In this document: positions 1-59,676 of the stretch, piece after piece
Layout of the letters: each line of letters starts with the position of its first letter
Numbering within the stretch: the first letter of the stretch is position 1
Assembly (NCBI GenBank): GCA_947628165.1
Contig: CANQYV010000003.1
Span: 1-59,676 of the forward strand
Source: an uncultured Clostridia bacterium
GTDB lineage: Bacteria > Bacillota > Clostridia > Oscillospirales > CAG-272
DNA: 59,676 bases
Reading direction: 5' to 3'
Position numbers and translations under genes: made by a program
The notes under the pieces: generated by a model
What the model was told of the DNA's origin: nothing
The model's database searches: none
The model's input: the letters and a program-made list of their open reading frames with translations, nothing else

Positions 1-53
1 CGGCGTGCGGAGTTCCGCCCTGACGGGCCCTTATTCGGAAATATTCCTGATGA

Positions 54-1097
54 ATACGGGAAACAGCGGAGGGAGAATTCGTTTTTGCTGCGGTCGGCCT
101 TGAGCACGGACACATACACGGTATGTGCCGCGGTCTATGCGAGGCGGGCGCGACACTGCGCTGGGTCTACGACCCCGATCCCGCCAAGGTTGCGGACTTC
201 ATCCGCCGCCACCCCGGGGTAAAGGCGGCAAGGTGCGAGGACGAAATACTCTCCGACCGTGAGGTGCGCCTAGTCGCGGGCGCTGCCGTGACTTCGGAGC
301 GGTGCGCGCTCGGGCTGCGCGTGATGGACGCGGGCAAGGATTATTTTACCGACAAGGCGCCGATGACAACATTTGCCCAGCTCGAGGCGGCGGAGAAAAA
401 GGTCGCCGAGACGGGGCGGAAATACGCGGTTTATTTCAGTGAGCGCATCCATTCCGAGGCAGCGGTGTACGCAGGATACCTCGTCCGCGAGGGAGTTATC
501 GGGCGCGTTGTTCAGGTGCTCGGGCTCGGTCCGCACAGGCTCGGCGCAGAGTCACGTCCGGACTGGTTTTTCAAAAAGGAAAAGTACGGCGGCATCCTCT
601 GCGACATCGGCAGCCATCAGATCGAGCAGTTCCTTTACTACGCAAACGAGACGGACGCGCGCGTCGCAAGAGCTCAGGTAGGCAATTTCGCGCACCCGGA
701 ATATCCCGAGTTCGAGGATTTCGGTGACGCCGTGATCGTCGGCGGCAGCGGCTCGACGCAGTATTTCCGCGTCGATTGGTTCACGCCGGACGGCCTCCGC
801 ACATGGGGCGACGGAAGGACCCTCATCCTCGGCACGGACGGATACATCGAGCTACGCAAATTTATAAACATAGGCACTGACGACGGCGGAGATCAGGTTT
901 TCTTGGTCGACGGCAAAGGTGAACACCGCTTTGACGTGCGCGGGAAGGTCGGCTTCCCCTTCTTCGGCGAGCTCATACTCGACTGCCTTGAGCGAACGGA
1001 GCGCGCGATGACGCAGAAGCACGCATTTTTGGCGGCGCGCCTCGCGCTGACGGCGGAGGACATGGCCGAAACGCTTACGGGTGCGGAGAAAAAATAG
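54..1097 (+). CDS. Gfo/Idh/MocA family NAD(P)-dependent oxidoreductase (5' end unresolved)
   Basis: ORF 123-1097; the frame is open back to 54 and encodes GEFVFAAVGLEHGHIHG (Rossmann-like) upstream of ATG123; DYFTDKAP and GGILCDIGSHQ motifs are typical of the family. Confidence 0.85.
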   Translation: MRETAEGEFVFAAVGLEHGHIHGMCRGLCEAGATLRWVYDPDPAKVADFIRRHPGVKAARCEDEILSDREVRLVAGAAVTSERCALGLRVMDAGKDYFTDKAPMTTFAQLEAAEKKVAETGRKYAVYFSERIHSEAAVYAGYLVREGVIGRVVQVLGLGPHRLGAESRPDWFFKKEKYGGILCDIGSHQIEQFLYYANETDARVARAQVGNFAHPEYPEFEDFGDAVIVGGSGSTQYFRVDWFTPDGLRTWGDGRTLILGTDGYIELRKFINIGTDDGGDQVFLVDGKGEHRFDVRGKVGFPFFGELILDCLERTERAMTQKHAFLAARLALTAEDMAETLTGAEKK

Positions 1098-1133
1098 CGC
1101 CCGGTCCTTGCCGATCTTTTCACAGTATGCAGC

Positions 1134-1165
1134 AAAAAAGAGACGCCGTGAAGCGTCTCTTTTTG
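1134..1165. terminator. Bidirectional rho-independent terminator
   Basis: AAAAAGAGACGC-cgtgaa-GCGTCTCTTTTT between convergent genes. Confidence 0.85.
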
Positions 1166-1180
1166 ATTCTGAGATATGCT

Positions 1181-1711
1181 TTACTCTCCTGCCGTCGTGC
1201 CCGTGAGCGTGAAGACCAGCGTGTCACCGTCCTGGACATAGTTGGAGCCGGCGCGTCCGCCTTCGGGCGCCTTGCCGTTGATGGTGTATGACCAGTAGAA
1301 CGTGATGTTCTCGTCATAGCCTTCAACAGGCGTCCCGGAAGAAGCGACGTAGCTCTCTCCGGCGTATGTCTTTATCGCCTGCACGGAAGACTCGGTACTG
1401 TCGGTCGTAAGGCCGATATCGTGGTTGGCGCAGACCTCGCTCAGCGCACGGAGCGCGGAGATCTGTTCATCGTCGTCGTAGATTATCTCGACCTCCTGAG
1501 TGTCAAGCATCGTGCGGTCAGCCTGAGGGATGATGAAGTCACTGTCGCCCTTTGCGGTCGCCTCTGCATATTTGAAATTCACATAGTCGTCGCCAAGCTT
1601 GACGGTGACCTTGACGGTCATCTTGTTTCCTCCGGCGCAGCCGACCATCATCATCGCGAGCATGGCAAATGCCATCGCCGCAGCGATAATCTTGATGATA
1701 GCTTTCTTCAT
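1181..1711 (-). CDS. Lipoprotein with C-terminal DUF4430/transcobalamin-like domain
   Basis: Signal peptide with lipobox MVGC; C-terminal YWSYTINGK...AGSNYVQDGDTLVF resembles DUF4430. Confidence 0.65.
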   Translation of the reverse strand: MKKAIIKIIAAAMAFAMLAMMMVGCAGGNKMTVKVTVKLGDDYVNFKYAEATAKGDSDFIIPQADRTMLDTQEVEIIYDDDEQISALRALSEVCANHDIGLTTDSTESSVQAIKTYAGESYVASSGTPVEGYDENITFYWSYTINGKAPEGGRAGSNYVQDGDTLVFTLTGTTAGE

Positions 1712-1758
1712 TTGAAAAATCCTCCGAAAAAAATTTTGTGAAATTTGTTCCTGTTCTA

Positions 1759-1787
1759 AGTATAGTATAAAATAACCGCCATGTCAA
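1759..1787 (-). promoter_or_regulatory. Sigma-A promoter for the DUF4430 lipoprotein gene
   Basis: TTGACA-17 nt-TATACT on the minus strand, about 48 nt upstream of the ATG. Confidence 0.75.
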
Positions 1788-1910
1788 TAATTTTTTTATT
1801 GGGATGAGCGATTTTGCACAAAAAAATTTATTCGCGTGCGGTCGCTTGCCTCAGTATCCGGTATGACTTATCGCCTGCAGCACGCGAAAACCGGAGCCGG
1901 AAAGAGGTCG

Positions 1911-1937
1911 GGACGCCCGCTTTATATGCGGGCGTCC
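1911..1937. terminator. Hairpin just downstream of the PBP1A stop (possible terminator)
   Basis: GGACGCCCGC-tttatat-GCGGGCGTCC; weak U-tract in the gene's direction. Confidence 0.45.
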
Positions 1938-1941
1938 GTTT

Positions 1942-4818
1942 CTACGGCGACTCTCCGTTATTCTGTGTCACGCCTGAACCCTGACCGCCCGTCAGTGTGT
2001 TGGCGTCATGCTCCGTATCCGGCGGTTTTTCCGTATCGGGCTTTTTTTCCGTATCCTTATCCGAAGGCTTCGCTGTCGTATCCGGCGGTTTCGCTGTCGT
2101 ATCCGGCGGCTCCGCCGTCGTTTCCGGCGACTTTGTCGTATCGGGCGGAGTCGTTGTCTCCGGCGGCTTTGTCGTATCGGGCGGTGCCGTAGTCTCAGGC
2201 GGCGCCGTGGTGTCACCGACAAAGTGGGAAGTGTCTATGCCCGTTGACCTGTCATAATCGTAGTGCTGGTAACAGAAATGATTGAACGGAGTCGTTACCT
2301 TCGACGTTCCGCAGTATTCTCCCGCCCCGAGCATATTAGCAAAGAACGGCTCTCCGTACCACCCGGCGGGACTTATGTTCGCCGGAAGCGTCCTATACAC
2401 ATACTGCGCGTCCGTCACCTTGACCTGCTTCGGGAAGCTGCGCCCCTCCACCTTTATAAGCGCGTACTGGACGATATCGTCGCGGCTGCAATACTGGCTT
2501 GCGACGCCGCCCGTTGATTTGTCATAGTTCACGAGCACATGGACGTCGCACGTCTCGGTCGGGACCGTCGACATCGTGAAATATCCCGTCTGTGCACGGC
2601 TGCCGCGCGGGTCCTTCGAGCAGGCGTCTGTCATGAGTTTGCCGGAATCCTTGCAGTACGTCACCTTTACAAGTCCCGGCGCGTCCGTAAACGTCTTAAG
2701 CTCCGCTTCCCCTGCCTTGGCCTTTTCTATTATCTCCGAATGGATCTCCGTCATAACGGAGTCCCAAAGTGTCATCGCGGGATTCACCTTATAGCCCGAG
2801 AGCGTCTGGTTGAGGTCATAACCGAACCACACGCCGCAGAGATAGTAAGGCGTGTAACCGACGAACCAACGGTCGTAATCCGCGCTGGTCGTACCCGTTT
2901 TGCCGGCGCAGTTCACGGATTTTTTGAGCTTGATGTTCTTTGCCGTACCGGAATCGACGACCGCCTGCATGAGCTTTGTCATAATAGACGCGGTCTGGTC
3001 GCTGATGACGACCTCGCCCGGCTTTTCGGTCGAGAGTATCACCTCTCCGTCCTTGTCAGTGACGTTTATATACGTCCGTGAATAATTATAGACACCGTGA
3101 TTGGCGAATATCTGGTACGCTGTCGTCAGCTCACGGACTGTAATGCCCAATGTGAACTGACCGAGCGCGAGCGGCGCTATCGCCTTATCCGATTTGATCT
3201 CGCCCGACGGCGTCACATACCGCTCGACGGCGTTCTCAATATGGCATTTGTTCCTTACAAAATCAAATGATGCGTCTATGCCGAGCTTTTCGAGCGTCCT
3301 TACGGAAATGACGTTCTTTGACTTTCTTAGCCCGTCGTATATCGTCGTAAGCCCGTCGTATGTGTTTGGCGAGTTCTTAGGCCATGCGGAGGCTTTTGCC
3401 GGGTCGGTATACGTTCCGAAATTGACGGGAACGTCGTCCTGGACCGTGCTCCACGTTATGATGCCCGCATCGATCGCAGGTCCGTAGACCGATATCGGCT
3501 TTATCGAGGAGCCGCTCGGCCTGCGCGACTGCGTCGCGCGGTTGAGTCCTCTCGACTCCTTCTTTTCTCCGCGCCCGCCGACAAGACCGAGAATATCCCC
3601 CGTCGTCGGGTCGATTATGACAGCCGCCGACTGCGGATGGAGCCCTGTCGCGTCCTGCGGGAAATATGAGTCGTCAAGATATATTTTTTCGAGCGTGGAC
3701 TGTATTTTTGGGTCCATGACCGTGTAGATGTTCCAGCCGCCCTTATAGACCTTAAGGCTCGCTATCTCGCGCGAGACTCCGTACTGCTCGACGTAATCGC
3801 TGATAACATCCTCGATAACGGCGTCCGTATACCATGAGGTGACGCTCGTCACGCCCGACGAGCGCGAAATATTCAGCTCAAGGTCCGAATAATAGGCATC
3901 GTCGTGCTCCTCACGCGTTATAAAGCCGAGCTCCAGCATCTTGTCGAGCACGTCGCGGCGGCGCGAGGTGTTGTTATCGGGATGGCGCAGCGGGTCGTAC
4001 TTGTACGGCGACTTCGGTATTGCCGCAATTGCGGCGCATTCGATAAGGTTGAGCTCGCTCACGTCCTTGCTGAAGTATGTGTGGGCCGCGCTCTGAACGC
4101 CCGTGCAGTTCTGCGAGAGCGAGATTGTGTTGAGATACATCGTGATGATCTCTTCTTTGCTGTGCTTGCTCTCGAGGTTGAGCGCGGAGAGTATCTCCTG
4201 CACCTTTCTCTGTATCGTAAAATCGTCGTAGTGCGTCGCGTTCTTGACGAGCTGCTGCGTTATCGTGGAGCCGCCGAACGTCGATTTCAAGTGAAGCACC
4301 TGGTTTACCGCGGCGGCGGCGGTGCGGAACCAGTCGACGCCGTTATGGCTGCGGAAGCGCTGGTCCTCTATCGCTATGAAAGCGTTTATAAGATTCTCGG
4401 GGAGCTCGTTGTAATCCGCCCAAAGGCTGTATTCCTCGCCGACAAGGACCTGATTTTCGACCTCAACGGCATTTCCTATCCTGTTGCCTCTGTCGGAATA
4501 GTCCATATAGTAGAGCTGCGAGGTCATGTCCGACTCGGTGACGATCAGAGAGTCGTCAAACGTCGGGTCGACATTGTTGTTGACGTATACTGCAAACGCC
4601 GTGACGACTATGATGCCGGTGATTGCGCAGATCAGAAGAAGCGTTATCACAATGTCGAGAAGTATGGCGAGAGCCGTGTAAACGACGTGCCCGACAATGC
4701 GGAGCGCGTCGAGAAGCTCTTCGCCGAGCTTCACGTCTCCGTAAGCGTCCTCGAGATATGAGGACAGCTTTTCGCGCGCGCGCGTCAGCCACGTTTTTAT
4801 CTTACCGTTGTTCGTCAT
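1942..4818 (-). CDS. Class A penicillin-binding protein (PBP1A-type transglycosylase/transpeptidase)
   Basis: N-terminal TM helix; GT51 motifs EDQRF, GGSTITQQLVKN, RKVQE; transpeptidase SxxK (SSIK), SxN (SKN), KTG. Confidence 0.95.
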   Translation of the reverse strand: MTNNGKIKTWLTRAREKLSSYLEDAYGDVKLGEELLDALRIVGHVVYTALAILLDIVITLLLICAITGIIVVTAFAVYVNNNVDPTFDDSLIVTESDMTSQLYYMDYSDRGNRIGNAVEVENQVLVGEEYSLWADYNELPENLINAFIAIEDQRFRSHNGVDWFRTAAAAVNQVLHLKSTFGGSTITQQLVKNATHYDDFTIQRKVQEILSALNLESKHSKEEIITMYLNTISLSQNCTGVQSAAHTYFSKDVSELNLIECAAIAAIPKSPYKYDPLRHPDNNTSRRRDVLDKMLELGFITREEHDDAYYSDLELNISRSSGVTSVTSWYTDAVIEDVISDYVEQYGVSREIASLKVYKGGWNIYTVMDPKIQSTLEKIYLDDSYFPQDATGLHPQSAAVIIDPTTGDILGLVGGRGEKKESRGLNRATQSRRPSGSSIKPISVYGPAIDAGIITWSTVQDDVPVNFGTYTDPAKASAWPKNSPNTYDGLTTIYDGLRKSKNVISVRTLEKLGIDASFDFVRNKCHIENAVERYVTPSGEIKSDKAIAPLALGQFTLGITVRELTTAYQIFANHGVYNYSRTYINVTDKDGEVILSTEKPGEVVISDQTASIMTKLMQAVVDSGTAKNIKLKKSVNCAGKTGTTSADYDRWFVGYTPYYLCGVWFGYDLNQTLSGYKVNPAMTLWDSVMTEIHSEIIEKAKAGEAELKTFTDAPGLVKVTYCKDSGKLMTDACSKDPRGSRAQTGYFTMSTVPTETCDVHVLVNYDKSTGGVASQYCSRDDIVQYALIKVEGRSFPKQVKVTDAQYVYRTLPANISPAGWYGEPFFANMLGAGEYCGTSKVTTPFNHFCYQHYDYDRSTGIDTSHFVGDTTAPPETTAPPDTTKPPETTTPPDTTKSPETTAEPPDTTAKPPDTTAKPSDKDTEKKPDTEKPPDTEHDANTLTGGQGSGVTQNNGESP
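2011..2212 (-). repeat. Degenerate 18/21-nt coding tandem repeats (P/T-rich tail of PBP1A)
   Basis: Encodes TTAPPE/TTAPPD/TTKPPE/TTAKPPD repeats; TTCGCTGTCGTATCCGGCGG occurs twice at a 21-nt period. Confidence 0.85.
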
Positions 4819-4968
4819 GCAGCCTCCTCAGTTTCGCGTCTTTAGCCTTCAAACATAATTCCGAGTATATTATACTCCGCTTTTATGAACAAACTGTGAA
4901 TTTCGCGGATATTTTTCTCTCCCGGGCGAAAAAATAATCAAAAAAGAAGCCAAAGGTACTTTATCGGA

Positions 4969-5307
4969 ATGAAAAAAGCATTTAAAATAACAGCTCTTGC
5001 CGCTGCCGCCGCGGCGTATGCCGCAGTTACCGCAGGACTTTTCAACATTGGCTCTGCAAATGTGGACGTTGCGCCGCAAAGCTACGGCGGCACGCTCACG
5101 GTGTTCGCCCCAAAGGACGGTGAGAGCTTCATCGTCCGCGAGACGAACGGCGTTATCGGCGTGTTTCGGCGCGGAGTCGACGAGCCGCTTTATACGCTCG
5201 ACGTGTTTGTCTTTACGCTGCCCGAGTGCGAGCAGGAGCTTCTCCGCGACGGCATAGAGTGCGACGCCGAGGGACTTCTGTATCTGCTCGACTCATACGG
5301 GAGCTGA
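4969..5307 (+). CDS. Small exported protein with BofC C-terminal-like domain
   Basis: Signal/TM N-terminus; FIVRETNGVIGVF...LDVFVFTLPECEQELLRDGI pattern resembles BofC_C proteins of Clostridia. Confidence 0.6.
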   Translation: MKKAFKITALAAAAAAYAAVTAGLFNIGSANVDVAPQSYGGTLTVFAPKDGESFIVRETNGVIGVFRRGVDEPLYTLDVFVFTLPECEQELLRDGIECDAEGLLYLLDSYGS

Positions 5308-5318
5308 TACGAGCCGTC

Positions 5319-8300
5319 TTATTTTATAACGACGTTTTCCCCGCCGAGCAGCGCCTCAAGCTCGGAGATCAGCCTTCGGCTGCCTCCGTCGGCGCCTCCC
5401 TTGCGGCACGGAAAATACTTTCCCGCCTCGGTATCGAACATCAAAACGGGCACGCCGCCGGAAAAAATATCGACGAGCGCCTCCGCGCGCCTGCACTCCT
5501 CCGAGCTCTCGGACGGGACGCGGAGATATATTTTCCTCGGCGTCTCGCGGACAGCTCCCGGAGCGGGCGCAGTGTTCTCCGGGCGGCGCTCAGTCGGCGC
5601 GCTGCTTTCGGCATGCTTTGCGCCCGACGCCGCCTCCGTCAGAACTGCCGCTTCGGACAAAAGCAGCTTCGGCGCGCGCTCGCCGTCGACCGACAGGTCT
5701 CCCGTGACGTAAAACGGCACGTCCTGCGCGAGCATCGCCTCATACCTCGGCAACAGCTTCGGGAATACGAGGACCTCTATCTCGCCCGTCTTATCCTGAA
5801 GCGTGAAGAACATCATGCGCTCTCCGCGCTTCGTGTCCTTTTTCGTGCGCCCCGTTATTATTCCCACGAAGCTCACACGCTCGCGGTCCTTATATTTGTA
5901 CCCGCCGGCATCCGCATCGTCCGGCACGCCGCCGTCGCCTTCTATGGCTTCTTCCTCATCCTCCGGCGCGTCCGCGTCGAGTCCCGTGACATCCGATATC
6001 GGTATGTGCTCGACCGCGCGGCACTCGTTTTCGTAGTCGTCAAGGATATGACCGGAGAAATACATCCCGGACACCTCCTTTTCGAGCTCAAGCAGCCTTG
6101 TTCGCGAAAATTCGGGTATATCGGGATAAACGAACTCAGCGCCCGCGTCCGCCTGAACCTCGGGACTTTCCGCCTGTGTGGAGAAGAGGTCGAGCTGACC
6201 CGAAACGCCGCGGCGCTTCTTGTCGTGCAGGTCCTCTATCATCCTCTCGTATGATGCCAAAAGGCGACTGCGCATCTCCCCGAGGCTGTCGAACGCGCCG
6301 CTTTTGATAAGCGCCTCAGCCTGTTTTTTGTTCAGGTCGTGCTCCGTCATGCGGCACGCGAAATCGTAAAACGACCGAAAAGCGCCTCCGCGTTCGCGCT
6401 CGCGCGTTATCTCGTCTATGAACTGTATCCCCACGCCCTTGAGCGCCGCGAGCCCGTACCTTATCCCGACGCCCGAGACCGTGTAGTCGGCGCGGCTCTC
6501 GTTTATGTCCGGCGGGAGCACGGGTATGCCGGACTTTGTGCATTCGGCGATATACGCCGCGGTCCTGCCGCCCGAACCGAGCACGGAGTCGAGCAGCGAG
6601 GCGAAAAATTCCTTTTTGTAGTGCCGCTTCAGATACGCCGTCTCATATGAAACGACCGCGTACGCCGCGGCGTGGCTCTTGTTGTAGCCGTAGCGCGAAA
6701 ACGATGCCATGTCCTCGAAAAGCTCGTCCGCCTCAGCCTCCGTCATGCCGTGCGAAACGGCGCCGCGGACAAAGTCTCCCCTCTCCGCCATTATGACGTC
6801 CGCCTTTTTCTTCGACATCGCGCGCCTGACGATATCGGCCCTGCCGAAGGAATATCCCGCGACGGCACGGAATATCTGCATGACCTGCTCCTGATAGACG
6901 ATGCAGCCGTATGTCTCGCGTAAAAGCTCGGTGAGCTCGGGCGTTTTGTACCTCGGCTCCGCCTCGCCGTGCCTGCTCGCGATATAGCGCGGTATGCTGT
7001 CCATCGGACCGGGTCTGTAAAGCGCTATCGCCGCGATTATGTCCCGCAGTCCCGCCGGGCGAAGCTGCATCAGCATCCGCCTCATGCCGGGGCTCTCGAG
7101 CTGGAACACTCCCATCGTGTCACCGGCGCTTATCATCGCCATCGTCTCCGCGTCGTCATCCGGAATCACGGCAATATCAAAGCCGGGCTCCCTCTCTCTA
7201 ATGCGGGCGACCGTATCCGATATGACGGTCTCGTTCCGCAGGGAGAGAAAATCGAATTTCACAAGTCCGACTGCGGCTGCGTCGTCCATATCAAACTGCG
7301 TCACGACGATGCCGCCGTTGACCGCGAGCGGCACAATATCCGAGAGCGGCTCACTCGTGATGACGACGCCGGAGGCGTGCGTCGACGCGTGCCGCGGCAT
7401 CCCCTCGATCGAAAGCGCCGTTTTGAGGAGCCGCGCCGCCGCAGGCGACGACTCGCATATCTCCGAAAGCTGCCGCGACTCCATCGCTTCCTTCAGGCTG
7501 ACCTTCGGTCCCTGCGGGATGAGCTTCGCCACACGGTCGACGTCCGCATACGGCATGCCGAGCGCGCGTCCGACGTCGCGCACGGCGGCGCGCGCTGCCA
7601 TCGTGCCGAACGTAATTATCTGCGCGACGTGACTCGGTCCGTATTTTTCCCTTACATATTCAATGACCTCGTCGCGCCTGTCATAGCTGAAATCCACGTC
7701 GAAATCGGGCAGCGTGACGCGCTCGGGGTTCAAAAACCTCTCAAACAGAAGGCCGAAGCGGATCGGGTCTATCTCAGTTATCCCGATAAGGTATGCGACA
7801 AGGCTGCCCGTCCCGCTGCCGCGTCCCGGACCGACGGGAATGCCGTGCGATTTCGCATAGCCGACGAAATCGGCGACCACAAGGTAGTATTCGCTGTACC
7901 CCATGCCGGATATGACGGACAGCTCGTGACTTATCCGCTCCCTGTAATCCGCCTCGGAGAATTCGTCGTCGAACTTTATGTGCCCGCGCCCGATCCTTGA
8001 GGCAAGCCCCTCCTCGGCGGCGTTTTTGAGATATTCATTCGGGTCCGCCCCGCCGATAAACGGATAGTGCGGCATATGGACCGTGTCGAAATCGAGCTTT
8101 ACATTGCACCTTTCCGCTATCTTTACCGTGTTCTCTATCGGCGAGCCGCCGTCGACACGTCCGAAAAGGCGCTCCATTTCCGACGTAGACTTATAATAAA
8201 ACTCGTCGGAGTCAAAGCCGAACGGACGCCCGTCCGTGATGACGCTGTTCGTGCCGATGCAGGAGAGTATCGCCTGAGTGTCCGCGTCCGAACGGCGCAG

Positions 8301-8924
8301 GTAGTGTACGTCGTTTGTCGCGACAAGCCCGATCCCCGTCTCCGCCGACAGCTTTACGAGCGCGTCGTTCACCGTGCGCTGCTCGTCCATGCCGTGATAC
8401 TGGAGCTCGAGAAAGAAATTGTCCTTTCCGAATATTTCCGCAAGCCTCAGCGCCTCTTTTTTCGCCCCGTCGAAATCTCCGACGACAATCGCTTTTGGTA
8501 TCGCGCCGGAAAGGCACGCGGACAAGGCTATCAGCCCCGACGAATTTTCGCGCAGCAGCTCATAGTCAACGCGCGGCTTTGAGTAAAATCCCTCAGTCCA
8601 TGAAAGCGAGACCAGACGCAGAAGATTTTGATACCCCGTCATATCGCGGCATAAGAGCACGAGATGCGAGTATGCGGAGGTCCTGCCGTCTCGCTCGAAG
8701 CGCGAGCCCGGGGCAACGTAGACCTCGCAGCCTATTATCGGCTTTACGCCCGCCTCTATAGAGGCACGGTAAAACTTCACGGCGCCGTACATCGCGCCGT
8801 GGTCGGTGAGGGCGACGGCATCGTGCCCCATCTCTTTCGCGAGCTTAGGTATTTCCGATATTCTGCAAGCCCCATCGAGAAGACTGTATTCGCTGTGCAG
8901 ATGCAGATGCACAAATCCCGCCAT
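5319..8924 (-). CDS. dnaE: DNA polymerase III alpha subunit
   Basis: PHP domain (HLHLHSEYSLLDG, TDHG), PGRGSG, PDFDVDF catalytic motif, KFDFL, C-terminal OB fold. Confidence 0.98.
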   Translation of the reverse strand: MAGFVHLHLHSEYSLLDGACRISEIPKLAKEMGHDAVALTDHGAMYGAVKFYRASIEAGVKPIIGCEVYVAPGSRFERDGRTSAYSHLVLLCRDMTGYQNLLRLVSLSWTEGFYSKPRVDYELLRENSSGLIALSACLSGAIPKAIVVGDFDGAKKEALRLAEIFGKDNFFLELQYHGMDEQRTVNDALVKLSAETGIGLVATNDVHYLRRSDADTQAILSCIGTNSVITDGRPFGFDSDEFYYKSTSEMERLFGRVDGGSPIENTVKIAERCNVKLDFDTVHMPHYPFIGGADPNEYLKNAAEEGLASRIGRGHIKFDDEFSEADYRERISHELSVISGMGYSEYYLVVADFVGYAKSHGIPVGPGRGSGTGSLVAYLIGITEIDPIRFGLLFERFLNPERVTLPDFDVDFSYDRRDEVIEYVREKYGPSHVAQIITFGTMAARAAVRDVGRALGMPYADVDRVAKLIPQGPKVSLKEAMESRQLSEICESSPAAARLLKTALSIEGMPRHASTHASGVVITSEPLSDIVPLAVNGGIVVTQFDMDDAAAVGLVKFDFLSLRNETVISDTVARIREREPGFDIAVIPDDDAETMAMISAGDTMGVFQLESPGMRRMLMQLRPAGLRDIIAAIALYRPGPMDSIPRYIASRHGEAEPRYKTPELTELLRETYGCIVYQEQVMQIFRAVAGYSFGRADIVRRAMSKKKADVIMAERGDFVRGAVSHGMTEAEADELFEDMASFSRYGYNKSHAAAYAVVSYETAYLKRHYKKEFFASLLDSVLGSGGRTAAYIAECTKSGIPVLPPDINESRADYTVSGVGIRYGLAALKGVGIQFIDEITRERERGGAFRSFYDFACRMTEHDLNKKQAEALIKSGAFDSLGEMRSRLLASYERMIEDLHDKKRRGVSGQLDLFSTQAESPEVQADAGAEFVYPDIPEFSRTRLLELEKEVSGMYFSGHILDDYENECRAVEHIPISDVTGLDADAPEDEEEAIEGDGGVPDDADAGGYKYKDRERVSFVGIITGRTKKDTKRGERMMFFTLQDKTGEIEVLVFPKLLPRYEAMLAQDVPFYVTGDLSVDGERAPKLLLSEAAVLTEAASGAKHAESSAPTERRPENTAPAPGAVRETPRKIYLRVPSESSEECRRAEALVDIFSGGVPVLMFDTEAGKYFPCRKGGADGGSRRLISELEALLGGENVVIK

Positions 8925-8948
8925 TTTCCGCGCCTCCTTCTTTCTTTT

Positions 8949-9758
8949 TTATTTGGGCTTTTTCTCCGCGAGCCCGTCCGCGATTGCCGTTATCCTTCTC
9001 AGCCTGTTCGCGAGCGTCGATTTTGTCACCGCCGTCGGAAAAAGGGCTGCGAGCTGCGAGAGCGAGAGCTCGGGATTTTCGAGCCTGAGCCTCGCCGTCT
9101 CGGCGAGCGTCTCGTCAAGCAGGTGTGACTTTCCCTCTTTTTCTATGAGCCTTATCGCGTCGCAGACGCGCTCTGACGCCTGTGTCGACACGGCAAGATT
9201 GTGTATGTCCGTATTCGAGCGCCTGTTTGCGAAATTCGCAACGTCAGACATGAGTGCGGCGTTCGACACATCGAAGAGCACGCGGTTAATTCCCGCTTCC
9301 GCGAAAAAGCCGCCTATGTCCTCGGCGGATTTCAGATACAGGACGGTGCTCCCGCGCCTATTCCTCATCCTGAAGCCGAAACCGAACGACGAGAGAAGCG
9401 ATAGCGCCGACGACGCCTTCTCCTCATCGGAAAACGACAGGTCGAGATTTGCCTCTCTTTTCGACGGGTCGGTGAGCGTGCCTGTGACGAGGAACATCCC
9501 CCGCAGAAGCGCCGACCGACAGCCCGGGCAGCGGAGCGCGGACATGTCCGTTATCTCCGTTTTCCTTTCGTGGGCAAGTCCCCCGCCCTCAGCCGCGAGC
9601 GCGCCGTAATACGCCCTCACATCCGCGTCTCTGATGCCGGACGCCGGCATGAACGCCTCCATCGCCCGCCGCGTGTTTTCGCGGCAGCAGGGATTTTTCG
9701 CTCGGTACGCGATCATGTCGAGCTTCAGGGACTTTGAATACGAGACCTCGCCCGTCAT
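8949..9758 (-). CDS. whiA: WhiA-family DNA-binding protein (short form)
   Basis: C..ALLRGMFLVTGTLTDPSK, NFANRRSNTDIHN and a C-terminal HTH LRLENPELSLSQLA...KSTLANRLRRI. Confidence 0.8.
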   Translation of the reverse strand: MTGEVSYSKSLKLDMIAYRAKNPCCRENTRRAMEAFMPASGIRDADVRAYYGALAAEGGGLAHERKTEITDMSALRCPGCRSALLRGMFLVTGTLTDPSKREANLDLSFSDEEKASSALSLLSSFGFGFRMRNRRGSTVLYLKSAEDIGGFFAEAGINRVLFDVSNAALMSDVANFANRRSNTDIHNLAVSTQASERVCDAIRLIEKEGKSHLLDETLAETARLRLENPELSLSQLAALFPTAVTKSTLANRLRRITAIADGLAEKKPK

Positions 9759-10663
9759 AGATAAATAAGCTCCCTTTCGAGCCTGACGCCGAACTCGGCG
9801 AAAACTCTCTCCTCCACGAGCGAGACGAGCGCCTTCACGTCATTGCTCGTCGCGCTGCCCGCGTTCACTATAAAGCCCGCGTGCTTTTCGGAAACGACGG
9901 CGCCGCCTATCCGCGTGCCCTTGAGCCCGCAGTCCTCTATGAGCTTGCCGGTAAAATGGCCGGGCGCGCGCTTGAAAACGCTGCCCGCGCTCGGATATTC
10001 GAGCGGCTGCTTGTCGCGCCTTTTCGACATGAGCTCCGCCATCTTTGCCGATATCTCTCCTCCGTCGCCGGGCGTCAGCGCAAAGCGGGCGGAAAGCACC
10101 GTCATGCCGTTATGGCGCAGTATGCTGTCACGGTAGCCGAGCGAAAGCTCATCTTTCGTAAGTGTAACGGTCTCCCCCTGCTCGGGGTCCCAGCATTCCG
10201 CGTCCTTTATAATATCCCTTATCTCGGAGCCGTATGCGCCCGCGTTCATGAACACCGCGCCGCCGACGCTGCCGGGAATTCCGTATGCGAACTCAAGCCC
10301 CGAAAGCCCCGCCTTCTGCGCCGCGGACGCGCACGACGTAACGCCTCGCCCGCATTCGGCAGTCATGACGCTGCCGTCAAGCGATATGCGTGTCATCTTC
10401 TGAGTCATCACGAACACCCCGTCGTAGCCATCGTCCGGGGCGAGCACGTTCGTGCCGCAGCCGAGCGTTATGTGCCGGGCATCGCGCTCCGAAAGAAACC
10501 GCAAAAGGGCGCAGAGCGCCCTTTTGTTTTTCGGATAGACTACGGCCGCGACTTTTCCGCCCGTCCTGAAGCTCGTAAGCTCCGAGGCGGGTGCGTCGAG
10601 AGTGTATTCATAGCAGCCGCCCCCTATAAACGAGAGCAGCTCTTCCGTTTTAAGACCTGTCAA
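9755..10663 (-). CDS. murB: UDP-N-acetylenolpyruvoylglucosamine reductase
   Basis: SFRTGG, GCGTNVL, GIPGSVGGAVFMNAGAYG, QPLEYPSAGSVFK, SEKHAGF; likely TTG start at 10663 with a GGAGGA RBS, overlapping the upstream stop. Confidence 0.95.
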   Translation of the reverse strand: MTGLKTEELLSFIGGGCYEYTLDAPASELTSFRTGGKVAAVVYPKNKRALCALLRFLSERDARHITLGCGTNVLAPDDGYDGVFVMTQKMTRISLDGSVMTAECGRGVTSCASAAQKAGLSGLEFAYGIPGSVGGAVFMNAGAYGSEIRDIIKDAECWDPEQGETVTLTKDELSLGYRDSILRHNGMTVLSARFALTPGDGGEISAKMAELMSKRRDKQPLEYPSAGSVFKRAPGHFTGKLIEDCGLKGTRIGGAVVSEKHAGFIVNAGSATSNDVKALVSLVEERVFAEFGVRLERELIYL

Positions 10664-11406
10664 GCGTTTTCCTCCGTGCCGCCGCACCGCGGCTTGCATA
10701 TGTCGAGCAGCTCGTAAAGCGAGCGTATCGTATATGTCGGGCATGACGCGCCCGGTCCCTTGCCCGCCCTGTCGATAAAGCATGAATCGAGCCCGAACGC
10801 GGACGCGCCGGCAATATCGCTCGTCGGCGAGTCGCCGACGACGAGAGCGCGCGCCCTCCCTTCATCTTTTGACATCCCTATCGCCTCAAAGACGAGCTCG
10901 AAATACCGCCTCTCCGGCTTGACGGCGCCCATCGCTTCGGAGATGAACACGTCGTCGAAATACTTCGTTATCGGCGAACGCGCAAACCTGCCGCGCTGCA
11001 CGCGCGTGATGCCGTTCGTTATGATATAGAGCGACGCACGGGACGACAGCTCGCGGCACACATCCTCGGCATCGGGAAAGAGGATGCACTGGCGCGACAG
11101 CGCCTCCACATACCGCATGCACATGACGTTTGCGTCCGCCGTGTCGGCGGCGCGCACGCCGCGGCGCGACAGCGCTTCTATGAGCTTCCTGAATCTATCC
11201 ACCTTCAGCTTCTCGCGCGTAGTCTCCCCGCGTTCGAGCGCGCGCCATTCGGCGTCGTTTATGTCGTGATAGAGCGAAACGGTGTCTTTATCCGTCGGCA
11301 GACCGACCGATGCCAAAACCTCGCTGACGGCGTTTGCCTCCGAAGTATCGAAATCATAAAGCGTGCCATCCGCGTCAAACAGGACAACGTCGTAAACCTT
11401 TTTCAT
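10660..11406 (-). CDS. HAD-family hydrolase, YjjG-like nucleotidase
   Basis: DADGTLYD motif I, ITNG, KP, VVGDSPTSDIAG. Confidence 0.88.
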   Translation of the reverse strand: MKKVYDVVLFDADGTLYDFDTSEANAVSEVLASVGLPTDKDTVSLYHDINDAEWRALERGETTREKLKVDRFRKLIEALSRRGVRAADTADANVMCMRYVEALSRQCILFPDAEDVCRELSSRASLYIITNGITRVQRGRFARSPITKYFDDVFISEAMGAVKPERRYFELVFEAIGMSKDEGRARALVVGDSPTSDIAGASAFGLDSCFIDRAGKGPGASCPTYTIRSLYELLDICKPRCGGTEENA

Positions 11407-12626
11407 CTGACCGTATATCTATGATATGTTTTCTTTCCCTTTTTGATAACGACACCCGACGCGACTGCCTCTTTCGTCAGCGTCATCGCGGGGTCCGTCA
11501 CCTTTTCTCCGTCAAGGAGAACGCCGCCCTGTCCGATAAGGGTGCGCCCCTCGCGCTTTGACGGCGCGAGCCCGCCCTTTATCATCAGGTCGAGTATGCC
11601 TATTTCCCCGTCCGCGAAATCTCCGTCGGAAAGCTCCGTCGTCGGTATGTTCTGCGACTCGCCCTCGCCGCCGAAGAAGGACCTTGCCGCCGCCTGCGCG
11701 CGAGCTGCCTCATCCTCGCCGTGCACGAGCTTTGTCAGTTCATATGCGAGTATCTCCTTTGCGCGGTTGAGCTCGGAGCCCTCCCAGCCGCTCATCGCGT
11801 CTATCTCCTCGAGAGGCAGGAACGTGAGCATGCGGATGCATTTCAAAACGTCCGCGTCGGCGACGTTGCGCCAGTACTGATAGAAGTCGAACGGGCTCGT
11901 CTTGTTCGGGTCGAGCCAAACGGCGTTGCCCGCCGTTTTGCCCATCTTGTTGCCCTGAGAATCCGTCAGCAGCGTTATCGTCATCGCGTGCGCGTCCGCT
12001 CCGAGCTTGCGTCGGATGAGCTCGGTGCCGCCGAGCATATTCGACCACTGGTCGTCCCCGCCGAACTGCATGTTGCAGCCGTAATTCTTGTAGAGATAGT
12101 AGAAATCGTAGGACTGCATTATCATGTAGTTGAATTCGAGGAACGAAAGTCCCTTCTCCATCCTCTGGCGGTAGCACTCGGCGCGGAGCATATTGTTCAC
12201 CGAGAAGCACGCGCCGACCTCGCGCAGAAGCTCGATATAGTTGAGGGACAGAAGCCAGTCGGCGTTATTAACCATCGTCGCCTTGCCGGGTCCGAACTCT
12301 ATGAACCGCTCCATCTGACGGCGGAAGCACTCGGCGTTATGGTCTATGTCCTCTTTCGTGAGCATGCGGCGCATATCGCTCCTGCCGGAGGGGTCGCCTA
12401 TCATCGTCGTCCCGCCGCCGATAAGCGCGACGGGCTCGTTTCCGGCGTCCTGGAGGCGCTTCATGAGCGTCAGCGCCATGAAATGACCTGCCGTCAGGCT
12501 GTCTGCGGTGCAGTCGAAACCAATGTAGAATTTCGCCTTGCCCGAATTCACCATTTTTCTTATCTCTTCTTCGTTTGTGACCTGCGCTATAAGCCCGCGC
12601 GCCTTCAGTTCCTCGTAAATGCCCAT
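11403..12626 (-). CDS. tyrS: Tyrosine--tRNA ligase
   Basis: YIGFDCTADSLTAGH (HIGH-like), QFGGDDQWSN, KMGKT, C-terminal S4 domain. Confidence 0.97.
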   Translation of the reverse strand: MGIYEELKARGLIAQVTNEEEIRKMVNSGKAKFYIGFDCTADSLTAGHFMALTLMKRLQDAGNEPVALIGGGTTMIGDPSGRSDMRRMLTKEDIDHNAECFRRQMERFIEFGPGKATMVNNADWLLSLNYIELLREVGACFSVNNMLRAECYRQRMEKGLSFLEFNYMIMQSYDFYYLYKNYGCNMQFGGDDQWSNMLGGTELIRRKLGADAHAMTITLLTDSQGNKMGKTAGNAVWLDPNKTSPFDFYQYWRNVADADVLKCIRMLTFLPLEEIDAMSGWEGSELNRAKEILAYELTKLVHGEDEAARAQAAARSFFGGEGESQNIPTTELSDGDFADGEIGILDLMIKGGLAPSKREGRTLIGQGGVLLDGEKVTDPAMTLTKEAVASGVVIKKGKKTYHRYTVR

Positions 12627-12653
12627 TCGGCAAATGTCTCCTCTTTTTTGTTT

Positions 12654-14345
12654 TTAATTCTTATAGTCTGCGGCGCCCTCCGCGATAAGCTCGCGCGCCG
12701 CTTTTTTCTGTGTTTCCGTCACGTTTATCCCGCCTATGATGCGGGCAATCTCGTCTATTCTCGCCTCACCCGAAAGCTCCGTGACGTGCGTTTCGGTCCT
12801 GCCGTCCCGCTCCTCTTTTTCGATCAGAAGATGCGTATCCGCAAGCGCCGCTATCTGCGCCGAGTGGGTGACGCAGATTATCTGCGTTCCCCGCGCCCCG
12901 CGGCGCAGGCGCCAGCCTATCTTGCCCGACGTCGAGCCGGAAACGCCCGTGTCTATCTCGTCGTAAACAACGGTGCCCTCACCGTGCCTCTCGCGAAGGA
13001 CGCTCTTTATCGCGAGCATGATGCGCGAGAGCTCGCCGCCGCTCGCGGCGAGCGAGAGCGGCCTTACGTCCTCACCCGCGTTCGCGGAGATGAATATCTC
13101 GGCGTCCTCCGTCCCGTGAGGGGAAAGACCGCAGTCCGTAAAGCGCACCTCAGTCCTTACTTTCGGCATATCGAGTTCCGCAAGCACGGAGCAGACCTCG
13201 TCCGTCATTCTCTCGGCGGCTTTCTTTCTCGCGAGCGACAGCTCCGCGCCGCGCGCCTCCGCCTCGATTTTTGAAGCTGCGAGCCTTGCGTTCGCCTCAA
13301 GCTGCCGCTCCTCGTTGTTCTCTATCGCGTCGAGCTTTCCCGCGGCCTCCGCCCTGTGCGCGAGCACAGCGCCAATGTCGGCTCCGTACTTGCGTTCGAG
13401 ACGCCTTATTGTGTCGAGCCTGTCGTCTATCTCCGAAAGGCGCGCCGCCGGGTCGCGGTCGTCGCTGCCGCCGAGGTCGAAATCGTCGTATGTCCGCCGC
13501 GCTATGTCCTCGAGCTCATACGATATCGCGCGCAGCTTTTCGGCGTCCTCGCCCGCGCTCGACGAATACTCCGCGAGCTGCTCGAGTGCCGACGCCGCGC
13601 GCTCCGCGAGATAAGACGCGGACGCGCCCTTTTCGTTCTGATACGCGGCGCGGTAAACGAAGCTCGCGAGCTTCGTTATCTTTTCTCCCGAGCGAAGGCG
13701 GGCCTGCTCCATTTTGAGCTCCTCTTCCTCGCCCTCTCTGAGCTTCGCGGAATCTATCTCCTTGACCTGATACGAAAGAAGGTCCGCCGCGAGCGTCCCT
13801 TCGCGCGAGAGCTTCTCTATCGCCTCGGCATTCGCCTTTGCATCGGTATAAGCGGCATACGCCGCGGAATACGCGTCTGCCTTCGCTTCGTTCCCGGCGT
13901 ATGAGTCGATGAGCGCGAGCTGCGCCTCCGTCGTTTTGAGCGAAAGGCTCTCGCTCTGCCCGTTTATCGACAGAAGAACGGCCGCCGCGCGGCGCAGAGC
14001 CGCCTGCGAGACGCTCCTGCCGTTTATCTTTGCGGTGCTCTTCCCGTCGGACGCAACGGTGCGCTCCGCCTCGAGCTCCCCGTCCGAAACGGTGACGCCC
14101 GCGGCGGCGAGCGCCTCCGCCGACGCCTCGTCTATATCCGTGAACAGCGCCGTGACGGTCGCCTTATCCTCGCCCGTTCTTATGAGCTGTGGCGACGCCT
14201 TCGCCCCCATCACCATCGAGAGCGAGTCAATTATGACCGACTTGCCGGCGCCTGTCCGTCCCGTCAGCACCGTGAAGCCCTCGCCGAACGTGAGCTCGAG
14301 CGACTTTATCACGGCGACGTTTTCTATATGGAGTGATCTCAGCAT
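12654..14345 (-). CDS. recN: DNA repair protein RecN
   Basis: TGRTGAGKS Walker A, coiled coil, ASGGELSR signature, YDEIDTG, CVTHSAQIAA. Confidence 0.97.
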   Translation of the reverse strand: MLRSLHIENVAVIKSLELTFGEGFTVLTGRTGAGKSVIIDSLSMVMGAKASPQLIRTGEDKATVTALFTDIDEASAEALAAAGVTVSDGELEAERTVASDGKSTAKINGRSVSQAALRRAAAVLLSINGQSESLSLKTTEAQLALIDSYAGNEAKADAYSAAYAAYTDAKANAEAIEKLSREGTLAADLLSYQVKEIDSAKLREGEEEELKMEQARLRSGEKITKLASFVYRAAYQNEKGASASYLAERAASALEQLAEYSSSAGEDAEKLRAISYELEDIARRTYDDFDLGGSDDRDPAARLSEIDDRLDTIRRLERKYGADIGAVLAHRAEAAGKLDAIENNEERQLEANARLAASKIEAEARGAELSLARKKAAERMTDEVCSVLAELDMPKVRTEVRFTDCGLSPHGTEDAEIFISANAGEDVRPLSLAASGGELSRIMLAIKSVLRERHGEGTVVYDEIDTGVSGSTSGKIGWRLRRGARGTQIICVTHSAQIAALADTHLLIEKEERDGRTETHVTELSGEARIDEIARIIGGINVTETQKKAARELIAEGAADYKN

Positions 14346-14355
14346 ATTTTCCGTC

Positions 14356-14811
14356 TTATGAAAGCCTGATGATCTCCCGCATCCTGTTGCAGATGGCGGA
14401 AGCGTCGTCCTCGGTCCTTGCTATGACGATAACGCAGTCGTCGCCCGCTACGCATCCGAGCACCTCTCTCATCTCCATGCCGTCGATCCCCGCCGCGATC
14501 GCAGACGCCATCGACGGTATCGTCTTTATGACGATTATGTTTCCGGCGTAGTCCGCGCTCCTGACGGACGAAAGTATCGGTATGTTGAGCTTTTCCATAT
14601 TCAGCCCGCCGTCGGGCTGTGGACGGACGTATTTGTAAGTTCCCGCCCCCGTCGGCATTTTTGTCAGCTTCAGGTCACGAATGTCGCGCGATATTGTCGC
14701 CTGTGTCGCCTCGCACCCTATGAGCCGCAGCTTTTCTATCAGGTCGTCCTGCGTCTCTATGTCATACTTTTGTATGAGCTCAAGTATCCTTTCCTGCCGC
14801 TTTCCCTTCAC
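14356..14811 (-). CDS. argR: Arginine repressor
   Basis: TQATISRDI HTH, GCVAGDD. Confidence 0.95.
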   Translation of the reverse strand: MKGKRQERILELIQKYDIETQDDLIEKLRLIGCEATQATISRDIRDLKLTKMPTGAGTYKYVRPQPDGGLNMEKLNIPILSSVRSADYAGNIIVIKTIPSMASAIAAGIDGMEMREVLGCVAGDDCVIVIARTEDDASAICNRMREIIRLS

Positions 14812-14833
14812 TTCGGGTACACCACCTTTATTT

Positions 14834-15682
14834 TTATCTTCCCGTCATCTTGCTGCGGAAAACTCCCGTAAATCCGCCGCCTCTGACGCGGACGAGCTTC
14901 GTTTTCTCCTTTGATTTTCCGACCGTTATCAACGCGCCGTGAGGCAGCTCGACCGCCTCCGTGCCGTCGCGCACGAGCAGAAGCCCGCCATCGCGCCAAT
15001 CCCCGGCGCGGCAATCGATAAGGCTGTCCGCCGCGTATACGGACGGGCGCGCCATAACGGAATGGGGGCATATCGGCGTCACGCATATGCACTCGAGCGA
15101 CGGGTCTATGAGCGGCCCGCCCGCCGACATCGAATACGCCGTAGAGCCCGTCGGCGTTGCGAAAATAACGCCGTCCGCGTCGAATTTTCCGGCGTCGTCC
15201 CCTCCGCAGAAAAGCTCCACAGACGCGATTTTTGAAACGGACGTCTTTGATATGACTATGTCGTTCAGCGCGGGCTCCGTCCTGAAAACCGTTTTCCCGT
15301 CGAGCGTCACTTCGGCCTCTATCATCATGCGCTCTTCAACAGAGAAGCCATCGGTCAGGATCGGATAAAGCCGCCCGAGCTCCGCGTCGGACAGTTCGGC
15401 AAGATACCCGACCTTGCCCGTATTCACCCCGAGCACGGGAGCACCGCTTTTCCTCGCCCTCTCCGAGGCGTAAAGCACGGAGCCGTCGCCTCCGAGGGAA
15501 ATGACAAGGCACGCGTCGTCGGGGACGCCGTCCGTCACAATTACGCCCTGCCCATCGGGACAGGCGAGCCCGCGCGGTATCGCCGCCTCGTATCCGCAAT
15601 CGCGGCATATGGAGATTATGGACAAGAGCCTCTCGTCGTTATTGTTCTTTATGCCTAACGGCAATATCGACACTGTTTTCAT
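14834..15682 (-). CDS. nadK: NAD(+) kinase
   Basis: [40 protein letters not shown]. Confidence 0.95.
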
Positions 15683-16484
15683 TCGCTGTAAATTCTCTTA
15701 TGTCCTTTTCGCAAAATGTCTTTTTCCCGCCCCTGTCGAATACGGCAAGGTACTCGCGGTTTCCGCGCGCGCGTCTCTTCGCGTCGTTGACAGCGCCGCC
15801 TGAAACGGGAGACACCATGATGCCGCGCATATAAAGACCTTCCCTTTCGGCGGCGTTCATGACCGATATTATCGCGTCCGCCCTGTCGCGCGGAGATGAC
15901 ACGATGCCGCTGCCTTTTGAAAGCCGCGCGGGGTCAAGCTCAAACTGCGGCTTTATCAGCGTGACGAACGTCCCGCCCTCGCCGAGCAGCGAGGCGACCG
16001 ACGGCAGGATGAGCGTCTGCGAGATGAAAGACACGTCGCAGACTGCAAGCGATATCTCATCCTCTATTTCATTTCGTGACAGATATCTCGCGTTCGTGTT
16101 TTCCATAACGACGACGCGCGCGTCCTCCCTCAGCTTCGGGTGGAGCTGAGACGTACCGGAATCGACGGCGTACACCTTTACAGCACCTTTCTGCAAAAGG
16201 CAGTCGGTAAATCCGCCGGTCGAAGAACCGATATCAAGAGAAACAAGCCCCGCGGGGGAGATGCCGAAGCGTTCGAGTGCTGACGCCAGCTTCATTCCTC
16301 CGACGCTGACGAAGGGACAGACCTCGCCGACCTCTATCTTCGGCGGCGAGCTCTCGTCTATTTCGAGCGAGGGCTTGACGTCCCGCACGCCGTCGACCTT
16401 GACCGCGCCTTCCTTTATCAAAAACCGCGCGTTCGTCCTGCTCGACGCAAGACCGACCGAAAAAAGATACGAGTCGAGCCTCAT
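15639..16484 (-). CDS. tlyA: TlyA-family rRNA methyltransferase
   Basis: N-terminal S4, [32 protein letters not shown]. Confidence 0.93.
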
Positions 16485-16486
16485 TT

Positions 16487-17506
16487 TTACGATTTTCTGT
16501 TTCTGAGATAAAGCGCGAGCTCCGAGAGGACTCCCCCGTTCGGGAGCTCGCCCGCCGCTTTGACGGCCTCTCCCGTCAGCATCGAGGCAAGCCTCTCCGC
16601 CTCGTCGATACCGACTATGTTGACGACGGACGTCTCATCCGCGCCGTCGCCGCCCGCCTCTTCGGCGTCGAGTATGTCGTCCACTATCTGGAACGCGAGT
16701 CCCATGCTGTACGCGTATCTTCTCGCCGCAGCAAACACGTCCTCGGAAATATGCCCTTTCGCGTCCGCGGCTATGATACCGAGCGTGCACGCGGCGGCGA
16801 TGAGCTCGCCCGTCTTTTTCCGCTCGGTGTCAAACACACGGTCAAGCTCTATCTTCTGCCCCTCGTAAAGAAGGTCGCAGACCTGACCGCCTATCATCCC
16901 GTCAAAGCCTGCCGAGTTCGCGAGCGCCGATACGGCGCGGACGTTTCTCTTCGCATCCGCGAACGGGTTCTCCGCCGCGAGCGCGAACGCATACGTCAGA
17001 AGCGCGTCTCCGGCAAGCAGCGCGTTCGCTTCTCCGAACGCTATGTGCGCTGACGGCTTGCCGCGTCGCTCGCTGTCGTTGTCCATCGCGGGCAGGTCGT
17101 CGTGTATGAGCGAATATGTGTGGACGCATTCGACAGCGCACGCGTAAGGTATCGCCGCCCTGACGTCCCCGCCGAGCATACGGCAGAGCTCAAGCGTCAG
17201 AAACGGGCGCACACGCTTTCCTCCGCCGAGCGTCGAATAGCGCATCACGTCGTATATGATGCCGTGCGTCGCCTCTCCCGACGGCAAAAGCTCGTTAAGG
17301 GCGTTTTCTATGAGCTCCGAATTCTCGGTGAGGAGCTCCATGAGCCTGCGCGGTCTTTGTGCCTTTGCCGTGTCGGAACCGTTTTCATCATCCGTCGTAC
17401 CGTAAGCTGATGAAAGCGCGCCGTCAATGTCGATATCGATATCGACGTCGATATCGCCTCTTTTTTCTTTCCCGATCTGTTCGCCGTTGTCTTTCAATTC
17501 TGTCAC
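16487..17506 (-). CDS. ispA: Polyprenyl (farnesyl/geranyl) diphosphate synthase with acidic N-terminal extension
   Basis: GGKRVRP, SLIHDDLPAMD..RRGKP, FQIVDDILD. Confidence 0.92.
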   Translation of the reverse strand: MTELKDNGEQIGKEKRGDIDVDIDIDIDGALSSAYGTTDDENGSDTAKAQRPRRLMELLTENSELIENALNELLPSGEATHGIIYDVMRYSTLGGGKRVRPFLTLELCRMLGGDVRAAIPYACAVECVHTYSLIHDDLPAMDNDSERRGKPSAHIAFGEANALLAGDALLTYAFALAAENPFADAKRNVRAVSALANSAGFDGMIGGQVCDLLYEGQKIELDRVFDTERKKTGELIAAACTLGIIAADAKGHISEDVFAAARRYAYSMGLAFQIVDDILDAEEAGGDGADETSVVNIVGIDEAERLASMLTGEAVKAAGELPNGGVLSELALYLRNRKS

Positions 17507-17535
17507 GTCTTTGACCGTTTACCTTTCGCCGCTGC

Positions 17536-17775
17536 TCATTTGTTCGCGCTGAAATCCGTTTCCACCGCGGAGCCGTCGGGGGAGATGACGAGCTCCTTTA
17601 TCTGCTGTTCCGCGCCGTCGAGCCTTTCGTTGCACAGCTTGACGAGGCCGACCCCCTCTTTGAAGAGCGAAAGCGCGGTGTCGAGCGGCGTTGAGCCGGA
17701 GTCGAGCGCGCGGACTATTTCTTCAAGACGTGCTATCGCCGCCTCAAAACTCATTTTCTCTTCTTCCATATCCAT
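17536..17775 (-). CDS. xseB: Exodeoxyribonuclease VII small subunit
   Basis: SFEAAIARLEEIV...LDTALSLFKEG...C; follows xseA. Confidence 0.95.
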   Translation of the reverse strand: MDMEEEKMSFEAAIARLEEIVRALDSGSTPLDTALSLFKEGVGLVKLCNERLDGAEQQIKELVISPDGSAVETDFSANK

Positions 17776-17784
17776 ATTCCTCCG

Positions 17785-19026
17785 TTATTCCTTGACGCCG
17801 TATTTTTTGATCTTTTTCACCTCGGCCGAGATCTCGCCGTCGGCGGCGCGCATCGTAAGCTCGTCTCCGACCTTCGCGTCCGAGACGCTTTTCACGACGC
17901 CCCCGCCTCCGCCGTAAACGGCGAAATATCCGCGCGAGAGCACGGAGAGCGGGTTCAGCGCGTCGAGCTTTGCCGCAGCGCCCGAAAGCGTCAGCCGCTC
18001 AGCTCCCAGCTTCGCCTTTGCTGCCGAGGTGAGCCTGTCTGTCAGACGCTCCGCCGTCATCCGCTTTTCGCCGAGTATCGCGTATGGGTCGGTAAGGCAG
18101 CGGCGCGTCGCCAGCGACTCAAGCTCGCGCCGCTTTTTGGCGGCGAGCTCCGCGAGCGTTTTTTTGTTGTGCGTTGTGATGTTCTCTATCTTCTGCCGCA
18201 GCTCCCTCTCCTCGGGAAAGACCCTCTCCGCCGCCGCTGTCGGCGTCGGAACGGACACATCCGCGACGAGGTCGCATACGGTGCTGTTTATTTCATGACC
18301 GACGGCTGAGACGACGGGCACCGCCGACACGGCGACCGCCCTTGCCAGCCCCTCGTCGTTGAACGCCCAAAGGTCCTCGACGGAGCCTCCGCCGCGCCCT
18401 ATTATAATGACGTCGACCGTGCGCGTGCTGCTGAAGTAATTGACACCGGAGGTGAGCTGAGGCGGCGCGTCAGGTCCCTGAACAAGAGAGGGATAAATTA
18501 TTATCTTCGTCATCGGGAACCTGTCCCCTGCGACGCGGATTATGTCCCGCACGGCGGCGCCGCTCGGCGAGGTTATGACGCCGACCCGCATCGGTATCTT
18601 CGGCAGCGGGCGCTTCCTGTCCGGAGATATGACGCCCTCGGCGTACAGCCGTTTTTTGAGCTGTTCGAGCGCGACGTACATCGCGCCGACGCCGTCCGGC
18701 TGTATCATGTCCGCATATATCTGATATGAGCCGCCCCTGACGTATACAGTCACCCGTCCGTGGACGATGACCTTCATCCCGTCCTCGGGCTCAAACGCGA
18801 GCCGCGAGGCGTATGAACGGAACATGACGGCGTTCACACTGCCCGTCTCGTCCTTGAGCGAGAAATAGTAGTTGCCGGTGCTCCTGTGATTTTTGAAGTT
18901 AGATATCTCGCCCTTGACGTATACGCTGCCGAACTCCGGGTTGCCGTCAAACGTCCTTTTGACGAGCTCGTTCAGCTCCGTTACCGTCATTTCCGCCGCC
19001 CCTTCGGGGAAGCCGAAGTTATTCAT
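17785..19026 (-). CDS. xseA: Exodeoxyribonuclease VII large subunit
   Basis: GEISNF..H.STG.YYFSLKD, RGGGSVEDLWAFN, SAVGHE, PTPTAAA. Confidence 0.96.
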   Translation of the reverse strand: MNNFGFPEGAAEMTVTELNELVKRTFDGNPEFGSVYVKGEISNFKNHRSTGNYYFSLKDETGSVNAVMFRSYASRLAFEPEDGMKVIVHGRVTVYVRGGSYQIYADMIQPDGVGAMYVALEQLKKRLYAEGVISPDRKRPLPKIPMRVGVITSPSGAAVRDIIRVAGDRFPMTKIIIYPSLVQGPDAPPQLTSGVNYFSSTRTVDVIIIGRGGGSVEDLWAFNDEGLARAVAVSAVPVVSAVGHEINSTVCDLVADVSVPTPTAAAERVFPEERELRQKIENITTHNKKTLAELAAKKRRELESLATRRCLTDPYAILGEKRMTAERLTDRLTSAAKAKLGAERLTLSGAAAKLDALNPLSVLSRGYFAVYGGGGGVVKSVSDAKVGDELTMRAADGEISAEVKKIKKYGVKE

Positions 19027-19985
19027 ACCGTTTTTGCCTCCTTTAAGAAAGCTCTGTATGTCAGAAGCGCGCAGCCCGCCGCGTTGTCGGCGGAAAACGC
19101 CGGTTCCGAAAAATATACCCCGTCCCTTTTCCCGAGGACACCTCTCATACGTCCACAGCTCATGACGCCGCCGGCGTATATGACCGGGATTCCGGGATAC
19201 GATGCGCGGAGCGCGTCCGTCAGTTTGTCGAGCGTCTTTGCGACATAATCGAGCGTGAACGCCGATGTGACGGCGCGGTCAGCCGTCTTTGCCCACAGCT
19301 CTGAGGCGCGGTTCTCAGCACCCGAAAGCGAGCAGTCGAGACCCTTGACGGAAACCCTGATGCCGCGCGTTTCCGGCACCCCGTCCGAGAGCGCCTCGAG
19401 CGCCGCCCCGCACGGGAAGCTCTCCCCCATAAGGACGCCAATCCTGTCAATGAGCTGACCGGCGTTAAGATCCGTAGTCCCGCCGACGCGCGCAATTCTC
19501 ATTCCCGCACAGGACGGCGTGACTAAAAGTATATCCGTCGTCCCGCCGGAAACGTGGAACGCGGCGAACGGCGATGTGCCGTCAAGAAGCTCCGTTTTTT
19601 TTGCGGAATAAAGCGCCGCCGCGATGTGCCCCTCCTGATGCGAAAAGCAAAACAGGCGCGCCCCGGACACAGCAGACGCGGCAGACGCCGCCGCGCACCC
19701 CGAAAGAAAGCACGGCATGTATGAGCTTTTTCCCGTCCTCGGCGAGCCCGAATAGCCTATGGCGTCGGGGATACTTCCGCCGAGGTCGGCACGAATGAGC
19801 TCCATTATCTCCGGCAGATTTTTTGTGTGCGCGAACACGGCGTCGCTCTGCCTGAGCCCGCGCTCCCCCTTTTTGACCGGCAGCGGCAGCTTCCTGTTCG
19901 ATACGACCTCGCCGTCGACGACAACGGCGGCAGACGTCGTGTAATTGCTCGTATCTATTCCGAGCGCGATCACTCCGTTTTTCAT
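19023..19985 (-). CDS. TsaD/Kae1-like (M22/ASKHA) paralog of unknown function
   Basis: GIDTSNYTTS, HQEGH, HVSGGTT, GQLIDRIG, AGGVMS, DNAAG. Confidence 0.8.
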   Translation of the reverse strand: MKNGVIALGIDTSNYTTSAAVVVDGEVVSNRKLPLPVKKGERGLRQSDAVFAHTKNLPEIMELIRADLGGSIPDAIGYSGSPRTGKSSYMPCFLSGCAAASAASAVSGARLFCFSHQEGHIAAALYSAKKTELLDGTSPFAAFHVSGGTTDILLVTPSCAGMRIARVGGTTDLNAGQLIDRIGVLMGESFPCGAALEALSDGVPETRGIRVSVKGLDCSLSGAENRASELWAKTADRAVTSAFTLDYVAKTLDKLTDALRASYPGIPVIYAGGVMSCGRMRGVLGKRDGVYFSEPAFSADNAAGCALLTYRAFLKEAKTV

Positions 19986-20413
19986 CTCCCGCCGCGCGGC
20001 ACGACGTCCTTCTCTATCGACGGGTCTGCCGCCACCTTGCTCAGGATCCCGTTTATAAACGCGGGCGCGGCCTCGTCATCGTACCGCTTCGCGAGCTCGA
20101 CCGCCTCGTTTATCGTGACACCGACTGGTATCCCGCGCAGGAAATAAAGCTCATATACGGCGAGTCTCAGTATCGCGAGCGTCACGCGCGACATCCGCTC
20201 AAGGCTCCAGTCCTTCGCCGAGCTCCTTATCGCCTCGTCAATCTTCTCCGCGTTGTCCCAAACGCCGAAATACGCGTCGCGTATATAGTCGTTTTCCTCG
20301 GCTCCGCGCAGTGAGAGCGATTTCACATAGACCTCGTCGGTCTCCTCGTCTCTTCTGCTGTCGCGCTCAAACAAAAGCGCTATCACCGCTTCTCTCATTT
20401 CGTGTCTTGTCAT
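19982..20413 (-). CDS. nusB: Transcription antitermination factor NusB
   Basis: TRHEMRE, WSLERMSRV..AILRLA, INEAVELAKRY, FINGIL. Confidence 0.96.
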   Translation of the reverse strand: MTRHEMREAVIALLFERDSRRDEETDEVYVKSLSLRGAEENDYIRDAYFGVWDNAEKIDEAIRSSAKDWSLERMSRVTLAILRLAVYELYFLRGIPVGVTINEAVELAKRYDDEAAPAFINGILSKVAADPSIEKDVVPRGGR

Positions 20414-20456
20414 AAAAATGTCGGTCCTGCATGACTTTCATAATATTTCATTTTAT

Positions 20457-20485
20457 ATTATAGCGAAGAGGCAAAGAAAAGTCAA
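20457..20485 (-). promoter_or_regulatory. Sigma-A promoter of the nusB...dnaE gene run
   Basis: TTGACT-17 nt-TATAAT on the minus strand upstream of nusB. Confidence 0.8.
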
Positions 20486-20606
20486 CGAATACATCAAATA
20501 TTGCTCCGATTTAGTAGACGAGCGGCGGATGCATCTCTCATTTCTGACATGTTTTTTTGCTCCGCGCCCCGTATCGTACCGCGCGGTTTTTCAAAAAATA
20601 TGAAAT

Positions 20607-21605
20607 ATGAAGAGTATTAAGACAACAATATGCTGCGTGCTGCTCGCATCCCTTCTTCTCACGCCCTGCCGCGCCGTCGAAGAGGATGAAGCAGCCCCGC
20701 GGGAAAACTATATAAAATGGCTCGACTTCACGGTAACGGCGCGGGCGATGGAGGACGCCGCACGCGTCGACACGGAAACACACGGCACGGACACTCCCGT
20801 AAATTGGATAACGCTTCTCGCGCTGCTCGGAACGAAATACGGGGGCGACTTCTCGAAATATAAGAAGGCGGACACTGAGGCGTTTGCCGAGCGCCTGAAA
20901 AGCGGCGAGGCGGCGGAGGATATCACAGGGAACGTGAAGCTGTATTCTTACTACGCCGAGGCATACGGCGCCGTGCTCGGAGGTATGCTCGGCGAGTATA
21001 CAAAGACGGAAACGACACCGTCCGGCGAGGTCACGCTCACGGACGGATACGGCGTCCGCGCCTTCTCTCCTTTCGCGCGCGGATATTATTATTCAGATTT
21101 CGACGACTTCGGCGCGGCACGCTCGTTCGGATACCGCCGCCCACACCTCGGGCACGACATGATGGGCTCTGTCGGCACGCCGATAGTCGCGGTCGAGAGC
21201 GGATACGTCGAGGCGCTCGGATGGAATATGTACGGCGGATGGAGATGCGGCATACGCAGCTTCGACGGGAAGCGGTACTACTATTACGCCCACCTGCGCC
21301 GTGGTCATCCTTACGCCGAGATGTACGAGGGCAAGACCGTCATGGCGGGCGAGGTCATCGGATATCTCGGCATGACGGGATACAGCAGGCGCGAGGATGT
21401 CAACAATATAACGACGCCTCACCTGCACTTCGGGCTCGAGATAATTTTTGACCCGTCGCAGAAGGACGGATGGAACCAAATATGGATAGACATGTATGAG
21501 CTGACGAAGTTTCTGTCCACGCGGCGCGCGGCGACGCACTACGACGAACTGCGCGGCGAGCGCGTCTCCGAGGTATATTACACATACCACGACATTCCAG
21601 ACTGA
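20607..21605 (+). CDS. Secreted M23-family metallopeptidase
   Basis: Signal peptide; HLGHD (HxxxD), YYYYAHL, HLHFG zinc motifs. Confidence 0.88.
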   Translation: MKSIKTTICCVLLASLLLTPCRAVEEDEAAPRENYIKWLDFTVTARAMEDAARVDTETHGTDTPVNWITLLALLGTKYGGDFSKYKKADTEAFAERLKSGEAAEDITGNVKLYSYYAEAYGAVLGGMLGEYTKTETTPSGEVTLTDGYGVRAFSPFARGYYYSDFDDFGAARSFGYRRPHLGHDMMGSVGTPIVAVESGYVEALGWNMYGGWRCGIRSFDGKRYYYYAHLRRGHPYAEMYEGKTVMAGEVIGYLGMTGYSRREDVNNITTPHLHFGLEIIFDPSQKDGWNQIWIDMYELTKFLSTRRAATHYDELRGERVSEVYYTYHDIPD

Positions 21606-21643
21606 CCGCCGACACCGATTTTCATTAAAATAATGCTCACGGC

Positions 21644-21672
21644 TTGAAAAAAACTTCATGATATGGTATATT
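21644..21672 (+). promoter_or_regulatory. Sigma-A promoter with extended -10
   Basis: TTGAAA-17 nt-TATATT with TG at the extended -10 position. Confidence 0.65.
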
Positions 21673-21710
21673 AAAAAGAAAGACCTCATTTTCAATCGGA
21701 GCATATATCC

Positions 21711-22163
21711 ATGAAAAATAAATTGAAGAGCGTGTTTCGGGCGATACTCGAACGGCTCATATATCCGACGTCGCTTTGCTTCACCGTTGTCACGCTCGCC
21801 CTCTATATCATCGGAACCGTGCTTGTCGCGGAACACAAAGACATGATACCGACGCTGCGTACAATTCTCATCGTGCTTGCGCTCTCGTTTGTGTTCTGCG
21901 CCGCAAATATGCTGCTTTCAGTAAAGAAACTGCACCCCGTCCTGCGCGTGGCGCTCCATTATGTCCTGACGGCTGCGGCGTTCTATATTCTTTTCATCAG
22001 CACGTCGGAAAACAGACCCGGCGGCAGCCTGACGATCATCCTTCTGCTCGTATATTCGGTAATTTACGCCGCCGTCTTTGCCGGCATCGCTGCGGTACGG
22101 TCCGCGTCACGAAAAAAGAAGATAGAAAAATCGGATTACAGCTCCATATACAGCAAGCTTTGA
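21711..22163 (+). CDS. Four-TM membrane protein (DUF3021-like, tentative)
   Basis: Four hydrophobic segments, LRVALHY motif, basic C-terminal tail. Confidence 0.6.
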   Translation: MKNKLKSVFRAILERLIYPTSLCFTVVTLALYIIGTVLVAEHKDMIPTLRTILIVLALSFVFCAANMLLSVKKLHPVLRVALHYVLTAAAFYILFISTSENRPGGSLTIILLLVYSVIYAAVFAGIAAVRSASRKKKIEKSDYSSIYSKL

Positions 22164-22167
22164 GCAT

Positions 22168-23076
22168 ATGAAATCAAAAAGAGAAAAAAAGCGCGCCGTT
22201 TTGATAGAACGCACGGCGCTTCTGCTCGCGGCGTCGTCGGTCATATCGGCTGCCGCCTTCGTCTCATGCGGCAGGCGCGGCAGGGGGGAAGACTCCGGCA
22301 CTGCCGACGAAAGCATAACGGAGTCGGTATCCGAGACAATGCGTGAGCCGCTGAGCACGGTAATCATTGATATAAATGCCGGAAACAACGGCGAGAGCGA
22401 AACGACATCGCCGCCCGACGATACGGGCACATCATCCGGTCCCGTCGTTTCCCTGCCGCAGACGCTCGATATGGGCACAAAATATACGGATAAATTCACG
22501 TTTGTCTGCGACAGCACGATATACGGGCTGAAATCCCTCGGTATGCTGACTGACGGGCGCTCGACGAAAAACGTCGTCACGGGACAGGGCGGCTCCCTGT
22601 TCCTCGGCTCTGACGAGCCTCTCGTTTTTGCCCCCGACCTCGGCGGCGTCATGTCGGTCGAGGCGTTCTGCTCGAAAAAGCTGCCCGAGTATCTGCTCCT
22701 ATCCCTCGGTGCCGAGGACCTAAAAAAATCCGGCACTCCCCTGTCTCTCGAGGATTTCTCAGCGTCGTATCTCGCGCTGCTCCAAAAGATAAAATCGGCG
22801 TCCCCGAATACGGTCGTCATCTGCCTTTCCCTTCTCCCGGGCTCGAAAAATTCCGGGCTCTCCCTTTCCGACGTCGAGCCCTATAACGCGCGCATCCTCT
22901 CGGCAGCCGAGGCCGCCGGCGTATATTATCTTGACGCCGCGTCGTCTTTTTCCGCGTCTGACGGATATCTTCGCGTCGACTGCGACGCCGGAGACTCCCG
23001 CCTCTCTGCGGCAGGACTTGCAAGGCTGCTCGAACTTATAAGAACGCACTACATAGGAAACGGCGAACAGCAATAA
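22168..23076 (+). CDS. Lipoprotein with degenerate SGNH/GDSL-hydrolase-like domain
   Basis: Signal with FVSC lipobox-like site, S/T-rich linker; blocks FVCDS, LSLGAED, GDSRLSAAG. Confidence 0.65.
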   Translation: MKSKREKKRAVLIERTALLLAASSVISAAAFVSCGRRGRGEDSGTADESITESVSETMREPLSTVIIDINAGNNGESETTSPPDDTGTSSGPVVSLPQTLDMGTKYTDKFTFVCDSTIYGLKSLGMLTDGRSTKNVVTGQGGSLFLGSDEPLVFAPDLGGVMSVEAFCSKKLPEYLLLSLGAEDLKKSGTPLSLEDFSASYLALLQKIKSASPNTVVICLSLLPGSKNSGLSLSDVEPYNARILSAAEAAGVYYLDAASSFSASDGYLRVDCDAGDSRLSAAGLARLLELIRTHYIGNGEQQ

Positions 23077-23160
23077 AAAAACGCCCGCAAAAAGGTCGGG
23101 CGGCGATAAAACGGCATATTAAAAAGACGGCAAGAATATTGTCCTGCCATTTTTGCGCTC

Positions 23161-23198
23161 GCGCACAGATACACGGTCTAAAGACTGTATCTGTGCGC
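23161..23198. other. 13-bp-stem hairpin at the left edge of the low-GC islet
   Basis: GCGCACAGATACA-12 nt-TGTATCTGTGCGC downstream of the GNAT gene. Confidence 0.7.
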
Positions 23199-23237
23199 CA
23201 TTTAGTTCCTAACGGAGCTTGCAGCGTTCTCGGCAAA

Positions 23238-23765
23238 TCAGATGTGTTTTGATAAATACAGTACAAGATCATCGTCATTGCGGCAATCACTGTACGGCTC
23301 ACAGATCTGATCTTTAAACCAAACGCCGCTGCCGTCCGGGATGTATCCGCGCTTGACATACATTCTCTGGGCGCTTCCGTATCCTCTGTGCAGTCCCACT
23401 CCGAGATAAATCACGTCCGAATAAGAGAACGCGATTTGTTCCGCAATATCCATGAGCTTGCTGCCGATTCCTCGGCACCTGTATTTCTTAAGAACGGCGA
23501 AGTCAACGATCTCCGCATAGCCCCGATTTGCGAACGCGCCACTCTTGGCATCGGGATAAACGTTCACATACCCTGCAACACAGCCATTCCATTCGGCAAC
23601 CAAAGCGATTGATTTGCCCTCGGCTTGATGTTTAAGCCGCATCTCGTATTTTTCTATTGTCGCATCCCAGCCCTGAGCGATTTCTTCATCTGTAATGATT
23701 GTGGCATCGCTCTTTTGCAAATCCCGAATTACAATTCCGTTTTTATCATAATAGACCATGCCCAT
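23238..23765 (-). CDS. GNAT-family N-acetyltransferase
   Basis: FAVLKKYRCRGIGSKL acetyl-CoA motif A; AQRMYVKRGY; AAGGAG RBS. Confidence 0.9.
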   Translation of the reverse strand: MGMVYYDKNGIVIRDLQKSDATIITDEEIAQGWDATIEKYEMRLKHQAEGKSIALVAEWNGCVAGYVNVYPDAKSGAFANRGYAEIVDFAVLKKYRCRGIGSKLMDIAEQIAFSYSDVIYLGVGLHRGYGSAQRMYVKRGYIPDGSGVWFKDQICEPYSDCRNDDDLVLYLSKHI

Positions 23766-23829
23766 ATCTCCTTGAGCAGCGAGTTGTCACTCTGTTCCGC
23801 TTGTCGGCAAACGGGAATTTATATGCCCG

Positions 23830-24264
23830 TTAAATTTTGTCATTATAATATAGAGTGATAAGCTCCGCCATGCTTGCGGCTGCCTGTTTCCAACAAAACT
23901 CTTCATGTTCCCAAATATAGATAGCGGTTTCATCAATAATTCCGTCGGAGTCAGCATGATAGCAATAGTAATCCCCGCAGCCGTTTGTTGCAAAGAATAT
24001 AAACTTATCAAGCTCTTTTGCAAATTCTTCATCGCTGTACGATTCTTTCATTTCTCTGTTGAGTCGGGATTGGTCAACAATCTCTTTTGCAGACAAAAGA
24101 AGATATTTGTCACCGTTTAATTCCCGAAGCAGTGCCCTCAGCTCTTTCGGAAAGGGATAGCCGACTGCTTTTTCGGCGTTGTCTATCTCGTATTCGGGGC
24201 AAGGCGGTTGTATCTTTACAAATTTATTGTCTTGCGTTAACTCTAAAATCAGTTCTCTATACAT
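23830..24264 (-). CDS. SMI1/KNR4 (SUKH) family protein, immunity-like
   Basis: EIDNAEKAVGYPFPKELRALL..NG, FFATNGCGDYYCY, IYIWEHE; ATG 24264 with GAGGAG RBS. Confidence 0.85.
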   Translation of the reverse strand: MYRELILELTQDNKFVKIQPPCPEYEIDNAEKAVGYPFPKELRALLRELNGDKYLLLSAKEIVDQSRLNREMKESYSDEEFAKELDKFIFFATNGCGDYYCYHADSDGIIDETAIYIWEHEEFCWKQAAASMAELITLYYNDKI

Positions 24265-24328
24265 AACTGTCTCCTCGGCTCTGTAAAATCCCGATTTATC
24301 GAACGGTCGCCCCCATCGACATTTATCA

Positions 24329-24337
24329 TTGTACCAC
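24329..24337 (-). promoter_or_regulatory. Extended -10 promoter element driving the SMI1-GNAT islet
   Basis: TGGTACAAT on the minus strand; no convincing -35. Confidence 0.55.
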
Positions 24338-24400
24338 ACAAATGTGAAGAAATCTACTGCCCATTAAAACGGTTAATCGAAATTTCGGTCCATATCGAAT

Positions 24401-24446
24401 AAAAAAGCGCCCCGACGATTTTATCCTCGTCGGGGCGCTTCTTTTC
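24401..24446. terminator. Rho-independent terminator after divIC
   Basis: AAGCGCCCCGACGA-8 nt-TCGTCGGGGCGCTT flanked by A/T tracts. Confidence 0.85.
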
Positions 24447-24453
24447 TTTACGG

Positions 24454-24741
24454 TCATTTTTCCGATATGTTTGTGTAGTATACGATCTCGTCGGGCATAC
24501 GCATATTGAGCTTCTTTCTCGCAACCTTCATGACGTAAGCGTCGTCGAACGGAGCTTCAAGGTCGTTTTCAAGTGAAAGTATCTCCTCGTTGTATCCCGC
24601 TATGACCTCTTCGAGCTTTTCCTGCTTTGCGCGCAGCTCGTCTCTCTCGGCGTTTGACGAGAGGAGCGTCATTATGCAGAACACGGCGACCATAGCCATC
24701 ATTATTTTGAAGAAAATATTGTCCGTTATCGTTTCAAACAT
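24454..24741 (-). CDS. divIC: Septum formation initiator (DivIC/FtsB family)
   Basis: TM, coiled coil, VARKKLNMRMPDEIVY; follows yabP-yabQ. Confidence 0.75.
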   Translation of the reverse strand: MFETITDNIFFKIMMAMVAVFCIMTLLSSNAERDELRAKQEKLEEVIAGYNEEILSLENDLEAPFDDAYVMKVARKKLNMRMPDEIVYYTNISEK

Positions 24742-25387
24742 CTTTTATCTCCGTATCGGCTCCGCCTGCGACCGCGTCCGCAATCGCCGAGAGCGTTTTT
24801 TGTAGTTCCTTGTTTATGTACTGTGAGGTCCTTCTGTCAGAGCGCTTTTTTTCCGCCCGGCGACATGCCTTGAGAACCGTTACCTTATAGAGCCTCGCTG
24901 CCAGCCGCGCCGCCCTTACGAGCAGCGCCCTGATCGGCGTCACGGTGAAGAAGATCACATATCTCACAGCGGTATCGACCAAAAAGAAGATGTACGCCGC
25001 AAGCTCTGAGGTGAGCTTCCCCGCCGTTTTCATATATACGAAAAATCCTGCCGCCTCGCCGATGAGGGCGAACCCTCGCGGGGTGCCGCTGTGCGCGTGA
25101 TAAACGAATATCACCGTCACCGCCGTGGCAGCCGCCATATATACGATATCAAAGACGAATACGGCAGCGTAACCGGCGGCGCGCCCGAGCGCATGTCCGC
25201 GCCTTTGCTCCCTCTTCCCTATTATCGGGGGCGAAAGCTCCGACAGCAGTTTTTTCTCTCTGTAATCTATCCCGATCCCGAGGAATGTCCTCGTGAGGCG
25301 GAACAGATCGTAGAGCGCGCCGAGCAAAAGACCGACGACTACGGAGTATGCGAGCAGCGCCGCGTGCTCCGCTATCGATACCTCCAA
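24734..25387 (-). CDS. yabQ: Spore cortex biosynthesis protein YabQ
   Basis: GLLLGALYDLFRLTR, multi-TM; synteny with yabP. Confidence 0.8.
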   Translation of the reverse strand: MEVSIAEHAALLAYSVVVGLLLGALYDLFRLTRTFLGIGIDYREKKLLSELSPPIIGKREQRRGHALGRAAGYAAVFVFDIVYMAAATAVTVIFVYHAHSGTPRGFALIGEAAGFFVYMKTAGKLTSELAAYIFFLVDTAVRYVIFFTVTPIRALLVRAARLAARLYKVTVLKACRRAEKKRSDRRTSQYINKELQKTLSAIADAVAGGADTEIKDV

Positions 25388-25388
25388 G

Positions 25389-25673
25389 CTACTGCCCCCG
25401 CTTCTGCGAGCGCCAGCCGGACCGCTTGTGCTTTACGTCGTAGTAAACGACCGCGTCGAGCATGCCGCTGACGGTCATGTCTCCCGTTTCGGAGTCGAAC
25501 TTGTCTACATGAAGCCCGTGCCCCTGGATCGAGATGCCGTCCTCGTCCGTCGTTTTCATGATTATGTTTTCCTCATCGAATCCCTCTATCGAGAGTATCC
25601 CGGTGAGCACCGCAGCGCGCCTTTCGCATACGCTGAACCCGTGTGTTTTGCGTTCTTCTTCCATCTCGGCCAT
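25389..25673 (-). CDS. yabP: Sporulation protein YabP (YabP/YqfC family)
   Basis: R..LTGILSIEGFDEE.I..T...ISIQG.GLHV...D.ETG...VSG. Confidence 0.85.
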   Translation of the reverse strand: MAEMEEERKTHGFSVCERRAAVLTGILSIEGFDEENIIMKTTDEDGISIQGHGLHVDKFDSETGDMTVSGMLDAVVYYDVKHKRSGWRSQKRGQ

Positions 25674-25726
25674 ACCAGCTTTCTTTTTTCTTCTTTCAGC
25701 ACAACTGCGCTTTTCTCATCTGTGCT

Positions 25727-25757
25727 AATATATGCTGCCGTATGGGCGGATTATGAC
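25727..25757 (-). promoter_or_regulatory. Sigma-E-type sporulation promoter of yabP-yabQ
   Basis: GTCATA-17 nt-CATATATT, matching the ATA-N16-18-CATAcanT SigE consensus. Confidence 0.65.
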
Positions 25758-25780
25758 TCACGGGTCACGAACGCGGGATT

Positions 25781-26023
25781 TTATTCGATCACTTCGTACA
25801 TCGAGTCGGCGTCTGCCTTGCCGACGTTTTCCTTTACCTCGCGCACTCTGACGCGAAGCGTTTTAGTGCCGAAGGTTATCTCAAGGATGTCTCCGACCTT
25901 TACGTCGTAAGACGCCTTGGCGCGCCTGCCGTTGACGTTGACGTGGTCGGCGTCGCACGCGTTGTTCGCCACCGTGCGCCGCTTTATTATCCTTGACACC
26001 TTCAGAAATTTGTCAAGTCTCAT
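25781..26023 (-). CDS. yabO: S4-domain RNA-binding protein YabO/RqcP
   Basis: MRLDKFLKVSRIIKRRTVA; follows hup. Confidence 0.9.
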   Translation of the reverse strand: MRLDKFLKVSRIIKRRTVANNACDADHVNVNGRRAKASYDVKVGDILEITFGTKTLRVRVREVKENVGKADADSMYEVIE

Positions 26024-26172
26024 TCCGTTCTTTTTATATGTCCCATTTTCCGACACCGAAACCGCTCGGGCGAGGTCGGATTATGGCATATTTCCCCTAA
26101 AACGCACTGACGGCGGCACCCCAAACGGGATACCGCCATCAGACGTTATTTGATTATGCTCTTGTAATAAAC

Positions 26173-26445
26173 TCAGTTGACCTTTTTCTTGAGAGTCTGG
26201 CCTGCTGTGAAAACGGGGCTGTTCGATGCTGCGATCTTGATGCTGGCGCCCGTTGCAGGGTTCCTGCCCTCATGAGCTTCTCTGTGCTTCACCTTGAACG
26301 TTCCGAAGCCGACGACCTGAACCTTGTCGTCCTTTGCAAGAGCGTCTGCGATGCACTCGAATACAGCAGACACGGCTGCCTCGGCGTCCTTCTTCTTGAT
26401 GTCCGCCTTTGCCGCGACTTCGTTTACAAGCTGATTCTTGTTCAT
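26173..26445 (-). CDS. hup: DNA-binding protein HU
   Basis: MNKNQLV, VQVVGFGTF, GRNPATG. Confidence 0.97.
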   Translation of the reverse strand: MNKNQLVNEVAAKADIKKKDAEAAVSAVFECIADALAKDDKVQVVGFGTFKVKHREAHEGRNPATGASIKIAASNSPVFTAGQTLKKKVN

Positions 26446-26483
26446 TTTGCTTTTCCTTTCGTTTTTGTCGTAATTCTTTTCAT

Positions 26484-26512
26484 ATTATATCATAGGGTTT
26501 CCCATATTGCAA
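26484..26512 (-). promoter_or_regulatory. Sigma-A promoter of hup
   Basis: TTGCAA-17 nt-TATAAT with TG extension. Confidence 0.8.
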
Positions 26513-26539
26513 TAGAATTTCTGAAGTTTTTGCACAATT

Positions 26540-27370
26540 TTATTCCGTTTTTTCTCTTTTCTCGGGCGCGTGCTTTATCTCGTCCCAAACTTTATCGAGC
26601 TCGTCCATGCCGAGGCTCTCTGATGAAAGGCCGCGCGCCTCAAGCTCTGCCTCGAGCCTTTCGTAGCGCGAGCAGTATTTGTCGCATGCGGACGAGAGCG
26701 CCCGCTCCGCGTCTATCCCGCAGAGGCGCGCCGTATTTACGACTGCGAGCAAAAGGTCGCCGATCTCCTCATATAGTGCTTCTCCGTCGCCGGATGAAAG
26801 CGCCTCCCTCACCTCTTCGGTCTCCTCGGTAATTTTGGAAAACGCATCCTCTGCGGTCGGAAAATCAAACCCCGCCTTTTTCGAGATGACGCCGAGCTTG
26901 TCCGCCCTCATGAGCGCCGGCAGCGCCGGCGGTATCGAGCGGAGCTTCTGCCCCGTCGTTTTGCGCTTCTTTTCCTCCGCCTTTATCTTGTCCCACGCGT
27001 CGAGCACGTCCGCGCTCGTCTCCGCCTTGCTGTCCGCGAATATGTGCGGATGGCGGGAGATGAGCTTTCTGCATTCGTCCGTGATGACGTCGCCGACATC
27101 GAACACGCCGCGCTCGCGCTCCATCTCGGAGTGGAACACGACCTGGAGCAAAACGTCGCCGAGCTCCTCTCTAAGTAATGCCATGTCGCCGTTGTCTATT
27201 CCCTCGACGGCCTCGTAAGTCTCTTCAATAAGGCTGTTTCTTATTGACTCGTGCGTCTGCTCCCTGTCCCACGGACAGCCGCCCTCACCGCGAAGTATCT
27301 CCATTATCTCGCAAAGGTCGTCAAACGTATACCGTTCGCGCCCGCGGAGCCTTGCCGCTCTTTCGTTCAT
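26540..27370 (-). CDS. mazG: Nucleoside triphosphate pyrophosphohydrolase MazG
   Basis: GCPWDREQT, EETYE, EELGDVLLQ, RHPHIF, EEIGD; start ATG overlaps the upstream TAA. Confidence 0.93.
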   Translation of the reverse strand: MNERAARLRGRERYTFDDLCEIMEILRGEGGCPWDREQTHESIRNSLIEETYEAVEGIDNGDMALLREELGDVLLQVVFHSEMERERGVFDVGDVITDECRKLISRHPHIFADSKAETSADVLDAWDKIKAEEKKRKTTGQKLRSIPPALPALMRADKLGVISKKAGFDFPTAEDAFSKITEETEEVREALSSGDGEALYEEIGDLLLAVVNTARLCGIDAERALSSACDKYCSRYERLEAELEARGLSSESLGMDELDKVWDEIKHAPEKREKTE

Positions 27371-29019
27371 TATCCCCTGTCCTCCGTTTTCTTTTTCAGT
27401 CCGGGTATGAAGCGGAGTATCTTTTCCGCTTTCGGTATCATCATAAGGTCGTCGATGCTTATCGCCTTCGTCGCAAATACGACGGCGATGTATACGACGG
27501 CTCCGACCGCGATGCCGCCGAAGAGCGATATGCGGTAATCCACTATCTGCGAGGTGAAGTAGTAGAACCCATACGCCGACGCGGCGCATGCAATTCCCGC
27601 CAGAAGCGGGCGCAGGAGCATGCGGTCAAGGTCGAGCTTCAGCCCCACATATTTTACAAGGAAGAATACGTTTATGGAGGCAACCGCAAGATAGCAGAGG
27701 AACGTGCTTATCGGGAGCCCGTTCATACCGATCGCGGGGATGCCGACGAGTATGTATGTCGTCACGAGCTTGATGAGCGCGCCGACTATCATCGATATTA
27801 TCGGCTTTCTTTCGTATCCGTTCGCCTGAAGCAGCGCGTTTGAGACAGACAGCAGGCAGAGGAAATATATCGTCGGCGCGAGTATCGTCAAAAGCGGGGC
27901 TCCGGCGTCCGCCGAGGCACGGCCGAATATCATGCGTATTATCGGGTGCGCCATGACTGACATTCCGAGCGCGCACGGTATCGCCATTATAGAGGCGACG
28001 CGAAGCGACATATGCATATACACCGACGTGCGCTTCACATCCCCTCTCGCAAGCGTCGCCCTTATCATCGGAATGAGAGAATACGATATCGGATATATGA
28101 GGACGGGCGGCAGGTCAAAGAGCGGCACCACGCTCGTTTTCCAAATGCCGTATGCGGCGTTCGCAGTCTGCGCCGTATGACCTATGGACATGAGCCTGTT
28201 CATAAGGATGACGAGGTCTATCATCTCGGTCACGCTGAGCATGGAGGCGCTTATCGTTATCGGCACGGCGATTACGACGAGCCGCTTGAGGATCGATTTT
28301 CTCGAGGGGACGACCTCTATCTTCCCTTCGATATAATATTCCTCGTCGTATTTCTGGGTCTTGAAGAACCATTTCGACAGAAGGAGATAAATCGAGCCGA
28401 GCGCGACGCCCGACGTCACGCCGATTATGGCATACGCGGCGACGTATTCGACGCCGAGCCCCTGCCCCTTTGCCCACAGCGCGAGGATTATGCCGACCGC
28501 GACCTTCATGACGGACTCTATGAACTCGGAGACCGCCATCGGCACCATGTGCTGATACCCTTGGAAATAGCCGCGCAGCGCGCTCGAGATGCAGATGAAG
28601 AACATCGTCGGCCCGAGGAAGATTATGCTGAGCTTCGCATTCGGAGACTGAGTCAGATCCGCAAACGCACCGGCTCCCGCCATCATTATGACGGTACCGA
28701 TAAGTCCGATGACGGAAAAGAGCGTCACCGTCACGTTATATATCCGCTTCGTCTCCTTGACGTTGCCCTTCGCCCTCGACTCGGCGACAAGCAGCGACAC
28801 CGCCGTCGGCAATCCCGTCGTCGATATCATGAAAAGCGCCGTATATACGGTGTACGCCTGATTGAAGTACCCCATGCCCTCGTCGCCGACGATGGACAAA
28901 AGCGGCACCTTCATGAAAAGACCGACGGCCTTGTTTACTATATTCGCAACGGTTAAAACGAGAACGCCCGAAAAAAACAGCTTTGTGCTGCGTTTTGCCG
29001 CGGGCTTTTTTTCACCCAT
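27370..29019 (-). CDS. MOP-family flippase (SpoVB/YabM/MurJ-like polysaccharide biosynthesis protein)
   Basis: Multi-TM; GDEGMGYF, LRGYFQG, GAIIKL-type motifs; lies upstream of mazG as yabM does. Confidence 0.85.
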   Translation of the reverse strand: MGEKKPAAKRSTKLFFSGVLVLTVANIVNKAVGLFMKVPLLSIVGDEGMGYFNQAYTVYTALFMISTTGLPTAVSLLVAESRAKGNVKETKRIYNVTVTLFSVIGLIGTVIMMAGAGAFADLTQSPNAKLSIIFLGPTMFFICISSALRGYFQGYQHMVPMAVSEFIESVMKVAVGIILALWAKGQGLGVEYVAAYAIIGVTSGVALGSIYLLLSKWFFKTQKYDEEYYIEGKIEVVPSRKSILKRLVVIAVPITISASMLSVTEMIDLVILMNRLMSIGHTAQTANAAYGIWKTSVVPLFDLPPVLIYPISYSLIPMIRATLARGDVKRTSVYMHMSLRVASIMAIPCALGMSVMAHPIIRMIFGRASADAGAPLLTILAPTIYFLCLLSVSNALLQANGYERKPIISMIVGALIKLVTTYILVGIPAIGMNGLPISTFLCYLAVASINVFFLVKYVGLKLDLDRMLLRPLLAGIACAASAYGFYYFTSQIVDYRISLFGGIAVGAVVYIAVVFATKAISIDDLMMIPKAEKILRFIPGLKKKTEDRG

Positions 29020-29111
29020 TATAATAAATTCTCCGTTCCGCCGCCGTGCGGCAGCATGATAAATTTTCGCCGGAAGCCTTATCCGGCAAAAGAGCCCCTT
29101 TTTAAAGGCGC

Positions 29112-30023
29112 TCAGTGCAGAAACTCGCGGAAGACCGAGTTCTTCGGCACCATTGAGATCGGTATCGGCCGTATCTCCCCGAGAGATTCCGATATGTGCC
29201 GCGCGCGTCCCGAGTAGGCGCTCCCGTCCGGCACGAGCCGTAGCAGGCATAATAGATACGGCGCGAGCACGCCCACCTCATAAGAAAGCAGCGAGTCGAG
29301 CAAAATGTCGCAGCCCGATGTATACGGCTCGATGTTCTTTATCTCGTTGTCGCGTACCTCGTCCCAGAGATAGAACGTCAGCTCCGGCGGCGCCGAGCGG
29401 TATCTGCAATCCCTGACGAGACGCCGCATGAGACGTATCTCCTCGGGCAAAAACACGACCCCGCCCGAAAGGAGCGGCTCGCCGACGCTGATGTGGATCC
29501 GTAGGGTCGAAAGTCCGTCGAGCGCCCCCGTTATCTCGGGATAAACGGCCTGTATCCCCTCGAAAAGTATGAGGTCTTCCGGCTCCCGCTTTATCGTCCT
29601 GTACCCGGAACGCACGCCGCTCACAAAATCAAAAATCGGCACGCGGACCTCGCCGCCGCGGAAAAGCGCGTCACGGAAGCGCAGAAACTCATCCATATCG
29701 ATGGACGCGATCGTTTCATAGTCGGGCTTCAGCTCTCCGTTTGCCGAGACCTTCATCGCGGCGTCCTCGCGGTTTTTGTAGAAGTCGTCAATGCTCACGA
29801 CGTGAGCTGTCCTGCCGGCGGCGCGAAATTCCGACAGCAGTTTTTTCGCCGTCGTCGTTTTCCCCGAGCAGGACGGGCCCGAAAGCAGCACGCAGGAGAG
29901 CCCCGGCTCAGATATCGCGCGCGATGACGCTGAGTTGAGCTGCGCTTCAAAATCGGCCTCCGCCTGCGCGATAAGCTCCGCAAGCTCGGCTTCGTTTTTC
30001 CAGTTTTGTCCGTTCACCTTCAT
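29112..30023 (-). CDS. Uridine/nucleoside kinase-like P-loop protein
   Basis: GPSCSGKTT, SIDDFY, ILFEGIQA, RLMRRLVRD.RYR. Confidence 0.8.
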   Translation of the reverse strand: MKVNGQNWKNEAELAELIAQAEADFEAQLNSASSRAISEPGLSCVLLSGPSCSGKTTTAKKLLSEFRAAGRTAHVVSIDDFYKNREDAAMKVSANGELKPDYETIASIDMDEFLRFRDALFRGGEVRVPIFDFVSGVRSGYRTIKREPEDLILFEGIQAVYPEITGALDGLSTLRIHISVGEPLLSGGVVFLPEEIRLMRRLVRDCRYRSAPPELTFYLWDEVRDNEIKNIEPYTSGCDILLDSLLSYEVGVLAPYLLCLLRLVPDGSAYSGRARHISESLGEIRPIPISMVPKNSVFREFLH

Positions 30024-30057
30024 GTCGGCTCCCCCCTTTCTTTCGTGTTTTTTTGCT

Positions 30058-31614
30058 TTAAGCCTGCCGTCCGCTCTGGCCGGCGTAGAACTCCTTTATC
30101 CTTTCGTTGTCGGCAAGTATCGCCTTGTCCCTGTCCGCGGCGTCCGACTCCTTAAGATATTCATACGGATATTTCGGATTGAATATTCGCTTTATCTTGA
30201 CGGTGGACCCGTCGTCCGCGCCGCCTATGTTGCCGTCGCAGTCGCGGGGCAGAACGAGCCTGTTGACGGCTCCGGCTCCGGCGGAGATGACGGAATGTAT
30301 CTCCTCCATCATGACGATGTTGTAAAGCCCCTCGTATCCGTCGAGCGCAAAACCGACGTTCTCGTAATTGCCGACCGTGTTCTTCTGCCTGTAAATATAG
30401 TACGGACGGAAGCCGTTCTCCTTTGCCCGTATCTGAGAATAATCTACGCTCTTGCCGGCGTCTTTATTCACGCGGGAGTATACCGTCGCGCCGTGCTTCA
30501 ATATATCCGCCGCTTTTTTGACCGTAAACGTGTGTACGGTGATATTTTCCGGCCTCAGCTCCATCACTCTGTCAAATGACTTTGAGAAGCTGATGAAATT
30601 CTCCCCCGGAAGCCCCGCGATAAGGTCCGTGTTTATGCAGTCGATGCCGGAGTTCACCGCTATCTCGAACGCGTGGTAAAAATCCTCCGACGTGTGCGAG
30701 CGCCCGATGCTGCGGAGCACCTCGTCGTTTATCGTCTGCGTGTTCACGCTTATGCGATTGACTCCCATCCGCTTTGCAATGCGGAGCTTTCCCGCCGTTA
30801 TCGTATCGGGTCTGCCCGCCTCGAGCGTGAACTCGCGAAGCTCGCCGACGTCTGTCCCCGCCGCGACATGAGAGAGGACGCGCGTCAGCTGCTCCTCGGT
30901 CAGTATCGTCGGCGTGCCGCCGCCTATGTATACGGACGCGACCTTAAGCCCGAGCTCACGGATGAGTGCGAAGCGGAGGTCTATCTCGCGGCAGAGCGCG
31001 TCAACATAATCGGGTATGAGCGAGAGCAGCTTTTTTGAAGTATATGAGACGAACGAGCAGTACGCGCACCGCGACGGACAGAACGGTATTGAAATATATA
31101 CGCTGCAATATCCGCTGTAATAAGGGCTCGCGAGCCTCGCCTCAAGCTGCGCTATCTCCGTGACGAGCGCCGCCTTTTTAGGATAAAGGAAGTAATCCTG
31201 GCGCAGTGCGCTCTTCGTCTTTGCAGACGAAAATCCGCGCCGCAGGTAGTCGCTCGCGACCTTTGCCGGGCGGACGCCCGTCATGATGCCCCACGACGGA
31301 GTATAGTGCATGAATTCCTCGCACGCGGCGAGCATGGCGGCGCCGGATGCGAGCTTCAGTATCATAACGGGGCTGCGCACCCCGTCAAAATCGACGCGCC
31401 TCTCAACGGACGCCATCCGCGTTTTGTCGGCGACGGTCGCGCGCGCAGAGACGCCGTCAGCGTCCGTCCTTATGACGAAGCGAACGGCGGGCGAGTCCTC
31501 GTCGGACTCGGAGTCCGCGCCGAACTTCGCTCCCGGCCACCAAATCATGCAGAGCGTCTGAAAATAATATTCGCTTGTCTTGATCTTGCCGTCGGTATCA
31601 ATCGTCAGCTTCAT
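30058..31614 (-). CDS. hemZ: HemZ-type radical SAM protein (coproporphyrinogen dehydrogenase-like)
   Basis: WGIMTGVRP, CPSRCAYC, YIGGGTPT, EAGRPDTIT, PYYIYRQK. Confidence 0.9.
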   Translation of the reverse strand: MKLTIDTDGKIKTSEYYFQTLCMIWWPGAKFGADSESDEDSPAVRFVIRTDADGVSARATVADKTRMASVERRVDFDGVRSPVMILKLASGAAMLAACEEFMHYTPSWGIMTGVRPAKVASDYLRRGFSSAKTKSALRQDYFLYPKKAALVTEIAQLEARLASPYYSGYCSVYISIPFCPSRCAYCSFVSYTSKKLLSLIPDYVDALCREIDLRFALIRELGLKVASVYIGGGTPTILTEEQLTRVLSHVAAGTDVGELREFTLEAGRPDTITAGKLRIAKRMGVNRISVNTQTINDEVLRSIGRSHTSEDFYHAFEIAVNSGIDCINTDLIAGLPGENFISFSKSFDRVMELRPENITVHTFTVKKAADILKHGATVYSRVNKDAGKSVDYSQIRAKENGFRPYYIYRQKNTVGNYENVGFALDGYEGLYNIVMMEEIHSVISAGAGAVNRLVLPRDCDGNIGGADDGSTVKIKRIFNPKYPYEYLKESDAADRDKAILADNERIKEFYAGQSGRQA

Positions 31615-31648
31615 TATCCTGTCATTGCCCTTCTCTTTATTTTGAGCG

Positions 31649-32104
31649 TTATTTTCTCGGCAGCGCGTGAGAGTCAAGCGGGATTATGACGGGACCGTCC
31701 ATTTTCATGTCGACCGTCATCCTCGCCCCGAACATTCCGTGCTCGGCTGAAACGCCGCGCGCGTTTATCTCGTTTATGAAATATTCATAGAGCGGGAGGG
31801 AGACCTCGCGCGGAGCGGCGTGCGAATAATCGGGCCTCGTCCCGCGGTAGCAGTCGGCAAGCAGCGTGAAATTTGAAATGACGAGTATGCTGCCGCCGAC
31901 GTCCCGGACCGAGAGATTGAGCTTTCCCTCTCCGTCTCGGAACACCCTCAGCTTCAGTATTTTGTCGATCAGCGTCCTTGCGTCCGCCTCGGTATCGCCG
32001 ACGGCGACTCCGAGCGCGATGACGAGCCCGCGTCCGCATGAGCCGACGCGCACCCCGTCAACGGAGACGCACGCCTCATGAACTCTTTCCACTATCGCAA
32101 TCAA
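31649..32104 (-). CDS. dtd: D-aminoacyl-tRNA deacylase
   Basis: ISNFTL, FGARM.V...DGPV; follows rel. Confidence 0.92.
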   Translation of the reverse strand: MIAIVERVHEACVSVDGVRVGSCGRGLVIALGVAVGDTEADARTLIDKILKLRVFRDGEGKLNLSVRDVGGSILVISNFTLLADCYRGTRPDYSHAAPREVSLPLYEYFINEINARGVSAEHGMFGARMTVDMKMDGPVIIPLDSHALPRK

Positions 32105-32132
32105 AGGCTTGCCCCCCTTTTTTTCGCGGGTA

Positions 32133-34433
32133 TCAGTTGTATCCGCGAGTGATGCGGACGACGTCCTTTATGCCGCGCAGACGCGAAACAATCGAGTTGT
32201 AGTGGTTCATGTCCTTGCACGCTATCTTCAGATTTATTATTATCTCGTCGTCCGTCTGCTTTTTCGTCATGATGCTGAGAAGGGAGACCTTCATGTCGGC
32301 GAGTATCGCCGTAAGCTCCGCGACTATCGTCATGCTGTTGACGGCGTATATCTGAAGCAGTGCCTCGTAAAGGTCGCCGGGGCGTTTGTCCGTCTCGTCC
32401 CAGTGCGCCGAGACCCAGCGGTCGGGGTCGGCTCCCGGAGCCGTCATCGCGTGCGTGACGTTTGGGCAGTCGCGCTTGTGTATCGATATGCCGAAGCCCT
32501 TTGTGATAAAGCCGATAACGGAATCTCCCGGCAGCGGGTTGCAGCATTTGGCGAACTTGACCTGCATCCCCGACACGCCGTCGACGACGATGCCTGACGA
32601 TGACTTGACGCGCCGCGTCGTCGTCTGCACCTGCTCAACCTTGAGCGGCGCTTCGTGCGGCGCCTCCGTCTTCTGAACGCGCTCGTATTCATCCCTCAGC
32701 TTCGGCACTATCTTCGTTATCGGTATGCCGCCGTACCCGAGGGTGTTGTAGAGATCGTCCGCCGTCTGTATGCCTATGCGCTTGGCGACGGTGACGACGA
32801 TCTCGTTTTTCTTCTCGTCGGAGATATCGTGGGCAAACTTCGCAAATTCTCGGTCGACCTCGTTCCTTCCGACTATGATGTTCTCGGCGCGCCTCTCTTT
32901 TTTGAACCACGCGCGTATCTTTCCCCTTGCCTCGCTCGTCGCCGCTATCTTGAGCCAGTCGCGGCTCGGTCCTTTTGACGACGACGAGGTCAGTATCTCT
33001 ACTATCTCTCCGTTCTGCGGGCAGCTGTCTATCGGCGTTATCACGCCGTTGACCTTCGCGCCCACCATGCGGTGCCCGACCTCGGAATGTATCGCGTATG
33101 CGAAATCTATGATAGTGCCGTCCTGCGGCAGCGAGATCAGGTCCCCCTTCGGCGTAAAGACGAACTTTTCGTCATGGTAAACGTCGATTTTCAGCGCCTC
33201 CATGAACTCGTCGGGGTCGCGCGTCTCGTCCTCTGTCTCGATGAGCTTCGAGATCCACTGGAGCTTTCTGTCTATGTCCGCCTTCGACTGCTCGCCGGAT
33301 TTGTACTTCCAGTGCGCGGCGATACCGTATTCGGCGACCTGATGCATCGCCTTTGTCCTTATCTGAACCTCGAACGGGATGCCGTCGCGTCCGATGACGG
33401 TCGTGTGCAGCGACTGATACATATTCGGCTTCGGCGTCGAGATGTAGTCCTTGAACCTGCCGGGCATCGATTTATAGAGCTCATGTATGATGCCGAGCGC
33501 CGTGTAGCACTCGAGCTCCGTGTCGACGATTATCCTGACGGCGTAAAAGTCGTATATCTCGTCAAAGCTCTTTTTCTGATTATACATCTTGTTATAGATG
33601 CTGAAAACGGTCTTGACGCGGCCCTCAAGCGTGAAGTTGATGTCGTATTCCGAGAGCTTTTTTCCTATCTCGTCCTGAATGTTCTCGATAAAGTCGCGGT
33701 TCTGGCCGTATTTCTTGTCTATATAATCGCTCACTTCCGCGTACCCGATAGGGTCGAGGTACGAAAGGGCGAGCAGCTCGAGCTCCTGTTTTATGCGCTG
33801 GATACCGAGCCTGTGCGCGAGCGGCGCGTAAACGTACATCGTTTCAAGCGCCGTCGAGCGGCGCTTAGACTCCTCCTTAGCGCCGAGGGTGCGCATATTG
33901 TGGAGCCTGTCGCAGAGCTTGATGAATATGACTCTTATGTCCCGCGACATGGCGAGCAGCATTTTGCGTATGTTCTCGACCTGCTGCGACTGCTTGTCGC
34001 CGACGTCGATGCTCACCATCTTCGTCAGTCCGTCGACGAGCTCGGCGACAGTCGGGCCGAAGCGGGAGGATATCTCCTCGATGCTCGTCTTGTCGCCGCA
34101 GTCCTCTATCGTGTCGTGCAGAAGCGCCGCGACGATCGCGTCCGTATCGAGTCCGAGAGACGCCGCTATCTTTGCGACGGCGACGGGATGAACGATATAG
34201 GGCTCGCCGGAACGGCGGCGCTGCCCCTCGTGCATCAGCTTTGCGTACTCGTATGCGTCCGCTATCTTCTTCATATTATACGGCTTGCCGTATGACGCGA
34301 GCTCCGTCATGAGACTGAGCTTCAGCTCGTCGGCAACCGGTCTCTCCGCCGTCGGATTTTCCGTCGCCGGATTATCGACCGCCGGATTTTCGGCTGTATC
34401 CGTATTTTTATTTTCGACAAAGTCGTCTGCCAT
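32133..34433 (-). CDS. relA: Bifunctional (p)ppGpp synthetase/hydrolase
   Basis: HD domain (LLHDTIED), synthetase (GRVK, KPNMYQSLHT, EVQIRT), TGS, ZFD (AKCCNP), ACT. Confidence 0.97.
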   Translation of the reverse strand: MADDFVENKNTDTAENPAVDNPATENPTAERPVADELKLSLMTELASYGKPYNMKKIADAYEYAKLMHEGQRRRSGEPYIVHPVAVAKIAASLGLDTDAIVAALLHDTIEDCGDKTSIEEISSRFGPTVAELVDGLTKMVSIDVGDKQSQQVENIRKMLLAMSRDIRVIFIKLCDRLHNMRTLGAKEESKRRSTALETMYVYAPLAHRLGIQRIKQELELLALSYLDPIGYAEVSDYIDKKYGQNRDFIENIQDEIGKKLSEYDINFTLEGRVKTVFSIYNKMYNQKKSFDEIYDFYAVRIIVDTELECYTALGIIHELYKSMPGRFKDYISTPKPNMYQSLHTTVIGRDGIPFEVQIRTKAMHQVAEYGIAAHWKYKSGEQSKADIDRKLQWISKLIETEDETRDPDEFMEALKIDVYHDEKFVFTPKGDLISLPQDGTIIDFAYAIHSEVGHRMVGAKVNGVITPIDSCPQNGEIVEILTSSSSKGPSRDWLKIAATSEARGKIRAWFKKERRAENIIVGRNEVDREFAKFAHDISDEKKNEIVVTVAKRIGIQTADDLYNTLGYGGIPITKIVPKLRDEYERVQKTEAPHEAPLKVEQVQTTTRRVKSSSGIVVDGVSGMQVKFAKCCNPLPGDSVIGFITKGFGISIHKRDCPNVTHAMTAPGADPDRWVSAHWDETDKRPGDLYEALLQIYAVNSMTIVAELTAILADMKVSLLSIMTKKQTDDEIIINLKIACKDMNHYNSIVSRLRGIKDVVRITRGYN

Positions 34434-34455
34434 AAAGTGCCTTCCGTGTACTCTT

Positions 34456-36579
34456 TTATAGATATTTCTTTCTCAGCATGGTCAAAAGCTCGGAATCGTC
34501 GAGATTGACGTGCATTTTTTCGGGCGGCAGGGCGGCTTCAAACGTCTCCCCGTCGAGTCGCGGCACGAGTATGCCGAGCTCGGAGAAGATGTCGAGCGCA
34601 AGCCTTACCTTTATCCGGCATATGCCCGCGGCAGCCGCGGCGTCACCGAGAGTGTGCCTTTTTTCGCCTGTCCGTATCCTTTCGACAACGGTGCGGTAAA
34701 GACATGCCATATCCTGTCTTGTCGGGACGAACGCTTCGTATCCCGCTTTCCTCACGGCTTTCCCCGAGCGGAGCGAGTCATACAGCTCCGCCTCGCGCTC
34801 CGCGTTTATCCTGAGCCCGCGGACGAGGAGCCGCACGGACCTTGTCCCGCGGAACTCGTTCACGTCGAGATTATAGAGCAGGTCGACGATGTCTCCTGCC
34901 GACGCCGAAAGCTCTTTTGCCGTCACCGAGAAGCACATGGCGCAAAGCCCGTCGCCGTCGTCCGCGCACACCGTCAGCCTCGTATGCTTGTCCTCGCCTA
35001 CGCCGACGGCGGAAATTATGCGGACCCCTTCCGTCATGAAGAGCGGCTCACCGTTCCCTTCTCCGAAAGGCTCGAGCTTTAAAAGCTCGTCCGCCAGTCC
35101 GAGAGTTATCTCATCGGTCAAAAGCAAGTCGTCAGCCGTTATCTCGGGCTCGGGCGCGCAATTTTCCATGATTCCGCGCGCGTATTCGTTGACGGCGCGT
35201 CTGAAGCCGTCGAGCTGCCCTCTTTCAAGCGAAATACCACCGGCAAGCTCGTGCCCTCCGAATTTCAAAAGATGCTCCGAGCACGCCCCGAACGCGCGCG
35301 CAAGGTCAAGCCCCGAAACGCTCCTGCCGGACCCTTTTCCGACATCATGTTTCCCGCCGCCTCCGCCTTCAAACGTTATTATTATCGAGGGCTTTGAGTA
35401 TTTTTCCGTGATATGCGAGGCGACTATCCCAATTACTCCGTGATGCCAGTCGTCGCCCGCAAGCACGATGACGGGATCCTGCGAGATGTCGGGGCTTTCG
35501 CTTATCATCGCGCACGCCTCGGCCGTGGTCTTTGCCTCGAGCCGCTGACGCTCAAGATTCAGGCAGCAGAGCTCGCGCGCGAGCGCAGCTGCCGCCTCCC
35601 TGTTATCGGTCGTGAAAAGCCTCACCGCCAATGACGCGTCGCTCATCCGTCCCGCGGCGTTTATACGCGGACCGAGCGTGAAACCTATGTATCCCGACGT
35701 CACGCGCGGCCTTTTTTTCAGCTCGCGCGCCCCGTCTGACATGCTCGCCTCTATGAGCGCCGCGACGCCGGGGCGCGACATATCTGCTATCCTCGAAAGC
35801 CCGAAGCCGACTATGACTCGGTTCTCGTCCGTCATAGGCATGACGTCCGTGACCGTGCCTATCGCCACAAGGTCTATATATCTGCCGCTCACCGAAAGCG
35901 TCGCTTTTTCGGTGTCGCCGCCGCATCTGAGCTTTGCCTCCAGCGCGCAGACGAGCTTGTATACGACGCCGACGCCGGCAAGTCCCGAAAAGGGATACCC
36001 GCTGTCCTCTCTTTTGGGATTGACGACCGCCGCGGCGTCCGGCAGCTCCGTCGTGCATTTGTGATGGTCGGTCACAACTACGTCCACGCCGAGCTGCCGC
36101 GCGGTCTTTACCTCCTCGACCGCGGTCGTGCCGCAGTCGACGGTTATTATGAGCCGCGCGCCGTCTCCCGCGAGCTTTTTGACCGCGTCGACAGTCATTC
36201 CGTAGCCCTCGGAGCGCTTAGGAACATAAAAATCGACGTCGGCGCCGAGTTCCGATAAATAAAGGTAAAGGACGCTGACAGAAGTAACGCCGTCAGCGTC
36301 GTAATCTCCGAAAATAAGTATTTTTTCCCGCTCCGATACGGCGCGCCCTATCCTTTCGACGGCACAGTCCATATCGGGGAGCAGGAACGGATCGTGGAAC
36401 GATGTGTTCTCCATCCGCAAAAATGCCCGTGCCTCATCGGCAGTCCGACAGCCTCGCCGGCATAAGAGCCGCCCCATCGCGGGGGAAACGCCGAGCCCGC
36501 AGCACACATCCGAGACGGACGCTGAGTCCGCCTCGGGCATTACCGTCCATTTTATATTGTCTTTTACAAATCCCCGCAT
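34456..36579 (-). CDS. recJ: Single-stranded-DNA exonuclease RecJ
   Basis: GDYDADG, TVDCG, TDHH, GPRINAAGR, GGHELAGG. Confidence 0.96.
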   Translation of the reverse strand: MRGFVKDNIKWTVMPEADSASVSDVCCGLGVSPAMGRLLCRRGCRTADEARAFLRMENTSFHDPFLLPDMDCAVERIGRAVSEREKILIFGDYDADGVTSVSVLYLYLSELGADVDFYVPKRSEGYGMTVDAVKKLAGDGARLIITVDCGTTAVEEVKTARQLGVDVVVTDHHKCTTELPDAAAVVNPKREDSGYPFSGLAGVGVVYKLVCALEAKLRCGGDTEKATLSVSGRYIDLVAIGTVTDVMPMTDENRVIVGFGLSRIADMSRPGVAALIEASMSDGARELKKRPRVTSGYIGFTLGPRINAAGRMSDASLAVRLFTTDNREAAAALARELCCLNLERQRLEAKTTAEACAMISESPDISQDPVIVLAGDDWHHGVIGIVASHITEKYSKPSIIITFEGGGGGKHDVGKGSGRSVSGLDLARAFGACSEHLLKFGGHELAGGISLERGQLDGFRRAVNEYARGIMENCAPEPEITADDLLLTDEITLGLADELLKLEPFGEGNGEPLFMTEGVRIISAVGVGEDKHTRLTVCADDGDGLCAMCFSVTAKELSASAGDIVDLLYNLDVNEFRGTRSVRLLVRGLRINAEREAELYDSLRSGKAVRKAGYEAFVPTRQDMACLYRTVVERIRTGEKRHTLGDAAAAAGICRIKVRLALDIFSELGILVPRLDGETFEAALPPEKMHVNLDDSELLTMLRKKYL

Positions 36580-36581
36580 AC

Positions 36582-37850
36582 TCAGCTGACAGCTCCGCTT
36601 ATCGTTACGTCAACGTAATATACTCCGATCTCGTACACGGTCTCAGTCGACGGGAATGACAGAACGACCGGCACGCGCACCGTCGCCGACTGACCGGGCA
36701 GAACCCCCGAATAGCTCGAAAGGTCGATCTTCGCCGTTATATTCTCCGGCGACACCTGATAGAGCTCGCCGGGATCGCCCCTCAGCGTCAGCATCAGGGA
36801 GTCCTGCGAGAGCGTGTACGCAAGCCCCTGCGGGTTCACGACGCAGCTGTCGTCTATCGGTATTATGAGGCTTCGCTTTTCAGTGCCCTTATGCTTTATA
36901 GACACGTTGACGTGAGTGACGCCGTCCATATTCTCGACGCCGTCGGGCAGGACGAGATTGGCTTCAAACGACGTGTCGTCGGAGATGAGCTTTTCGTCTA
37001 TCCTTGTAACAAGGATGTGATCTATGTCATTTATGACCGCCGCGTCCCCGCGGATGTTTATCGTCTGTCTGTCAAGCGAGATCTCAACGTTTTCGTTGTT
37101 GTAAAATCCGTTCACGAACTCGACCGTCAGCGGGACCTCCTTGTTCGCGTAAATCGGGAGGAATACCCTGACCTCCGAGTTTGACATCGTCACATACGGA
37201 TTTGAAACGACGCCGCCGTTTTTGTCGACGAGGGATATGCTGCCGTATGCCGTAACAGAGCCCGTGACGTGACCGAGATCTGGCACGAGCACCTCCGCGT
37301 GGTCGATCTCGGCAAGATACCGGGACGGTCCCGTAACGGTGACGGTCGAAACGGAGAGCTCCGCGTCTCCCTGTGTGAATCCTTCTTCAATGACGAGCCC
37401 GCTGTATCTGCACCTGATGTCGACCGTGATGCGCTCACGTCTGTCGACTTCTACCGTCACTGTGTCTGCCGACCTTGAGACTATGTCGGTATCGTCAGGC
37501 ACCGTGAGAGACACGTCGAGCTGATATTCTCCCGCCTCGCTTATCTCCGACACGTCCGCCGTCGCCTTTATGTCATCGGCGGTCAGTCCAGAGATGAGGT
37601 TCTTTTTTCCGCGGAGCGTCACGTCGACGGTGCTTGAATATCCGCCGTATATCATTAGCCCGCTGTCGATCTCGATGTCGTCCGTGTTGATAAGCTCGAT
37701 CGGGACGCCCTCTATCGTCTCTTCCCAATCGGGATTCTCGGCCTCCATGACGTATATCCACAAAATGAGCGCGAGCACGAGACATACCGCCTTCGCGATA
37801 AGATCGTGATGCTTGCCGCCGTGCGCGTCGGACGAGATCCTGTCTGCCAT
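36582..37850 (-). CDS. cdaR: CdaR/YbbR-domain regulator of diadenylate cyclase
   Basis: N-terminal TM (LALILWIYV) followed by repeated YbbR-like domains; directly after cdaA. Confidence 0.85.
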   Translation of the reverse strand: MADRISSDAHGGKHHDLIAKAVCLVLALILWIYVMEAENPDWEETIEGVPIELINTDDIEIDSGLMIYGGYSSTVDVTLRGKKNLISGLTADDIKATADVSEISEAGEYQLDVSLTVPDDTDIVSRSADTVTVEVDRRERITVDIRCRYSGLVIEEGFTQGDAELSVSTVTVTGPSRYLAEIDHAEVLVPDLGHVTGSVTAYGSISLVDKNGGVVSNPYVTMSNSEVRVFLPIYANKEVPLTVEFVNGFYNNENVEISLDRQTINIRGDAAVINDIDHILVTRIDEKLISDDTSFEANLVLPDGVENMDGVTHVNVSIKHKGTEKRSLIIPIDDSCVVNPQGLAYTLSQDSLMLTLRGDPGELYQVSPENITAKIDLSSYSGVLPGQSATVRVPVVLSFPSTETVYEIGVYYVDVTISGAVS

Positions 37851-37862
37851 GTGCCGCCCTCC

Positions 37863-38840
37863 TTACTTACGATCTTCTTCGGCGTCGTCGGCGCGAGCGT
37901 CGGCATCGGCTTTTTCCGCCTTGCCGGACTTTCCCGACTTATCCGTCTTTATCATACCGGCGACGCTCTTTACGGTGCGCCTTATCGTGTGTTTTTTGTC
38001 GTCGTCCTCATCGCCGACAAGGTCGGCTCTCAGCTGCGCCTTGAGCATTGTGGGCGTGAAGTTTCGCATTATCTCGCCGCCTACGACATAGGAAACTATG
38101 CCGGTCTCCTCGCTGCATACGATAACGACGGCGTCGCTGTTCTCGGAAAGGCCTATCGCCGCCCTGTGGCGCATGCCGAGGTCCTTAATAAGGTCGGTGC
38201 GCGTCGTCAGCGGCAAAAGGCAGCCTGCGGCGTGTATCCTGCAGTCGCGGATTATCATCGCGCCGTCATGCATCGGCGCCTTGTTGTAAAAAATATTCTT
38301 TATCAGCTCGCGCTGGACGTCGGCGTTTATAACGGTGCCCGTTATGATGTGGTCGCCGAGCAGCGTCGTGCGCTCGATGACTATGAGCGCGCCGGTCTTT
38401 GATTCGGAAAGCTCGGCGACGGTCTCCGCGAGCTCGTCTATCATCGCCGTCGTCTCGGATACGTCGCGCTGGCGCTTGAACGGGACCTTTACCGTCTCCC
38501 CGCCGAGCACCTCGAGAGCCGAGCGGAGTTCGGGCTGGAACACGACTATGACCGTGATCAGTCCTATCTGAAAGACATTTGTCAGAAGGAACTGTGCGGC
38601 GTGCATCTCAAGGATCTGCGTCACCGCGAGAATAAGCAGGAACACCGCAACACCGAGCGCGAGCTTCCCCGCGCGGCGGCGGCGTATGAATTTGAAAACG
38701 TAATAGAAGAGGACAGCGACAAAGAGAATGTCTATGATATTTACGAGGGAAGATAAAAACGAGTCGCGGAACGACAACAGCGACAGCGTCCGCATTATGT
38801 TTTCGGCGAACTCGCCGAGCCATGTCCTTACAGCTTCCAT
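37863..38840 (-). CDS. cdaA: Diadenylate cyclase CdaA
   Basis: Three TMs, FQPELR, GALIVIER, HDGA, RHRAA. Confidence 0.95.
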   Translation of the reverse strand: MEAVRTWLGEFAENIMRTLSLLSFRDSFLSSLVNIIDILFVAVLFYYVFKFIRRRRAGKLALGVAVFLLILAVTQILEMHAAQFLLTNVFQIGLITVIVVFQPELRSALEVLGGETVKVPFKRQRDVSETTAMIDELAETVAELSESKTGALIVIERTTLLGDHIITGTVINADVQRELIKNIFYNKAPMHDGAMIIRDCRIHAAGCLLPLTTRTDLIKDLGMRHRAAIGLSENSDAVVIVCSEETGIVSYVVGGEIMRNFTPTMLKAQLRADLVGDEDDDKKHTIRRTVKSVAGMIKTDKSGKSGKAEKADADARADDAEEDRK

Positions 38841-38886
38841 ACCGTTTCCTCCGTCCGTTATTACGCGCTTATGCGCCGACCAGTAT

Positions 38887-38915
38887 ATTGTACCACAAAT
38901 GCGCGAGCAATTCAA
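38887..38915 (-). promoter_or_regulatory. Sigma-A promoter of cdaA
   Basis: TTGAAT-17 nt-TACAAT with TG extension. Confidence 0.7.
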
Positions 38916-39020
38916 ATACTATTACAATAAAAAAGTACGCTTTTTTTGACCCGCGTGAAAAAATTCCGCATACTATTTCGCCTCTCTCCCGTTTTTTTGA
39001 CGCAAAATCGTTTTTTGCTC

Positions 39021-39049
39021 TTTTCACGGAGTCGTTATTGTGGTATAAT
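39021..39049 (+). promoter_or_regulatory. Sigma-A promoter of the oxidoreductase operon
   Basis: TTTTCA-17 nt-TATAAT with TG extension (TGGTATAAT). Confidence 0.65.
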
Positions 39050-39080
39050 AATTCAATTAACAAGTGTGGGAGGCCGCAGA

Positions 39081-39731
39081 ATGGTCGGCAGCAGCAAAAG
39101 GATCATCATCGTCGCCGGTCATTTCGGCACGGGAAAGACGAACGTCTCAGTGTCGCTCGCGCTCGCCTCTGCCAGCCGCGGCTCCGTGATAATTGATCTT
39201 GACACCGTCAACCCCTATTTCCGCGCGGCGGATTCGGTGCCCGAGCTCCGCGCCGCGGGCGTCAGGACCATAATCCCCGAATACTCGAACACTAACGTCG
39301 ACATTCCCACCCTTCCCCCCGAGATAGCCTCCGTCTTCTTTTCCGACGAGACGGCGATATTCGACGTCGGCGGCGACGACGGAGCCGCGGCGCTCGGCGT
39401 ATACGAACGCGACATATCCCGCGTCGGCTATGAGATGCTGTATGTGATAAACATGTACCGCCTGCTCATTGCCGACCCCGAGGACGCCGTCGCCGTCATG
39501 AGGGAGATCGAGGGGTATTCCCGCCTGCGCTTCACCGGTATCGTGAACAATTCAAATCTCGGCGCCGAAACGACGCGGGAAACCGTCGCCGCCTCCGTTT
39601 CTTACGCCGAGTGCGTATCGAAGCTCACGGGCCTGCCCGTCGTCTTTACCTCCGTCATAGGTGATGCGCGCGCGCCGGAGGGCGTCGAGAATGTTTTCGT
39701 CATGGACGACCACACAAAAAAGCTGTTTTAG
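39081..39731 (+). CDS. P-loop ATP-binding protein associated with 2-oxoacid:ferredoxin oxidoreductase operons
   Basis: GHFGTGKT, DLDTVNPYFR, FDVGGDD; ATG 39081 with GGAGG RBS. Confidence 0.75.
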   Translation: MVGSSKRIIIVAGHFGTGKTNVSVSLALASASRGSVIIDLDTVNPYFRAADSVPELRAAGVRTIIPEYSNTNVDIPTLPPEIASVFFSDETAIFDVGGDDGAAALGVYERDISRVGYEMLYVINMYRLLIADPEDAVAVMREIEGYSRLRFTGIVNNSNLGAETTRETVAASVSYAECVSKLTGLPVVFTSVIGDARAPEGVENVFVMDDHTKKLF

Positions 39732-39760
39732 CAACCGAAATACAAAGCAAGGAGAAACAC

Positions 39761-39973
39761 ATGAACAAGGTCACGATCTCTTCCGACCGCTGCCGCGGCT
39801 GCGGTCTCTGCGTCGACGTCTGTCCCAAAAAGATACTGACGCTCGACGGAAAAACGCTCAATTCGCAGGGATATCACCCCGCTTCGGTCACCGACGCGGA
39901 AAAGTGCATCGCCTGCGCCATGTGCGCGCTGATGTGCCCTCACGTCGTCATACGCGTAGAGCGCGACGTCTGA
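39761..39973 (+). CDS. 2x[4Fe-4S] ferredoxin (delta subunit)
   Basis: CRGCGLCVDVCP and CIACAMCALMCP. Confidence 0.93.
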   Translation: MNKVTISSDRCRGCGLCVDVCPKKILTLDGKTLNSQGYHPASVTDAEKCIACAMCALMCPHVVIRVERDV

Positions 39974-40022
39974 TAACGGCGCACCCCCATACGTCAGAGA
40001 AAGGAAACGGTTACATAAAGAT

Positions 40023-41087
40023 ATGGCAAAGGTACTTATGAAGGGCAACGAGGCTATCGCCGAAGCGGCGATAAACGCAGGCTGCCTCTACTATTTCGGA
40101 TATCCGATAACTCCGCAGACGGAGATATCGGAATACATGGCGAAGCGCATGCCGAAGGTCGGCGGACTCTGCCTTCAGGCCGAGTCCGAGATTGCGGCGG
40201 TCAATATGCTGCTCGGCGCGTCCGCGTCCGGCACGCGCGCGATGACGTCGTCCTCGTCGCCCGGCATCAGCCTCAAGAGCGAGGGCATCTCGTATCTCGT
40301 CGGCTCGGACCTCCCCGCCGTCGTCGTCAACGTGCAGCGCGGCGGTCCCGGTCTCGGCGGCATCCAGCCCTCTCAGGCAGACTATTATCAGGCGACAAAG
40401 GCATACGGACACGGCGATATGCATCTTATCGTGCTCGCCCCCTCGACGGTTCAGGAGATGGCGACGCTCACGGGCGAGGCGTTCGACCTCGCGGACATTT
40501 ACCGCACCCCCGTCATCATCCTCGCCGACGGCGCGATAGGTCAGATGATGGAGCCCGTCGACTTTTCCGAAAGAAAGCCGCGTGAGCTGCCGGAAAAGAC
40601 GTGGGCGACGTGCGGCCACCGCGGCGCGCGCAAGCACAATATCGTAAACTCCCTTCTCATGGAGCCCGAGGAGCTCGAGCGCTCTATCCGCGACCGCTTC
40701 GAGCGTTACCGCAAAATCGAGGAAAACGAAGTCATGTGCGAAAAATACATGACTGACGACGCAGATATCGTCGTTGTCGCGTTCGGCATAGCCGCGCGCA
40801 TTGCAAAGACGGCGGCGCAGATCGCGCGTTCGCGCGGCGTCAAGGCGGGAGTTCTCCGCCCGATAACGCTCTGGCCGTTCCCGAACAAGGAGATATCCGC
40901 GCTCGCCGACACGGCGAAGGCGTTCCTCTCCGTCGAGCTTTCGATGGGACAGATGGTGACGGACGTCAAGCTCGCCTGCGAATGCCGCCGTCCCGTCGAT
41001 TTCTTCGGACGGACGGGCGGCGTCATCCCCGCCCCGGCGGACGTCGCCGAAAAGCTCTGCGCGATGTCGCGCGAGCTCTCGATATGA
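40023..41087 (+). CDS. vorB: 2-oxoacid:ferredoxin oxidoreductase alpha subunit (VorB-type)
   Basis: MKGNEAIAEAA, GYPITPQTE, QAESE, SSSPGISL, QRGGPGLG. Confidence 0.88.
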   Translation: MAKVLMKGNEAIAEAAINAGCLYYFGYPITPQTEISEYMAKRMPKVGGLCLQAESEIAAVNMLLGASASGTRAMTSSSSPGISLKSEGISYLVGSDLPAVVVNVQRGGPGLGGIQPSQADYYQATKAYGHGDMHLIVLAPSTVQEMATLTGEAFDLADIYRTPVIILADGAIGQMMEPVDFSERKPRELPEKTWATCGHRGARKHNIVNSLLMEPEELERSIRDRFERYRKIEENEVMCEKYMTDDADIVVVAFGIAARIAKTAAQIARSRGVKAGVLRPITLWPFPNKEISALADTAKAFLSVELSMGQMVTDVKLACECRRPVDFFGRTGGVIPAPADVAEKLCAMSRELSI

Positions 41088-41111
41088 AAAAGAAGGAGGT
41101 ATATTCAAAAA

Positions 41112-41870
41112 ATGGCTGTTGTATTTGAAAGACCGCACGCCCTTGCCGATACGCTGATGCACTACTGCCCCGGCTGCACACACGGTATCGTCCACCGTCT
41201 CGTCGCCGAGGCGATAGACGAGCTCGGCGTCGAGGACAGAACCGTCGGCATCGCTCCTGTCGGCTGCGCGGTATTTGCATATAATTACTTCAACTGCGAC
41301 ATGATAGAGGCGGCGCACGGAAGAGCGCCCGCCGTCGCAACGGGCGTCAAGCGCACGCATCCCGAGCTCGTCGTCTTTACATATCAGGGTGACGGAGACC
41401 TTGCCGCGATCGGAACGGCGGAGACAGTCCACGCCGCGACGCGCGGAGAAAACATCACCGTCGTGTTCATCAACAACTGCATATACGGAATGACAGGCGG
41501 CCAGATGGCGCCGACGACGCTGCCGGGTCAGGTCACGGCGACGACGCCGTACGGCAGAACGCCCAAGATACAGGGCAACCCCGTCCGCGTCTGCGAGATG
41601 CTCTCGACGCTCGACGGCGTGGCATACGCCGCGCGCGTTTCGGTAGACACGCCCGCAAACGTCAGAAACGCGAAAAAGGCGATCCTCAAGGGCTTTAAAA
41701 ATCAGCTCGACTGCAAAGGATTCTCAATAATTGAGGTCCTTTCGACCTGCCCTACGAACTGGGGTCTTTCGCCTAAGGACGCGCTTTTCTGGCTGCGCGA
41801 AAACATGATACCTTATTATCCGCTCGGCACATACAAGGACGTCGACGCGCCGAAGGAGGAAACGAAATGA
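41112..41870 (+). CDS. 2-oxoacid:ferredoxin oxidoreductase beta (TPP-binding) subunit
   Basis: HYCPGCTHG, YQGDGD...NN TPP motif, CPTNWG. Confidence 0.9.
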   Translation: MAVVFERPHALADTLMHYCPGCTHGIVHRLVAEAIDELGVEDRTVGIAPVGCAVFAYNYFNCDMIEAAHGRAPAVATGVKRTHPELVVFTYQGDGDLAAIGTAETVHAATRGENITVVFINNCIYGMTGGQMAPTTLPGQVTATTPYGRTPKIQGNPVRVCEMLSTLDGVAYAARVSVDTPANVRNAKKAILKGFKNQLDCKGFSIIEVLSTCPTNWGLSPKDALFWLRENMIPYYPLGTYKDVDAPKEETK

Positions 41871-42406
41871 AACAAGGGACTTACAACATCCTCATAGCGG
41901 GCTTCGGCGGTCAGGGCGTGCTCTTTGCCGGAAAAGCCCTGGCGAAGATGGGAATGCACGAAGGACTTCACGTTACATGGCTCCCCTCATACGGTCCCGA
42001 GATGCGCGGCGGCGCCGCGAACTGCTCCGTCATAATCTCGGACGAGGAGATAGGCTCGCCGCTCGTACCCGACCCCGACATCCTGATCGCGTTGAACATT
42101 CCCTCATTCGATAAATTCGAGCCGCATATAAAACCCGGAGGAATGCTCTTTGCAGACAGCGCGATGATAGACAGAAAGACCTCCCGCACCGACATAGAGG
42201 CGCACTACATCCCCGCGTCCTCCCTTGCTTCCGATAACGGACTTTCCGGTCTCGCGAACGTCATTATGCTCGGCCACGTCATAAAGAAAACAGGCATTTT
42301 CGACTACGACGCGTTTCTCAAAGACCTAGTCTCCGGCATACCGGCGTCGCGCTCGGCGCTCGTCGAGGGAAATACGAAGGCGCTCCGCCTCGGCTTTGAA
42401 TATTGA
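41867..42406 (+). CDS. 2-oxoacid:ferredoxin oxidoreductase gamma subunit
   Basis: AGFGGQGV, SYGPEMRGG, NVIMLG. Confidence 0.9.
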   Translation: MKQGTYNILIAGFGGQGVLFAGKALAKMGMHEGLHVTWLPSYGPEMRGGAANCSVIISDEEIGSPLVPDPDILIALNIPSFDKFEPHIKPGGMLFADSAMIDRKTSRTDIEAHYIPASSLASDNGLSGLANVIMLGHVIKKTGIFDYDAFLKDLVSGIPASRSALVEGNTKALRLGFEY

Positions 42407-42433
42407 GGCAGAACGAAAAGGAAATAACAGGAT

Positions 42434-42721
42434 ATGAAAGCTGAAACGAATAAAAAACTGACGGTCATTGTTGCCGCGCTCGTCATACTCTTGCTCATCG
42501 CCGCCGAGTGCCACGCGGAGTCCGTGAGCAAAAACAAGGGCGGCGCCGAAACAACCGACGCCTATACAGACGCCTATACAAACGAAAGCACCTCTCCCGC
42601 AACCGACGCGGAGACGAATCCGTCAACCGAAGCGCCCGGGACAGAAGCGCCCGCGACAGAAGCTCCCGCGGCAGATGTGCCCGCGACAGAAGCTCCCGCG
42701 CCCGAGGTACCCGAGGCGTAA
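42434..42721 (+). CDS. Small membrane-anchored/secreted low-complexity protein
   Basis: Basic N-terminus, hydrophobic helix, TEAPA repeats; followed by a terminator. Confidence 0.6.
   Translation: MKAETNKKLTVIVAALVILLLIAAECHAESVSKNKGGAETTDAYTDAYTNESTSPATDAETNPSTEAPGTEAPATEAPAADVPATEAPAPEVPEA
42626..42715 (+). repeat. 15-nt coding tandem repeat x6 (TEAPA)
   Basis: ACAGAAGC(G/T)CCCGCG units at a 15-nt period. Confidence 0.85.
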
Positions 42722-42743
42722 GCCGCAGGGGCTGCACAGAATT

Positions 42744-42797
42744 AAATCGCCCGTTTGCCTGTAATCATGAAAATTCAGGCGCACGGGCGATTTTTTC
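42744..42797 (+). terminator. Rho-independent terminator
   Basis: AAATCGCCCGT...ACGGGCGATTT followed by a T-tract. Confidence 0.7.
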
Positions 42798-42821
42798 ACG
42801 CAAAAAAATATTATTTTGCAC

Positions 42822-42875
42822 TTGACAGCGCGCGGCGCGTGTGATATACTGCTGTAAAGTGATTTGCTTTACAGC
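42822..42875 (+). promoter_or_regulatory. Sigma-A promoter of ylxM-ffh with adjacent perfect inverted repeat
   Basis: TTGACA-17 nt-TATACT (TG-extended), then GCTGTAAAG-7 nt-CTTTACAGC at 42851-42875. Confidence 0.8.
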
Positions 42876-42890
42876 GTGGAGGCGTCGGAT

Positions 42891-43271
42891 ACGGAAAAAA
42901 ATCTGTCATACGGCGTGCTGCTCGACATTTACGGTCAGCTTTTGACCGAACGGCAGTGCGAGCTTCTCGGGCTTTATTATAACGACGACTACTCCCTCTC
43001 GGAGATATCGGAAAACACCGGCATCTCGCGGCAGGGCGTAAGAGACGCGATAAAGCGCGGAGAGGCGGAGCTCGACAGGCTCGAGCGTTCGCTCGGAATG
43101 GCCGATATATTCTCGGAGGCAGAGTCCATCGCCGCCGAGCTTGAGTCCACCGCCGAGGGAGCCTCCCCCGCCCTGCGCCAAACGATACTCCGCGCCGCAT
43201 CCCGCGTCCGCTCGCTTGCCGAGCGGCAATCGGGCGCCGGCGACAGGGACAAAGACGACCCGGAGATATAA
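42891..43271 (+). CDS. ylxM: YlxM (UPF0122) HTH protein, SRP-associated
   Basis: LLDIYGQLLTERQ..YYNDDYSLSEISE..ISRQGVRDAIKR; the expected start position holds ACG. Confidence 0.9.
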   Translation, partial: TEKNLSYGVLLDIYGQLLTERQCELLGLYYNDDYSLSEISENTGISRQGVRDAIKRGEAELDRLERSLGMADIFSEAESIAAELESTAEGASPALRQTILRAASRVRSLAERQSGAGDRDKDDPEI

Positions 43272-43273
43272 CG

Positions 43274-44614
43274 ATGTTTTCAAGTCTCACCGATAAACTC
43301 AACAGTGCGCTCAAAAAATTCCGCAGCAAGGGCAAGCTGACGGCTGCCGACGTCAAGGAAGGCATGCGCGAGGTCAAGCTCGCGCTGCTCGAAGCGGACG
43401 TCAACTACCGCGTCGTCAAGGATTTCGTTGCCGCCGTGACCGAGCGCGCGGTCGGCGAGGAGGTGCTCGCCTCCCTCGTCCCCGCACAGCAGATAGTAAA
43501 GATAACGGACGAAGAGCTGACCGCCATAATGGGCGGCACCGTCTCAAAGCTCAACATTTCCCCGAAGCCGCCGACGGTCGTCATGGTCTGCGGGCTCCAG
43601 GGCGCCGGAAAAACGACGCACTGTGCGAAGCTCGCGGCGATGTATAAAAAGCAGGGCAAGCGCCCGCTGCTCGCCGCGTGCGACGTTTACAGACCGGCGG
43701 CGATAAAGCAGCTCGAGGTGCTCGGCGAACAGATAGGCGTCCCGGTCTTTTCTCTCGGAGCCGACGTCTCGCCCGTAAAGATAGCGCGCGAGGCGCTCGA
43801 ACACGCGAAAAAGCACGGGCACGACATGCTCTTCCTCGATACGGCGGGCCGCCTTCACATCGACGAGGAACTGATGGGCGAGCTCTCCGACATCAAGGCC
43901 GAGCTCGAACCGACGGAAATTCTGCTCGTTGTCGACTCGATGACGGGTCAGGACGCCGTCAACGTCGCGAAAGCCTTCAACGAACAGCTCGACATCACCG
44001 GCGTCATATTGACAAAGCTCGACGGCGACACGCGCGGAGGCGCGGCGCTCTCTGTCCGCCACATCACCGGCAAGCCGATAAAATTCATCGGCACAGGCGA
44101 AAAGCTCGACCAGATAGAGCCCTTCCACCCCGACCGCATGGCGCAGCGCATCCTCGGCATGGGCGACGTCCTGACGCTTATCGAAAAGGCGCAGGAGCAG
44201 TTCGACGAGAAGCAGGCGATGGAGCTCGAGCGCAAAATGCGCGAGGAGACGTTCACGCTGACCGATTATCTCGCTCAGCTCGACCAACTTCGCGGAATGG
44301 GGAGCCTTGAATCCATAGTGGGCATGATACCGGGGATGAACCAGTCCGCCCTCAAGGACGCGAAGATCGACGAAAACGCGCTCCGGCACACGGAAGCGAT
44401 GATCCTTTCCATGACGCCGCGCGAGCGCGAGCACCCGGAGATAATCAACGCGCAGCGCAAAAAGCGCATTGCCGCCGGCAGCGGCACTAAGGTCGAAGAA
44501 CTGAACCGTCTTTTAAAGCAATTCGACGCGATGAAGAAGATGATGAAGCAGTTCACGGGCAAAAAGGCCGCAAAGCTCATGCGGCGCATGAACAAAGGTA
44601 AACTCCCGTTTTAG
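43274..44614 (+). CDS. ffh: Signal recognition particle protein
   Basis: GLQGAGKTT, DTAGR, TKLDGD.RGGAALS, Met-rich M domain. Confidence 0.98.
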   Translation: MFSSLTDKLNSALKKFRSKGKLTAADVKEGMREVKLALLEADVNYRVVKDFVAAVTERAVGEEVLASLVPAQQIVKITDEELTAIMGGTVSKLNISPKPPTVVMVCGLQGAGKTTHCAKLAAMYKKQGKRPLLAACDVYRPAAIKQLEVLGEQIGVPVFSLGADVSPVKIAREALEHAKKHGHDMLFLDTAGRLHIDEELMGELSDIKAELEPTEILLVVDSMTGQDAVNVAKAFNEQLDITGVILTKLDGDTRGGAALSVRHITGKPIKFIGTGEKLDQIEPFHPDRMAQRILGMGDVLTLIEKAQEQFDEKQAMELERKMREETFTLTDYLAQLDQLRGMGSLESIVGMIPGMNQSALKDAKIDENALRHTEAMILSMTPREREHPEIINAQRKKRIAAGSGTKVEELNRLLKQFDAMKKMMKQFTGKKAAKLMRRMNKGKLPF

Positions 44615-44668
44615 TTTTTGATTTTCGGGATTTTATAAATATTTTATTATTTTTATTCGGAGGACATT

Positions 44669-44914
44669 ATGTCAGTCAAAATCAGATTAAAGCGCACAGG
44701 CGCAAAAAAGCAGCCGTCGTACCGCATCGTAGTTGCGGACTCCCGCTTCCCGCGCGACGGTCGTTTCATCGAAGAGCTCGGTTACTACAACCCGCGCACG
44801 GAGCCCTCGACCGTTAAGGTAGACGGCGAGAAGGCGAAGAAATGGCTTGCCAACGGCGCTCAGCCGACGGATACAGTCAGAGCGCTTCTCAAGAAGAGCG
44901 GAGTTATAGAATAA
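44669..44914 (+). CDS. rpsP: 30S ribosomal protein S16
   Basis: [27 protein letters not shown]. Confidence 0.98.
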
Positions 44915-44982
44915 ATCCGCAGCCCATTCTTTAAGAAAGGAAGAGCCTCCCCTTTATTTTGGGTGAGCTCGAAAGGCAAGGA

Positions 44983-45219
44983 ATGATCGACCTTAAAGAG
45001 GTTCTGTCAATTATTGCGAGATCCATCGTCGAGCATCCCGACGAGGTCACCGTAACCGAGACCGTTTCGGGCGACGTCGTCACACTCACGCTCAGCGTCG
45101 CGGAATCCGACATGGGCATGGTCATAGGCCGCCACGGAAAGATCGCGCACGCGATACGTTCCGTCATGAAGGCCGCCGCCGTCTCGACTGGAAAGAAAGT
45201 CAACGTTGACATAAAGTAA
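44983..45219 (+). CDS. khpA: KH-domain RNA-binding protein KhpA
   Basis: DMGMVIGRHG KH motif; follows rpsP. Confidence 0.9.
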   Translation: MIDLKEVLSIIARSIVEHPDEVTVTETVSGDVVTLTLSVAESDMGMVIGRHGKIAHAIRSVMKAAAVSTGKKVNVDIK

Positions 45220-45231
45220 AAACCGGCAAAC

Positions 45232-45290
45232 AAAAAACGGCTGCCGCACGGGCGAGAAAAACGCACCGTGCGGCAGCCGTTATAATTTTT
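45232..45290. terminator. Bidirectional terminator
   Basis: 16-bp perfect stem AACGGCTGCCGCACGG / CCGTGCGGCAGCCGTT between convergent genes. Confidence 0.85.
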
Positions 45291-45345
45291 TGCGGTTCTG
45301 ATATATCGTAGTCCGATTTTTTCTTTTCCGAAACAGTTTTTTATA

Positions 45346-47364
45346 TTATTCAAAAAGTCCCGTTGTGTTGCCGTCGAAGAGGTAGTTGTAGGCGAGCATC
45401 GAATACTTGCGGAGCGGCTCCTCGCCTGCCGCCTCGTCCGCGTCGTGCAGCTTTCCGTCCTTGTCCGTAAACGAGTTCGCCGTCAGCGTCGGGTAGCTTT
45501 GGCGAAGCTCCGAGAGGAATTTCTGCGCGTCCGTCAGCTCGACGTTTGCGACACGGCACAAAAGCGTCGAAAGATAGTTTGCGCTTATGTCCGATATCTC
45601 CTCTTCCCTTATGTCATAGTTCGCCCAGATGAAAAACGGCACCTCGTAATATTTTTCCCTGTCGTTGATGTCGTTTAAGTCGAGTGTGACGCCCTCCTGC
45701 CTCAGTATCGGGGCGGCAAGACTGCTCGCGGGCTGGTGGTCGCCGAAAAGCATGAGTATCGTCGGCTCGTCAAACGATTTAAGGAACTTGACGAGAGACT
45801 CGACCGCCTCGTCCGTCGCGCGCAGGAGCGACAGATACTGCGAAAGACTGAAATTGCTCTCCTGACCGTCGACGATTATCCTCTGCCCATAGAAATTGTT
45901 GTGTCTCGTCCCGTAGCCGCCGTGGTTCTGCATCGTTACGTTGAAAACGAACATCGGCGTGCCGGGCTCTTTTTCCATGAGCTTGCGCTCGATGAAATTG
46001 AATACCGAAATGTCCGAAACATAAGAGCGCAGCGTCGTCCTCCCCGGGATGTCGGAGCGGAAATACATCTCCTCGAACCCGAAGTGCTTGTATACCTCGT
46101 TTCGCTCCCATCCGTTCGCAAGATACGGGTGCACCGCGAGCGTTTTATACCCCGCATTTGCAAGCTGTGAGGCGAGCGTCGGCACGTCGCGCTCAACATA
46201 CTGCTGATAAGGGATGCTCCCCGGCGGCAGGAAAGCCATCGACAACCCCGTCAGAAACTCGTATTCCGTGTTCGCGGTATTTCCGCCGAGCACCGAAACG
46301 TGCAGATGTCCCTTGACGGTGTCCTCCGACAGGCTCCTGATGAACGGGATGTAGTCCTCGTTCGTCTCAAAATCCGTGAGGACGGAAAGGTCCGAAAACG
46401 CCTCGTTCATAACTACGATGATGTTCGGCTCACTGACGTCGGAATACGCCTCGCCCGCGGCGTCCTCCCCGTCTATATTTTTTATCTCCTCCGCGATATC
46501 GGCAAGCGCGCCGTCCGAATAACCGTCCGGCTTGTCGACCGAAACATAGCGGAGCGTCATCAAAAACGAAACGGTAAAGCCGTTTCTCTGATACACCTTG
46601 ACCGGTACGAACAGTGCGTCGAGCAGACCGAAATCGTCGACGGCGCGGTCGAGGCTCAGATAATATCCGTAACCGAAGAGCATAACGAGCGACACGGCGC
46701 ACGCCGAGAGGCGCACGGCGAGCTTCTTCAGCCCATCGACAGCGGTGCCGAAATAAAACCCGAGATAAATCAGGAAAAAGAGCGCCGTGAGCGACGCGGC
46801 AAAGGACGCCGAAACCGAAAAATCGTAGTTTCCGGCGACGGACGCCGCCACCCCCGCGCTCGCAATATCCCAGGGGAAAAGGGGCACAGAGCGGAATGCG
46901 AGCACATAGTGCTCCGCCGTGCCCGCGATCAGAGCGTATATGCAAGGGACTGCCGCGGCAAACGCCGTCCTGCGCGTGGCAAAGAACGATATTGCCGCTA
47001 TGATATAGAAAAAAATCAGATTCAGGAAAATGACCTGCCCCGCCATCGCAAACGGATTATTGCACATGGACTCGAGCAGAAACATCGCCGCCGCGGGGAA
47101 AATCACCGGCGGTATTGCCGACATCACCTTTGCCGCGGTATTTTCTCTCTTTCCGACATGAACGAAAAGCAGAGCCGTCATCGCCGCGGTCATAAGTACC
47201 GAGAGCAGCAGAAATACCCCTCTGCCTGCCTCCTCGATGCCGCCGAAAAAGGCGGCGGCAGTCACGGCGAGCGACAATGCTGCCGGCAGTATATAAGGCA
47301 GCTCGCGCAGCGTCGGCAGTCTCAAAACGCCTGTCCGAGCCTCGCTTTGAACTTCGTTATCCAT
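45346..47364 (-). CDS. LTA synthase/sulfatase-family membrane protein (paralog 2)
   Basis: Multi-TM N-terminus; NEAF, GGNTANTE (catalytic Thr), MQNHG, FGDHQP. Confidence 0.88.
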   Translation of the reverse strand: MDNEVQSEARTGVLRLPTLRELPYILPAALSLAVTAAAFFGGIEEAGRGVFLLLSVLMTAAMTALLFVHVGKRENTAAKVMSAIPPVIFPAAAMFLLESMCNNPFAMAGQVIFLNLIFFYIIAAISFFATRRTAFAAAVPCIYALIAGTAEHYVLAFRSVPLFPWDIASAGVAASVAGNYDFSVSASFAASLTALFFLIYLGFYFGTAVDGLKKLAVRLSACAVSLVMLFGYGYYLSLDRAVDDFGLLDALFVPVKVYQRNGFTVSFLMTLRYVSVDKPDGYSDGALADIAEEIKNIDGEDAAGEAYSDVSEPNIIVVMNEAFSDLSVLTDFETNEDYIPFIRSLSEDTVKGHLHVSVLGGNTANTEYEFLTGLSMAFLPPGSIPYQQYVERDVPTLASQLANAGYKTLAVHPYLANGWERNEVYKHFGFEEMYFRSDIPGRTTLRSYVSDISVFNFIERKLMEKEPGTPMFVFNVTMQNHGGYGTRHNNFYGQRIIVDGQESNFSLSQYLSLLRATDEAVESLVKFLKSFDEPTILMLFGDHQPASSLAAPILRQEGVTLDLNDINDREKYYEVPFFIWANYDIREEEISDISANYLSTLLCRVANVELTDAQKFLSELRQSYPTLTANSFTDKDGKLHDADEAAGEEPLRKYSMLAYNYLFDGNTTGLFE

Positions 47365-47392
47365 TGTTTTTCCTTCTCTTTTTCACTTCGTT

Positions 47393-49411
47393 TCAATAAT
47401 CAAACGCGCCTGTCGTGTTGCCGTCGAACAGGAAATTGTATTCGAGCAGCGAGTATTTGTGCAGTAGCTCCGAGTCGTCAAGCTCGTCAAGCCCGTGCTG
47501 CCTGCCTTCGGCATCGAAGAATCCGTTTGCCGTTATGACCGGGTATTCCGTCATCATTGAGGCAAGGAAGCGCTGCGCGCGCGTCGGCTCGATATTCGCG
47601 ACGCGGCAAAGCAAGGTCGAGAGGTAATTTGCGCTTATCGCCGGTATCTCCTCTTCCCTTATGTCGTAGTTCGCCCAGATGAAGAACGGGACGATGTACG
47701 TCTGCTCCTTCTCCTCGGGTATCTCGTTGTTTATCGTCTTGCCCTTTTGGTTGAGCAGGTCCTGATAGACCCACTTGCTCGGCTGATGGTCTCCGAAGAA
47801 GATGACGAGCGTCGGCTCGCTGTACTGCTCAAGCGTCGTGAGAAGATATTTTACGGCGCTGTCTGTCTCCTTTATGAGCGACAGATACTGAGAGAGCTGC
47901 TGGCTGTTCTCGAGCCCCTCCGCCGTTATCGCCCTGTCGTTAAAGTTGGCATAATTCTTTGTATAGCCGCCGTGGTTCTGCATCGTCACGTTGAATACGA
48001 ACATCGGCTTGCCGGGCTCCTTGTCCTCGAACGTGCGGAGAATATAGCGGAAAACCGATATGTCGGAAACGTAACCGCGGACGAGAGACATCCCGCGCAG
48101 GTCGGGTCGGAAAAGTATATTGTCAAATCCGAACTGGGCGTAGACGTTGTTTCTGTTCCAGCCCGTCGCGCCGTATGGGTGTATCGACATCGTGCCGTAC
48201 CCGTTTGCCTCGAGCTGCGTCGCGAGGCTCGGTCTGTCTCTGTGTATGTACTGCTGATACGGCATGCTCCCCGTCGGCAGATACGCCATCGAAAGCCCCG
48301 TCAGAAACTCAAACTCCGTGTTCGCCGTGCTTCCGCCTATAACGGAGGTGTGCAGCCACCCCTTTACGGTATTTTCCGAAAGCGAGCGGATGAAAGGCAT
48401 ATAGTCCTCGTTCGTCTCGAAATCGAGCACGACGCTGAGGTCGGAGAACGCCTCGTCCATTATTGCAATGATGTTCGGGTTTTTGACGTCCGAATAAGGC
48501 TCGTAGGAGGGCTCTTCGTACCCGCCCGGCTCCGCCGCCTCGTTCGCGGCAGTCTTTGAATACCCGCTCGGCTTTTCAACGGAGAGATATTTCAGATTGG
48601 TCATAAACGCGACGGTGAATCCGTCCCTGCTGTAAAGCGTCGTCGGGGAGAAAAGGTAGGGATAAAGGCCAAAGTCGTCAAACACTCTGTCAAGGCTCAG
48701 ATAGTAACCGTATGAAAAGAACAGTACGAGAACCGCCGCGCAGCAGGAGAGCCTGACGTACAGCCTGCGCAGCCAGCCGAGCTCGACGCCCGTATAAAAG
48801 CCGATATATATGATGAGCAGAAGCGCCGTTACGGCGGCGGCAAGCGTCGGCGTTACTTCAAATTCATAATTGCCGACGACGGACGCCGCGATCCCTATGC
48901 TGCCGAAATCCCACGGGTAGAGCGGAACTGAGCGGAACAGCATGACGTAGTGCTCCGCTATCCCGAAAAAGAGCGCGAAAACCGCCGGAGCGAGCACAGC
49001 CGCCCACGTCCTGCGCGTCGCGAACAAAAATCCGAGCGCGAGAAGATAAAAGAAAATACAGTTGAGAAAAACGGCGGGCGCGCCCATGTCGGAGATGTTG
49101 TGCGACATCTTTTCGAGCAGGAGCATCGACGCCGCGGGCGACACCGCGACGGGTACGATTGCCGCCGCCTTATATTTTTTCGGATGAATGAACAAGAGCG
49201 CCGCCATAAGGACAATCATTATGGCGCAGGATATTATGCAAAATCTGTCTGACACGGCATTTTCCGGCGTGCTGCCCTCGCCTTTTTTCGAGCTCAGCAT
49301 AAGGCAAAACACCGCGCCCGACAGAACTGTCGGTATCAGATAAAAGAATTCACGTCCCACGGGGCGCCTGAAAATGCGCTCCTTTTTGGGCTCTATGCTC
49401 TGTGTTTCCAA
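47393..49411 (-). CDS. LTA synthase/sulfatase-family membrane protein (paralog 1)
   Basis: Same architecture; DEAF, GGSTANTE, MQNHG, FGDHQP; probable TTG start at 49411 after GGAGGTG. Confidence 0.88.
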   Translation of the reverse strand: METQSIEPKKERIFRRPVGREFFYLIPTVLSGAVFCLMLSSKKGEGSTPENAVSDRFCIISCAIMIVLMAALLFIHPKKYKAAAIVPVAVSPAASMLLLEKMSHNISDMGAPAVFLNCIFFYLLALGFLFATRRTWAAVLAPAVFALFFGIAEHYVMLFRSVPLYPWDFGSIGIAASVVGNYEFEVTPTLAAAVTALLLIIYIGFYTGVELGWLRRLYVRLSCCAAVLVLFFSYGYYLSLDRVFDDFGLYPYLFSPTTLYSRDGFTVAFMTNLKYLSVEKPSGYSKTAANEAAEPGGYEEPSYEPYSDVKNPNIIAIMDEAFSDLSVVLDFETNEDYMPFIRSLSENTVKGWLHTSVIGGSTANTEFEFLTGLSMAYLPTGSMPYQQYIHRDRPSLATQLEANGYGTMSIHPYGATGWNRNNVYAQFGFDNILFRPDLRGMSLVRGYVSDISVFRYILRTFEDKEPGKPMFVFNVTMQNHGGYTKNYANFNDRAITAEGLENSQQLSQYLSLIKETDSAVKYLLTTLEQYSEPTLVIFFGDHQPSKWVYQDLLNQKGKTINNEIPEEKEQTYIVPFFIWANYDIREEEIPAISANYLSTLLCRVANIEPTRAQRFLASMMTEYPVITANGFFDAEGRQHGLDELDDSELLHKYSLLEYNFLFDGNTTGAFDY

Positions 49412-49437
49412 AAGACCCGTCACCTCCGTTGTTCTTA

Positions 49438-49830
49438 ATTATACCACGAAGCAAAAACGCTTGCTCGCAAGAGCGTTTTTGCGAGGCCGTCAATGTCAAG
49501 CGAAGCTTTTGAAGATTTTGAAAGCAAGACTTGCGGAGCAAGGCTTGTTTTCAAAGTCGGCGAAGATATTATACCACGTCGCCGAGCGCGCGTAGCAGTG
49601 CGAGGCGGCGGCCGTCAATGATTGCAATGATGTCGGAAGGCAAAGCGGCAAAGCCGCGCATGGCTTCCGTAAACATCATGCAATCATTATACCACGAAGC
49701 AAAAACGCTTGCTCGCAAGAGCGTTTTTGCGAGGCCGTCAATATCGAGCCGGCGGCGCAGCCGCCGCAAAAGCGAAGCTCTTGAAGACTTGCTAAGTGAA
49801 ACTTTGCAAGTCTGCGAAGATATTATACCA
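49438..49830. repeat. Array of promoter-like boxes alternating with variable hairpins
   Basis: ATTATACCA at 49438, 49568, 49686, 49822; GGCCGTCAA three times; exact 57-nt direct repeat 49438-49494 / 49686-49742. Confidence 0.85.
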
Positions 49831-49984
49831 TAGTTTGCTTTTTCAAATATAACGAAATCGGAAAATAAATGTAAATATTCTGTTAACTCGGGCGCGGCAG
49901 CGCACCGGGCTGCCGCTATCTTCGCCGTATCAACATCCACAAAAAAATACCCCTTCGTTTGTGCAATATCGTTACATTGTGTAT

Positions 49985-50013
49985 TTGACAACATTCGCAT
50001 AGTATGATATATT
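49985..50013 (+). promoter_or_regulatory. Sigma-A promoter of the MATE gene
   Basis: TTGACA-17 nt-TATATT with TG extension. Confidence 0.75.
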
Positions 50014-50103
50014 ATATACAAGCGTCACGGAGCTTTTTGCTTTTGTGACGCCTATCTATGCCTCAGCATAAAACTGCTTGAATAAAGTAAGGAATTCGTC
50101 AAA

Positions 50104-51543
50104 ATGCCGTCACTGAAAGAGATTTTTTCACCGAAGGATATGTCCGTCGGCTCACCTGCCGCCCGCATAGCGGAGTTCGCGGTACCGATGCTCGTCGGAA
50201 ATATCGCACAGCAGCTTTACAATACCGTCGACACGATAGTCGTCGGCAAATATGTCGGAGACGACGCGATATCCGCCGTCGGCGGGGCGGCGCCGATACT
50301 CAACCTGATGCTCGCGCTTATGATAGGTCTTTCGACCGGCGTCGGCGTCCTCGTATCCCAGTATTTCGGCGCGCGCGACCGCAGGATGCTCTCGACTACG
50401 ATCGGCAACTGCATCACGCTCACGGCGATAGGCTCCGTCATCGTCATGATAATCGGCACGCTCATCACCTCCCCTCTCCTGACGGCGCTCAACACGCCGG
50501 AGGGCGACATTTTCAGGTGGAGCCGCGATTATCTGCTCGTCTGCTTCATAGGCATAATCGGAATGTTCTACTACAACATCCTCTCGGGTGTCCTGCGCGG
50601 CATGGGAGACTCGATATCGGCGCTCGTGTTCCTTCTCATTTCCGCCGTGCTCAACATAGGGCTTGACCTTTGGTTCGTCATAGGGCTTCGCCTCGAGGTC
50701 ATGGGCGTCGCGCTCGCGACCGTCATCTCTCAGACAGTATCCGCAATATGCTGCTACATAAAAATGCTCTTTATGCGGAACGTGTTCGATATCAAGCTCA
50801 AGTACTTCAAGCTTGAGCACGTCACGTTTGAAATGCTTCGCCTCGGCATCCCCTCGGGACTCACGCAGGCGATATTCTCCGTCGCGATGCTGCTCGTACA
50901 GTCGCTGACCAACAGCTTCGGCAAAGCGGTCATGGCTGCAAACGTCGTCGTGATGCGCGTCGACGGATTTGCGATGATGCCGAATTTCTCGTTCGGTCAG
51001 GCAATGACGATGTACACGGGACAGAACGTCGGCGCAAAGAAATATGACCGCATAAAATCAGGCACGGTACAGGGCACGATAATGGCGGTCTCCGTCTCCG
51101 CGTTCTTCCTCGCGCTGATACTCGTATTCGGTCATCCTCTGATGGGGCTTTTCACGAACACGGAATCGCTTATCGAAATGAGCTACGGCATGATGTGCAT
51201 CCTCGCGATCGGATATGTCGCGATGGGCGTCACGCAGTCGCTCGCCGGCGTTATGCGCGGCGCGGGAGATACGATGACACCGATGTGGCTCTCGCTCTTC
51301 ACGACCGTCATCCTGCGTGTCCCGCTCGCGTATGCGATAGCATACTTCACCCGCTCGGACACGCTCCCGAAGGGAGATTACCGCGCGATCCCGATTTCCC
51401 TTATGGTGTCATGACTCATCGGCATGGCGGCCCACGTCATAGCTTACGCCGCGGGCAGATGGAAAAAGCGCATTCCCGGATACGGCAGCGCCTCCGGCAC
51501 ACCGAAGCCCGCGCAGGCGGTTTCAGCACCCGAAGAAAAATAA
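50104..51543 (+). pseudogene. MATE-family efflux transporter interrupted by an in-frame TGA near the 3' end
   Basis: MATE motifs (PMLVGNIAQQLYNTVDTIVVG, GQNVGA, LRVPLAY); TGA at 51412-51414, then 42 more codons encoding a hydrophobic helix and GRWKK to TAA 51543. Confidence 0.75.
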
Positions 51544-51551
51544 ACGACCGC

Positions 51552-51596
51552 AAAAATCGGCGGGGCATTTCACTGCCCCGCCGATTCTATTTTTTT
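51552..51596. terminator. Bidirectional terminator
   Basis: AATCGGCGGGGCA-6 nt-TGCCCCGCCGATT with A and T tracts. Confidence 0.85.
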
Positions 51597-51601
51597 CGGC
51601 T

Positions 51602-53302
51602 TTACTTGCTGCTGCTTATCTGGCTGCCCCAGATCGAATGGTCGTTCGTGCCTATGAGCGTGAACGTCATCGTCTCCTTGTGGCGGTTCGTTTCGTCGTA
51701 CTGCTTGAAGAACACGCCCTTGTACGTCACCTTGTTAATCACCATCGTGACGTAATAGCCGTTTCCGTCCTCGCCGGTGCGCTGCTCCCAGGTTCCCTTG
51801 ACGTCGCCCGTTATGGTCCCGTCCTTGTTGAGAGTCACCTTTTTCGTCTTGAGCATATCGGTCTTTTTCGTATCTGCGGCAACGCCGTGATCCACAAATT
51901 CATATTCTCCGCAGATCTCGCTCTTCTGATATCCCGTGCGGCGTATAACGCTGCCGAGGAACTCATACACCGCCGTGACGGGCCAGCCGTCCTCGTTCAT
52001 GAACTGCTGGTGTACGCGGAGCTCGTGCCATTCCTGACCGACGTTGAAGCGCGTGTGGTATACGAGATAGTGCTGACCGTCGGTATCAATGAACGCGGAG
52101 TTGTGTCCGCCCGACATATAGCCGTCAGATGCGTTGCCGTTGCCCTTGTTGCCCGAGAAAGCATAGTTTCCGAACAGCTTTATGCCGCGCAGCATCTGGC
52201 TCTCGCCCGCTCTCGGAAGCACTGCCTCATTGCCTGCCGCGTCAACATACGGACCCGTGACGTTCTCGGAACGGAAGAGCCTTATATGATATCCGCTGAA
52301 ATCGTCTGTCGCGTTGAGGCCGCAGTATGAGAGATAGAGGTAGTAATATCCGGCGTCCTTGTCCCAAACGATGTAGGAGCCTTCGCCCGTTCCGCCGTAA
52401 CCGCCCGAAATGCGGTATCCCATGTACGCGTCGGAAACGTTAGCCTTCGTCTCATATTTGACGGTGAGGTCGCGCAGGCCCGTCTTGTTGTCGAGCCTCA
52501 GGAGGAATATGCCTCCGAACCATGAGCCGTACGACATCCAAAGATTCCCGTCCTTGTCATAGAAGACGCACGGGTCGATCGCGTTCGTGCCGTATGACGC
52601 GTTCCAGTCGGAACCGCTCAGATAGCGGGCGATATTCGTCGTGCCCGTCACCTCTTCAAAGTCTGTCTCCGCAAGCTCGGTCTGGTTTCTGAAGCCGGAG
52701 TACACGATAGTTCCGGCGTAGTCATACTTGCCGTCGATCGTGTCCGCCGTCAGGAGCACTATCGAAGAGTAGTGCCTGTCCCCGTTTATGGACATATACA
52801 TGCACCACTTGCCCATGTCCTTATTGTAGATGACGTCGGGCGCCCACATGTTGCCGTCGACGCTGTAATTCGCGCTTCCGTGAGACGACCACGCTATGTT
52901 CTTTTCAAACGTCTTATCGTACGTCGTCTTGTTTTCGAGCGAGCCTATATGTATCGTTTTCCACGATGCGAGGTTGTCGCTCACCGCCCACGCCTTGTGG
53001 GAGCCGAAAACGTAGTATTTGCCGCTTGTCTCGTCAAAAACTATGCTCGGGTCGTGGACCGAGACGCGGTCGCCTATAGTGAGGCGCTTGCCGTCGTACT
53101 TGAACGGGCTCGGCTCCTCTACTATCGGGCCTTCCGTCTCCTCGTCTGGCGCGTTTGTGCCTGTCGAGGGCGTGTTCACGCTGCCCGTATCACCGGTGCC
53201 CGCCGGAGGCGTCGGGGGCGAATTCGTTCCCGCGCAGCCCGCGGCAAGAGCCGTCAGCATGGAAACAACGAGCAGAATGATAATAAATCTTGTCTTTTTC
53301 AT
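51602..53302 (-). CDS. GH43 glycoside hydrolase lipoprotein (endo-arabinanase-like, with C-terminal GH43_C domain)
   Basis: Lipobox LAAGC, P/T linker; VHDPS, WAPD, AIDP, YGSWFGG, GEGSY, GGHNS. Confidence 0.85.
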   Translation of the reverse strand: MKKTRFIIILLVVSMLTALAAGCAGTNSPPTPPAGTGDTGSVNTPSTGTNAPDEETEGPIVEEPSPFKYDGKRLTIGDRVSVHDPSIVFDETSGKYYVFGSHKAWAVSDNLASWKTIHIGSLENKTTYDKTFEKNIAWSSHGSANYSVDGNMWAPDVIYNKDMGKWCMYMSINGDRHYSSIVLLTADTIDGKYDYAGTIVYSGFRNQTELAETDFEEVTGTTNIARYLSGSDWNASYGTNAIDPCVFYDKDGNLWMSYGSWFGGIFLLRLDNKTGLRDLTVKYETKANVSDAYMGYRISGGYGGTGEGSYIVWDKDAGYYYLYLSYCGLNATDDFSGYHIRLFRSENVTGPYVDAAGNEAVLPRAGESQMLRGIKLFGNYAFSGNKGNGNASDGYMSGGHNSAFIDTDGQHYLVYHTRFNVGQEWHELRVHQQFMNEDGWPVTAVYEFLGSVIRRTGYQKSEICGEYEFVDHGVAADTKKTDMLKTKKVTLNKDGTITGDVKGTWEQRTGEDGNGYYVTMVINKVTYKGVFFKQYDETNRHKETMTFTLIGTNDHSIWGSQISSSK

Positions 53303-53325
53303 GGTATCCTCCTTTTTATTTAAAG

Positions 53326-54567
53326 TCACCGCTCGGCGACGACTTTACGTTCGTATGCTTTTACCGTATCGAGCCACCCGAGATCCTTCGGGACGCCCGA
53401 TACTTCGCAGTAATGCTCCCAAACCGTGCTGAACGGGAACGTCTTTATCTCCTCCATAAGAGCGAGGCGCGACGTGAAGTCTCCCGAAAGCTCGTATTCC
53501 TTAAGCAGTTTCGACGGCTCAAGCGCGGCGTACAGCAGCGCCTTCTGCATATTGCGCGTCCCGATTACCCACGCGGCAACGCGGTTTATCGAGGCGTCGA
53601 AGAAGTCGAGCCCTATATGCACTCTCCCGTCGGCGTCGGCGCGCATTATCTCGCACGCGATGGCGCGCAGCTCGTCGTCAAACGTGACGACATGGTCGCT
53701 GTCCCAACGCACCGGGCGCGAAACGTGCAGCAGTATCTCAGGCATGAAGAGGAGCGCCGTACTTATCTTGTCCGAGATGAACTCTGTCGGGTGGAAATGG
53801 CCCGCGTCAAGCGTCCACAAAAGTCCGCGGCTTACGGCGTATGCAAGGTAATAATCGTTGCTGCCGACGGTAAAGCTCTCGGCTCCGATGCCGAAGACCT
53901 TGCCCTCGACGGCGTCTTTGTTATACTTCTTGTCAACGGGGCGGGAGAATATCTCGTCGAGCGACTCCGTCAGCCTCTCTCGCGCGCCGAGCCTGTCGGC
54001 AGGCGTGTCCTTGTATCCGTCCGGCACCCAGTAGTTGGTGACCACCGTCTCGCCAAGCTGCTTTCCTATGTATTCGGCAATATCCCTTGAGCGGCGGCAG
54101 TGCTCGACCCAGAACTCGCGCACCGCGCGGTCGGGGGATGAAAGCGTCAGCCCCGAGCCGCTCATCGGGTGCGAAAAGCACGTCGGGTTGAAGTCTATGC
54201 CGAGTCCGCGCTCCTTTGCCCACGATATCCATGAATCAAAGTGCTTCGGCAAAATGTCGCACCTTCCGACGCGCTCGCCGTCCGCGTCAAGATATATGGC
54301 GTGGAGGTTTATGCGCTTCTTACCGGGTATGAGGGATGCGGCGACATCGAAATCGGCGCGCAGCTGCTCGGGCGTCCTCGCCCTGCCGGGATAGTTTCCC
54401 GTCGTCTGTATGCCGCCTGTGAGCTCGCCGTCCGGGTCCTCGAACCCGCGCACGTCGTCTCCCTGCCAGCAGTTTACGGAGACGGGTATTTTGAGGACGC
54501 GCTCTATAGCCGCGTCGACATCGACGCCATACCTTGCATAATATTCGGCTGATTGTCTGTAATCCAT
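53326..54567 (-). CDS. rhaA: L-rhamnose isomerase
   Basis: [48 protein letters not shown]. Confidence 0.95.
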
Positions 54568-54586
54568 TTCCGAGCCTCCCCTTTTT

Positions 54587-56071
54587 TTATTTTTGTTCCG
54601 TGAGCGCAAGAAAGCGCCCGTATGCGTCGTCTCTTTCTTCTCTGCCCTCCGCTGTCGGCTCGTATACCGAAAGCTCAGTCGAACGGCTGACGAGCTCCCG
54701 CGCCTCACTTACGGAGGAAAGCTCGCCCCCCGCTATCAGCTGGGAGCAAATATTGCCCGTCGCCGTCGCCTCCGACGGACCCGCGACGACGGGTATGCCG
54801 CAGACGTCCGCCGCGATCCTCATGAGCGCGCCTTCGCGGACGCCGCCTCCAACGACATGTATCTCGCGGACAGGCTTCCCTGTCAGCTTTCTGACAGTCT
54901 CGACGCCCCACCTGTAGCGGAGCGCGAGCGAGTCGAAGATGCAGCGCACGATCTCGCCGGGAGTTTCGGGGCTGCCCTGCCCCGTGCGGGAGCAGTATTC
55001 CGCGATGCGGGACGGCATGTCCCCCTGCGGAGTGAAGAGCGCGTCGTCCGGGTCGATTAGATACCGGAACGGCTTTGAAGCGAGCGCCGCCTCGGAGAGC
55101 TCGTCGTATGTGTATTTTCTGCCCCGACGGCCCCACGCGCGGCGCGATTCCTGCTCAAGCCAAAGGCCCGAGATATTTTTGAGGAAGCGTATCTTTCCCT
55201 CGGCGCCGCCCTCGTTCGTAAAGCCGTATTCTCTCGTTTCGTCCGTAATTTTGGGCTCCGGCAGCTCGACGCCGAGAAGGCTCCATGTGCCGCAGCTTAT
55301 ATATGCGAAATCCGGGTCCTTTGCGGGCGTCGCAAGCACTGCGGACGCCGTATCGTGCGACGCCGTGCACACCGCCTTCACGTCCTCCCCCGCGCCAGTT
55401 ATGCCGCGAACTTCCGCTGACAGACCGCCGAGCACCGTGAACGGCTGCACGCACGGAGCGAAAAGCTCCGGGGAGACGCCTATGCGGAGAAGCAGATCTT
55501 TTGCTATGCTCCTTTTTTCCGCGTCGATTATCGCTCCCGTGGAGGCTATTGTGTACTCTGTCGCCTCGACGCCTGTCAGAAAATAATTGAGCAGGTCGGG
55601 GGTAAACAGCGCGCGGCGCGCCGCGCCTATTATGTGCGGATCGTCCCTCACGTCGCAGCGCAGCTGGTATATAGTGTTGAAGGCGAGGTCCTGTATGCCT
55701 GTCCGCCCGTAGAGCTCGGTCCACGGTATTATTCCGAACACCTCTTCTCTTATGTTCTCTGTCCTGCTGTCGCGGTAGTGTACCGGGCATGACAGAAGGT
55801 GTCCGTTTTTGTCTATGTATCCGTAATCGACGCCCCATGTGTCGATTCCGACGGACGAGACGCCGCCTGAAGACGAGGCCTTTGTTATTGCCGTGAGTAT
55901 GTTTCCGAAGAGCGCCGGAATATCCCACAGAAAGCGGCCGGCGAGCGACACCGGCGAGTTTTCAAATCTGTGTATCTCCTCGGTCACAAGGCGCTCTCCG
56001 TCAAAGCTGCCGACGATGCCGCGCCCCGACGACGCACCGAGATCCAAAGCGAGCATTTTCTTTCCGCTCAT
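54587..56071 (-). CDS. rhaB: Rhamnulokinase
   Basis: [45 protein letters not shown]. Confidence 0.93.
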
Positions 56072-56108
56072 ATCGGCAAATGCCTCCTTTTTCGGCTTTA
56101 CGCCTTTT

Positions 56109-56957
56109 TTACCGTGCCTTTACTTTTTCCACGATCGCTTTTGCGGCGCCGACTGCGGCGGCGAAAGCCTCCTCGGCGCTGTCGTATGTGCCGCGCATTT
56201 TTGTGCGCTCGCCGCGTTCGAGCGCCGAGAAGCCCTCGAAAACGTGGAGATGAGGCTCGAGCGTCAGTATGATTTCGCCGTCGTACATCCTGTCGACGTC
56301 GCAAAGGAGCTTTTCGACGCATCCTATGCCCTCTCCCGCCGGAACGACGGTCCCGTCCGCGTCCGCGTCCTTGATATGGAGATAGTCTATGTACGGAAGA
56401 AGCAGCCCGGCGGCGTCGGGGTAAGGGGTGACACCGCTCTGTATGAAGTTCGCAGGGTCGAAAATTACGCCTATTTTGTCGCCGAGCGTCTTTTTCAGAT
56501 CAAGGCACCTCTCCGCCGTGTCGCCGTATATCCTCTTTTCGTTTTCGTGGCAGAAGAGCACGCCCGCCTCCCGGCATATGTCCGCCATCTTACCGACGGC
56601 GTCTATGACTTCATCCCGCTTGTTTTCCGTGTTGTAGAACGAGAATCCGCGCATGCGGCGGCAGCCGAGTATGTTTGCAGTCTCGGCTAACCTGCGCGTC
56701 AGCTCAAGGTGAGCCGGGATATCGTCATCTATGCTTATTTTGCCAAGAGGCGAGCCGACGGCGGACAGTGTGATGCCCTCCGCGTCAAGCCTCTGCCGTA
56801 TCTCTTTCGCCTCGGCGGGCGAAAGCTCGGCGACGTTTTTCCCGTCTACGCCGCGAAGCTCGATTTTGTCGATCCCGAATTTGTGAAGCGCGAATATCTG
56901 CCGCTCAAGCTCGGGAGAATATTCGTCCGCGAACGCGCTGAAAGTGAAGGTTGCCAT
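56109..56957 (-). CDS. Sugar phosphate isomerase/epimerase (AP2-like TIM barrel)
   Basis: FADE, HENEK, FDPAN, HIKDA, LTLEPH metal-binding pattern. Confidence 0.85.
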   Translation of the reverse strand: MATFTFSAFADEYSPELERQIFALHKFGIDKIELRGVDGKNVAELSPAEAKEIRQRLDAEGITLSAVGSPLGKISIDDDIPAHLELTRRLAETANILGCRRMRGFSFYNTENKRDEVIDAVGKMADICREAGVLFCHENEKRIYGDTAERCLDLKKTLGDKIGVIFDPANFIQSGVTPYPDAAGLLLPYIDYLHIKDADADGTVVPAGEGIGCVEKLLCDVDRMYDGEIILTLEPHLHVFEGFSALERGERTKMRGTYDSAEEAFAAAVGAAKAIVEKVKAR

Positions 56958-56978
56958 CTTTTTTAGTTACCTCTTTTG

Positions 56979-57761
56979 TCAGTCTCTGAACTGTATGTAC
57001 CTTGCCTTGAGATTGGCGTGGCTTATCCTCATGCTGTCGAAAAGATCTATGTAGACGTCGTCCTGCTCTATCATGTGCCAGAGCACGCCGCCGTCCTCGC
57101 TCGCACGGATTATCGCGTCGAAATTGAGATTCCCCGTGAGGCACTCGGTCATGACGAGCTTGTCGTCGCGAACCGTCATGTCCTTTAAGTGCGTGCAGAA
57201 TATCCTGTCGCTGTGGCGGCGGATGAATTCGGCGGGGTCAACGCCCGCGACGTGCGACCAGTATGTGTCAAACGTCAGAAGGACGCCCTCGGGGTCCGTC
57301 ATCGAAAGTATAAGGTCAAGGCCCGTTTTGTCGCCGTAGTGCTCAAACTCGAAGCGGTGATTGTGATAGAGGAACACCTTTCCCGCGTCTTTTATCTTCT
57401 TTACCGCCTCCGCGATGTCGAGCGCGAAGCGCGCGTAGCCGTCCGCCGTGTGCGGGTACATATTCGCAACGCCCCCGATGCCGATGGCGTCGCACCCGAA
57501 GACCGAATGCTCCGCAATTACAGCGTCCGTATCCTCTATTATCCTCTGAAGGCTCGTGTGCGTGAGCACGCACTTCACGCCGTACCCGTCGACGGCGCGC
57601 CTGATGACGTCGGGCGTGACGTCCGCGCCGACGCCCGATACCTGCATGTAGCGGTATCCCATCTCCGACAGCGCCTTCACCGTTGAAAGAAATTCGTCCT
57701 TTGTCCTTGTCTTTGCGCGCATCGTGTAGAGCTGCGCGCCGAGATACAGCTTTCTCGGCAT
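56979..57761 (-). CDS. Sugar phosphate isomerase/epimerase (AP2-like TIM barrel)
   Basis: GAQLYTMR, YHNHRFEF, FDTYW, HLKD, IEQD. Confidence 0.85.
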   Translation of the reverse strand: MPRKLYLGAQLYTMRAKTRTKDEFLSTVKALSEMGYRYMQVSGVGADVTPDVIRRAVDGYGVKCVLTHTSLQRIIEDTDAVIAEHSVFGCDAIGIGGVANMYPHTADGYARFALDIAEAVKKIKDAGKVFLYHNHRFEFEHYGDKTGLDLILSMTDPEGVLLTFDTYWSHVAGVDPAEFIRRHSDRIFCTHLKDMTVRDDKLVMTECLTGNLNFDAIIRASEDGGVLWHMIEQDDVYIDLFDSMRISHANLKARYIQFRD

Positions 57762-57790
57762 ATATATCCCCTCCGAAAAATAATGTGATC

Positions 57791-59676
57791 TTATTTGAGC
57801 TCAACGACCGTTATGCCGGAGTCTCCCTCGCCGTAAGCGCCGAGCCTGTATGACGACACGCGCTTGTCGGAGCCGAGGAATCCGTGCAGAGCCGAGCGCA
57901 GAGCGCCCGTTCCCTTCCCGTGAATGATGCGGACGGATCGTATGCCCGCGACTTCTGCCTCATCTATATATTTGTCGACGGCGAACAGCCCGTCGTCTGT
58001 CGTATAACCCCTTATATCGAGCTCAGGCGAAAACGTGCCCGACGTCCTGACGCGCACGGTCGACGCCGCCTCGCGCCTGCCCTCGAGCGTCACGGTGTCC
58101 TCATCGGGAGCGAAGCGCAGCTTTGACGTTTTCGTCCTTGTCGTGATGCCGTTTGCGCGCACGGTAACGTTCCCCGATTTGTCGGGTCCGTCCGTTATCG
58201 TGCCCTTTATGCCCGTTCCGGCTATTATGACGTAGTCTCCCTGCCTGTACTCCCTCGGCGGCTCGTAGACCTCCTCTTCGGGCTCGCCGTCCCGCAGCGA
58301 CGCCTCCTCGCCTCTCAGCCTGTCTCTTATCGCCCGCTTCGCGTCAGACATGGCGCGCCCGAGATTTTCGCTGTCCCGTTCCTTTTTTGCGCGTTCGAGC
58401 TGACCCATGACGAACTCGCTCGACGCGCGCGCGCTCGCGAGTATCTCCTGCGCGCGCTTTTTGGCGCGCGCCGCCTCTTCTTCGGCGCCGGCGAGCCTTT
58501 CGCTGAGCTTCTGCTCGGCGCTTGACTTGAAGCGCTCGTATTCTGCCCTGAGCCTTGCTGCCTCCGCGCGCTCGCGCTCCATGCCAAGCCTTTCCGCTTC
58601 GAGCTTTTCGATAACGTCCTCAAAGCTCTTGTCCTGCCCGCTTATGAGTCTGCCCGCCCGCTCGACTATGTCGTCGGGAAGCCCGAGCCTTTTTGAAATG
58701 GCGAACGCGTTTGATTTTCCGGGAGCGCCTATTATGAGTTTATACGTCGGGCGCAGCGTCGAGATATCGAACTCGCACGCGGCGTTTTTGACGCCGGGCG
58801 TGTTGAGCGCATACGCCTTGAGCTCCGCGTAATGCGTCGTCGCGGCGCACAGCGCGCCCTTTGCCCTTATCTCCTCTATTATCGCCGTCGCGAGCGCCGC
58901 TCCCTCGACGGGGTCGGTGCCTGAGCAGAGCTCGTCGAGCAGAACGAGCGACTTTTTCCCGACGCGGGAGATTATCTCGATTATATTCGACATGCTCGAC
59001 GAGAAGGTCGAAAGCGACATCTCTATGCTCTGCTCGTCTCCTATATCCGCGAGTATCTCGTCAAATACGGCGACGGTCGAAAGCCCGCCCGCGGGGATGT
59101 GGAGCCCCGCCTGAGCCATGAGAGAGAGCAGTCCGAGCGTCTTCAACGCGACGGTCTTGCCCCCCGTGTTCGGTCCCGTTATTATGAGCGTGTCGAAGTC
59201 TCCGCCGACGCGCACGGTCACAGGGACGCAGGTCTTTTTGTCGAGCAGCGGGTGGCGCGCCTCGATGAGGGAGACCTCCCTCTGCCCGTCGGGGCAGAGC
59301 TTCGGCTCAACGCCTCCCATGCGGAAGGAGAGCTCGGCGCATGCAAAGATGAACGCAAGCTCCGTTATCGTGTCGTAATCCGTGAGCAGCGTCTCGCCGC
59401 AGGCGGCGACGTCCGCCGAAAGCTCGGAGAGGATCCTCTCTATCTCTCGCGCCTCGCGTCCCTCGAGGATGCGGAGCTCGTTGTTCGCCTCGACGACCGC
59501 GAGCGGCTCGACGAACACCGTCGCGCCGGAGGCGGACGTGTCGTGAATGAGACCGTTTATCTCGTTTTTGTATTCCGACTTGACGGGGATGACAAATCTC
59601 CCGCCGCGCTGTGTCACGATGTTTTCCTGGAGAATGCGGCTGTATGTCCCGCCTGTGATGTATTTCTGGAGTATGT
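57791..59676 (-). CDS. mutS2: MutS2 endonuclease (5' part outside the window)
   Basis: HDTSASGAT, TGPNTGGKT, DIGDEQSIE.SLSTFS, LLDEL..GTDP, C-terminal Smr (LDIRG, IIHGKGTG). Confidence 0.96.
   Translation of the reverse strand, partial: ILQKYITGGTYSRILQENIVTQRGGRFVIPVKSEYKNEINGLIHDTSASGATVFVEPLAVVEANNELRILEGREAREIERILSELSADVAACGETLLTDYDTITELAFIFACAELSFRMGGVEPKLCPDGQREVSLIEARHPLLDKKTCVPVTVRVGGDFDTLIITGPNTGGKTVALKTLGLLSLMAQAGLHIPAGGLSTVAVFDEILADIGDEQSIEMSLSTFSSSMSNIIEIISRVGKKSLVLLDELCSGTDPVEGAALATAIIEEIRAKGALCAATTHYAELKAYALNTPGVKNAACEFDISTLRPTYKLIIGAPGKSNAFAISKRLGLPDDIVERAGRLISGQDKSFEDVIEKLEAERLGMERERAEAARLRAEYERFKSSAEQKLSERLAGAEEEAARAKKRAQEILASARASSEFVMGQLERAKKERDSENLGRAMSDAKRAIRDRLRGEEASLRDGEPEEEVYEPPREYRQGDYVIIAGTGIKGTITDGPDKSGNVTVRANGITTRTKTSKLRFAPDEDTVTLEGRREAASTVRVRTSGTFSPELDIRGYTTDDGLFAVDKYIDEAEVAGIRSVRIIHGKGTGALRSALHGFLGSDKRVSSYRLGAYGEGDSGITVVELK

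Follow-up and report, generated by a model that had tools for sequence, protein, structure and literature searches.

Between divIC and a convergent SGNH gene of an uncultured Clostridia bacterium lie an SMI1 gene and a GNAT gene, accompanied by three related 16-bp sites (A, B and C). A preliminary description of this DNA took the layout for that of a cassette array and the sites for recombination sites of an uncharacterised cassette system mobilised in trans. The questions raised by the locus are whether these sites are real, whether the DNA that they delimit belongs to something that moves, and, if so, where the moving unit ends and what the sites do in it. In what follows, the window is the whole stretch of 59,676 nucleotides analysed, G000 is the genome to which it belongs, and G010 is the genome of a sister species. 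The analysis confirmed the observation behind the earlier proposal and partly supported its interpretation.

Organization of the SMI1-GNAT locus

Features are described here in gene orientation and lie on the minus strand, except for the SGNH gene. Direct reading gave the promoter, the sites and the genes at the coordinates and with the sequences first reported. The stop codon of divIC (24454) is followed by a terminator hairpin, GCGCCCCGACGAGGATAAAATCGTCGGGGCGC and then a T run (24407-24438), which is homologous to AACGCTCCGGACGAGGACAAAATCGCCGGAGCGTTTT in other copies of the element family described below. This hairpin is the first conserved block of the family 5′ module and now also terminates divIC. 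The 5′ module, consisting of terminator, S0 box, promoter and leader, occupies 24286-24434 and matches the 240-nt module of a complete copy over positions 75-230 at 77% identity; the first 74 nt, corresponding to the left terminal repeat and a palindrome, are absent. The S0 box, AAATTTCGATTAACCG, is located between the divIC terminator and the promoter (24370-24385), has the orientation of sites B and C, and is conserved as AAAAATTCGATTAACCG in family copies. The motif had been noticed nowhere else in the window, and S0 (24385-24370 in reading direction) is a fourth, weak copy of it. The promoter (24328-24358) comprises a 20-mer, AGTAGATTTCTTCACATTTG (24358-24339), and downstream of it the extended -10 sequence TGGTACAAT (24336-24328). 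The leader hairpin follows at 24297-24321 (TGTCGA, loop TGGGGGCGACCGT, TCGATA; family consensus TGTCGAG-TGGGCGACTG-TTCGACA). Site A (CGATAAATCGGGATTT, 24286-24301) is composed of the 3′ arm of this hairpin and a pre-RBS box, AAATCGGGATTT, and forms the 5′ boundary of the cargo.

The first cargo gene (23830-24264), preceded by an RBS, encodes a 144-aa SMI1/KNR4 (SUKH-1) protein (PF09346, E 1e-15) and has a G+C content of about 40-42%, against about 57% (56.6%) for the genome. Site B (AAATTCCCGTTTGCCG, 23805-23820) is the start of the post-stop 3′ module, J3, which in the window copy is truncated and directly followed by the RBS of the second cargo gene (23238-23759). The latter encodes a GNAT acetyltransferase (PF00583, E 1e-14) of 173 aa when counted from the second ATG; its ORF opens at 23765. 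Site C (CACATCTGATTTGCCG, 23231-23246) overlaps the GNAT stop and is the J3 start after that gene. It is degenerate because of a 9-bp deletion in the window genome: the sister species G010 has CAATTTCCGTTTGCAG at this place, which agrees with site B at 13/16 positions. What remains of the 3′ module (23161-23223) is homologous to C1:55937-55900 and contains a second hairpin of the type CCCTTTAG-GAA-CTAAAGGG, degenerate in the window copy, the sequence TTAGGAACTAAATGGCGCAC at 23212-23193, and a perfect 12-bp hairpin (GCGCACAGATAC...GTATCTGTGCGC) at 23198-23161. A stretch further downstream, ATATGCCGTTTTATCG (23104-23119), agrees with ATACTGTTTTATGACC at 12/16 bases when compared by eye and is, tentatively, probably the degenerate right terminal repeat of this copy. 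It is followed by an intrinsic terminator (CGCCCG-ACCTTTTTG-CGGGCG, then T7; 23082-23102) that abuts the stop of the convergent SGNH gene (22168-23076, plus strand). The neighbours of the locus are genes for M23 peptidase, DUF3021, SGNH, DivIC, YabQ, YabP, S4, HU and MazG.

The sites are conserved boxes within homologous modules

Sites A and B had been called imperfect inverted repeats and sites B and C direct repeats. These relations hold, the identity being 11/16 between reverse-complemented A and B and 10/16 between B and C, but their significance within the window is weak: with at most two mismatches the consensus first proposed finds 4 matches against 1.3 expected, 4 of 100 shuffles equal that number, and the test is circular and is failed by site C. 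The window sequence alone proves nothing about the sites. A different picture is given by the complete 2.2-Mb genome. The exact site A 16-mer occurs elsewhere in it (about 0.001 expected), at C7:18013, upstream of another small gene, and so do copies of site B with one mismatch (about 0.05 expected). These extra copies lie within homologous modules of 150-240 nt. In addition, a B/C box matrix trained on G000 and G010 only was found at the stop of the first cargo gene (-8 to +60 nt) in 11-12 of 31 independent loci, compared to 0.06-0.08 for permuted matrices, and the predicted enrichment at accessory-gene ends is therefore observed. When G000 was scanned as a whole with the 16-nt matrix the few family copies were prominent, and low thresholds gave an excess of ~1.5-2-fold. 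The weak in-window statistics and this modest genome-wide enrichment are what one would expect if the sites were chance likenesses among short AT-rich strings of a low-G+C islet, with no repeated element behind them. Against such a reading stand the exact and near-exact copies inside homologous modules, the positional enrichment and the preservation of the boxes across families; the homologous modules and the stop-codon enrichment rule it out, and we assign it a negligible probability. Sites A, B and C are conserved boundary boxes of a mobile-element family.

The window genome has five copies of the 5′ module, which is also found in 8 of 18 congeners and in one genome of another family in the order. 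The promoter 20-mer is exact in three copies in the window genome and was found in 83 stretches from Oscillospiraceae, Lachnospiraceae, Christensenellales and others; isolates that have it include Flintibacter porci, Flavonifractor hominis, Enterocloster lavalensis and Oscillibacter ruminantium. Promoter and leader with site A, as well as the post-stop box (B/C), recur in Oscillospiraceae and Lachnospiraceae of rabbit and human gut, and in many genomes they surround unrelated small accessory genes, which bears out the cassette layout that had been proposed. In rabbit-gut metagenomes the summed contig depth was 776-2783 for the promoter bin against 0-5.7 for the flanking host genes, and 293-488 for the right-end module against 0-8 for its flanks. 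Elements were found across families, and also in ICE-like backbones. The leader pattern had no match among viral contigs, and a 27-mer of the left repeat had none in JGI metagenomes.

Structure of a complete family member

Nine complete elements were found. They measure 0.8-1.2 kb and are bounded by terminal inverted repeats of 16-23 bp, built on the core GGTCATAAAACAGTAT and extended to about 23 bp; the repeats at C56:6673-6658 and 5859-5874 are perfect (16/16). From left to right, their interior holds a terminator, a promoter whose spacer is strictly conserved, a leader hairpin that closes in the pre-RBS box (..TCGACAAATCGGGATTT), the cargo, a post-stop box (AAATTCCCGTTTGYCGAGAC..) that begins a series of 3′ hairpins, and another terminator at the end. 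Each unit hence has its own promoter, leader and terminators. The cargo consists of one or two ORFs, each with its own RBS, and these are the only ORFs present: complete elements contain no transposase or recombinase. Compared with this structure, site A of the window is the pre-RBS box, and the post-stop box is present twice, as site B and as site C. The boxes are the junctions between a constant scaffold and a variable cargo. The pre-RBS and post-stop boxes are mutual 17-bp inverted repeats (TCGACAAATCGGGATTT / AAATTCCCGTTTGTCGA). They are not the ends of the units seen to move, which lie in the outer terminal inverted repeats; these the preliminary description had not seen. The left repeat is present in only about 11 of 80 promoter-bearing loci. 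Much of the family consists of fragments or stands in other contexts, and promoter and leader may spread independently of the repeat-bounded unit. An IS6/IS26-like look of GTTGCAAA in J3 was dropped from consideration as too short.

Elements insert into the loops of host terminators

Two reciprocal filled/empty pairs exist between G000 and G010. In the first, the G010 element that begins at C48:15981, with its end at C15:262, is matched by an intact terminator in G000 (C56:~12960); in the second, the G000 element that begins at C49:831, with its end at C99:4798, is matched by an intact terminator on C2 of G010. In both pairs the whole element is located within the terminator loop, and the flanks of the remaining copies are split terminator arms. 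The repeats flanking the inserted elements are ATTT/ATTTT and GTT. These results show that the loops of host intrinsic terminators serve as targets and that insertion duplicates about 4 bp (3-5 bp), a length that is uncertain, being estimated from two pairs only in genomes about 6-13% diverged. Element positions differ between the sister species. The G010 site orthologous to the C56 element is not empty and carries a different insert (a PadR-like protein and a membrane protein). Logan contigs covering the window and the C56 element, a material poor at showing such structures, contained no empty-site joints and no circles.

As for the window locus, the gap between the SGNH gene and divIC is empty in three relatives (G003, G005 and G014) and occupied by other genes in three more (G004, G006 and G009), while G010 carries the same SMI1-GNAT insert at 94% identity. 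This insert is older than the split between the window species and G010. The membership of the window copy in the family rests on module homology, as it has no left repeat. Because the left repeat is absent and the right one degenerate, the copy is probably immobile now. Together, these data make it likely, in our judgement, that the SMI1-GNAT locus belongs to a non-autonomous mobile family of gut Clostridia, of which it is an old two-cargo copy in partial decay.

Scaffold and cargo meet at the boxes

The cargo is diverse. It includes GNATs, NUDIX, HAD, metallo-beta-lactamase-fold and SnoaL-like proteins, an epoxide hydrolase, a hexapeptide acetyltransferase, an AraC-type regulator, an aspartyl protease, SMI1, small membrane proteins and lipoproteins. 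Related elements with different cargo diverge exactly at the equivalents of the sites, which is where breakpoints had been predicted. Thus, the G000 element on C49 and the G010 element on C48 are homologous over positions 1-240 and from 452 onward and unrelated in between, and the unrelated stretch extends from the end of the leader to the start of J3; the identity of their flanks is a mosaic of 79%, 83% and 94%. Likewise, an ICE-like backbone has the same leader and 3′ flank around different cargo in L190 and L204. Metagenome contigs with SMI1 homologues part from the window at 23808-23811, within site B, and those with GNAT homologues at 23245, in site C. Where small genes stand in arrays, their junctions read post-stop box, pre-RBS box, RBS, and the spacers of multi-cargo elements contain a 17-bp palindrome whose outer 7-mers, compared by eye, are each one mismatch from what we take to be the attC R″/R′ consensus. 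The GNAT of the window lacks a left box. More than 4000 homologues of it were found, the closest lying within co-oriented arrays of small accessory genes. An SMI1 homologue is present in only 4 of 40 relatives, in three distant ones at other loci and without boxes; the idea that the boxes travel with SMI1 as such was rejected, since the flanks of the homologues in G011, G030 and G012 have none. No scaffold devoid of cargo was found.

Search for a mobilising enzyme

As no recombinase is found inside the elements, the enzyme that mobilises them must act in trans. The genomes searched yielded no transposase or recombinase with matching ends, an absence that is weak evidence because most of these genomes are fragmented MAGs, which tend to lose IS copies. 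Genes for rve-type transposases are absent from the element-bearing genomes G000, G006, G010 and G030 and showed no correlation with the element. When 31 genomes were searched with the terminal-repeat pattern, every pair was at most 1.2 kb apart, with no autonomous partner among them, and all solo repeat-like matches fell within coding sequence. A tyrosine recombinase near two copies resembles a conserved host gene and was discarded. The best TIGR02249 (IntI) scores did not exceed 81 bits in any of 41 genomes, the window's own included, against a cut-off of 265; this supports the earlier view that the sites are not attC sites served by an IntI. Trans mobilisation, the other part of that view, agrees with the absence of an internal recombinase and with the two filled/empty pairs, but the 16-bp boxes as recombinase targets remain unsupported.

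A possible course of events can be outlined on the basis of these comparisons. A transposase provided in trans would recognise the outer repeats and move the whole unit. The scaffold would act as a portable expression unit that protects the cargo from read-through and provides promoter, 5′ stem-loop and 3′ hairpins; it would also restore termination at the host terminator that its insertion disrupts. Cargo would be exchanged between family members through recombination, homologous or site-specific, in or at the conserved boxes.

What do the boxes do?

The conserved sequences might belong to a regulon that does not move at all, in which a single transcription factor would control scattered small genes for stress or detoxification through paralogous promoters, the sites being its operators. 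The 20-mer in the promoter spacer, invariant across taxa, and a cargo of small enzymes of related kinds would be in keeping with this, but the terminator upstream of the promoter, the 3′ hairpins and the terminal inverted repeats are homologous as well, sister species show filled/empty polymorphism, and the modules are patchy within the genus and identical in another family. A non-mobile regulon is largely excluded, and we consider it highly improbable. This leaves the function of the boxes within a mobile family. Since site A is part of the 5′ leader and sites B and C open the run of 3′ hairpins, a role in RNA or expression accounts equally well for the conservation of all three. The boxes could then be expression signals only, and cargo would be swapped by ordinary homologous recombination between scaffolds. 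Candidate functions are a 5′ stem-loop and pre-RBS box together with mRNA-stabilising 3′ hairpins, pairing between 5′ and 3′ UTRs, or the binding site of a regulator; the boxes would mark the cargo borders simply because all sequence outside the ORFs is conserved scaffold. In agreement with this, the leader hairpin begins a few bases past the predicted transcription start and 91% of its cells are paired in 43 copies, compared to 32-52% when the partner is slid, and one metagenome variant has a different stem with the same loop, GGCGACT. Leader and J3 RNA form a duplex of -13.0 kcal/mol on average against -5.9 for shuffled J3, J3 opens two hairpins with the terminator next, and the mosaic identity of the C49/C48 flanks is as expected from recombination among family members. 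On the other hand, the covariation seen in the leader hairpin was attained by 195 of 500 shuffles and lacks significance, leader and J3 of one element pair no more strongly than those of different elements (p = 0.46), and Rfam returned nothing relevant for the window (E <= 1) or for eight family loci (E <= 0.1). Moreover, homologous recombination leaves the first arrival of an ORF exactly between the boxes unexplained. We regard this explanation as a real possibility, though somewhat short of an even chance.

That the boxes are dedicated recombination sites is doubtful. In its more specific form, in which the 16-17 bp boxes are the targets of a dedicated recombinase acting in trans that moves single-ORF cassettes, as a Clostridia analogue of the integron, we hold the idea to be rather unlikely. 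It would account for several of the observations made above: the mutual inverted repeats formed by the two boxes, the cargo swaps that break exactly at them, the array junctions in which a post-stop box adjoins a pre-RBS box, the spacer palindrome with its outer 7-mers that by eye look attC-like (taking the consensus presumed above), and a cargo that resembles the content of chromosomal integron cassettes. It is weakened by the lack of a candidate enzyme, TIGR02249 being below its cut-off in all 41 genomes, by contigs without circles or cassette-sized joints (which contigs are poor at showing), by the failure to find a cargo-less scaffold, by distant SMI1 homologues without boxes and a window GNAT without a left box, and by the plausible RNA roles of the same boxes. 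For such an enzyme, the direct repeats B and C would permit excision of a GNAT circle and the inverted repeats A and B inversion or capture. Less likely again is a complete gene-cassette system peculiar to gut Clostridia, with single-ORF cassettes within the 17-bp inverted box pair (..TCGACAAATCGGGATTT / AAATTCCCGTTTGTCGA..) that a recombinase captures and exchanges into promoter-bearing platforms, which in turn transpose into terminator loops and ride ICEs.

Implications and comparison with known systems

If a trans-mobilised, repeat-bounded unit is indeed what the family represents, gut Oscillospiraceae and Lachnospiraceae pass small accessory genes, immunity-type proteins among them, to one another in a standard self-expressing package that can do without an internal recombinase and mends the terminator disrupted by its insertion. 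This would account for many of the low-G+C islets of one orphan gene that lie where genes converge, and the long-standing problem of single-gene shuffling in Firmicutes that lack integrons would become directly testable, the fixed cargo boundaries offering a defined substrate for an enzyme search. Recent gene gains in MAGs could be annotated by means of the promoter 20-mer, the terminal repeats and the pair of boxes, and for gut Clostridia that resist genetic work the scaffold is an expression cassette that is portable by nature. A limited literature search returned papers on mobile insertion cassettes and integrons, with no description of this element family; this family of small transposase-less elements is apparently undescribed so far and may have another published name.

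Correia elements of Neisseria are MITEs of about 100-150 bp that bear promoters and terminators and contain no ORF. The Clostridia elements resemble them in being short and non-autonomous, in having terminal inverted repeats, and in bringing promoters and terminators that alter the expression of neighbouring genes, but they carry and express cargo of their own. Phage morons are autonomous units of a promoter, one accessory gene and a terminator placed between resident genes. Unlike these, the Clostridia units lie outside prophages, have a leader without match in viral contigs, end in terminal inverted repeats and belong to one scaffold family. Elements of the IS30 family, such as IS1630, target rho-independent terminator hairpins, with short or terminator-derived flanking duplications; terminator hairpins are targets here too, whereas several element-bearing genomes have no rve-type transposase. 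The presence of terminal inverted repeats and short flanking duplications distinguishes the family from IS200/IS605-derived PATEs, which have subterminal hairpins and neither of these features. The SMI1_KNR4 domain of the first cargo gene, an orphan accessory gene, recalls the SUKH/SMI1 immunity genes of polymorphic toxin systems. Unlike in those loci, no toxin gene adjoins SMI1, whose neighbours are the GNAT gene and divIC, and SMI1 is one of many interchangeable cargoes.

Arrays of integron cassettes that have no adjacent recombinase are named CALIN, and complete integrons were absent among the Firmicutes genomes surveyed (PMC4889954). As in integron cassettes, small accessory ORFs stand singly in the Clostridia units, each provided with an RBS and followed by a conserved 3′ site. 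The units occur in co-oriented arrays, many of them, like CALIN, with no recombinase alongside, and are rich in acetyltransferases and small hydrolases. Unlike integrons, they come without IntI, attI or a single Pc promoter. Promoterless cassettes under one attI platform promoter were not encountered in the family, every unit having its own promoter and terminators. Furthermore, attC sites are conserved in structure whereas the Clostridia 3′ box is conserved in sequence, and moving Clostridia units, unlike integron cassettes, are bounded by terminal inverted repeats.

Among known kinds of element the mobile insertion cassette comes closest, here with integron-like modularity. Such a cassette consists of one or more passenger genes between two inverted repeats, has no transposase, generates a target duplication and is presumed to be mobilised in trans (PMC3913671). 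The family shows terminal inverted repeats, the lack of an internal transposase and, in two pairs, target duplication with filled/empty polymorphism; the window copy, for its part, has no left repeat, and its right one agrees at 12/16 bases. MIC231 of Bacillus cereus and the qnrD mic of Proteeae have the same bracket of two repeats, a size of about 1-1.5 kb and no transposase inside or nearby. The Clostridia element differs from them in that no parent IS is known for it and in its built-in scaffold of terminator, promoter, leader and 3′ hairpins. It also differs in swapping its cargo at fixed inner boxes, in inserting into terminator loops, and in combining one scaffold family with dozens of unrelated cargoes across Oscillospiraceae and Lachnospiraceae.

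Layout of the SMI1-GNAT locus

The SMI1-GNAT insert (G+C 40-49%, down from ~57% around it) lies between divIC (24741-24454, reverse strand, PF04977) and a convergent SGNH gene (22168-23076). Reading along the reverse strand from divIC, the sequence contains a terminator hairpin (24438-24407), a box that we name S0 (AAATTTCGATTAACCG, 24385-24370), a promoter 20-mer (AGTAGATTTCTTCACATTTG, 24358-24339) followed by an extended -10 (TGGTACAAT, 24336-24328), and a leader hairpin (24321-24297) whose 3' arm, together with the subsequent AAATCGGGATTT, constitutes site A (24301-24286). These are followed on the same strand by SMI1 (24264-23830, PF09346), site B (23820-23805), GNAT (23759-23238, PF00583) and site C (23246-23231), each gene having its own RBS upstream. 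Two further hairpins come after site C, and a reverse-strand terminator (23102-23082) abuts the SGNH stop. Every coordinate of the preliminary description was correct on direct reading.

Judged within the window alone, the similarity of the three 16-bp sites is not beyond chance: they agree pairwise at just 10-11 of 16 bases, and the consensus proposed for them, which site C itself fails, occurs in the window in four places versus 1.3 expected, a count equalled by four of 100 shuffles. That the sites are genuine features was borne out by copies within homologous modules elsewhere in the same genome (G000, contigs numbered C), and far more strongly than could have been known from the window. 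Site B, with one mismatch, occurs again at C49:371 and C112:2119 (~0.05 expected in 4.4 Mb); C49 and the window are homologous over ~240 nt, from the terminator through the promoter to the leader, and also in the stretch following the cargo stop. An exact duplicate of the site A 16-mer is located at C7:18013-18028 (~0.001 expected in 4.4 Mb). Immediately after this copy comes the RBS for a 106-aa gene (MASSKEYLDFILGQLSELDE...) with a different promoter, which indicates that the pre-RBS box also exists without the remaining module.

A family of mobile elements inserted in terminator loops

Nine complete elements of the family, 815-1178 bp in length, have the left end GGTCATAAAACAGTAT and the right end ATACTGTTTTATGACC, and none of them encodes a transposase gene. 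The terminal inverted repeats of the element on C56 pair perfectly (16/16). The 5' part of the interior consists of a short palindrome, a terminator hairpin, the S0 box, the promoter and a leader hairpin whose loop is conserved (GGGCGACTG), after which come the pre-RBS box, the RBS and the cargo. The post-stop box, J3 (AAATTCCCGTTTGYCGAGACGTTGCAAA), continues into a hairpin (CCCTTTAG-GAA-CTAAAGGG) and is frequently followed by a spacer, behind which a second cargo is possible; the 3' end is formed by a final terminator (GACCGTTGACACACCGG...CAACGGTCTTTTT) and the right repeat. The spacers contain a 17-bp palindrome, CTTGCCGAACAGATAAA-N13-TTTATCTGTCGGGCAAG, ahead of the second cargo slot (C49:60-106, and loci L061, L067, L085, L088, L098, L117 and L138). 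Judged by eye, each of its outer 7-mers is one mismatch away from the attC R''/R' consensus. The cargo includes several GNATs, NUDIX, HAD and alpha/beta (epoxide) hydrolases, a hexapeptide acetyltransferase, an aspartyl protease, a metallo-beta-lactamase-fold protein, an AraC-type regulator, SnoaL-like proteins, SMI1, small membrane proteins and lipoproteins.

Complete copies are flanked by the two halves of host terminators. We compared G000 with its sister species G010, and two reciprocal pairs of filled and empty sites, with flanks 87-94% identical, settle the question of element mobility. The counterpart of a G010 element (start C48:15981, end C15:262) is an intact terminator at C56:~12960 of G000, and that of a G000 element (start C49:831, end C99:4798) is an intact terminator on contig C2 of G010. 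In the latter pair the empty site reads GGCAGGC-ATTTTT-GCCTGCC and the filled site GGCAGGC-G-ATTT-[GCCGGCCGGTCAT...ATGACCGCCGGTC]-ATTTT-GCCTGCC, indicating insertion into the terminator loop with duplication of ~4 bp; the inverted repeats of this element reach ~23 bp. The cassette interpretation proposed previously is partly right and stands as regards a system mobilised in trans, but the unit shown to move is the complete element, from one terminal inverted repeat to the other.

One further host terminator is an insertion hot spot with different inserts in the two genomes: a family element with lipoprotein cargo in G000 (C56:5859-6673), and in G010 (C48:8067-9692, L076) a PadR-like regulator and a 272-aa membrane protein, after a left-repeat variant (GTTCATAAAGTTGGAAGTATAG).

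The boxes mark cargo boundaries

Four independent lines agree that the boxes mark cargo boundaries. A box matrix trained on the G000 and G010 copies only was applied to 31 loci from other genomes, picked via the promoter 20-mer and not via the box. It matched 11-12 of these in the interval from -8 to +60 nt around the first-cargo stop, most matches starting at -2 to +6, with just 2-3 matches elsewhere within ±400 nt; permuted matrices gave 0.06-0.08 loci. The mobile elements on C49 of G000 and C48 of G010 are homologous over positions 1-240, from the left end to the leader end; homology resumes at the J3 start (452 / 763) and continues onward, with unrelated cargo in between (a 64-aa membrane protein versus a ~170-aa protein). 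The human-gut contigs L190 and L204 have the same leader and 3' flank around different cargo in one ICE-like backbone; their cassette slot has a 689-aa large serine recombinase upstream of it, and an AAA ATPase and a relaxase-like gene downstream. Finally, metagenome contigs with SMI1 homologues match the window up to 23811-23808, within site B, and then depart, one of them having a full J3 beyond the divergence point. Those with GNAT homologues part from the window at two places, the RBS (23771-23773) and the edge of site C (23245), and one of them goes on into its own box (AAATTTCTGTTTATCG). Both the enrichment at accessory-gene ends and the coincidence of breakpoints with the sites, on which the preliminary description had staked its case, were therefore found.

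The nearest GNAT homologues (82-87% identity) belong to small-gene arrays with a common orientation (GNAT, GyrI-like, methyltransferase, HAD, thioesterase); in the L172 array the junctions read AACTTCTCGTTTG... after the stop and ...AAAATCGGGATTT or AAAATCAGAATTTTAC ahead of the RBS. A 77%-identical homologue (L180-L185) is a fixed chromosomal gene that overlaps miaA in a mutL-miaA-GNAT operon present on hundreds of contigs, indicating that this cargo family also has long-resident chromosomal members.

The 16-bp boxes are thus boundaries between cargo and scaffold, and their role may be in recombination or in expression. The pre-RBS and post-stop boxes are mutual inverted repeats (TCGACAAATCGGGATTT / AAATTCCCGTTTGTCGA) that could pair with each other as RNA, with a computed mean of -13.0 kcal/mol versus -5.9 for shuffled partners; true leader/J3 pairs were not better than cross pairs in duplex energy (p = 0.46). 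The leader hairpin is 91% paired over 43 copies versus 32-52% with the partner slid, a value equalled in 195 of 500 shuffles, and in one divergent metagenome variant the stem differs and the loop is retained. No Rfam family matched the window or eight family loci. As DNA, the boxes could serve as recombination sites inside the element. No recombinase candidate was found in the genomes and elements searched, the presence of rve-type transposases does not follow that of the elements among the genomes compared, and no cargo-less scaffold was found among the family copies. Metagenome contigs aligned to family loci, which are poor at showing circles, contained no excision circles.

History of the window copy

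The SMI1-GNAT insert is common to G000 and G010 (94% identity) and absent from other congeners at the SGNH/divIC gap (window 23076-24454; L026-L033). This gap contains a plain terminator in G003, G005 and G014, a 4Fe-4S membrane protein in G006, a sigma-like protein, GNAT and XRE regulator in G009, and a C5 DNA methyltransferase, restriction enzyme and XRE in G004; the convergent gap is a hot spot of gene flux in the genus. This distribution indicates that a family member was gained at a terminator hot spot before the two sister species split. The window copy has decayed since then. Its alignment with the family 5' module starts only at position 75, at the internal terminator, which now terminates divIC; the left repeat and ~70 nt are missing. 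Site B is a J3 truncated after ~14 nt; next come a stretch with a faint resemblance to the spacer palindrome and the RBS of GNAT, which has no pre-RBS box. Site C corresponds to the beginning of J3, with 9 bp deleted in comparison with G010, and the right repeat matches at 12/16 at best.

Distribution of the family

Using the C49 5' module as query, we found five copies in G000, 2-8 copies each in eight of 18 congeners sampled, none in the remaining 10, and three in one genome from another family within the order. An exact promoter 20-mer is present in 83 stretches of a species-representative genome collection, which belong to Oscillospiraceae, Lachnospiraceae, Acetatifactor, Christensenellales, Acutalibacteraceae and a few cultured isolates; rabbit-gut MAGs, among them G010 (GCA_947631245), form the majority. 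Summed over rabbit-gut metagenome contigs, depth was 776-2783 on the promoter bin versus 0-5.7 on flanking host genes, and 293-488 on the right-end module versus 0-8 on its flanks, indicating that the modules are far commoner in the community than the organism of the window.

About 28 of the 83 loci have another, near-identical context, in which the 20-mer precedes a 383-aa gene (MNQELMTLDFWQDTV...) beside a CHC2-type primase (L087, L091, L094, L096, L097, L099, L107, L110, L111, L119, L120, L125, L128, L134-L137, L145, L146, L148, L153, L158). Isolates that have it include Flintibacter porci, Flavonifractor hominis, Enterocloster lavalensis and Oscillibacter ruminantium. This context probably represents an ICE or IME backbone with the same promoter core. 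In non-gut samples (environmental contigs L193, L194, L199, L202 and L206), the 20-mer GGCGACTGTTCGACAAATCG is also part of a GC-rich repeat that looks unrelated and lies beside tRNA-like sequence.

Comparison with known systems

The cassette system is not an integron. None of the 41 genomes searched has an integron integrase, and complete integrons are absent from the Firmicutes genomes surveyed previously (PMC4889954). A limited literature search returned no earlier description of the family, which lends its novelty limited support. Among known systems the nearest is the mobile insertion cassette, whose definition (PMC3913671) the elements fit apart from the cognate IS, for which no candidate was found in the genomes searched. 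The family's built-in expression scaffold, terminator-loop targeting and fixed cargo slots set it apart from known mobile insertion cassettes.

Follow-up and report, generated by a model that had tools for sequence, protein, structure and literature searches.

The promoter region of an LtaS-like gene in the DNA analysed here (a continuous stretch of 59,676 nt, hereafter the window) contains 393 nt of non-coding sequence in which short constant boxes alternate with variable hairpins. The question raised by this locus is whether such a periodic array belongs to the gene or came from elsewhere. A preliminary description of the same DNA had proposed a REP/BIME-like mosaic, a non-autonomous element mobilised as single-stranded DNA (ssDNA), a structured non-coding RNA array or a supercoiling-dependent promoter stack for the LTA-synthase genes. 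We find that the 393-nt stretch consists of three units of a dispersed, non-coding insertion element located at the promoter of the LtaS-like gene. Taken as a whole, the array probably represents three independent copies of an element of ~120-136 nt, inserted head-to-tail and in one orientation at a host TGGTATAAT and moved by an enzyme acting in trans. The boxes are the insertion target and the junctions between copies, a point that the preliminary description did not contain.

The array at the LtaS-like promoter

Two short motifs give the array its period. ATTATACCA, which reads TGGTATAAT on the minus strand, starts at positions 49438, 49568, 49686 and 49822, with box-to-box periods of 130, 118 and 136 nt. 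Counting both forms, the window holds five matches to this box against 0.11 expected, and at least five were reached in 0 of 100 shuffles. The second motif, GGCCGTCAA (TTGACGGCC in gene orientation), is found at 49485-49493, 49610-49618 and 49733-49741, leaving gaps of 44, 39 and 44 nt between TTGACG and TATAAT. Units 1 and 3 have 64 nt in common (97% identity), the first 57 of which form an exact repeat (49438-49494 and 49686-49742), and the linker similarities inside the array were recovered as two repeat families (D2 and D3). The box positions, periods, gaps and 57-nt repeat reported in the preliminary description were all confirmed at their coordinates. The only other TGGTATAAT of the window, at 39041-39049 on the plus strand, is unoccupied and represents a potential landing site.

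Read in gene orientation, the array follows the order host flank, TGGTATAAT / P-TTGACGGCC-Q-TGGTATAAT / R-TTGACGGCC-Q2-TGGTATAAT / P2-TTGACGGCC-Q-TGGTATAAT / taagaacaacGGAGG. The generic unit in this orientation is a folded domain X followed by ATTGAC(G/C), a hairpin Y and TGGTATAAT. All parts of the array are given here on the minus strand. The host's own extended -10 box TGGTATAAT (49822-49830) is the insertion target and forms the gene-distal boundary. Unit 1, of type P-Q (49686-49821, 136 nt), scores 103 bits with our covariance model R1 and comprises P with three hairpins (49742-49821), TTGACGGCC (49733-49741), Q (49695-49732) and an element-borne TGGTATAAT (49686-49694). Unit 2, of type R-Q2 (49568-49685, 118 nt), comprises R, a long branched hairpin (49619-49685), TTGACGGCC (49610-49618), Q2 (49577-49609) and its TGGTATAAT (49568-49576); other R-Q2 copies are found in the genome of the window (G000) and in that of a sister species (G010). 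Unit 3, of type P2-Q (49438-49567, 130 nt, R1 84.8 bits), comprises P2 with a 21-bp hairpin and a mini-hairpin (49494-49567), TTGACGGCC (49485-49493), Q (49447-49484) and an element-borne TGGTATAAT (49438-49446) that is now the gene-proximal -10 box.

The whole array folded as RNA stands out from shuffled sequences with z = -7.95, and each unit folded with DNA parameters reaches z = -4.2 to -6.2. A locally evolved stack of duplicated promoters, or a mis-assembled repeat, could in principle produce such a locus, and the exact 57-nt repeat is of the kind that k = 31 unitigs cannot phase, so that the order of the three units comes from the original assembly alone. Public unitigs (k = 31) from the source samples nevertheless cover all unique array junctions in three runs, and independent assemblies from rabbit, human and ruminant samples show this architecture at hundreds of loci, which makes either origin extremely improbable.

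Downstream of the array, the native leader (49409-49437, minus strand) is identical in G010 apart from one base. It contains a Shine-Dalgarno GGAGG at 49423-49427, 10 nt from box 1, in agreement with the ribosome-binding site first noted near this box, and a probable TTG start at 49409-49411 in frame with the GTG at 49421-49423 of the open reading frame list. The gene itself (47393-49411, to 49423 in that list, minus strand) encodes a membrane-anchored sulfatase-family, LtaS-like protein (Pfam PF00884, E = 1e-41) and is a passenger of the promoter, outside the element. Its divergent neighbour is a MatE transporter gene. The window carries two LtaS-like paralogues in tandem on the minus strand (45346-47364 and 47393-49423), ~49% identical over the first 300 residues compared, and the array is found only at the promoter of the upstream one.

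Occupied and empty promoters in gut Clostridia

The LtaS-like proteins of G010 and G000 are 94% identical. At the corresponding promoter of G010 (locus L028) only one TGGTATAAT separates the shared upstream flank '...tttgaaaaagcaaatta' from 'taagaacaacggaggtga', and there is no insert. The 384 extra, box-bounded nucleotides of G000 would accordingly be either an insertion in G000 or a precise loss from G010. An S-type unit is joined to the same upstream flank of the LtaS-like promoter in another rabbit sample, and the LtaS-like promoter of a further genome (G006) has yet another unit type; an empty-site contig was not found in four rabbit runs. Other promoters vary likewise: the C67 promoter holds P-Q in G000 and R-Q2 in G010, and extra S-type units are present in G010 at the C16 promoter. 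Copy number and hairpin content do therefore vary between related genomes, which the preliminary description had proposed to look for.

The origin of each box can be read at contig C23 of G000. There the host box, cTGTATAAT, has been kept upstream of the two inserted units, each of which ends in TGGTATAAT; hence the gene-side box belongs to the element and the upstream box to the host. To judge from these junctions, the exchange point would lie somewhere within the shared TATAAT, which hides the exact cut. Because each copy brings its own gene-side TGGTATAAT, a box is found at each joint and the gene continues to adjoin a -10 box; and because each new copy offers a new target, the arrays are explained.

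Some loci look like older states. Upstream of an rlmB-like gene in G010 (L050, contig C31), successive -10 boxes are separated by only 4-6 nt (TGATATAAT aatg TGATATAAT aaatag TTATAAT); the neighbouring S unit has lost an internal part, and the boxes look like the remnants of deleted units. In G000, partial X modules consisting of the first hairpin only directly follow TGGTATAAT at C20:9671-9719, C67:6024-6077 and C125 after 2058 and run into the native leader, as old truncated units fixed as 5' leaders.

Searching related genomes for the units, as had been suggested, uncovered dispersed homologs. About 11 promoters are occupied in G000, always in one orientation and before unrelated genes, which include ispD, pgk, trmB, an rlmB-like gene, a histidine kinase and a dehydratase activator. 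P-Q copies at C1:54132, C1:56725, C23 and C27 of this genome show 86-95% identity, and R-Q2 copies are found at C23 of G000 and at three G010 loci, one of which is the promoter with P-Q in G000:C67. Modules re-assort into P-Q, P-Q2, R-Q2 and S, with P, P2, R and S combining with Q, Q2 and S-Y. Beyond the two species, a 21-nt pattern from Q matched at least 117 stretches in gut Clostridia metagenome-assembled genomes (MAGs) from rabbit, human and ruminants. At the level of the order, R1 identified the family in 16 of 151 genomes; at the level of the class it did so in 47 of 300, and these matches fall in 26 of 178 genera with 1-12 copies per genome.

A same-strand open reading frame starts no more than 400 nt from the array in 53 of the 58 arrays outside G000, at a median distance of 62 nt, and the 78 downstream proteins form no cluster larger than three. 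Together with the bare promoter of the sister species, the location of units before unrelated genes speaks against the promoter stack of LTA-synthase genes as the origin of the array. Sites with a single unit are the rule (105 sites, compared with 11 double, one triple and one of five), so the mixed three-unit array of the window is at the upper end of the range. One genome (G296) has three identical copies at three unrelated promoters, and the family has therefore been active recently. Phage, plasmid and IMG/VR collections gave no real match, the single IMG/VR match being a chance 21-mer inside a gene.

Several further repeats were seen along the way. At L056, near 810-830, the loop of a Q hairpin contains a nested insert of ~45 nt that is itself a hairpin (ccgggggtccccacaaaagctcgcttttgtgggg...). 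G000 also has four GC-rich tandem arrays (C50:16164-16786, C19:6446-6852, C2:112789-113250 and C65:11087-11568; periods of ~119, 140, 113 and 223 nt) that are unrelated in sequence to the element, two at contig ends and two after tRNA-like sequence. A further dispersed repeat of ~280-300 nt is present in four copies at 87-92% identity (C1:82844-83145, C28:9143-9424, C48:7909-8190 and C37:14409-14662).

The choice of target was assessed from the boxes themselves. Across arrays, the leftmost (host) box begins with TGG in 64 cases, TGT in 11, TGC in two and TGA in one, compared with 22, 17, 15 and 89, respectively, for the unoccupied TGNTATAAT sites of G000 (p = 3e-23). Since TGG dominates the host boxes, the target is a specific 8-9-mer that the element itself carries and not any promoter; it is specifically TGGTATAAT rather than the commoner TGATATAAT.

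The two ends of the arrays differ in their upkeep. A perfect TATAAT is found in the upstream box of 82 of 91 arrays and in the gene-side box of 60 of 98 (p = 4e-6). The stronger decay on the gene side suggests that the upstream promoter keeps working, and we lean towards the view that the upstream host -10 box remains the functional promoter, with the units read through as a structured leader. The element-borne box would then be a spare extended -10 promoter, dispensable and able to decay, and two conserved C.A mismatches would weaken hairpin Y on the sense strand. The TTGAC-to--10 spacers, 44, 39 and 44 nt in the window, reach 60 nt or more in other unit types; spacers of 39-60 nt rule out a canonical sigma-A promoter, which has a 16-18-nt spacer. 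From its sequence, the TG-extended -10 box could still have promoter activity by itself. Extrusion of hairpin Y as a means of restoring a 17-nt spacer was considered and rejected, the residual spacers being ~12 nt for Q and 5 nt for S.

The fold and the strand that carries it

Unit types that are otherwise unrelated (P/four-way-junction-Q, R-Q2, S and others) all contain ATTGAC(G/C) and TGGTATAAT as constant motifs, and the only demand on the two domains between these motifs is that they fold. The most frequent length of X is 69 nt, and 69 of 72 distinct X sequences form a four-way junction in which a stem closes three hairpins. In an alignment of 66 units, 89.4% of cells pair. Changes on both sides of a pair occupy 266 cells compared with 75.5 in shuffles, of which 0 of 500 reached the observed value; sliding the partners by one to three columns in the same alignment left 57-86 such cells. 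Compensatory change is seen in 26 of the 37 pairs. The covariation sought by the preliminary description on aligned units is thus present, and for Y of type Q the sequence itself is conserved across the class.

The strand on which this fold is best formed is the one antisense to the promoter, that is, the plus strand of the window. Loops of the C-GNA-G type, such as d(GCGAAGC), are classical hyper-stable mini-hairpins of DNA and are not distinguished in this way in RNA. We counted 87 GNA triloops on the antisense strand against four on the sense strand (p = 2e-21), and 65 G.T pairs against 35. Y contains two T.G wobbles, preserved in 58 of 66 and 54 of 66 units, whose sense-strand equivalents are C.A mismatches. 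When the two strands of each module are compared, the antisense strand gives the more stable fold for 86 of 87 Y and 65 of 86 X; for the units of the window, folded with DNA parameters, the plus strand is the more stable in two of three. Moreover, the -10 box is followed within 1-3 nt by the closing stem of X, and transcription usually starts ~7 nt downstream of such a box, so a transcript from this box could not form the stem. Because loops, wobbles and stability favour the antisense strand and the promoter transcript lacks the closing stem of X, we infer that the predicted structure is a feature of single-stranded DNA.

The units could instead be functional RNA genes, namely tandem small RNAs each with a promoter and a terminator, or a structured 5' UTR regulating LtaS-like genes. 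A consensus extended -10 box does precede each unit, hairpin Y ends in a T-run and was flagged as terminator-like, and the covariation of the structure is strong. The optimisation of the structure on the opposite strand and the position of the closing stem outside the transcript speak against an RNA product, as do the unrelated downstream genes and the differing presence of units between sister species. Rfam gave no match either: in the window the best hit was c-di-GMP-II at 22 bits, far from its gathering score of 53.5 bits, and a scan of the window and 14 loci against Rfam 15 found no family in 90 kb with typical units and nothing at E <= 1. We consider an RNA function very unlikely, and the structured non-coding RNA array of the preliminary description is not upheld. 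On the folded plus strand, each unit presents a tRNA-sized four-way junction followed 7-8 nt later by CCA, the complement of TGG; ARAGORN calls no tRNA there, and the resemblance is probably a coincidence.

Movement of the element and its relation to known systems

How a non-coding element of this kind could move is suggested by its fold. We give about even chances to a mechanism, based on the predicted structures, in which the mobile form is one folded DNA strand, the promoter antisense and plus strand of the window, and an enzyme acting in trans cuts and joins it at ATTATA/TATAAT. On the plus strand, the stably folded Y and X would bring together three conserved single-stranded motifs, ATTATACCA, GCCGTCAAT and ATTATA, and the enzyme would cut and join within or beside ATTATA/TATAAT. 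The data fit a trans enzyme that recognises folded ssDNA and the 9-nt box. Candidates may include an undetected HUH or relaxase-type protein, a recombinase acting on the folded strand or a universal host factor.

Single-strand cut-and-paste by a Y1 HUH transposase or a domesticated RAYT, as for the palindrome-associated elements of the IS200/IS605 type (PATEs) or for REP/BIME, would share many of these properties. The hairpins carry a strand-specific ssDNA signature, insertion takes place beside a fixed short sequence with no classical inverted ends, and head-to-tail arrays are present. In addition, the antisense strand reads as a hairpin followed by ...GTCAA, which resembles TCAA, the right-end cleavage site of IS608. 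The enzyme is what such movement lacks. Among 61 relatives and 15 further carriers, Y1_Tnp (PF01797) showed no association with the element: it is present in ~9 of ~30 carriers and 17 of 45 non-carriers, no more frequently in carriers. It is absent from G000, G010, G015, G005, G006, G009, G016, G031, G040, G070, G103 and G072, a list that includes a genome with 12 copies (G070) and one that is 100% complete (G040); MAGs often come without insertion sequences and plasmids, and the absence of a gene from them is weak evidence. No Y1 gene is flanked by units. By GC skew, a rough proxy of orientation, the sense strand is G-rich at 37 loci and not at 21, and at 6 against 5 within G000. We see no replication-strand bias, which weakens a model based on ssDNA at the replication fork. 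Mobilisation by a Y1 enzyme is, on this evidence, improbable.

Searches for other enzymes gave a similar picture. For GIY-YIG (PF01541), compared in 15 carriers and 15 non-carriers, uvrC is the sole match in most carriers. The small GIY-YIG form (cd10448-type, ~95 aa) is absent in G000, G010, G015, G005, G016, G006, G009, G031, G070, G072 and G040, whose PF01541 frames are all of uvrC size (~615-690 aa). Phage_integrase (PF00589) showed no type visibly common to all carriers among 22 genomes; an Xer-like recombinase is encoded at least once in each of these genomes, and several carriers possess additional integrases. The two additional ones of G000 resemble ordinary island integrases, and one has a radical-SAM peptide cluster as its neighbour. 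Clustering the genes beside ~100 arrays revealed no recurring nuclease or recombinase, and the largest "family" was the translated element. A search for a coding parent, as Y/Q modules with no X nearby, found only decayed boxes, and self-BLAST of G000 found no multicopy transposase gene. The searches by enzyme family covered Y1_Tnp, GIY-YIG and Phage_integrase. Of the partners proposed in the preliminary description, HUH/RAYT shows no association, GIY-YIG is only uvrC in most carriers and tyrosine recombinases have no shared type, from which the enzyme appears to be neither a Y1 HUH transposase/RAYT nor an Ssn-type GIY-YIG nuclease.

Two observations concern the Xer-like genes. Several genomes of the window's genus (G002, G003, G017 and G018) have one PF00589 match and may use a single Xer rather than a XerC/XerD pair. 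At two loci of different genomes, L092 and L104, the element is directly upstream of an Xer-like tyrosine-recombinase gene, which at two of 78 downstream genes is probably chance.

The presence of recombinases also bears on the possibility of an integrative module without its own integrase (CIME, IMEX or attC-like). For strand exchange within the TGGTATAAT core common to element and target, it would rely on a tyrosine or serine recombinase, acting either on double-stranded DNA or on a folded single strand that recombines with a duplex target. A core of 7-9 nt is identical between the two, and the preferred targets are those that match the element's own box, TGG being far more frequent than TGA. 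Units accrete in tandem with a core at every joint, there is no replication-strand bias, and Xer-like recombinases and additional integrases are present as described above. Integron attC sites and cassette arrays offer a parallel, with a folded bottom strand, a structure conserved while the sequence is free, a core at each joint and a fixed orientation. The parallel breaks down in the core itself: TTGACGGCC and TGGTATAAT are not complementary, unlike R''/R', and are unpaired in the folds, so that the box stays single-stranded and is not rebuilt to a duplex as in attC or the attP of CTX phage. The element, moreover, has neither cassette genes nor attI. Target promoters share only the 9-nt box and hence offer no recombinase-binding arms, and no recombinase type is visibly common to all carriers. 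Such a module is unlikely.

Returning to the transfer of a folded strand, a more specific form of it would make this a new kind of bacterial mobile DNA, in which the folded strand, bearing template-strand images of the -10 and -35 boxes, is inserted where the -10 region of a TGGTATAAT promoter is transiently melted. It would be handled by an enzyme universal to the host or of an undescribed type and independent of the replication fork, and the element would persist by rebuilding the promoter. We regard this form as doubtful.

Among known systems, the family works most like REP/BIME and the PATEs derived from IS200/IS605, but the cognate Y1 enzyme of these systems is absent from most carriers. 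Like REP, BIME and REPIN sequences, the units are short, non-coding repeats of imperfect palindromes, dispersed between genes in mosaics of a few module types, and REPs are thought to be handled as single-stranded DNA. They differ in having no co-occurring RAYT/Y1 gene in most carriers and none beside the units, a low copy number (1-12 per genome), a location 5' of genes at the -10 box instead of at operon ends, an exact insertion point and no replication-strand bias. With IS200/IS605 and PATEs such as IS608, the family shares the lack of inverted terminal repeats and of a classical target duplication, insertion in one orientation beside a short specific sequence, and subterminal hairpins beside conserved single-stranded motifs. 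It differs in the absence of the transposase family from most carriers and of any coding parent found, in a 9-nt promoter box as target that the end of the element repeats, in the internal ATTGAC(G/C), which has no counterpart there, and in showing no lagging-strand-template orientation bias. From the preliminary description, the dispersed, modular, re-assorting repeat of the REP/BIME-like mosaic and the empty sites and ssDNA signature of a non-autonomous mobilised element thus stand, and the RAYT, Y1 HUH and stand-alone GIY-YIG partners are missing from most carriers.

Correia elements of Neisseria (CREE/NEMIS) and the BOX and RUP elements of pneumococcus are likewise small, non-coding and close to gene starts, can supply promoter boxes and, for BOX, are modular (boxA, boxB and boxC). 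They have terminal inverted repeats and TA-type duplications, or follow unknown rules, and we know of none that homes to a -10 hexamer and regenerates it. The ends of the present element, ATACGCAG... and ...GCTTCATGG, are not inverted copies as in classical MITEs mobilised by DDE transposases, and the flanking repeat is always the same sequence, unlike the free-sequence target-site duplication of such MITEs. CRISPR arrays consist of identical 24-48-nt repeats and unique spacers of similar length; here the variable parts are drawn from a small set of recurring families and the arrays are located at promoters, which bears out the initial statement that the array matches no CRISPR.

Ssn GIY-YIG single-strand nucleases cut NTS/SRM hairpin repeats (PMC11893778). 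These repeats resemble the element in being oriented, in placing a conserved 5' motif (CGTCAT in NTS, GCCGTCAAT on the plus strand of the element) before a hairpin with a G-M-A loop, and in an action as ssDNA, which for the element is predicted. The SRM motif, HGTCWY directly before a hairpin of 20-50 nt, has Y as its sixth base where the plus strand of the element, CGTCAA(T), has A, and the folded domain is here a four-way junction. NTS are 28 nt long with no promoter insertion known, Ssn is a nuclease with no shown joining activity, and most carriers lack a small stand-alone GIY-YIG gene. Mobile promoters, near-identical promoter-bearing segments upstream of unrelated genes (promoter reuse, PMC3575422), and the PeSL promoter/stem-loop cassettes of T4-type phages resemble the family in this distribution. 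They are defined by similarity alone or shuffled by homologous recombination, whereas the element described here is a defined unit whose ends are exact, whose sites also occur empty and whose fold is conserved.

Homing to the -10 box and rebuilding it sets the family apart from all of these systems. To our knowledge, no small non-coding mobile element of bacteria chooses and restores a -10 hexamer. The element is not described in Rfam or the searchable literature, and a promoter-targeting element of this kind, together with the enzyme that moves it, seems undescribed. The covariance model R1 is ready for annotating the family. If our explanation is true, it accounts for many of the contig breaks and "odd promoter repeats" seen in MAGs of Clostridia, and points to a DNA cutting and joining activity, neither Y1 HUH nor Ssn, that recognises a 9-nt site and folded ssDNA and would be of interest for ssDNA tools. 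Should entry into the melted promoter prove true, the element would be the first prokaryotic counterpart of eukaryotic promoter-targeting retrotransposons and a natural source of portable promoters. For the organisms themselves, the element would provide a route by which housekeeping genes in abundant gut Clostridia have their promoters and leaders rewritten, from one sister species to another and even among strains.

Follow-up and report, generated by a model that had tools for sequence, protein, structure and literature searches.

Promoter-associated arrays of a hairpin repeat family in gut Clostridia display a strand-specific GNA-type loop pattern

The DNA analyzed here, referred to as the window, is a 59,676-nt stretch from an uncultured Clostridia bacterium of the Oscillospirales, lineage CAG-272 (assembly GCA_947628165.1, contig CANQYV010000003.1, positions 1 to 59,676). 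An array at 49438-49830 of this window is composed of three head-to-tail units of one repeat family. It lies upstream of a minus-strand LtaS-like gene of the sulfatase family (47393-49423), whose product matches the Pfam family Sulfatase; to the right of the array, a MATE gene has a promoter of its own. Exact-protein look-up of this neighboring MATE gene returned no match.

Two conserved boxes, which we named boxA and boxB, alternate strictly along the array, with variable hairpins between them. Each unit begins with a hairpin, either P or Q, followed by boxB (GGCCGTCAAT), a segment of 66-100 nt, and boxA (ATTATACCA, with C or T as the next base). Two forms of the boxB-to-boxA segment occur: a single long hairpin, or a cloverleaf-like four-way junction made up of a closing stem and three hairpins. 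Unit 1 contains P and a variant segment, unit 2 contains Q and a long hairpin, and unit 3 contains P and a cloverleaf.

All features of the array are described on the plus strand. The first box, boxA-0 (ATTATACCA, 49438-49446), is the native target box, and the inserted DNA starts at 49447. Read on the minus strand as TGGTATAAT, this box represents the extended −10 of the LtaS-like sulfatase-family gene. The first copy of the P hairpin (49451-49482) is terminator-like in appearance: its 32-nt stem includes an A5/T5 tract, the loop is g(CTCG)c, and two purines bulge out of the 3' arm. A pattern scan for intrinsic terminators flagged both P hairpins on the plus strand (49462-49475 and 49710-49723); P fits the pattern of a GC stem with a T-run and is a terminator by prediction only. 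BoxB-1 (GGCCGTCAAT, 49485-49494), conserved family-wide, reads ATTGACGGCC on the minus strand and resembles a −35 (TTGACG). Segment 1 (49495-49567) comprises the mini-hairpin AGC-GAA-GCT (49499-49507) and a long hairpin (49514-49558) tipped by CTTGC-GGA-GCAAG (49530-49542), and boxA-1 (49568-49576) ends the unit.

Unit 2 opens with the Q hairpin (49577-49609), which has an outer stem CGTCGCC/GGCGGCG and a core GC-GTA-GC (49590-49596); the loop position is occupied by GAA, GGA, GCA or ACA in homologues. It is followed by boxB-2 (49610-49619), segment 2 (type b, 49620-49685) and the closing boxA-2 (49686-49694). Segment 2 is a single long imperfect hairpin, and its copy on contig C23 of the same genome displays a compensatory A:T to G:C change. 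Unit 3 starts with a second P hairpin (49699-49730), identical to the first, followed by boxB-3 (49733-49742) and the cloverleaf-type segment 3 (49743-49821). This segment is built from a short closing stem plus the hairpins H2 (CGGCGGC-GCA-GCCGCCG, 49750-49766), H3 (AGC-GAA-GCT, 49771-49779) and H4 (49786-49812, tip AAGT-GAA-ACTT). BoxA-3 (49822-49830), the element-borne distal box, is followed by a native T and marks the end of the insertion. Viewed from the minus strand, the boxes are in −35/−10 order but 39-64 nt apart.

A sequence-only reading of the window had listed hairpins of this array and proposed that nearly all of them close with GNA triloops on the plus strand. Reading the array sequence directly, we found every one of these hairpins where it had been placed. 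Seven of the nine tips are triloops, six of them GNA and one AAA; the latter belongs to GCGGC-AAA-GCCGC (49645-49657), the tip of the 66-nt hairpin that makes up segment 2. The exception that had been named, a hairpin with a TC loop and a 2-nt bulge, corresponds to the two P hairpins, whose loop can be written as CTCG or TC. It had also been claimed that the mismatches of the stem at 49514-49558 are mostly G·T wobbles that pair only on the plus strand. This 45-nt stem-loop has 15 outer pairs, including two G·T, and one A·G mismatch. Across the family, G·T pairs are only modestly commoner on the plus strand (74 vs 51 on the minus strand), so the wobble argument is weak at this scale.

The empty state of the locus was found in the sister species G010, whose flanks are 93-94% identical to those of the window. 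Its orthologous promoter (G010:C50) is empty and contains a single ATTATACCAT. The window therefore carries a 384-nt insertion (49447-49830), the end of which repeats the 9-nt box. In two more distant congeners, the orthologous promoter has a −10 variant alone. We also observed the reverse case, in which G010 carries two units where the genome of the window has an empty box, and a paralogous promoter-leader family in which one member is filled and three are empty. Where single-unit insertions have a variant proximal box (TTTAAT, TAGAAT, and others), the distal box is canonical in 13 of 13 cases. This indicates that the box is not a target duplication, and that the element brings its own copy.

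In host-promoter coordinates, the elements land at the −16/−15 boundary, directly 3' of ...ACCA as read on the template strand, and in one orientation. No inverted ends were found: the two ends read CGAAGC... and ...GCGAAGATATTATACCA, and hairpins adjoin both. The terminal inverted repeats and the target-site duplication of MITEs (Correia, MIC231-like) are thus both absent. The arrays always lie upstream of a gene reading away from them. According to the coding-strand calls, the flank codes on the minus strand in 21 clear cases, and the one exception, elsewhere in the window, is probably false. The median box-to-start distance was 61 nt. Taken together, the modules are present or absent at orthologous promoters, are oriented, and carry their own distal boxA. 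A metagenome scan for the native flank-plus-box junction gave no match.

At the orthologous promoter of a third congener (G006:C40:5000-6000, L158, ~540-760), we noticed another unit type, whose boxA and boxB are the same but whose hairpins are unrelated. The difference in unit type suggests independent insertions into one promoter.

Additionally, we noticed a second repeated module of ~190 bp, composed of a terminator hairpin, ~60 nt, and a boxA-like −10. One copy lies in the window (24328-24443), and others are on further contigs of the same genome (C1:56877-57077, C49:643-831 and C56:6489-6681). Beyond the box comes a conserved ~40-nt leader (TAAATGTCGAGTTGGCGACTGTTCGG...), which precedes unrelated genes. 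The copy in the window precedes an SMI1-type gene, and in the C1 copy a hairpin unit is inserted exactly at the box.

The genome of the window contains the same modules at at least 10 other places, several at contig ends. Four of its contigs (C65, C67, C125 and C127) end inside arrays. The repeats thus break the assembly, and their true copy number is underestimated. Among 18 congeners, 10 have modules, as do a few genomes from other families of the order. Named MAGs with modules belong to Oscillospiraceae, Ruminococcaceae, Lachnospiraceae, Clostridiaceae and Bulleidia, and come from human, rabbit and goat guts. Within the genus the repeat has a patchy distribution, but P modules that are almost identical turn up in different families of Clostridia. 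Including a third type, there are three unrelated unit types, which have nothing in common except the boxes and the layout. About half of the contig pattern matches were due to chance and were excluded from the family.

The plasmid and phage collections searched gave no match, and only one viral contig carries the core. By clustering the neighboring genes, we found no recurrent linked gene near the arrays, only spurious ORFs crossing them; the elements are therefore non-autonomous. The box pattern also matched a conserved stretch of Planctomycetota MAGs at eleven loci, one of which (L051) gave a weak match to the cspA thermoregulator (47.8 bits, gathering score 78). This group appears unrelated, and we rejected it as part of the family. 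The family of small mobile repeats in gut Clostridia is apparently undescribed.

Loop statistics were obtained from 100 distinct units (boxB-to-boxA segments) with 258 hairpins. Triloops cap 173 of these hairpins (67%), with 89 GNA and 41 ANA loops against 4 TNC and 6 TNT loops in the mirror classes. C:G closes 157 of the 173 triloops, and G:C closes 3. The middle base of the 89 GNA loops is A in 38, C in 26, T in 15 and G in 10. The pattern is present at H2, H3 and H4, in the long-hairpin type, and in Q. After collapsing to 29 distinct stem arms, purine-N-A still stands at 23 vs 2 for the mirror (p = 2e-5). Shuffled units yielded 14% triloops, 11% of these GNA, so that tabulating the loops of homologues against shuffled controls bears out what had been noticed in the array. 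There is a real, strand-specific loop bias, conserved despite free variation of the middle base. We examined terminator-like hairpins of the same genome in transcribed direction (n = 169), where 18% have triloops and GNA occurs in 2 of these 30 triloops. Host terminator hairpins do not display the loop pattern of the element.

In an RNA, one would expect GNRA to outnumber GNYA and tetraloops to outnumber triloops. Among the 68 tetraloops of the family, 44 are GNNA, and GNYA (23) is about as frequent as GNRA (21), with no purine preference at position 3. GNAB loops also occur, and the P hairpin has g(CTYG)c. In DNA, d(GCGNAGC) and d(GCGNNAGC) mini-hairpins have extraordinary stability and bind SSB poorly, and their RNA counterparts are much less stable (PMC13037366). 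A C:G closing pair is required, and is worth 2-3 kcal/mol (PMC3201870). The loops of the family are consistent in sequence with these d(cGNAg)/d(cGNNAg) forms and have the C:G closing pair, in line with the DNA-type GNA stability that the sequence-only reading had invoked. The tetraloops (GNNA, GNAB and gCTYGc) fit known stable DNA loop motifs, not the GNRA rule of RNA.

We compared the folding of the 394-nt array with shuffled sequences and obtained z-scores of −9.7 for the plus strand and −7.6 for the minus strand with DNA parameters, and a second value of −7.0 for the minus strand. With either DNA or RNA parameters, the plus strand of the array folds 11-12 kcal/mol better than the minus strand. 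Unit by unit across the family, RNA parameters favored the plus strand in 80 of 99 cases and DNA parameters in 84 of 98 (Wilcoxon 1e-12). The asymmetry comes mainly from loops, bulges and purine-purine mismatches. A control of G·T vs A·C on host terminators gave 13:12, so this calibration is uninformative.

The stems were further analyzed for covariation. In 41 distinct P hairpins, 8 of 13 pairs have changed on both sides and 98.9% of cells are paired, compared with 39-61% in slid controls. In 25 diverse units, the closing stem of the cloverleaf and H2 covary. Judging from these alignments, the hairpin structure is under selection, with the stems kept by compensatory changes. We also considered P as the operator of a dimeric repressor and rejected this: compensatory changes that mirror each other point to base pairing rather than to recognition of half-sites.

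The structured plus strand is the template strand of the promoter-like boxes, and a minus-sense RNA made from these boxes would carry c(UNC)g loops. The only rightward promoter in the region is that of the MATE gene, at 49985, and the left flank of the arrays is regularly the 5' end of a minus-strand gene; a plus-sense RNA is thus without an evident source. An Rfam covariance-model search of the array gave best matches of 22 bits against gathering scores of 39-53, and hence no family. The loop repertoire and the strand position indirectly favor DNA over RNA as the probable structured form. We tentatively place first, at a little under an even chance, the reading that selection acts on a folded single-stranded DNA form used in mobility.

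If each unit were instead a tiny gene for a minus-sense structured small RNA, the hairpins would matter as RNA. Such a transcript would start ~7 nt downstream of the extended −10 TGGTATAAT, span the cloverleaf and boxB, and end at the P terminator. A near-consensus extended −10 does open every unit in minus orientation, and P, with its GC stem between A5 and T5, is terminator-like; however, Q and the third unit type have no U-tract, and the real terminator hairpins of the host differ in loop size and sequence. The minus strand also folds far better than its shuffles, as given above, but worse than the plus strand in ~80% of units, and the covariation of the stems is explicable by either strand. 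The loops of this RNA would read c(UNC)g, UNNC and g(CAAG)c, none of them a known stable RNA loop, its unpaired positions would be rich in pyrimidines, and Rfam holds no match. We regard a small RNA of this kind as unlikely.

Somewhat less probable still is a role in double-stranded DNA only. Here the units would be stacked promoter or insulator cassettes that extrude cruciforms under negative supercoiling, and the orientation of the loops would be frozen inheritance. Sequence, order and orientation of the boxes all agree with the −35 and −10 consensus, but their spacing of 39-64 nt does not become 17 nt after removal of the hairpins. Cruciform extrusion as a way to bring the boxes to 17 bp was rejected, the remaining spacers being 5-12 nt. 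The constant position upstream of outward-reading genes, with its median of 61 nt, would suit such cassettes, as would the near symmetry of G·T and A·C and the lack of a detected replication-strand bias in low-power GC-skew counts. A cruciform, however, gains equally from GNA on either strand, whereas purine-N-A stands on the plus strand in 130 triloops vs 10 of the mirror, and this bias extends over all hairpin positions and unit types, the stems of which have fully diverged. A double-stranded role also leaves the precise, oriented and duplication-free insertion unexplained.

That the plus strand is made as a structured RNA, with c(GNA)g, GNRA and g(CUUG)c as RNA motifs, seems very improbable: the classic RNA tetraloops g(CUUG)c and GNRA are both in the family and its unpaired positions are purine-rich, as is typical of functional RNAs, but there is no conserved rightward promoter within the units or next to them, on their left there is always the 5' end of a gene on the opposite strand, triloops dominate (67%), GNYA is as common as GNRA, and no Rfam family matches.

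Mobility in a single-stranded DNA form would call for an enzyme, and the sequence-only reading had pointed to substrates of HUH nucleases. A Y1 HUH transposase (PF01797) or RAYT is absent from the genome of the window, and Y1 is present in only 1 of 19 congeners, which does not bear out that part of the proposal. No match over cut-off to the integron integrase (TIGR02249) was found in 19 genomes, and Rep_trans is present in 3 of 19. We rejected a retro-mechanism as the general route: reverse transcriptase, present in 3 of 19 genomes, is not distributed like the elements. Relative to local GC skew, the elements were oriented 21:19 and 4:3 in counts of low power; the baseline is that 61% of genes have a G-rich coding strand. 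The complete genome used for the replichore comparison has only one element copy.

Of 11 element-bearing genomes, 8 have the PF03432 relaxase domain, as against 0 of the 8 that are element-free (Fisher p about 0.002), with G010 and G005 as exceptions, both element-rich and without PF03432. The PF03432 relaxase of the window's own genome (contig C47:6759-7133) and relaxase-domain proteins of 161-173 aa in congeners are candidate HUH enzymes. This link may only mirror the overall load of mobile DNA. The congeners richest in relaxase matches, G016 and G009, both carry elements. Their multi-copy ORFs of 161-187 aa (L162-L166) consist of the relaxase (PF03432) domain alone; a conserved ORF of 119-130 aa follows the relaxase-domain ORF at 3 of the 5 loci, and one copy in this set lies 5.3 kb from an array. 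We also noticed 9-15 tyrosine-recombinase matches in element-rich congeners vs 2-4 in most element-free ones and 8 in one, including in the former a multi-copy group of 300-317 aa. This excess is a sign of a high mobile-DNA load, by which any enzyme correlation is confounded.

Taken together, the loop observation was confirmed and proved general to the family, and its interpretation was partly supported. For the proposal that selection acts on single-stranded DNA, the DNA-type loops and the single-strand-like insertion stand, while an HUH partner and a replication bias were not found. That the hairpins belong to mobile units with promoter boxes at their borders had escaped the sequence-only reading.

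Under selection for a folded single-stranded DNA form, the reading we favor, the hairpins would be the body of three copies of a small, non-coding, non-autonomous mobile module. During its movement, the plus strand would fold as single-stranded DNA, and a structure-recognizing nuclease or recombinase acting in trans would hold the hairpins. This enzyme could be HUH-like, as in IS200/IS605 or relaxases, or attC-integrase-like. Cutting and joining would take place at the single-stranded boxes, after ...ACCA, and the cGNAg caps may provide fast hairpin nucleation and SSB resistance. With a terminal box that doubles as a good −10 and a −35-like boxB, the element would leave the interrupted gene with a promoter, which would make the insertion tolerable.

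One orientation, a fixed 3' site, no duplication and no inverted ends together resemble single-strand transposons by analogy. Such features follow the logic of single-strand (HUH) transposition or attC-type recombination (PMC3597680). A more specific proposal, possible and decidedly more doubtful than selection on a single-stranded form as such, is that these are a new class of non-autonomous, single-strand-DNA mobile modules homing to the upstream edge (−16/−15) of the sigma-A extended −10. The box would serve as both target and own terminus, so that each insertion would split the host promoter, take over its upstream half and supply the gene with a replacement. The modules would be mobilized in trans by a relaxase-type HUH enzyme or a not-yet-recognized one. 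As a counterpoint, both boxes match the sigma-A −35 and extended −10 consensus, so their conservation could stem from promoter function alone. The orientation of the loops could in part be inherited from a common ancestor.

Among known systems, the ends of IS200/IS605, PATEs and REP/BIME have, like the elements here, sub-terminal imperfect hairpins and no inverted repeats (PMC3597680). IS200/IS605 derivatives further share strand-specific features, oriented insertion 3' of a short fixed sequence without target duplication, precise empty sites, and small non-coding copies that are sometimes arrayed (PMC3597680). Unlike them, the elements are not accompanied by a Y1 HUH transposase or RAYT, either in the genome of the window or in most congeners; their target is a 9-nt promoter box equal to their own 3' end, their linkers differ in length, and they contain an internal second box, boxB. 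IS200/IS605 show a lagging-strand bias, and none was detectable for the elements in the low-power GC-skew counts.

Similar to integron attC sites, the units conserve structure and not sequence, one strand matters, extrahelical bases are found on one arm (the 2-nt bulge of P), a short conserved box stands at both unit ends, and the arrays are head-to-tail. Unlike attC, they lack RYYYAAC...GTTRRRY core sites, the boxes being ATTATACCA and GGCCGTCAAT, and no integron integrase was found in the 19 genomes; the units are free of genes, contain promoter boxes and have promoters as their target. BOX of Streptococcus pneumoniae and Correia of Neisseria are likewise modular, hairpin-rich intergenic repeats of variable copy number, able to bring promoter elements next to genes. 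Correia elements, however, have inverted ends and a TA duplication, both absent here, and BOX modules are not bounded by promoter boxes, unlike our units. Neither insertion at the −16/−15 edge of a −10 box nor a one-stranded set of cGNAg loops has been reported for either of them.

The caps themselves, c(GNA)g and c(GNNA)g with C:G closing pairs on short GC stems, resemble the d(GCGAAGC)-type mini-hairpins of single-stranded DNA phage origins, ssiA and N4 virion-RNAP promoters. Such mini-hairpins are described as resisting SSB and as functional only when the DNA is single-stranded (PMC13037366). They are single functional sites in phage or plasmid replicons, whereas here caps are found on every hairpin of a chromosomal mobile repeat. 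Some hairpins (GGA, GAA) fit the N4 hairpin-promoter form; N4 needs a central purine, but the middle base is free in the family, being C or T in 41 of 89 GNA loops.

If the single-strand reading is true, the family would represent a transposase-less repeat that targets the promoter −10 box itself, and a natural case of DNA mini-hairpin chemistry selected genome-wide. It would also bear on promoter rewiring and on copy-number variation between strains in uncultured gut Clostridia, and on why assemblies break at array loci.
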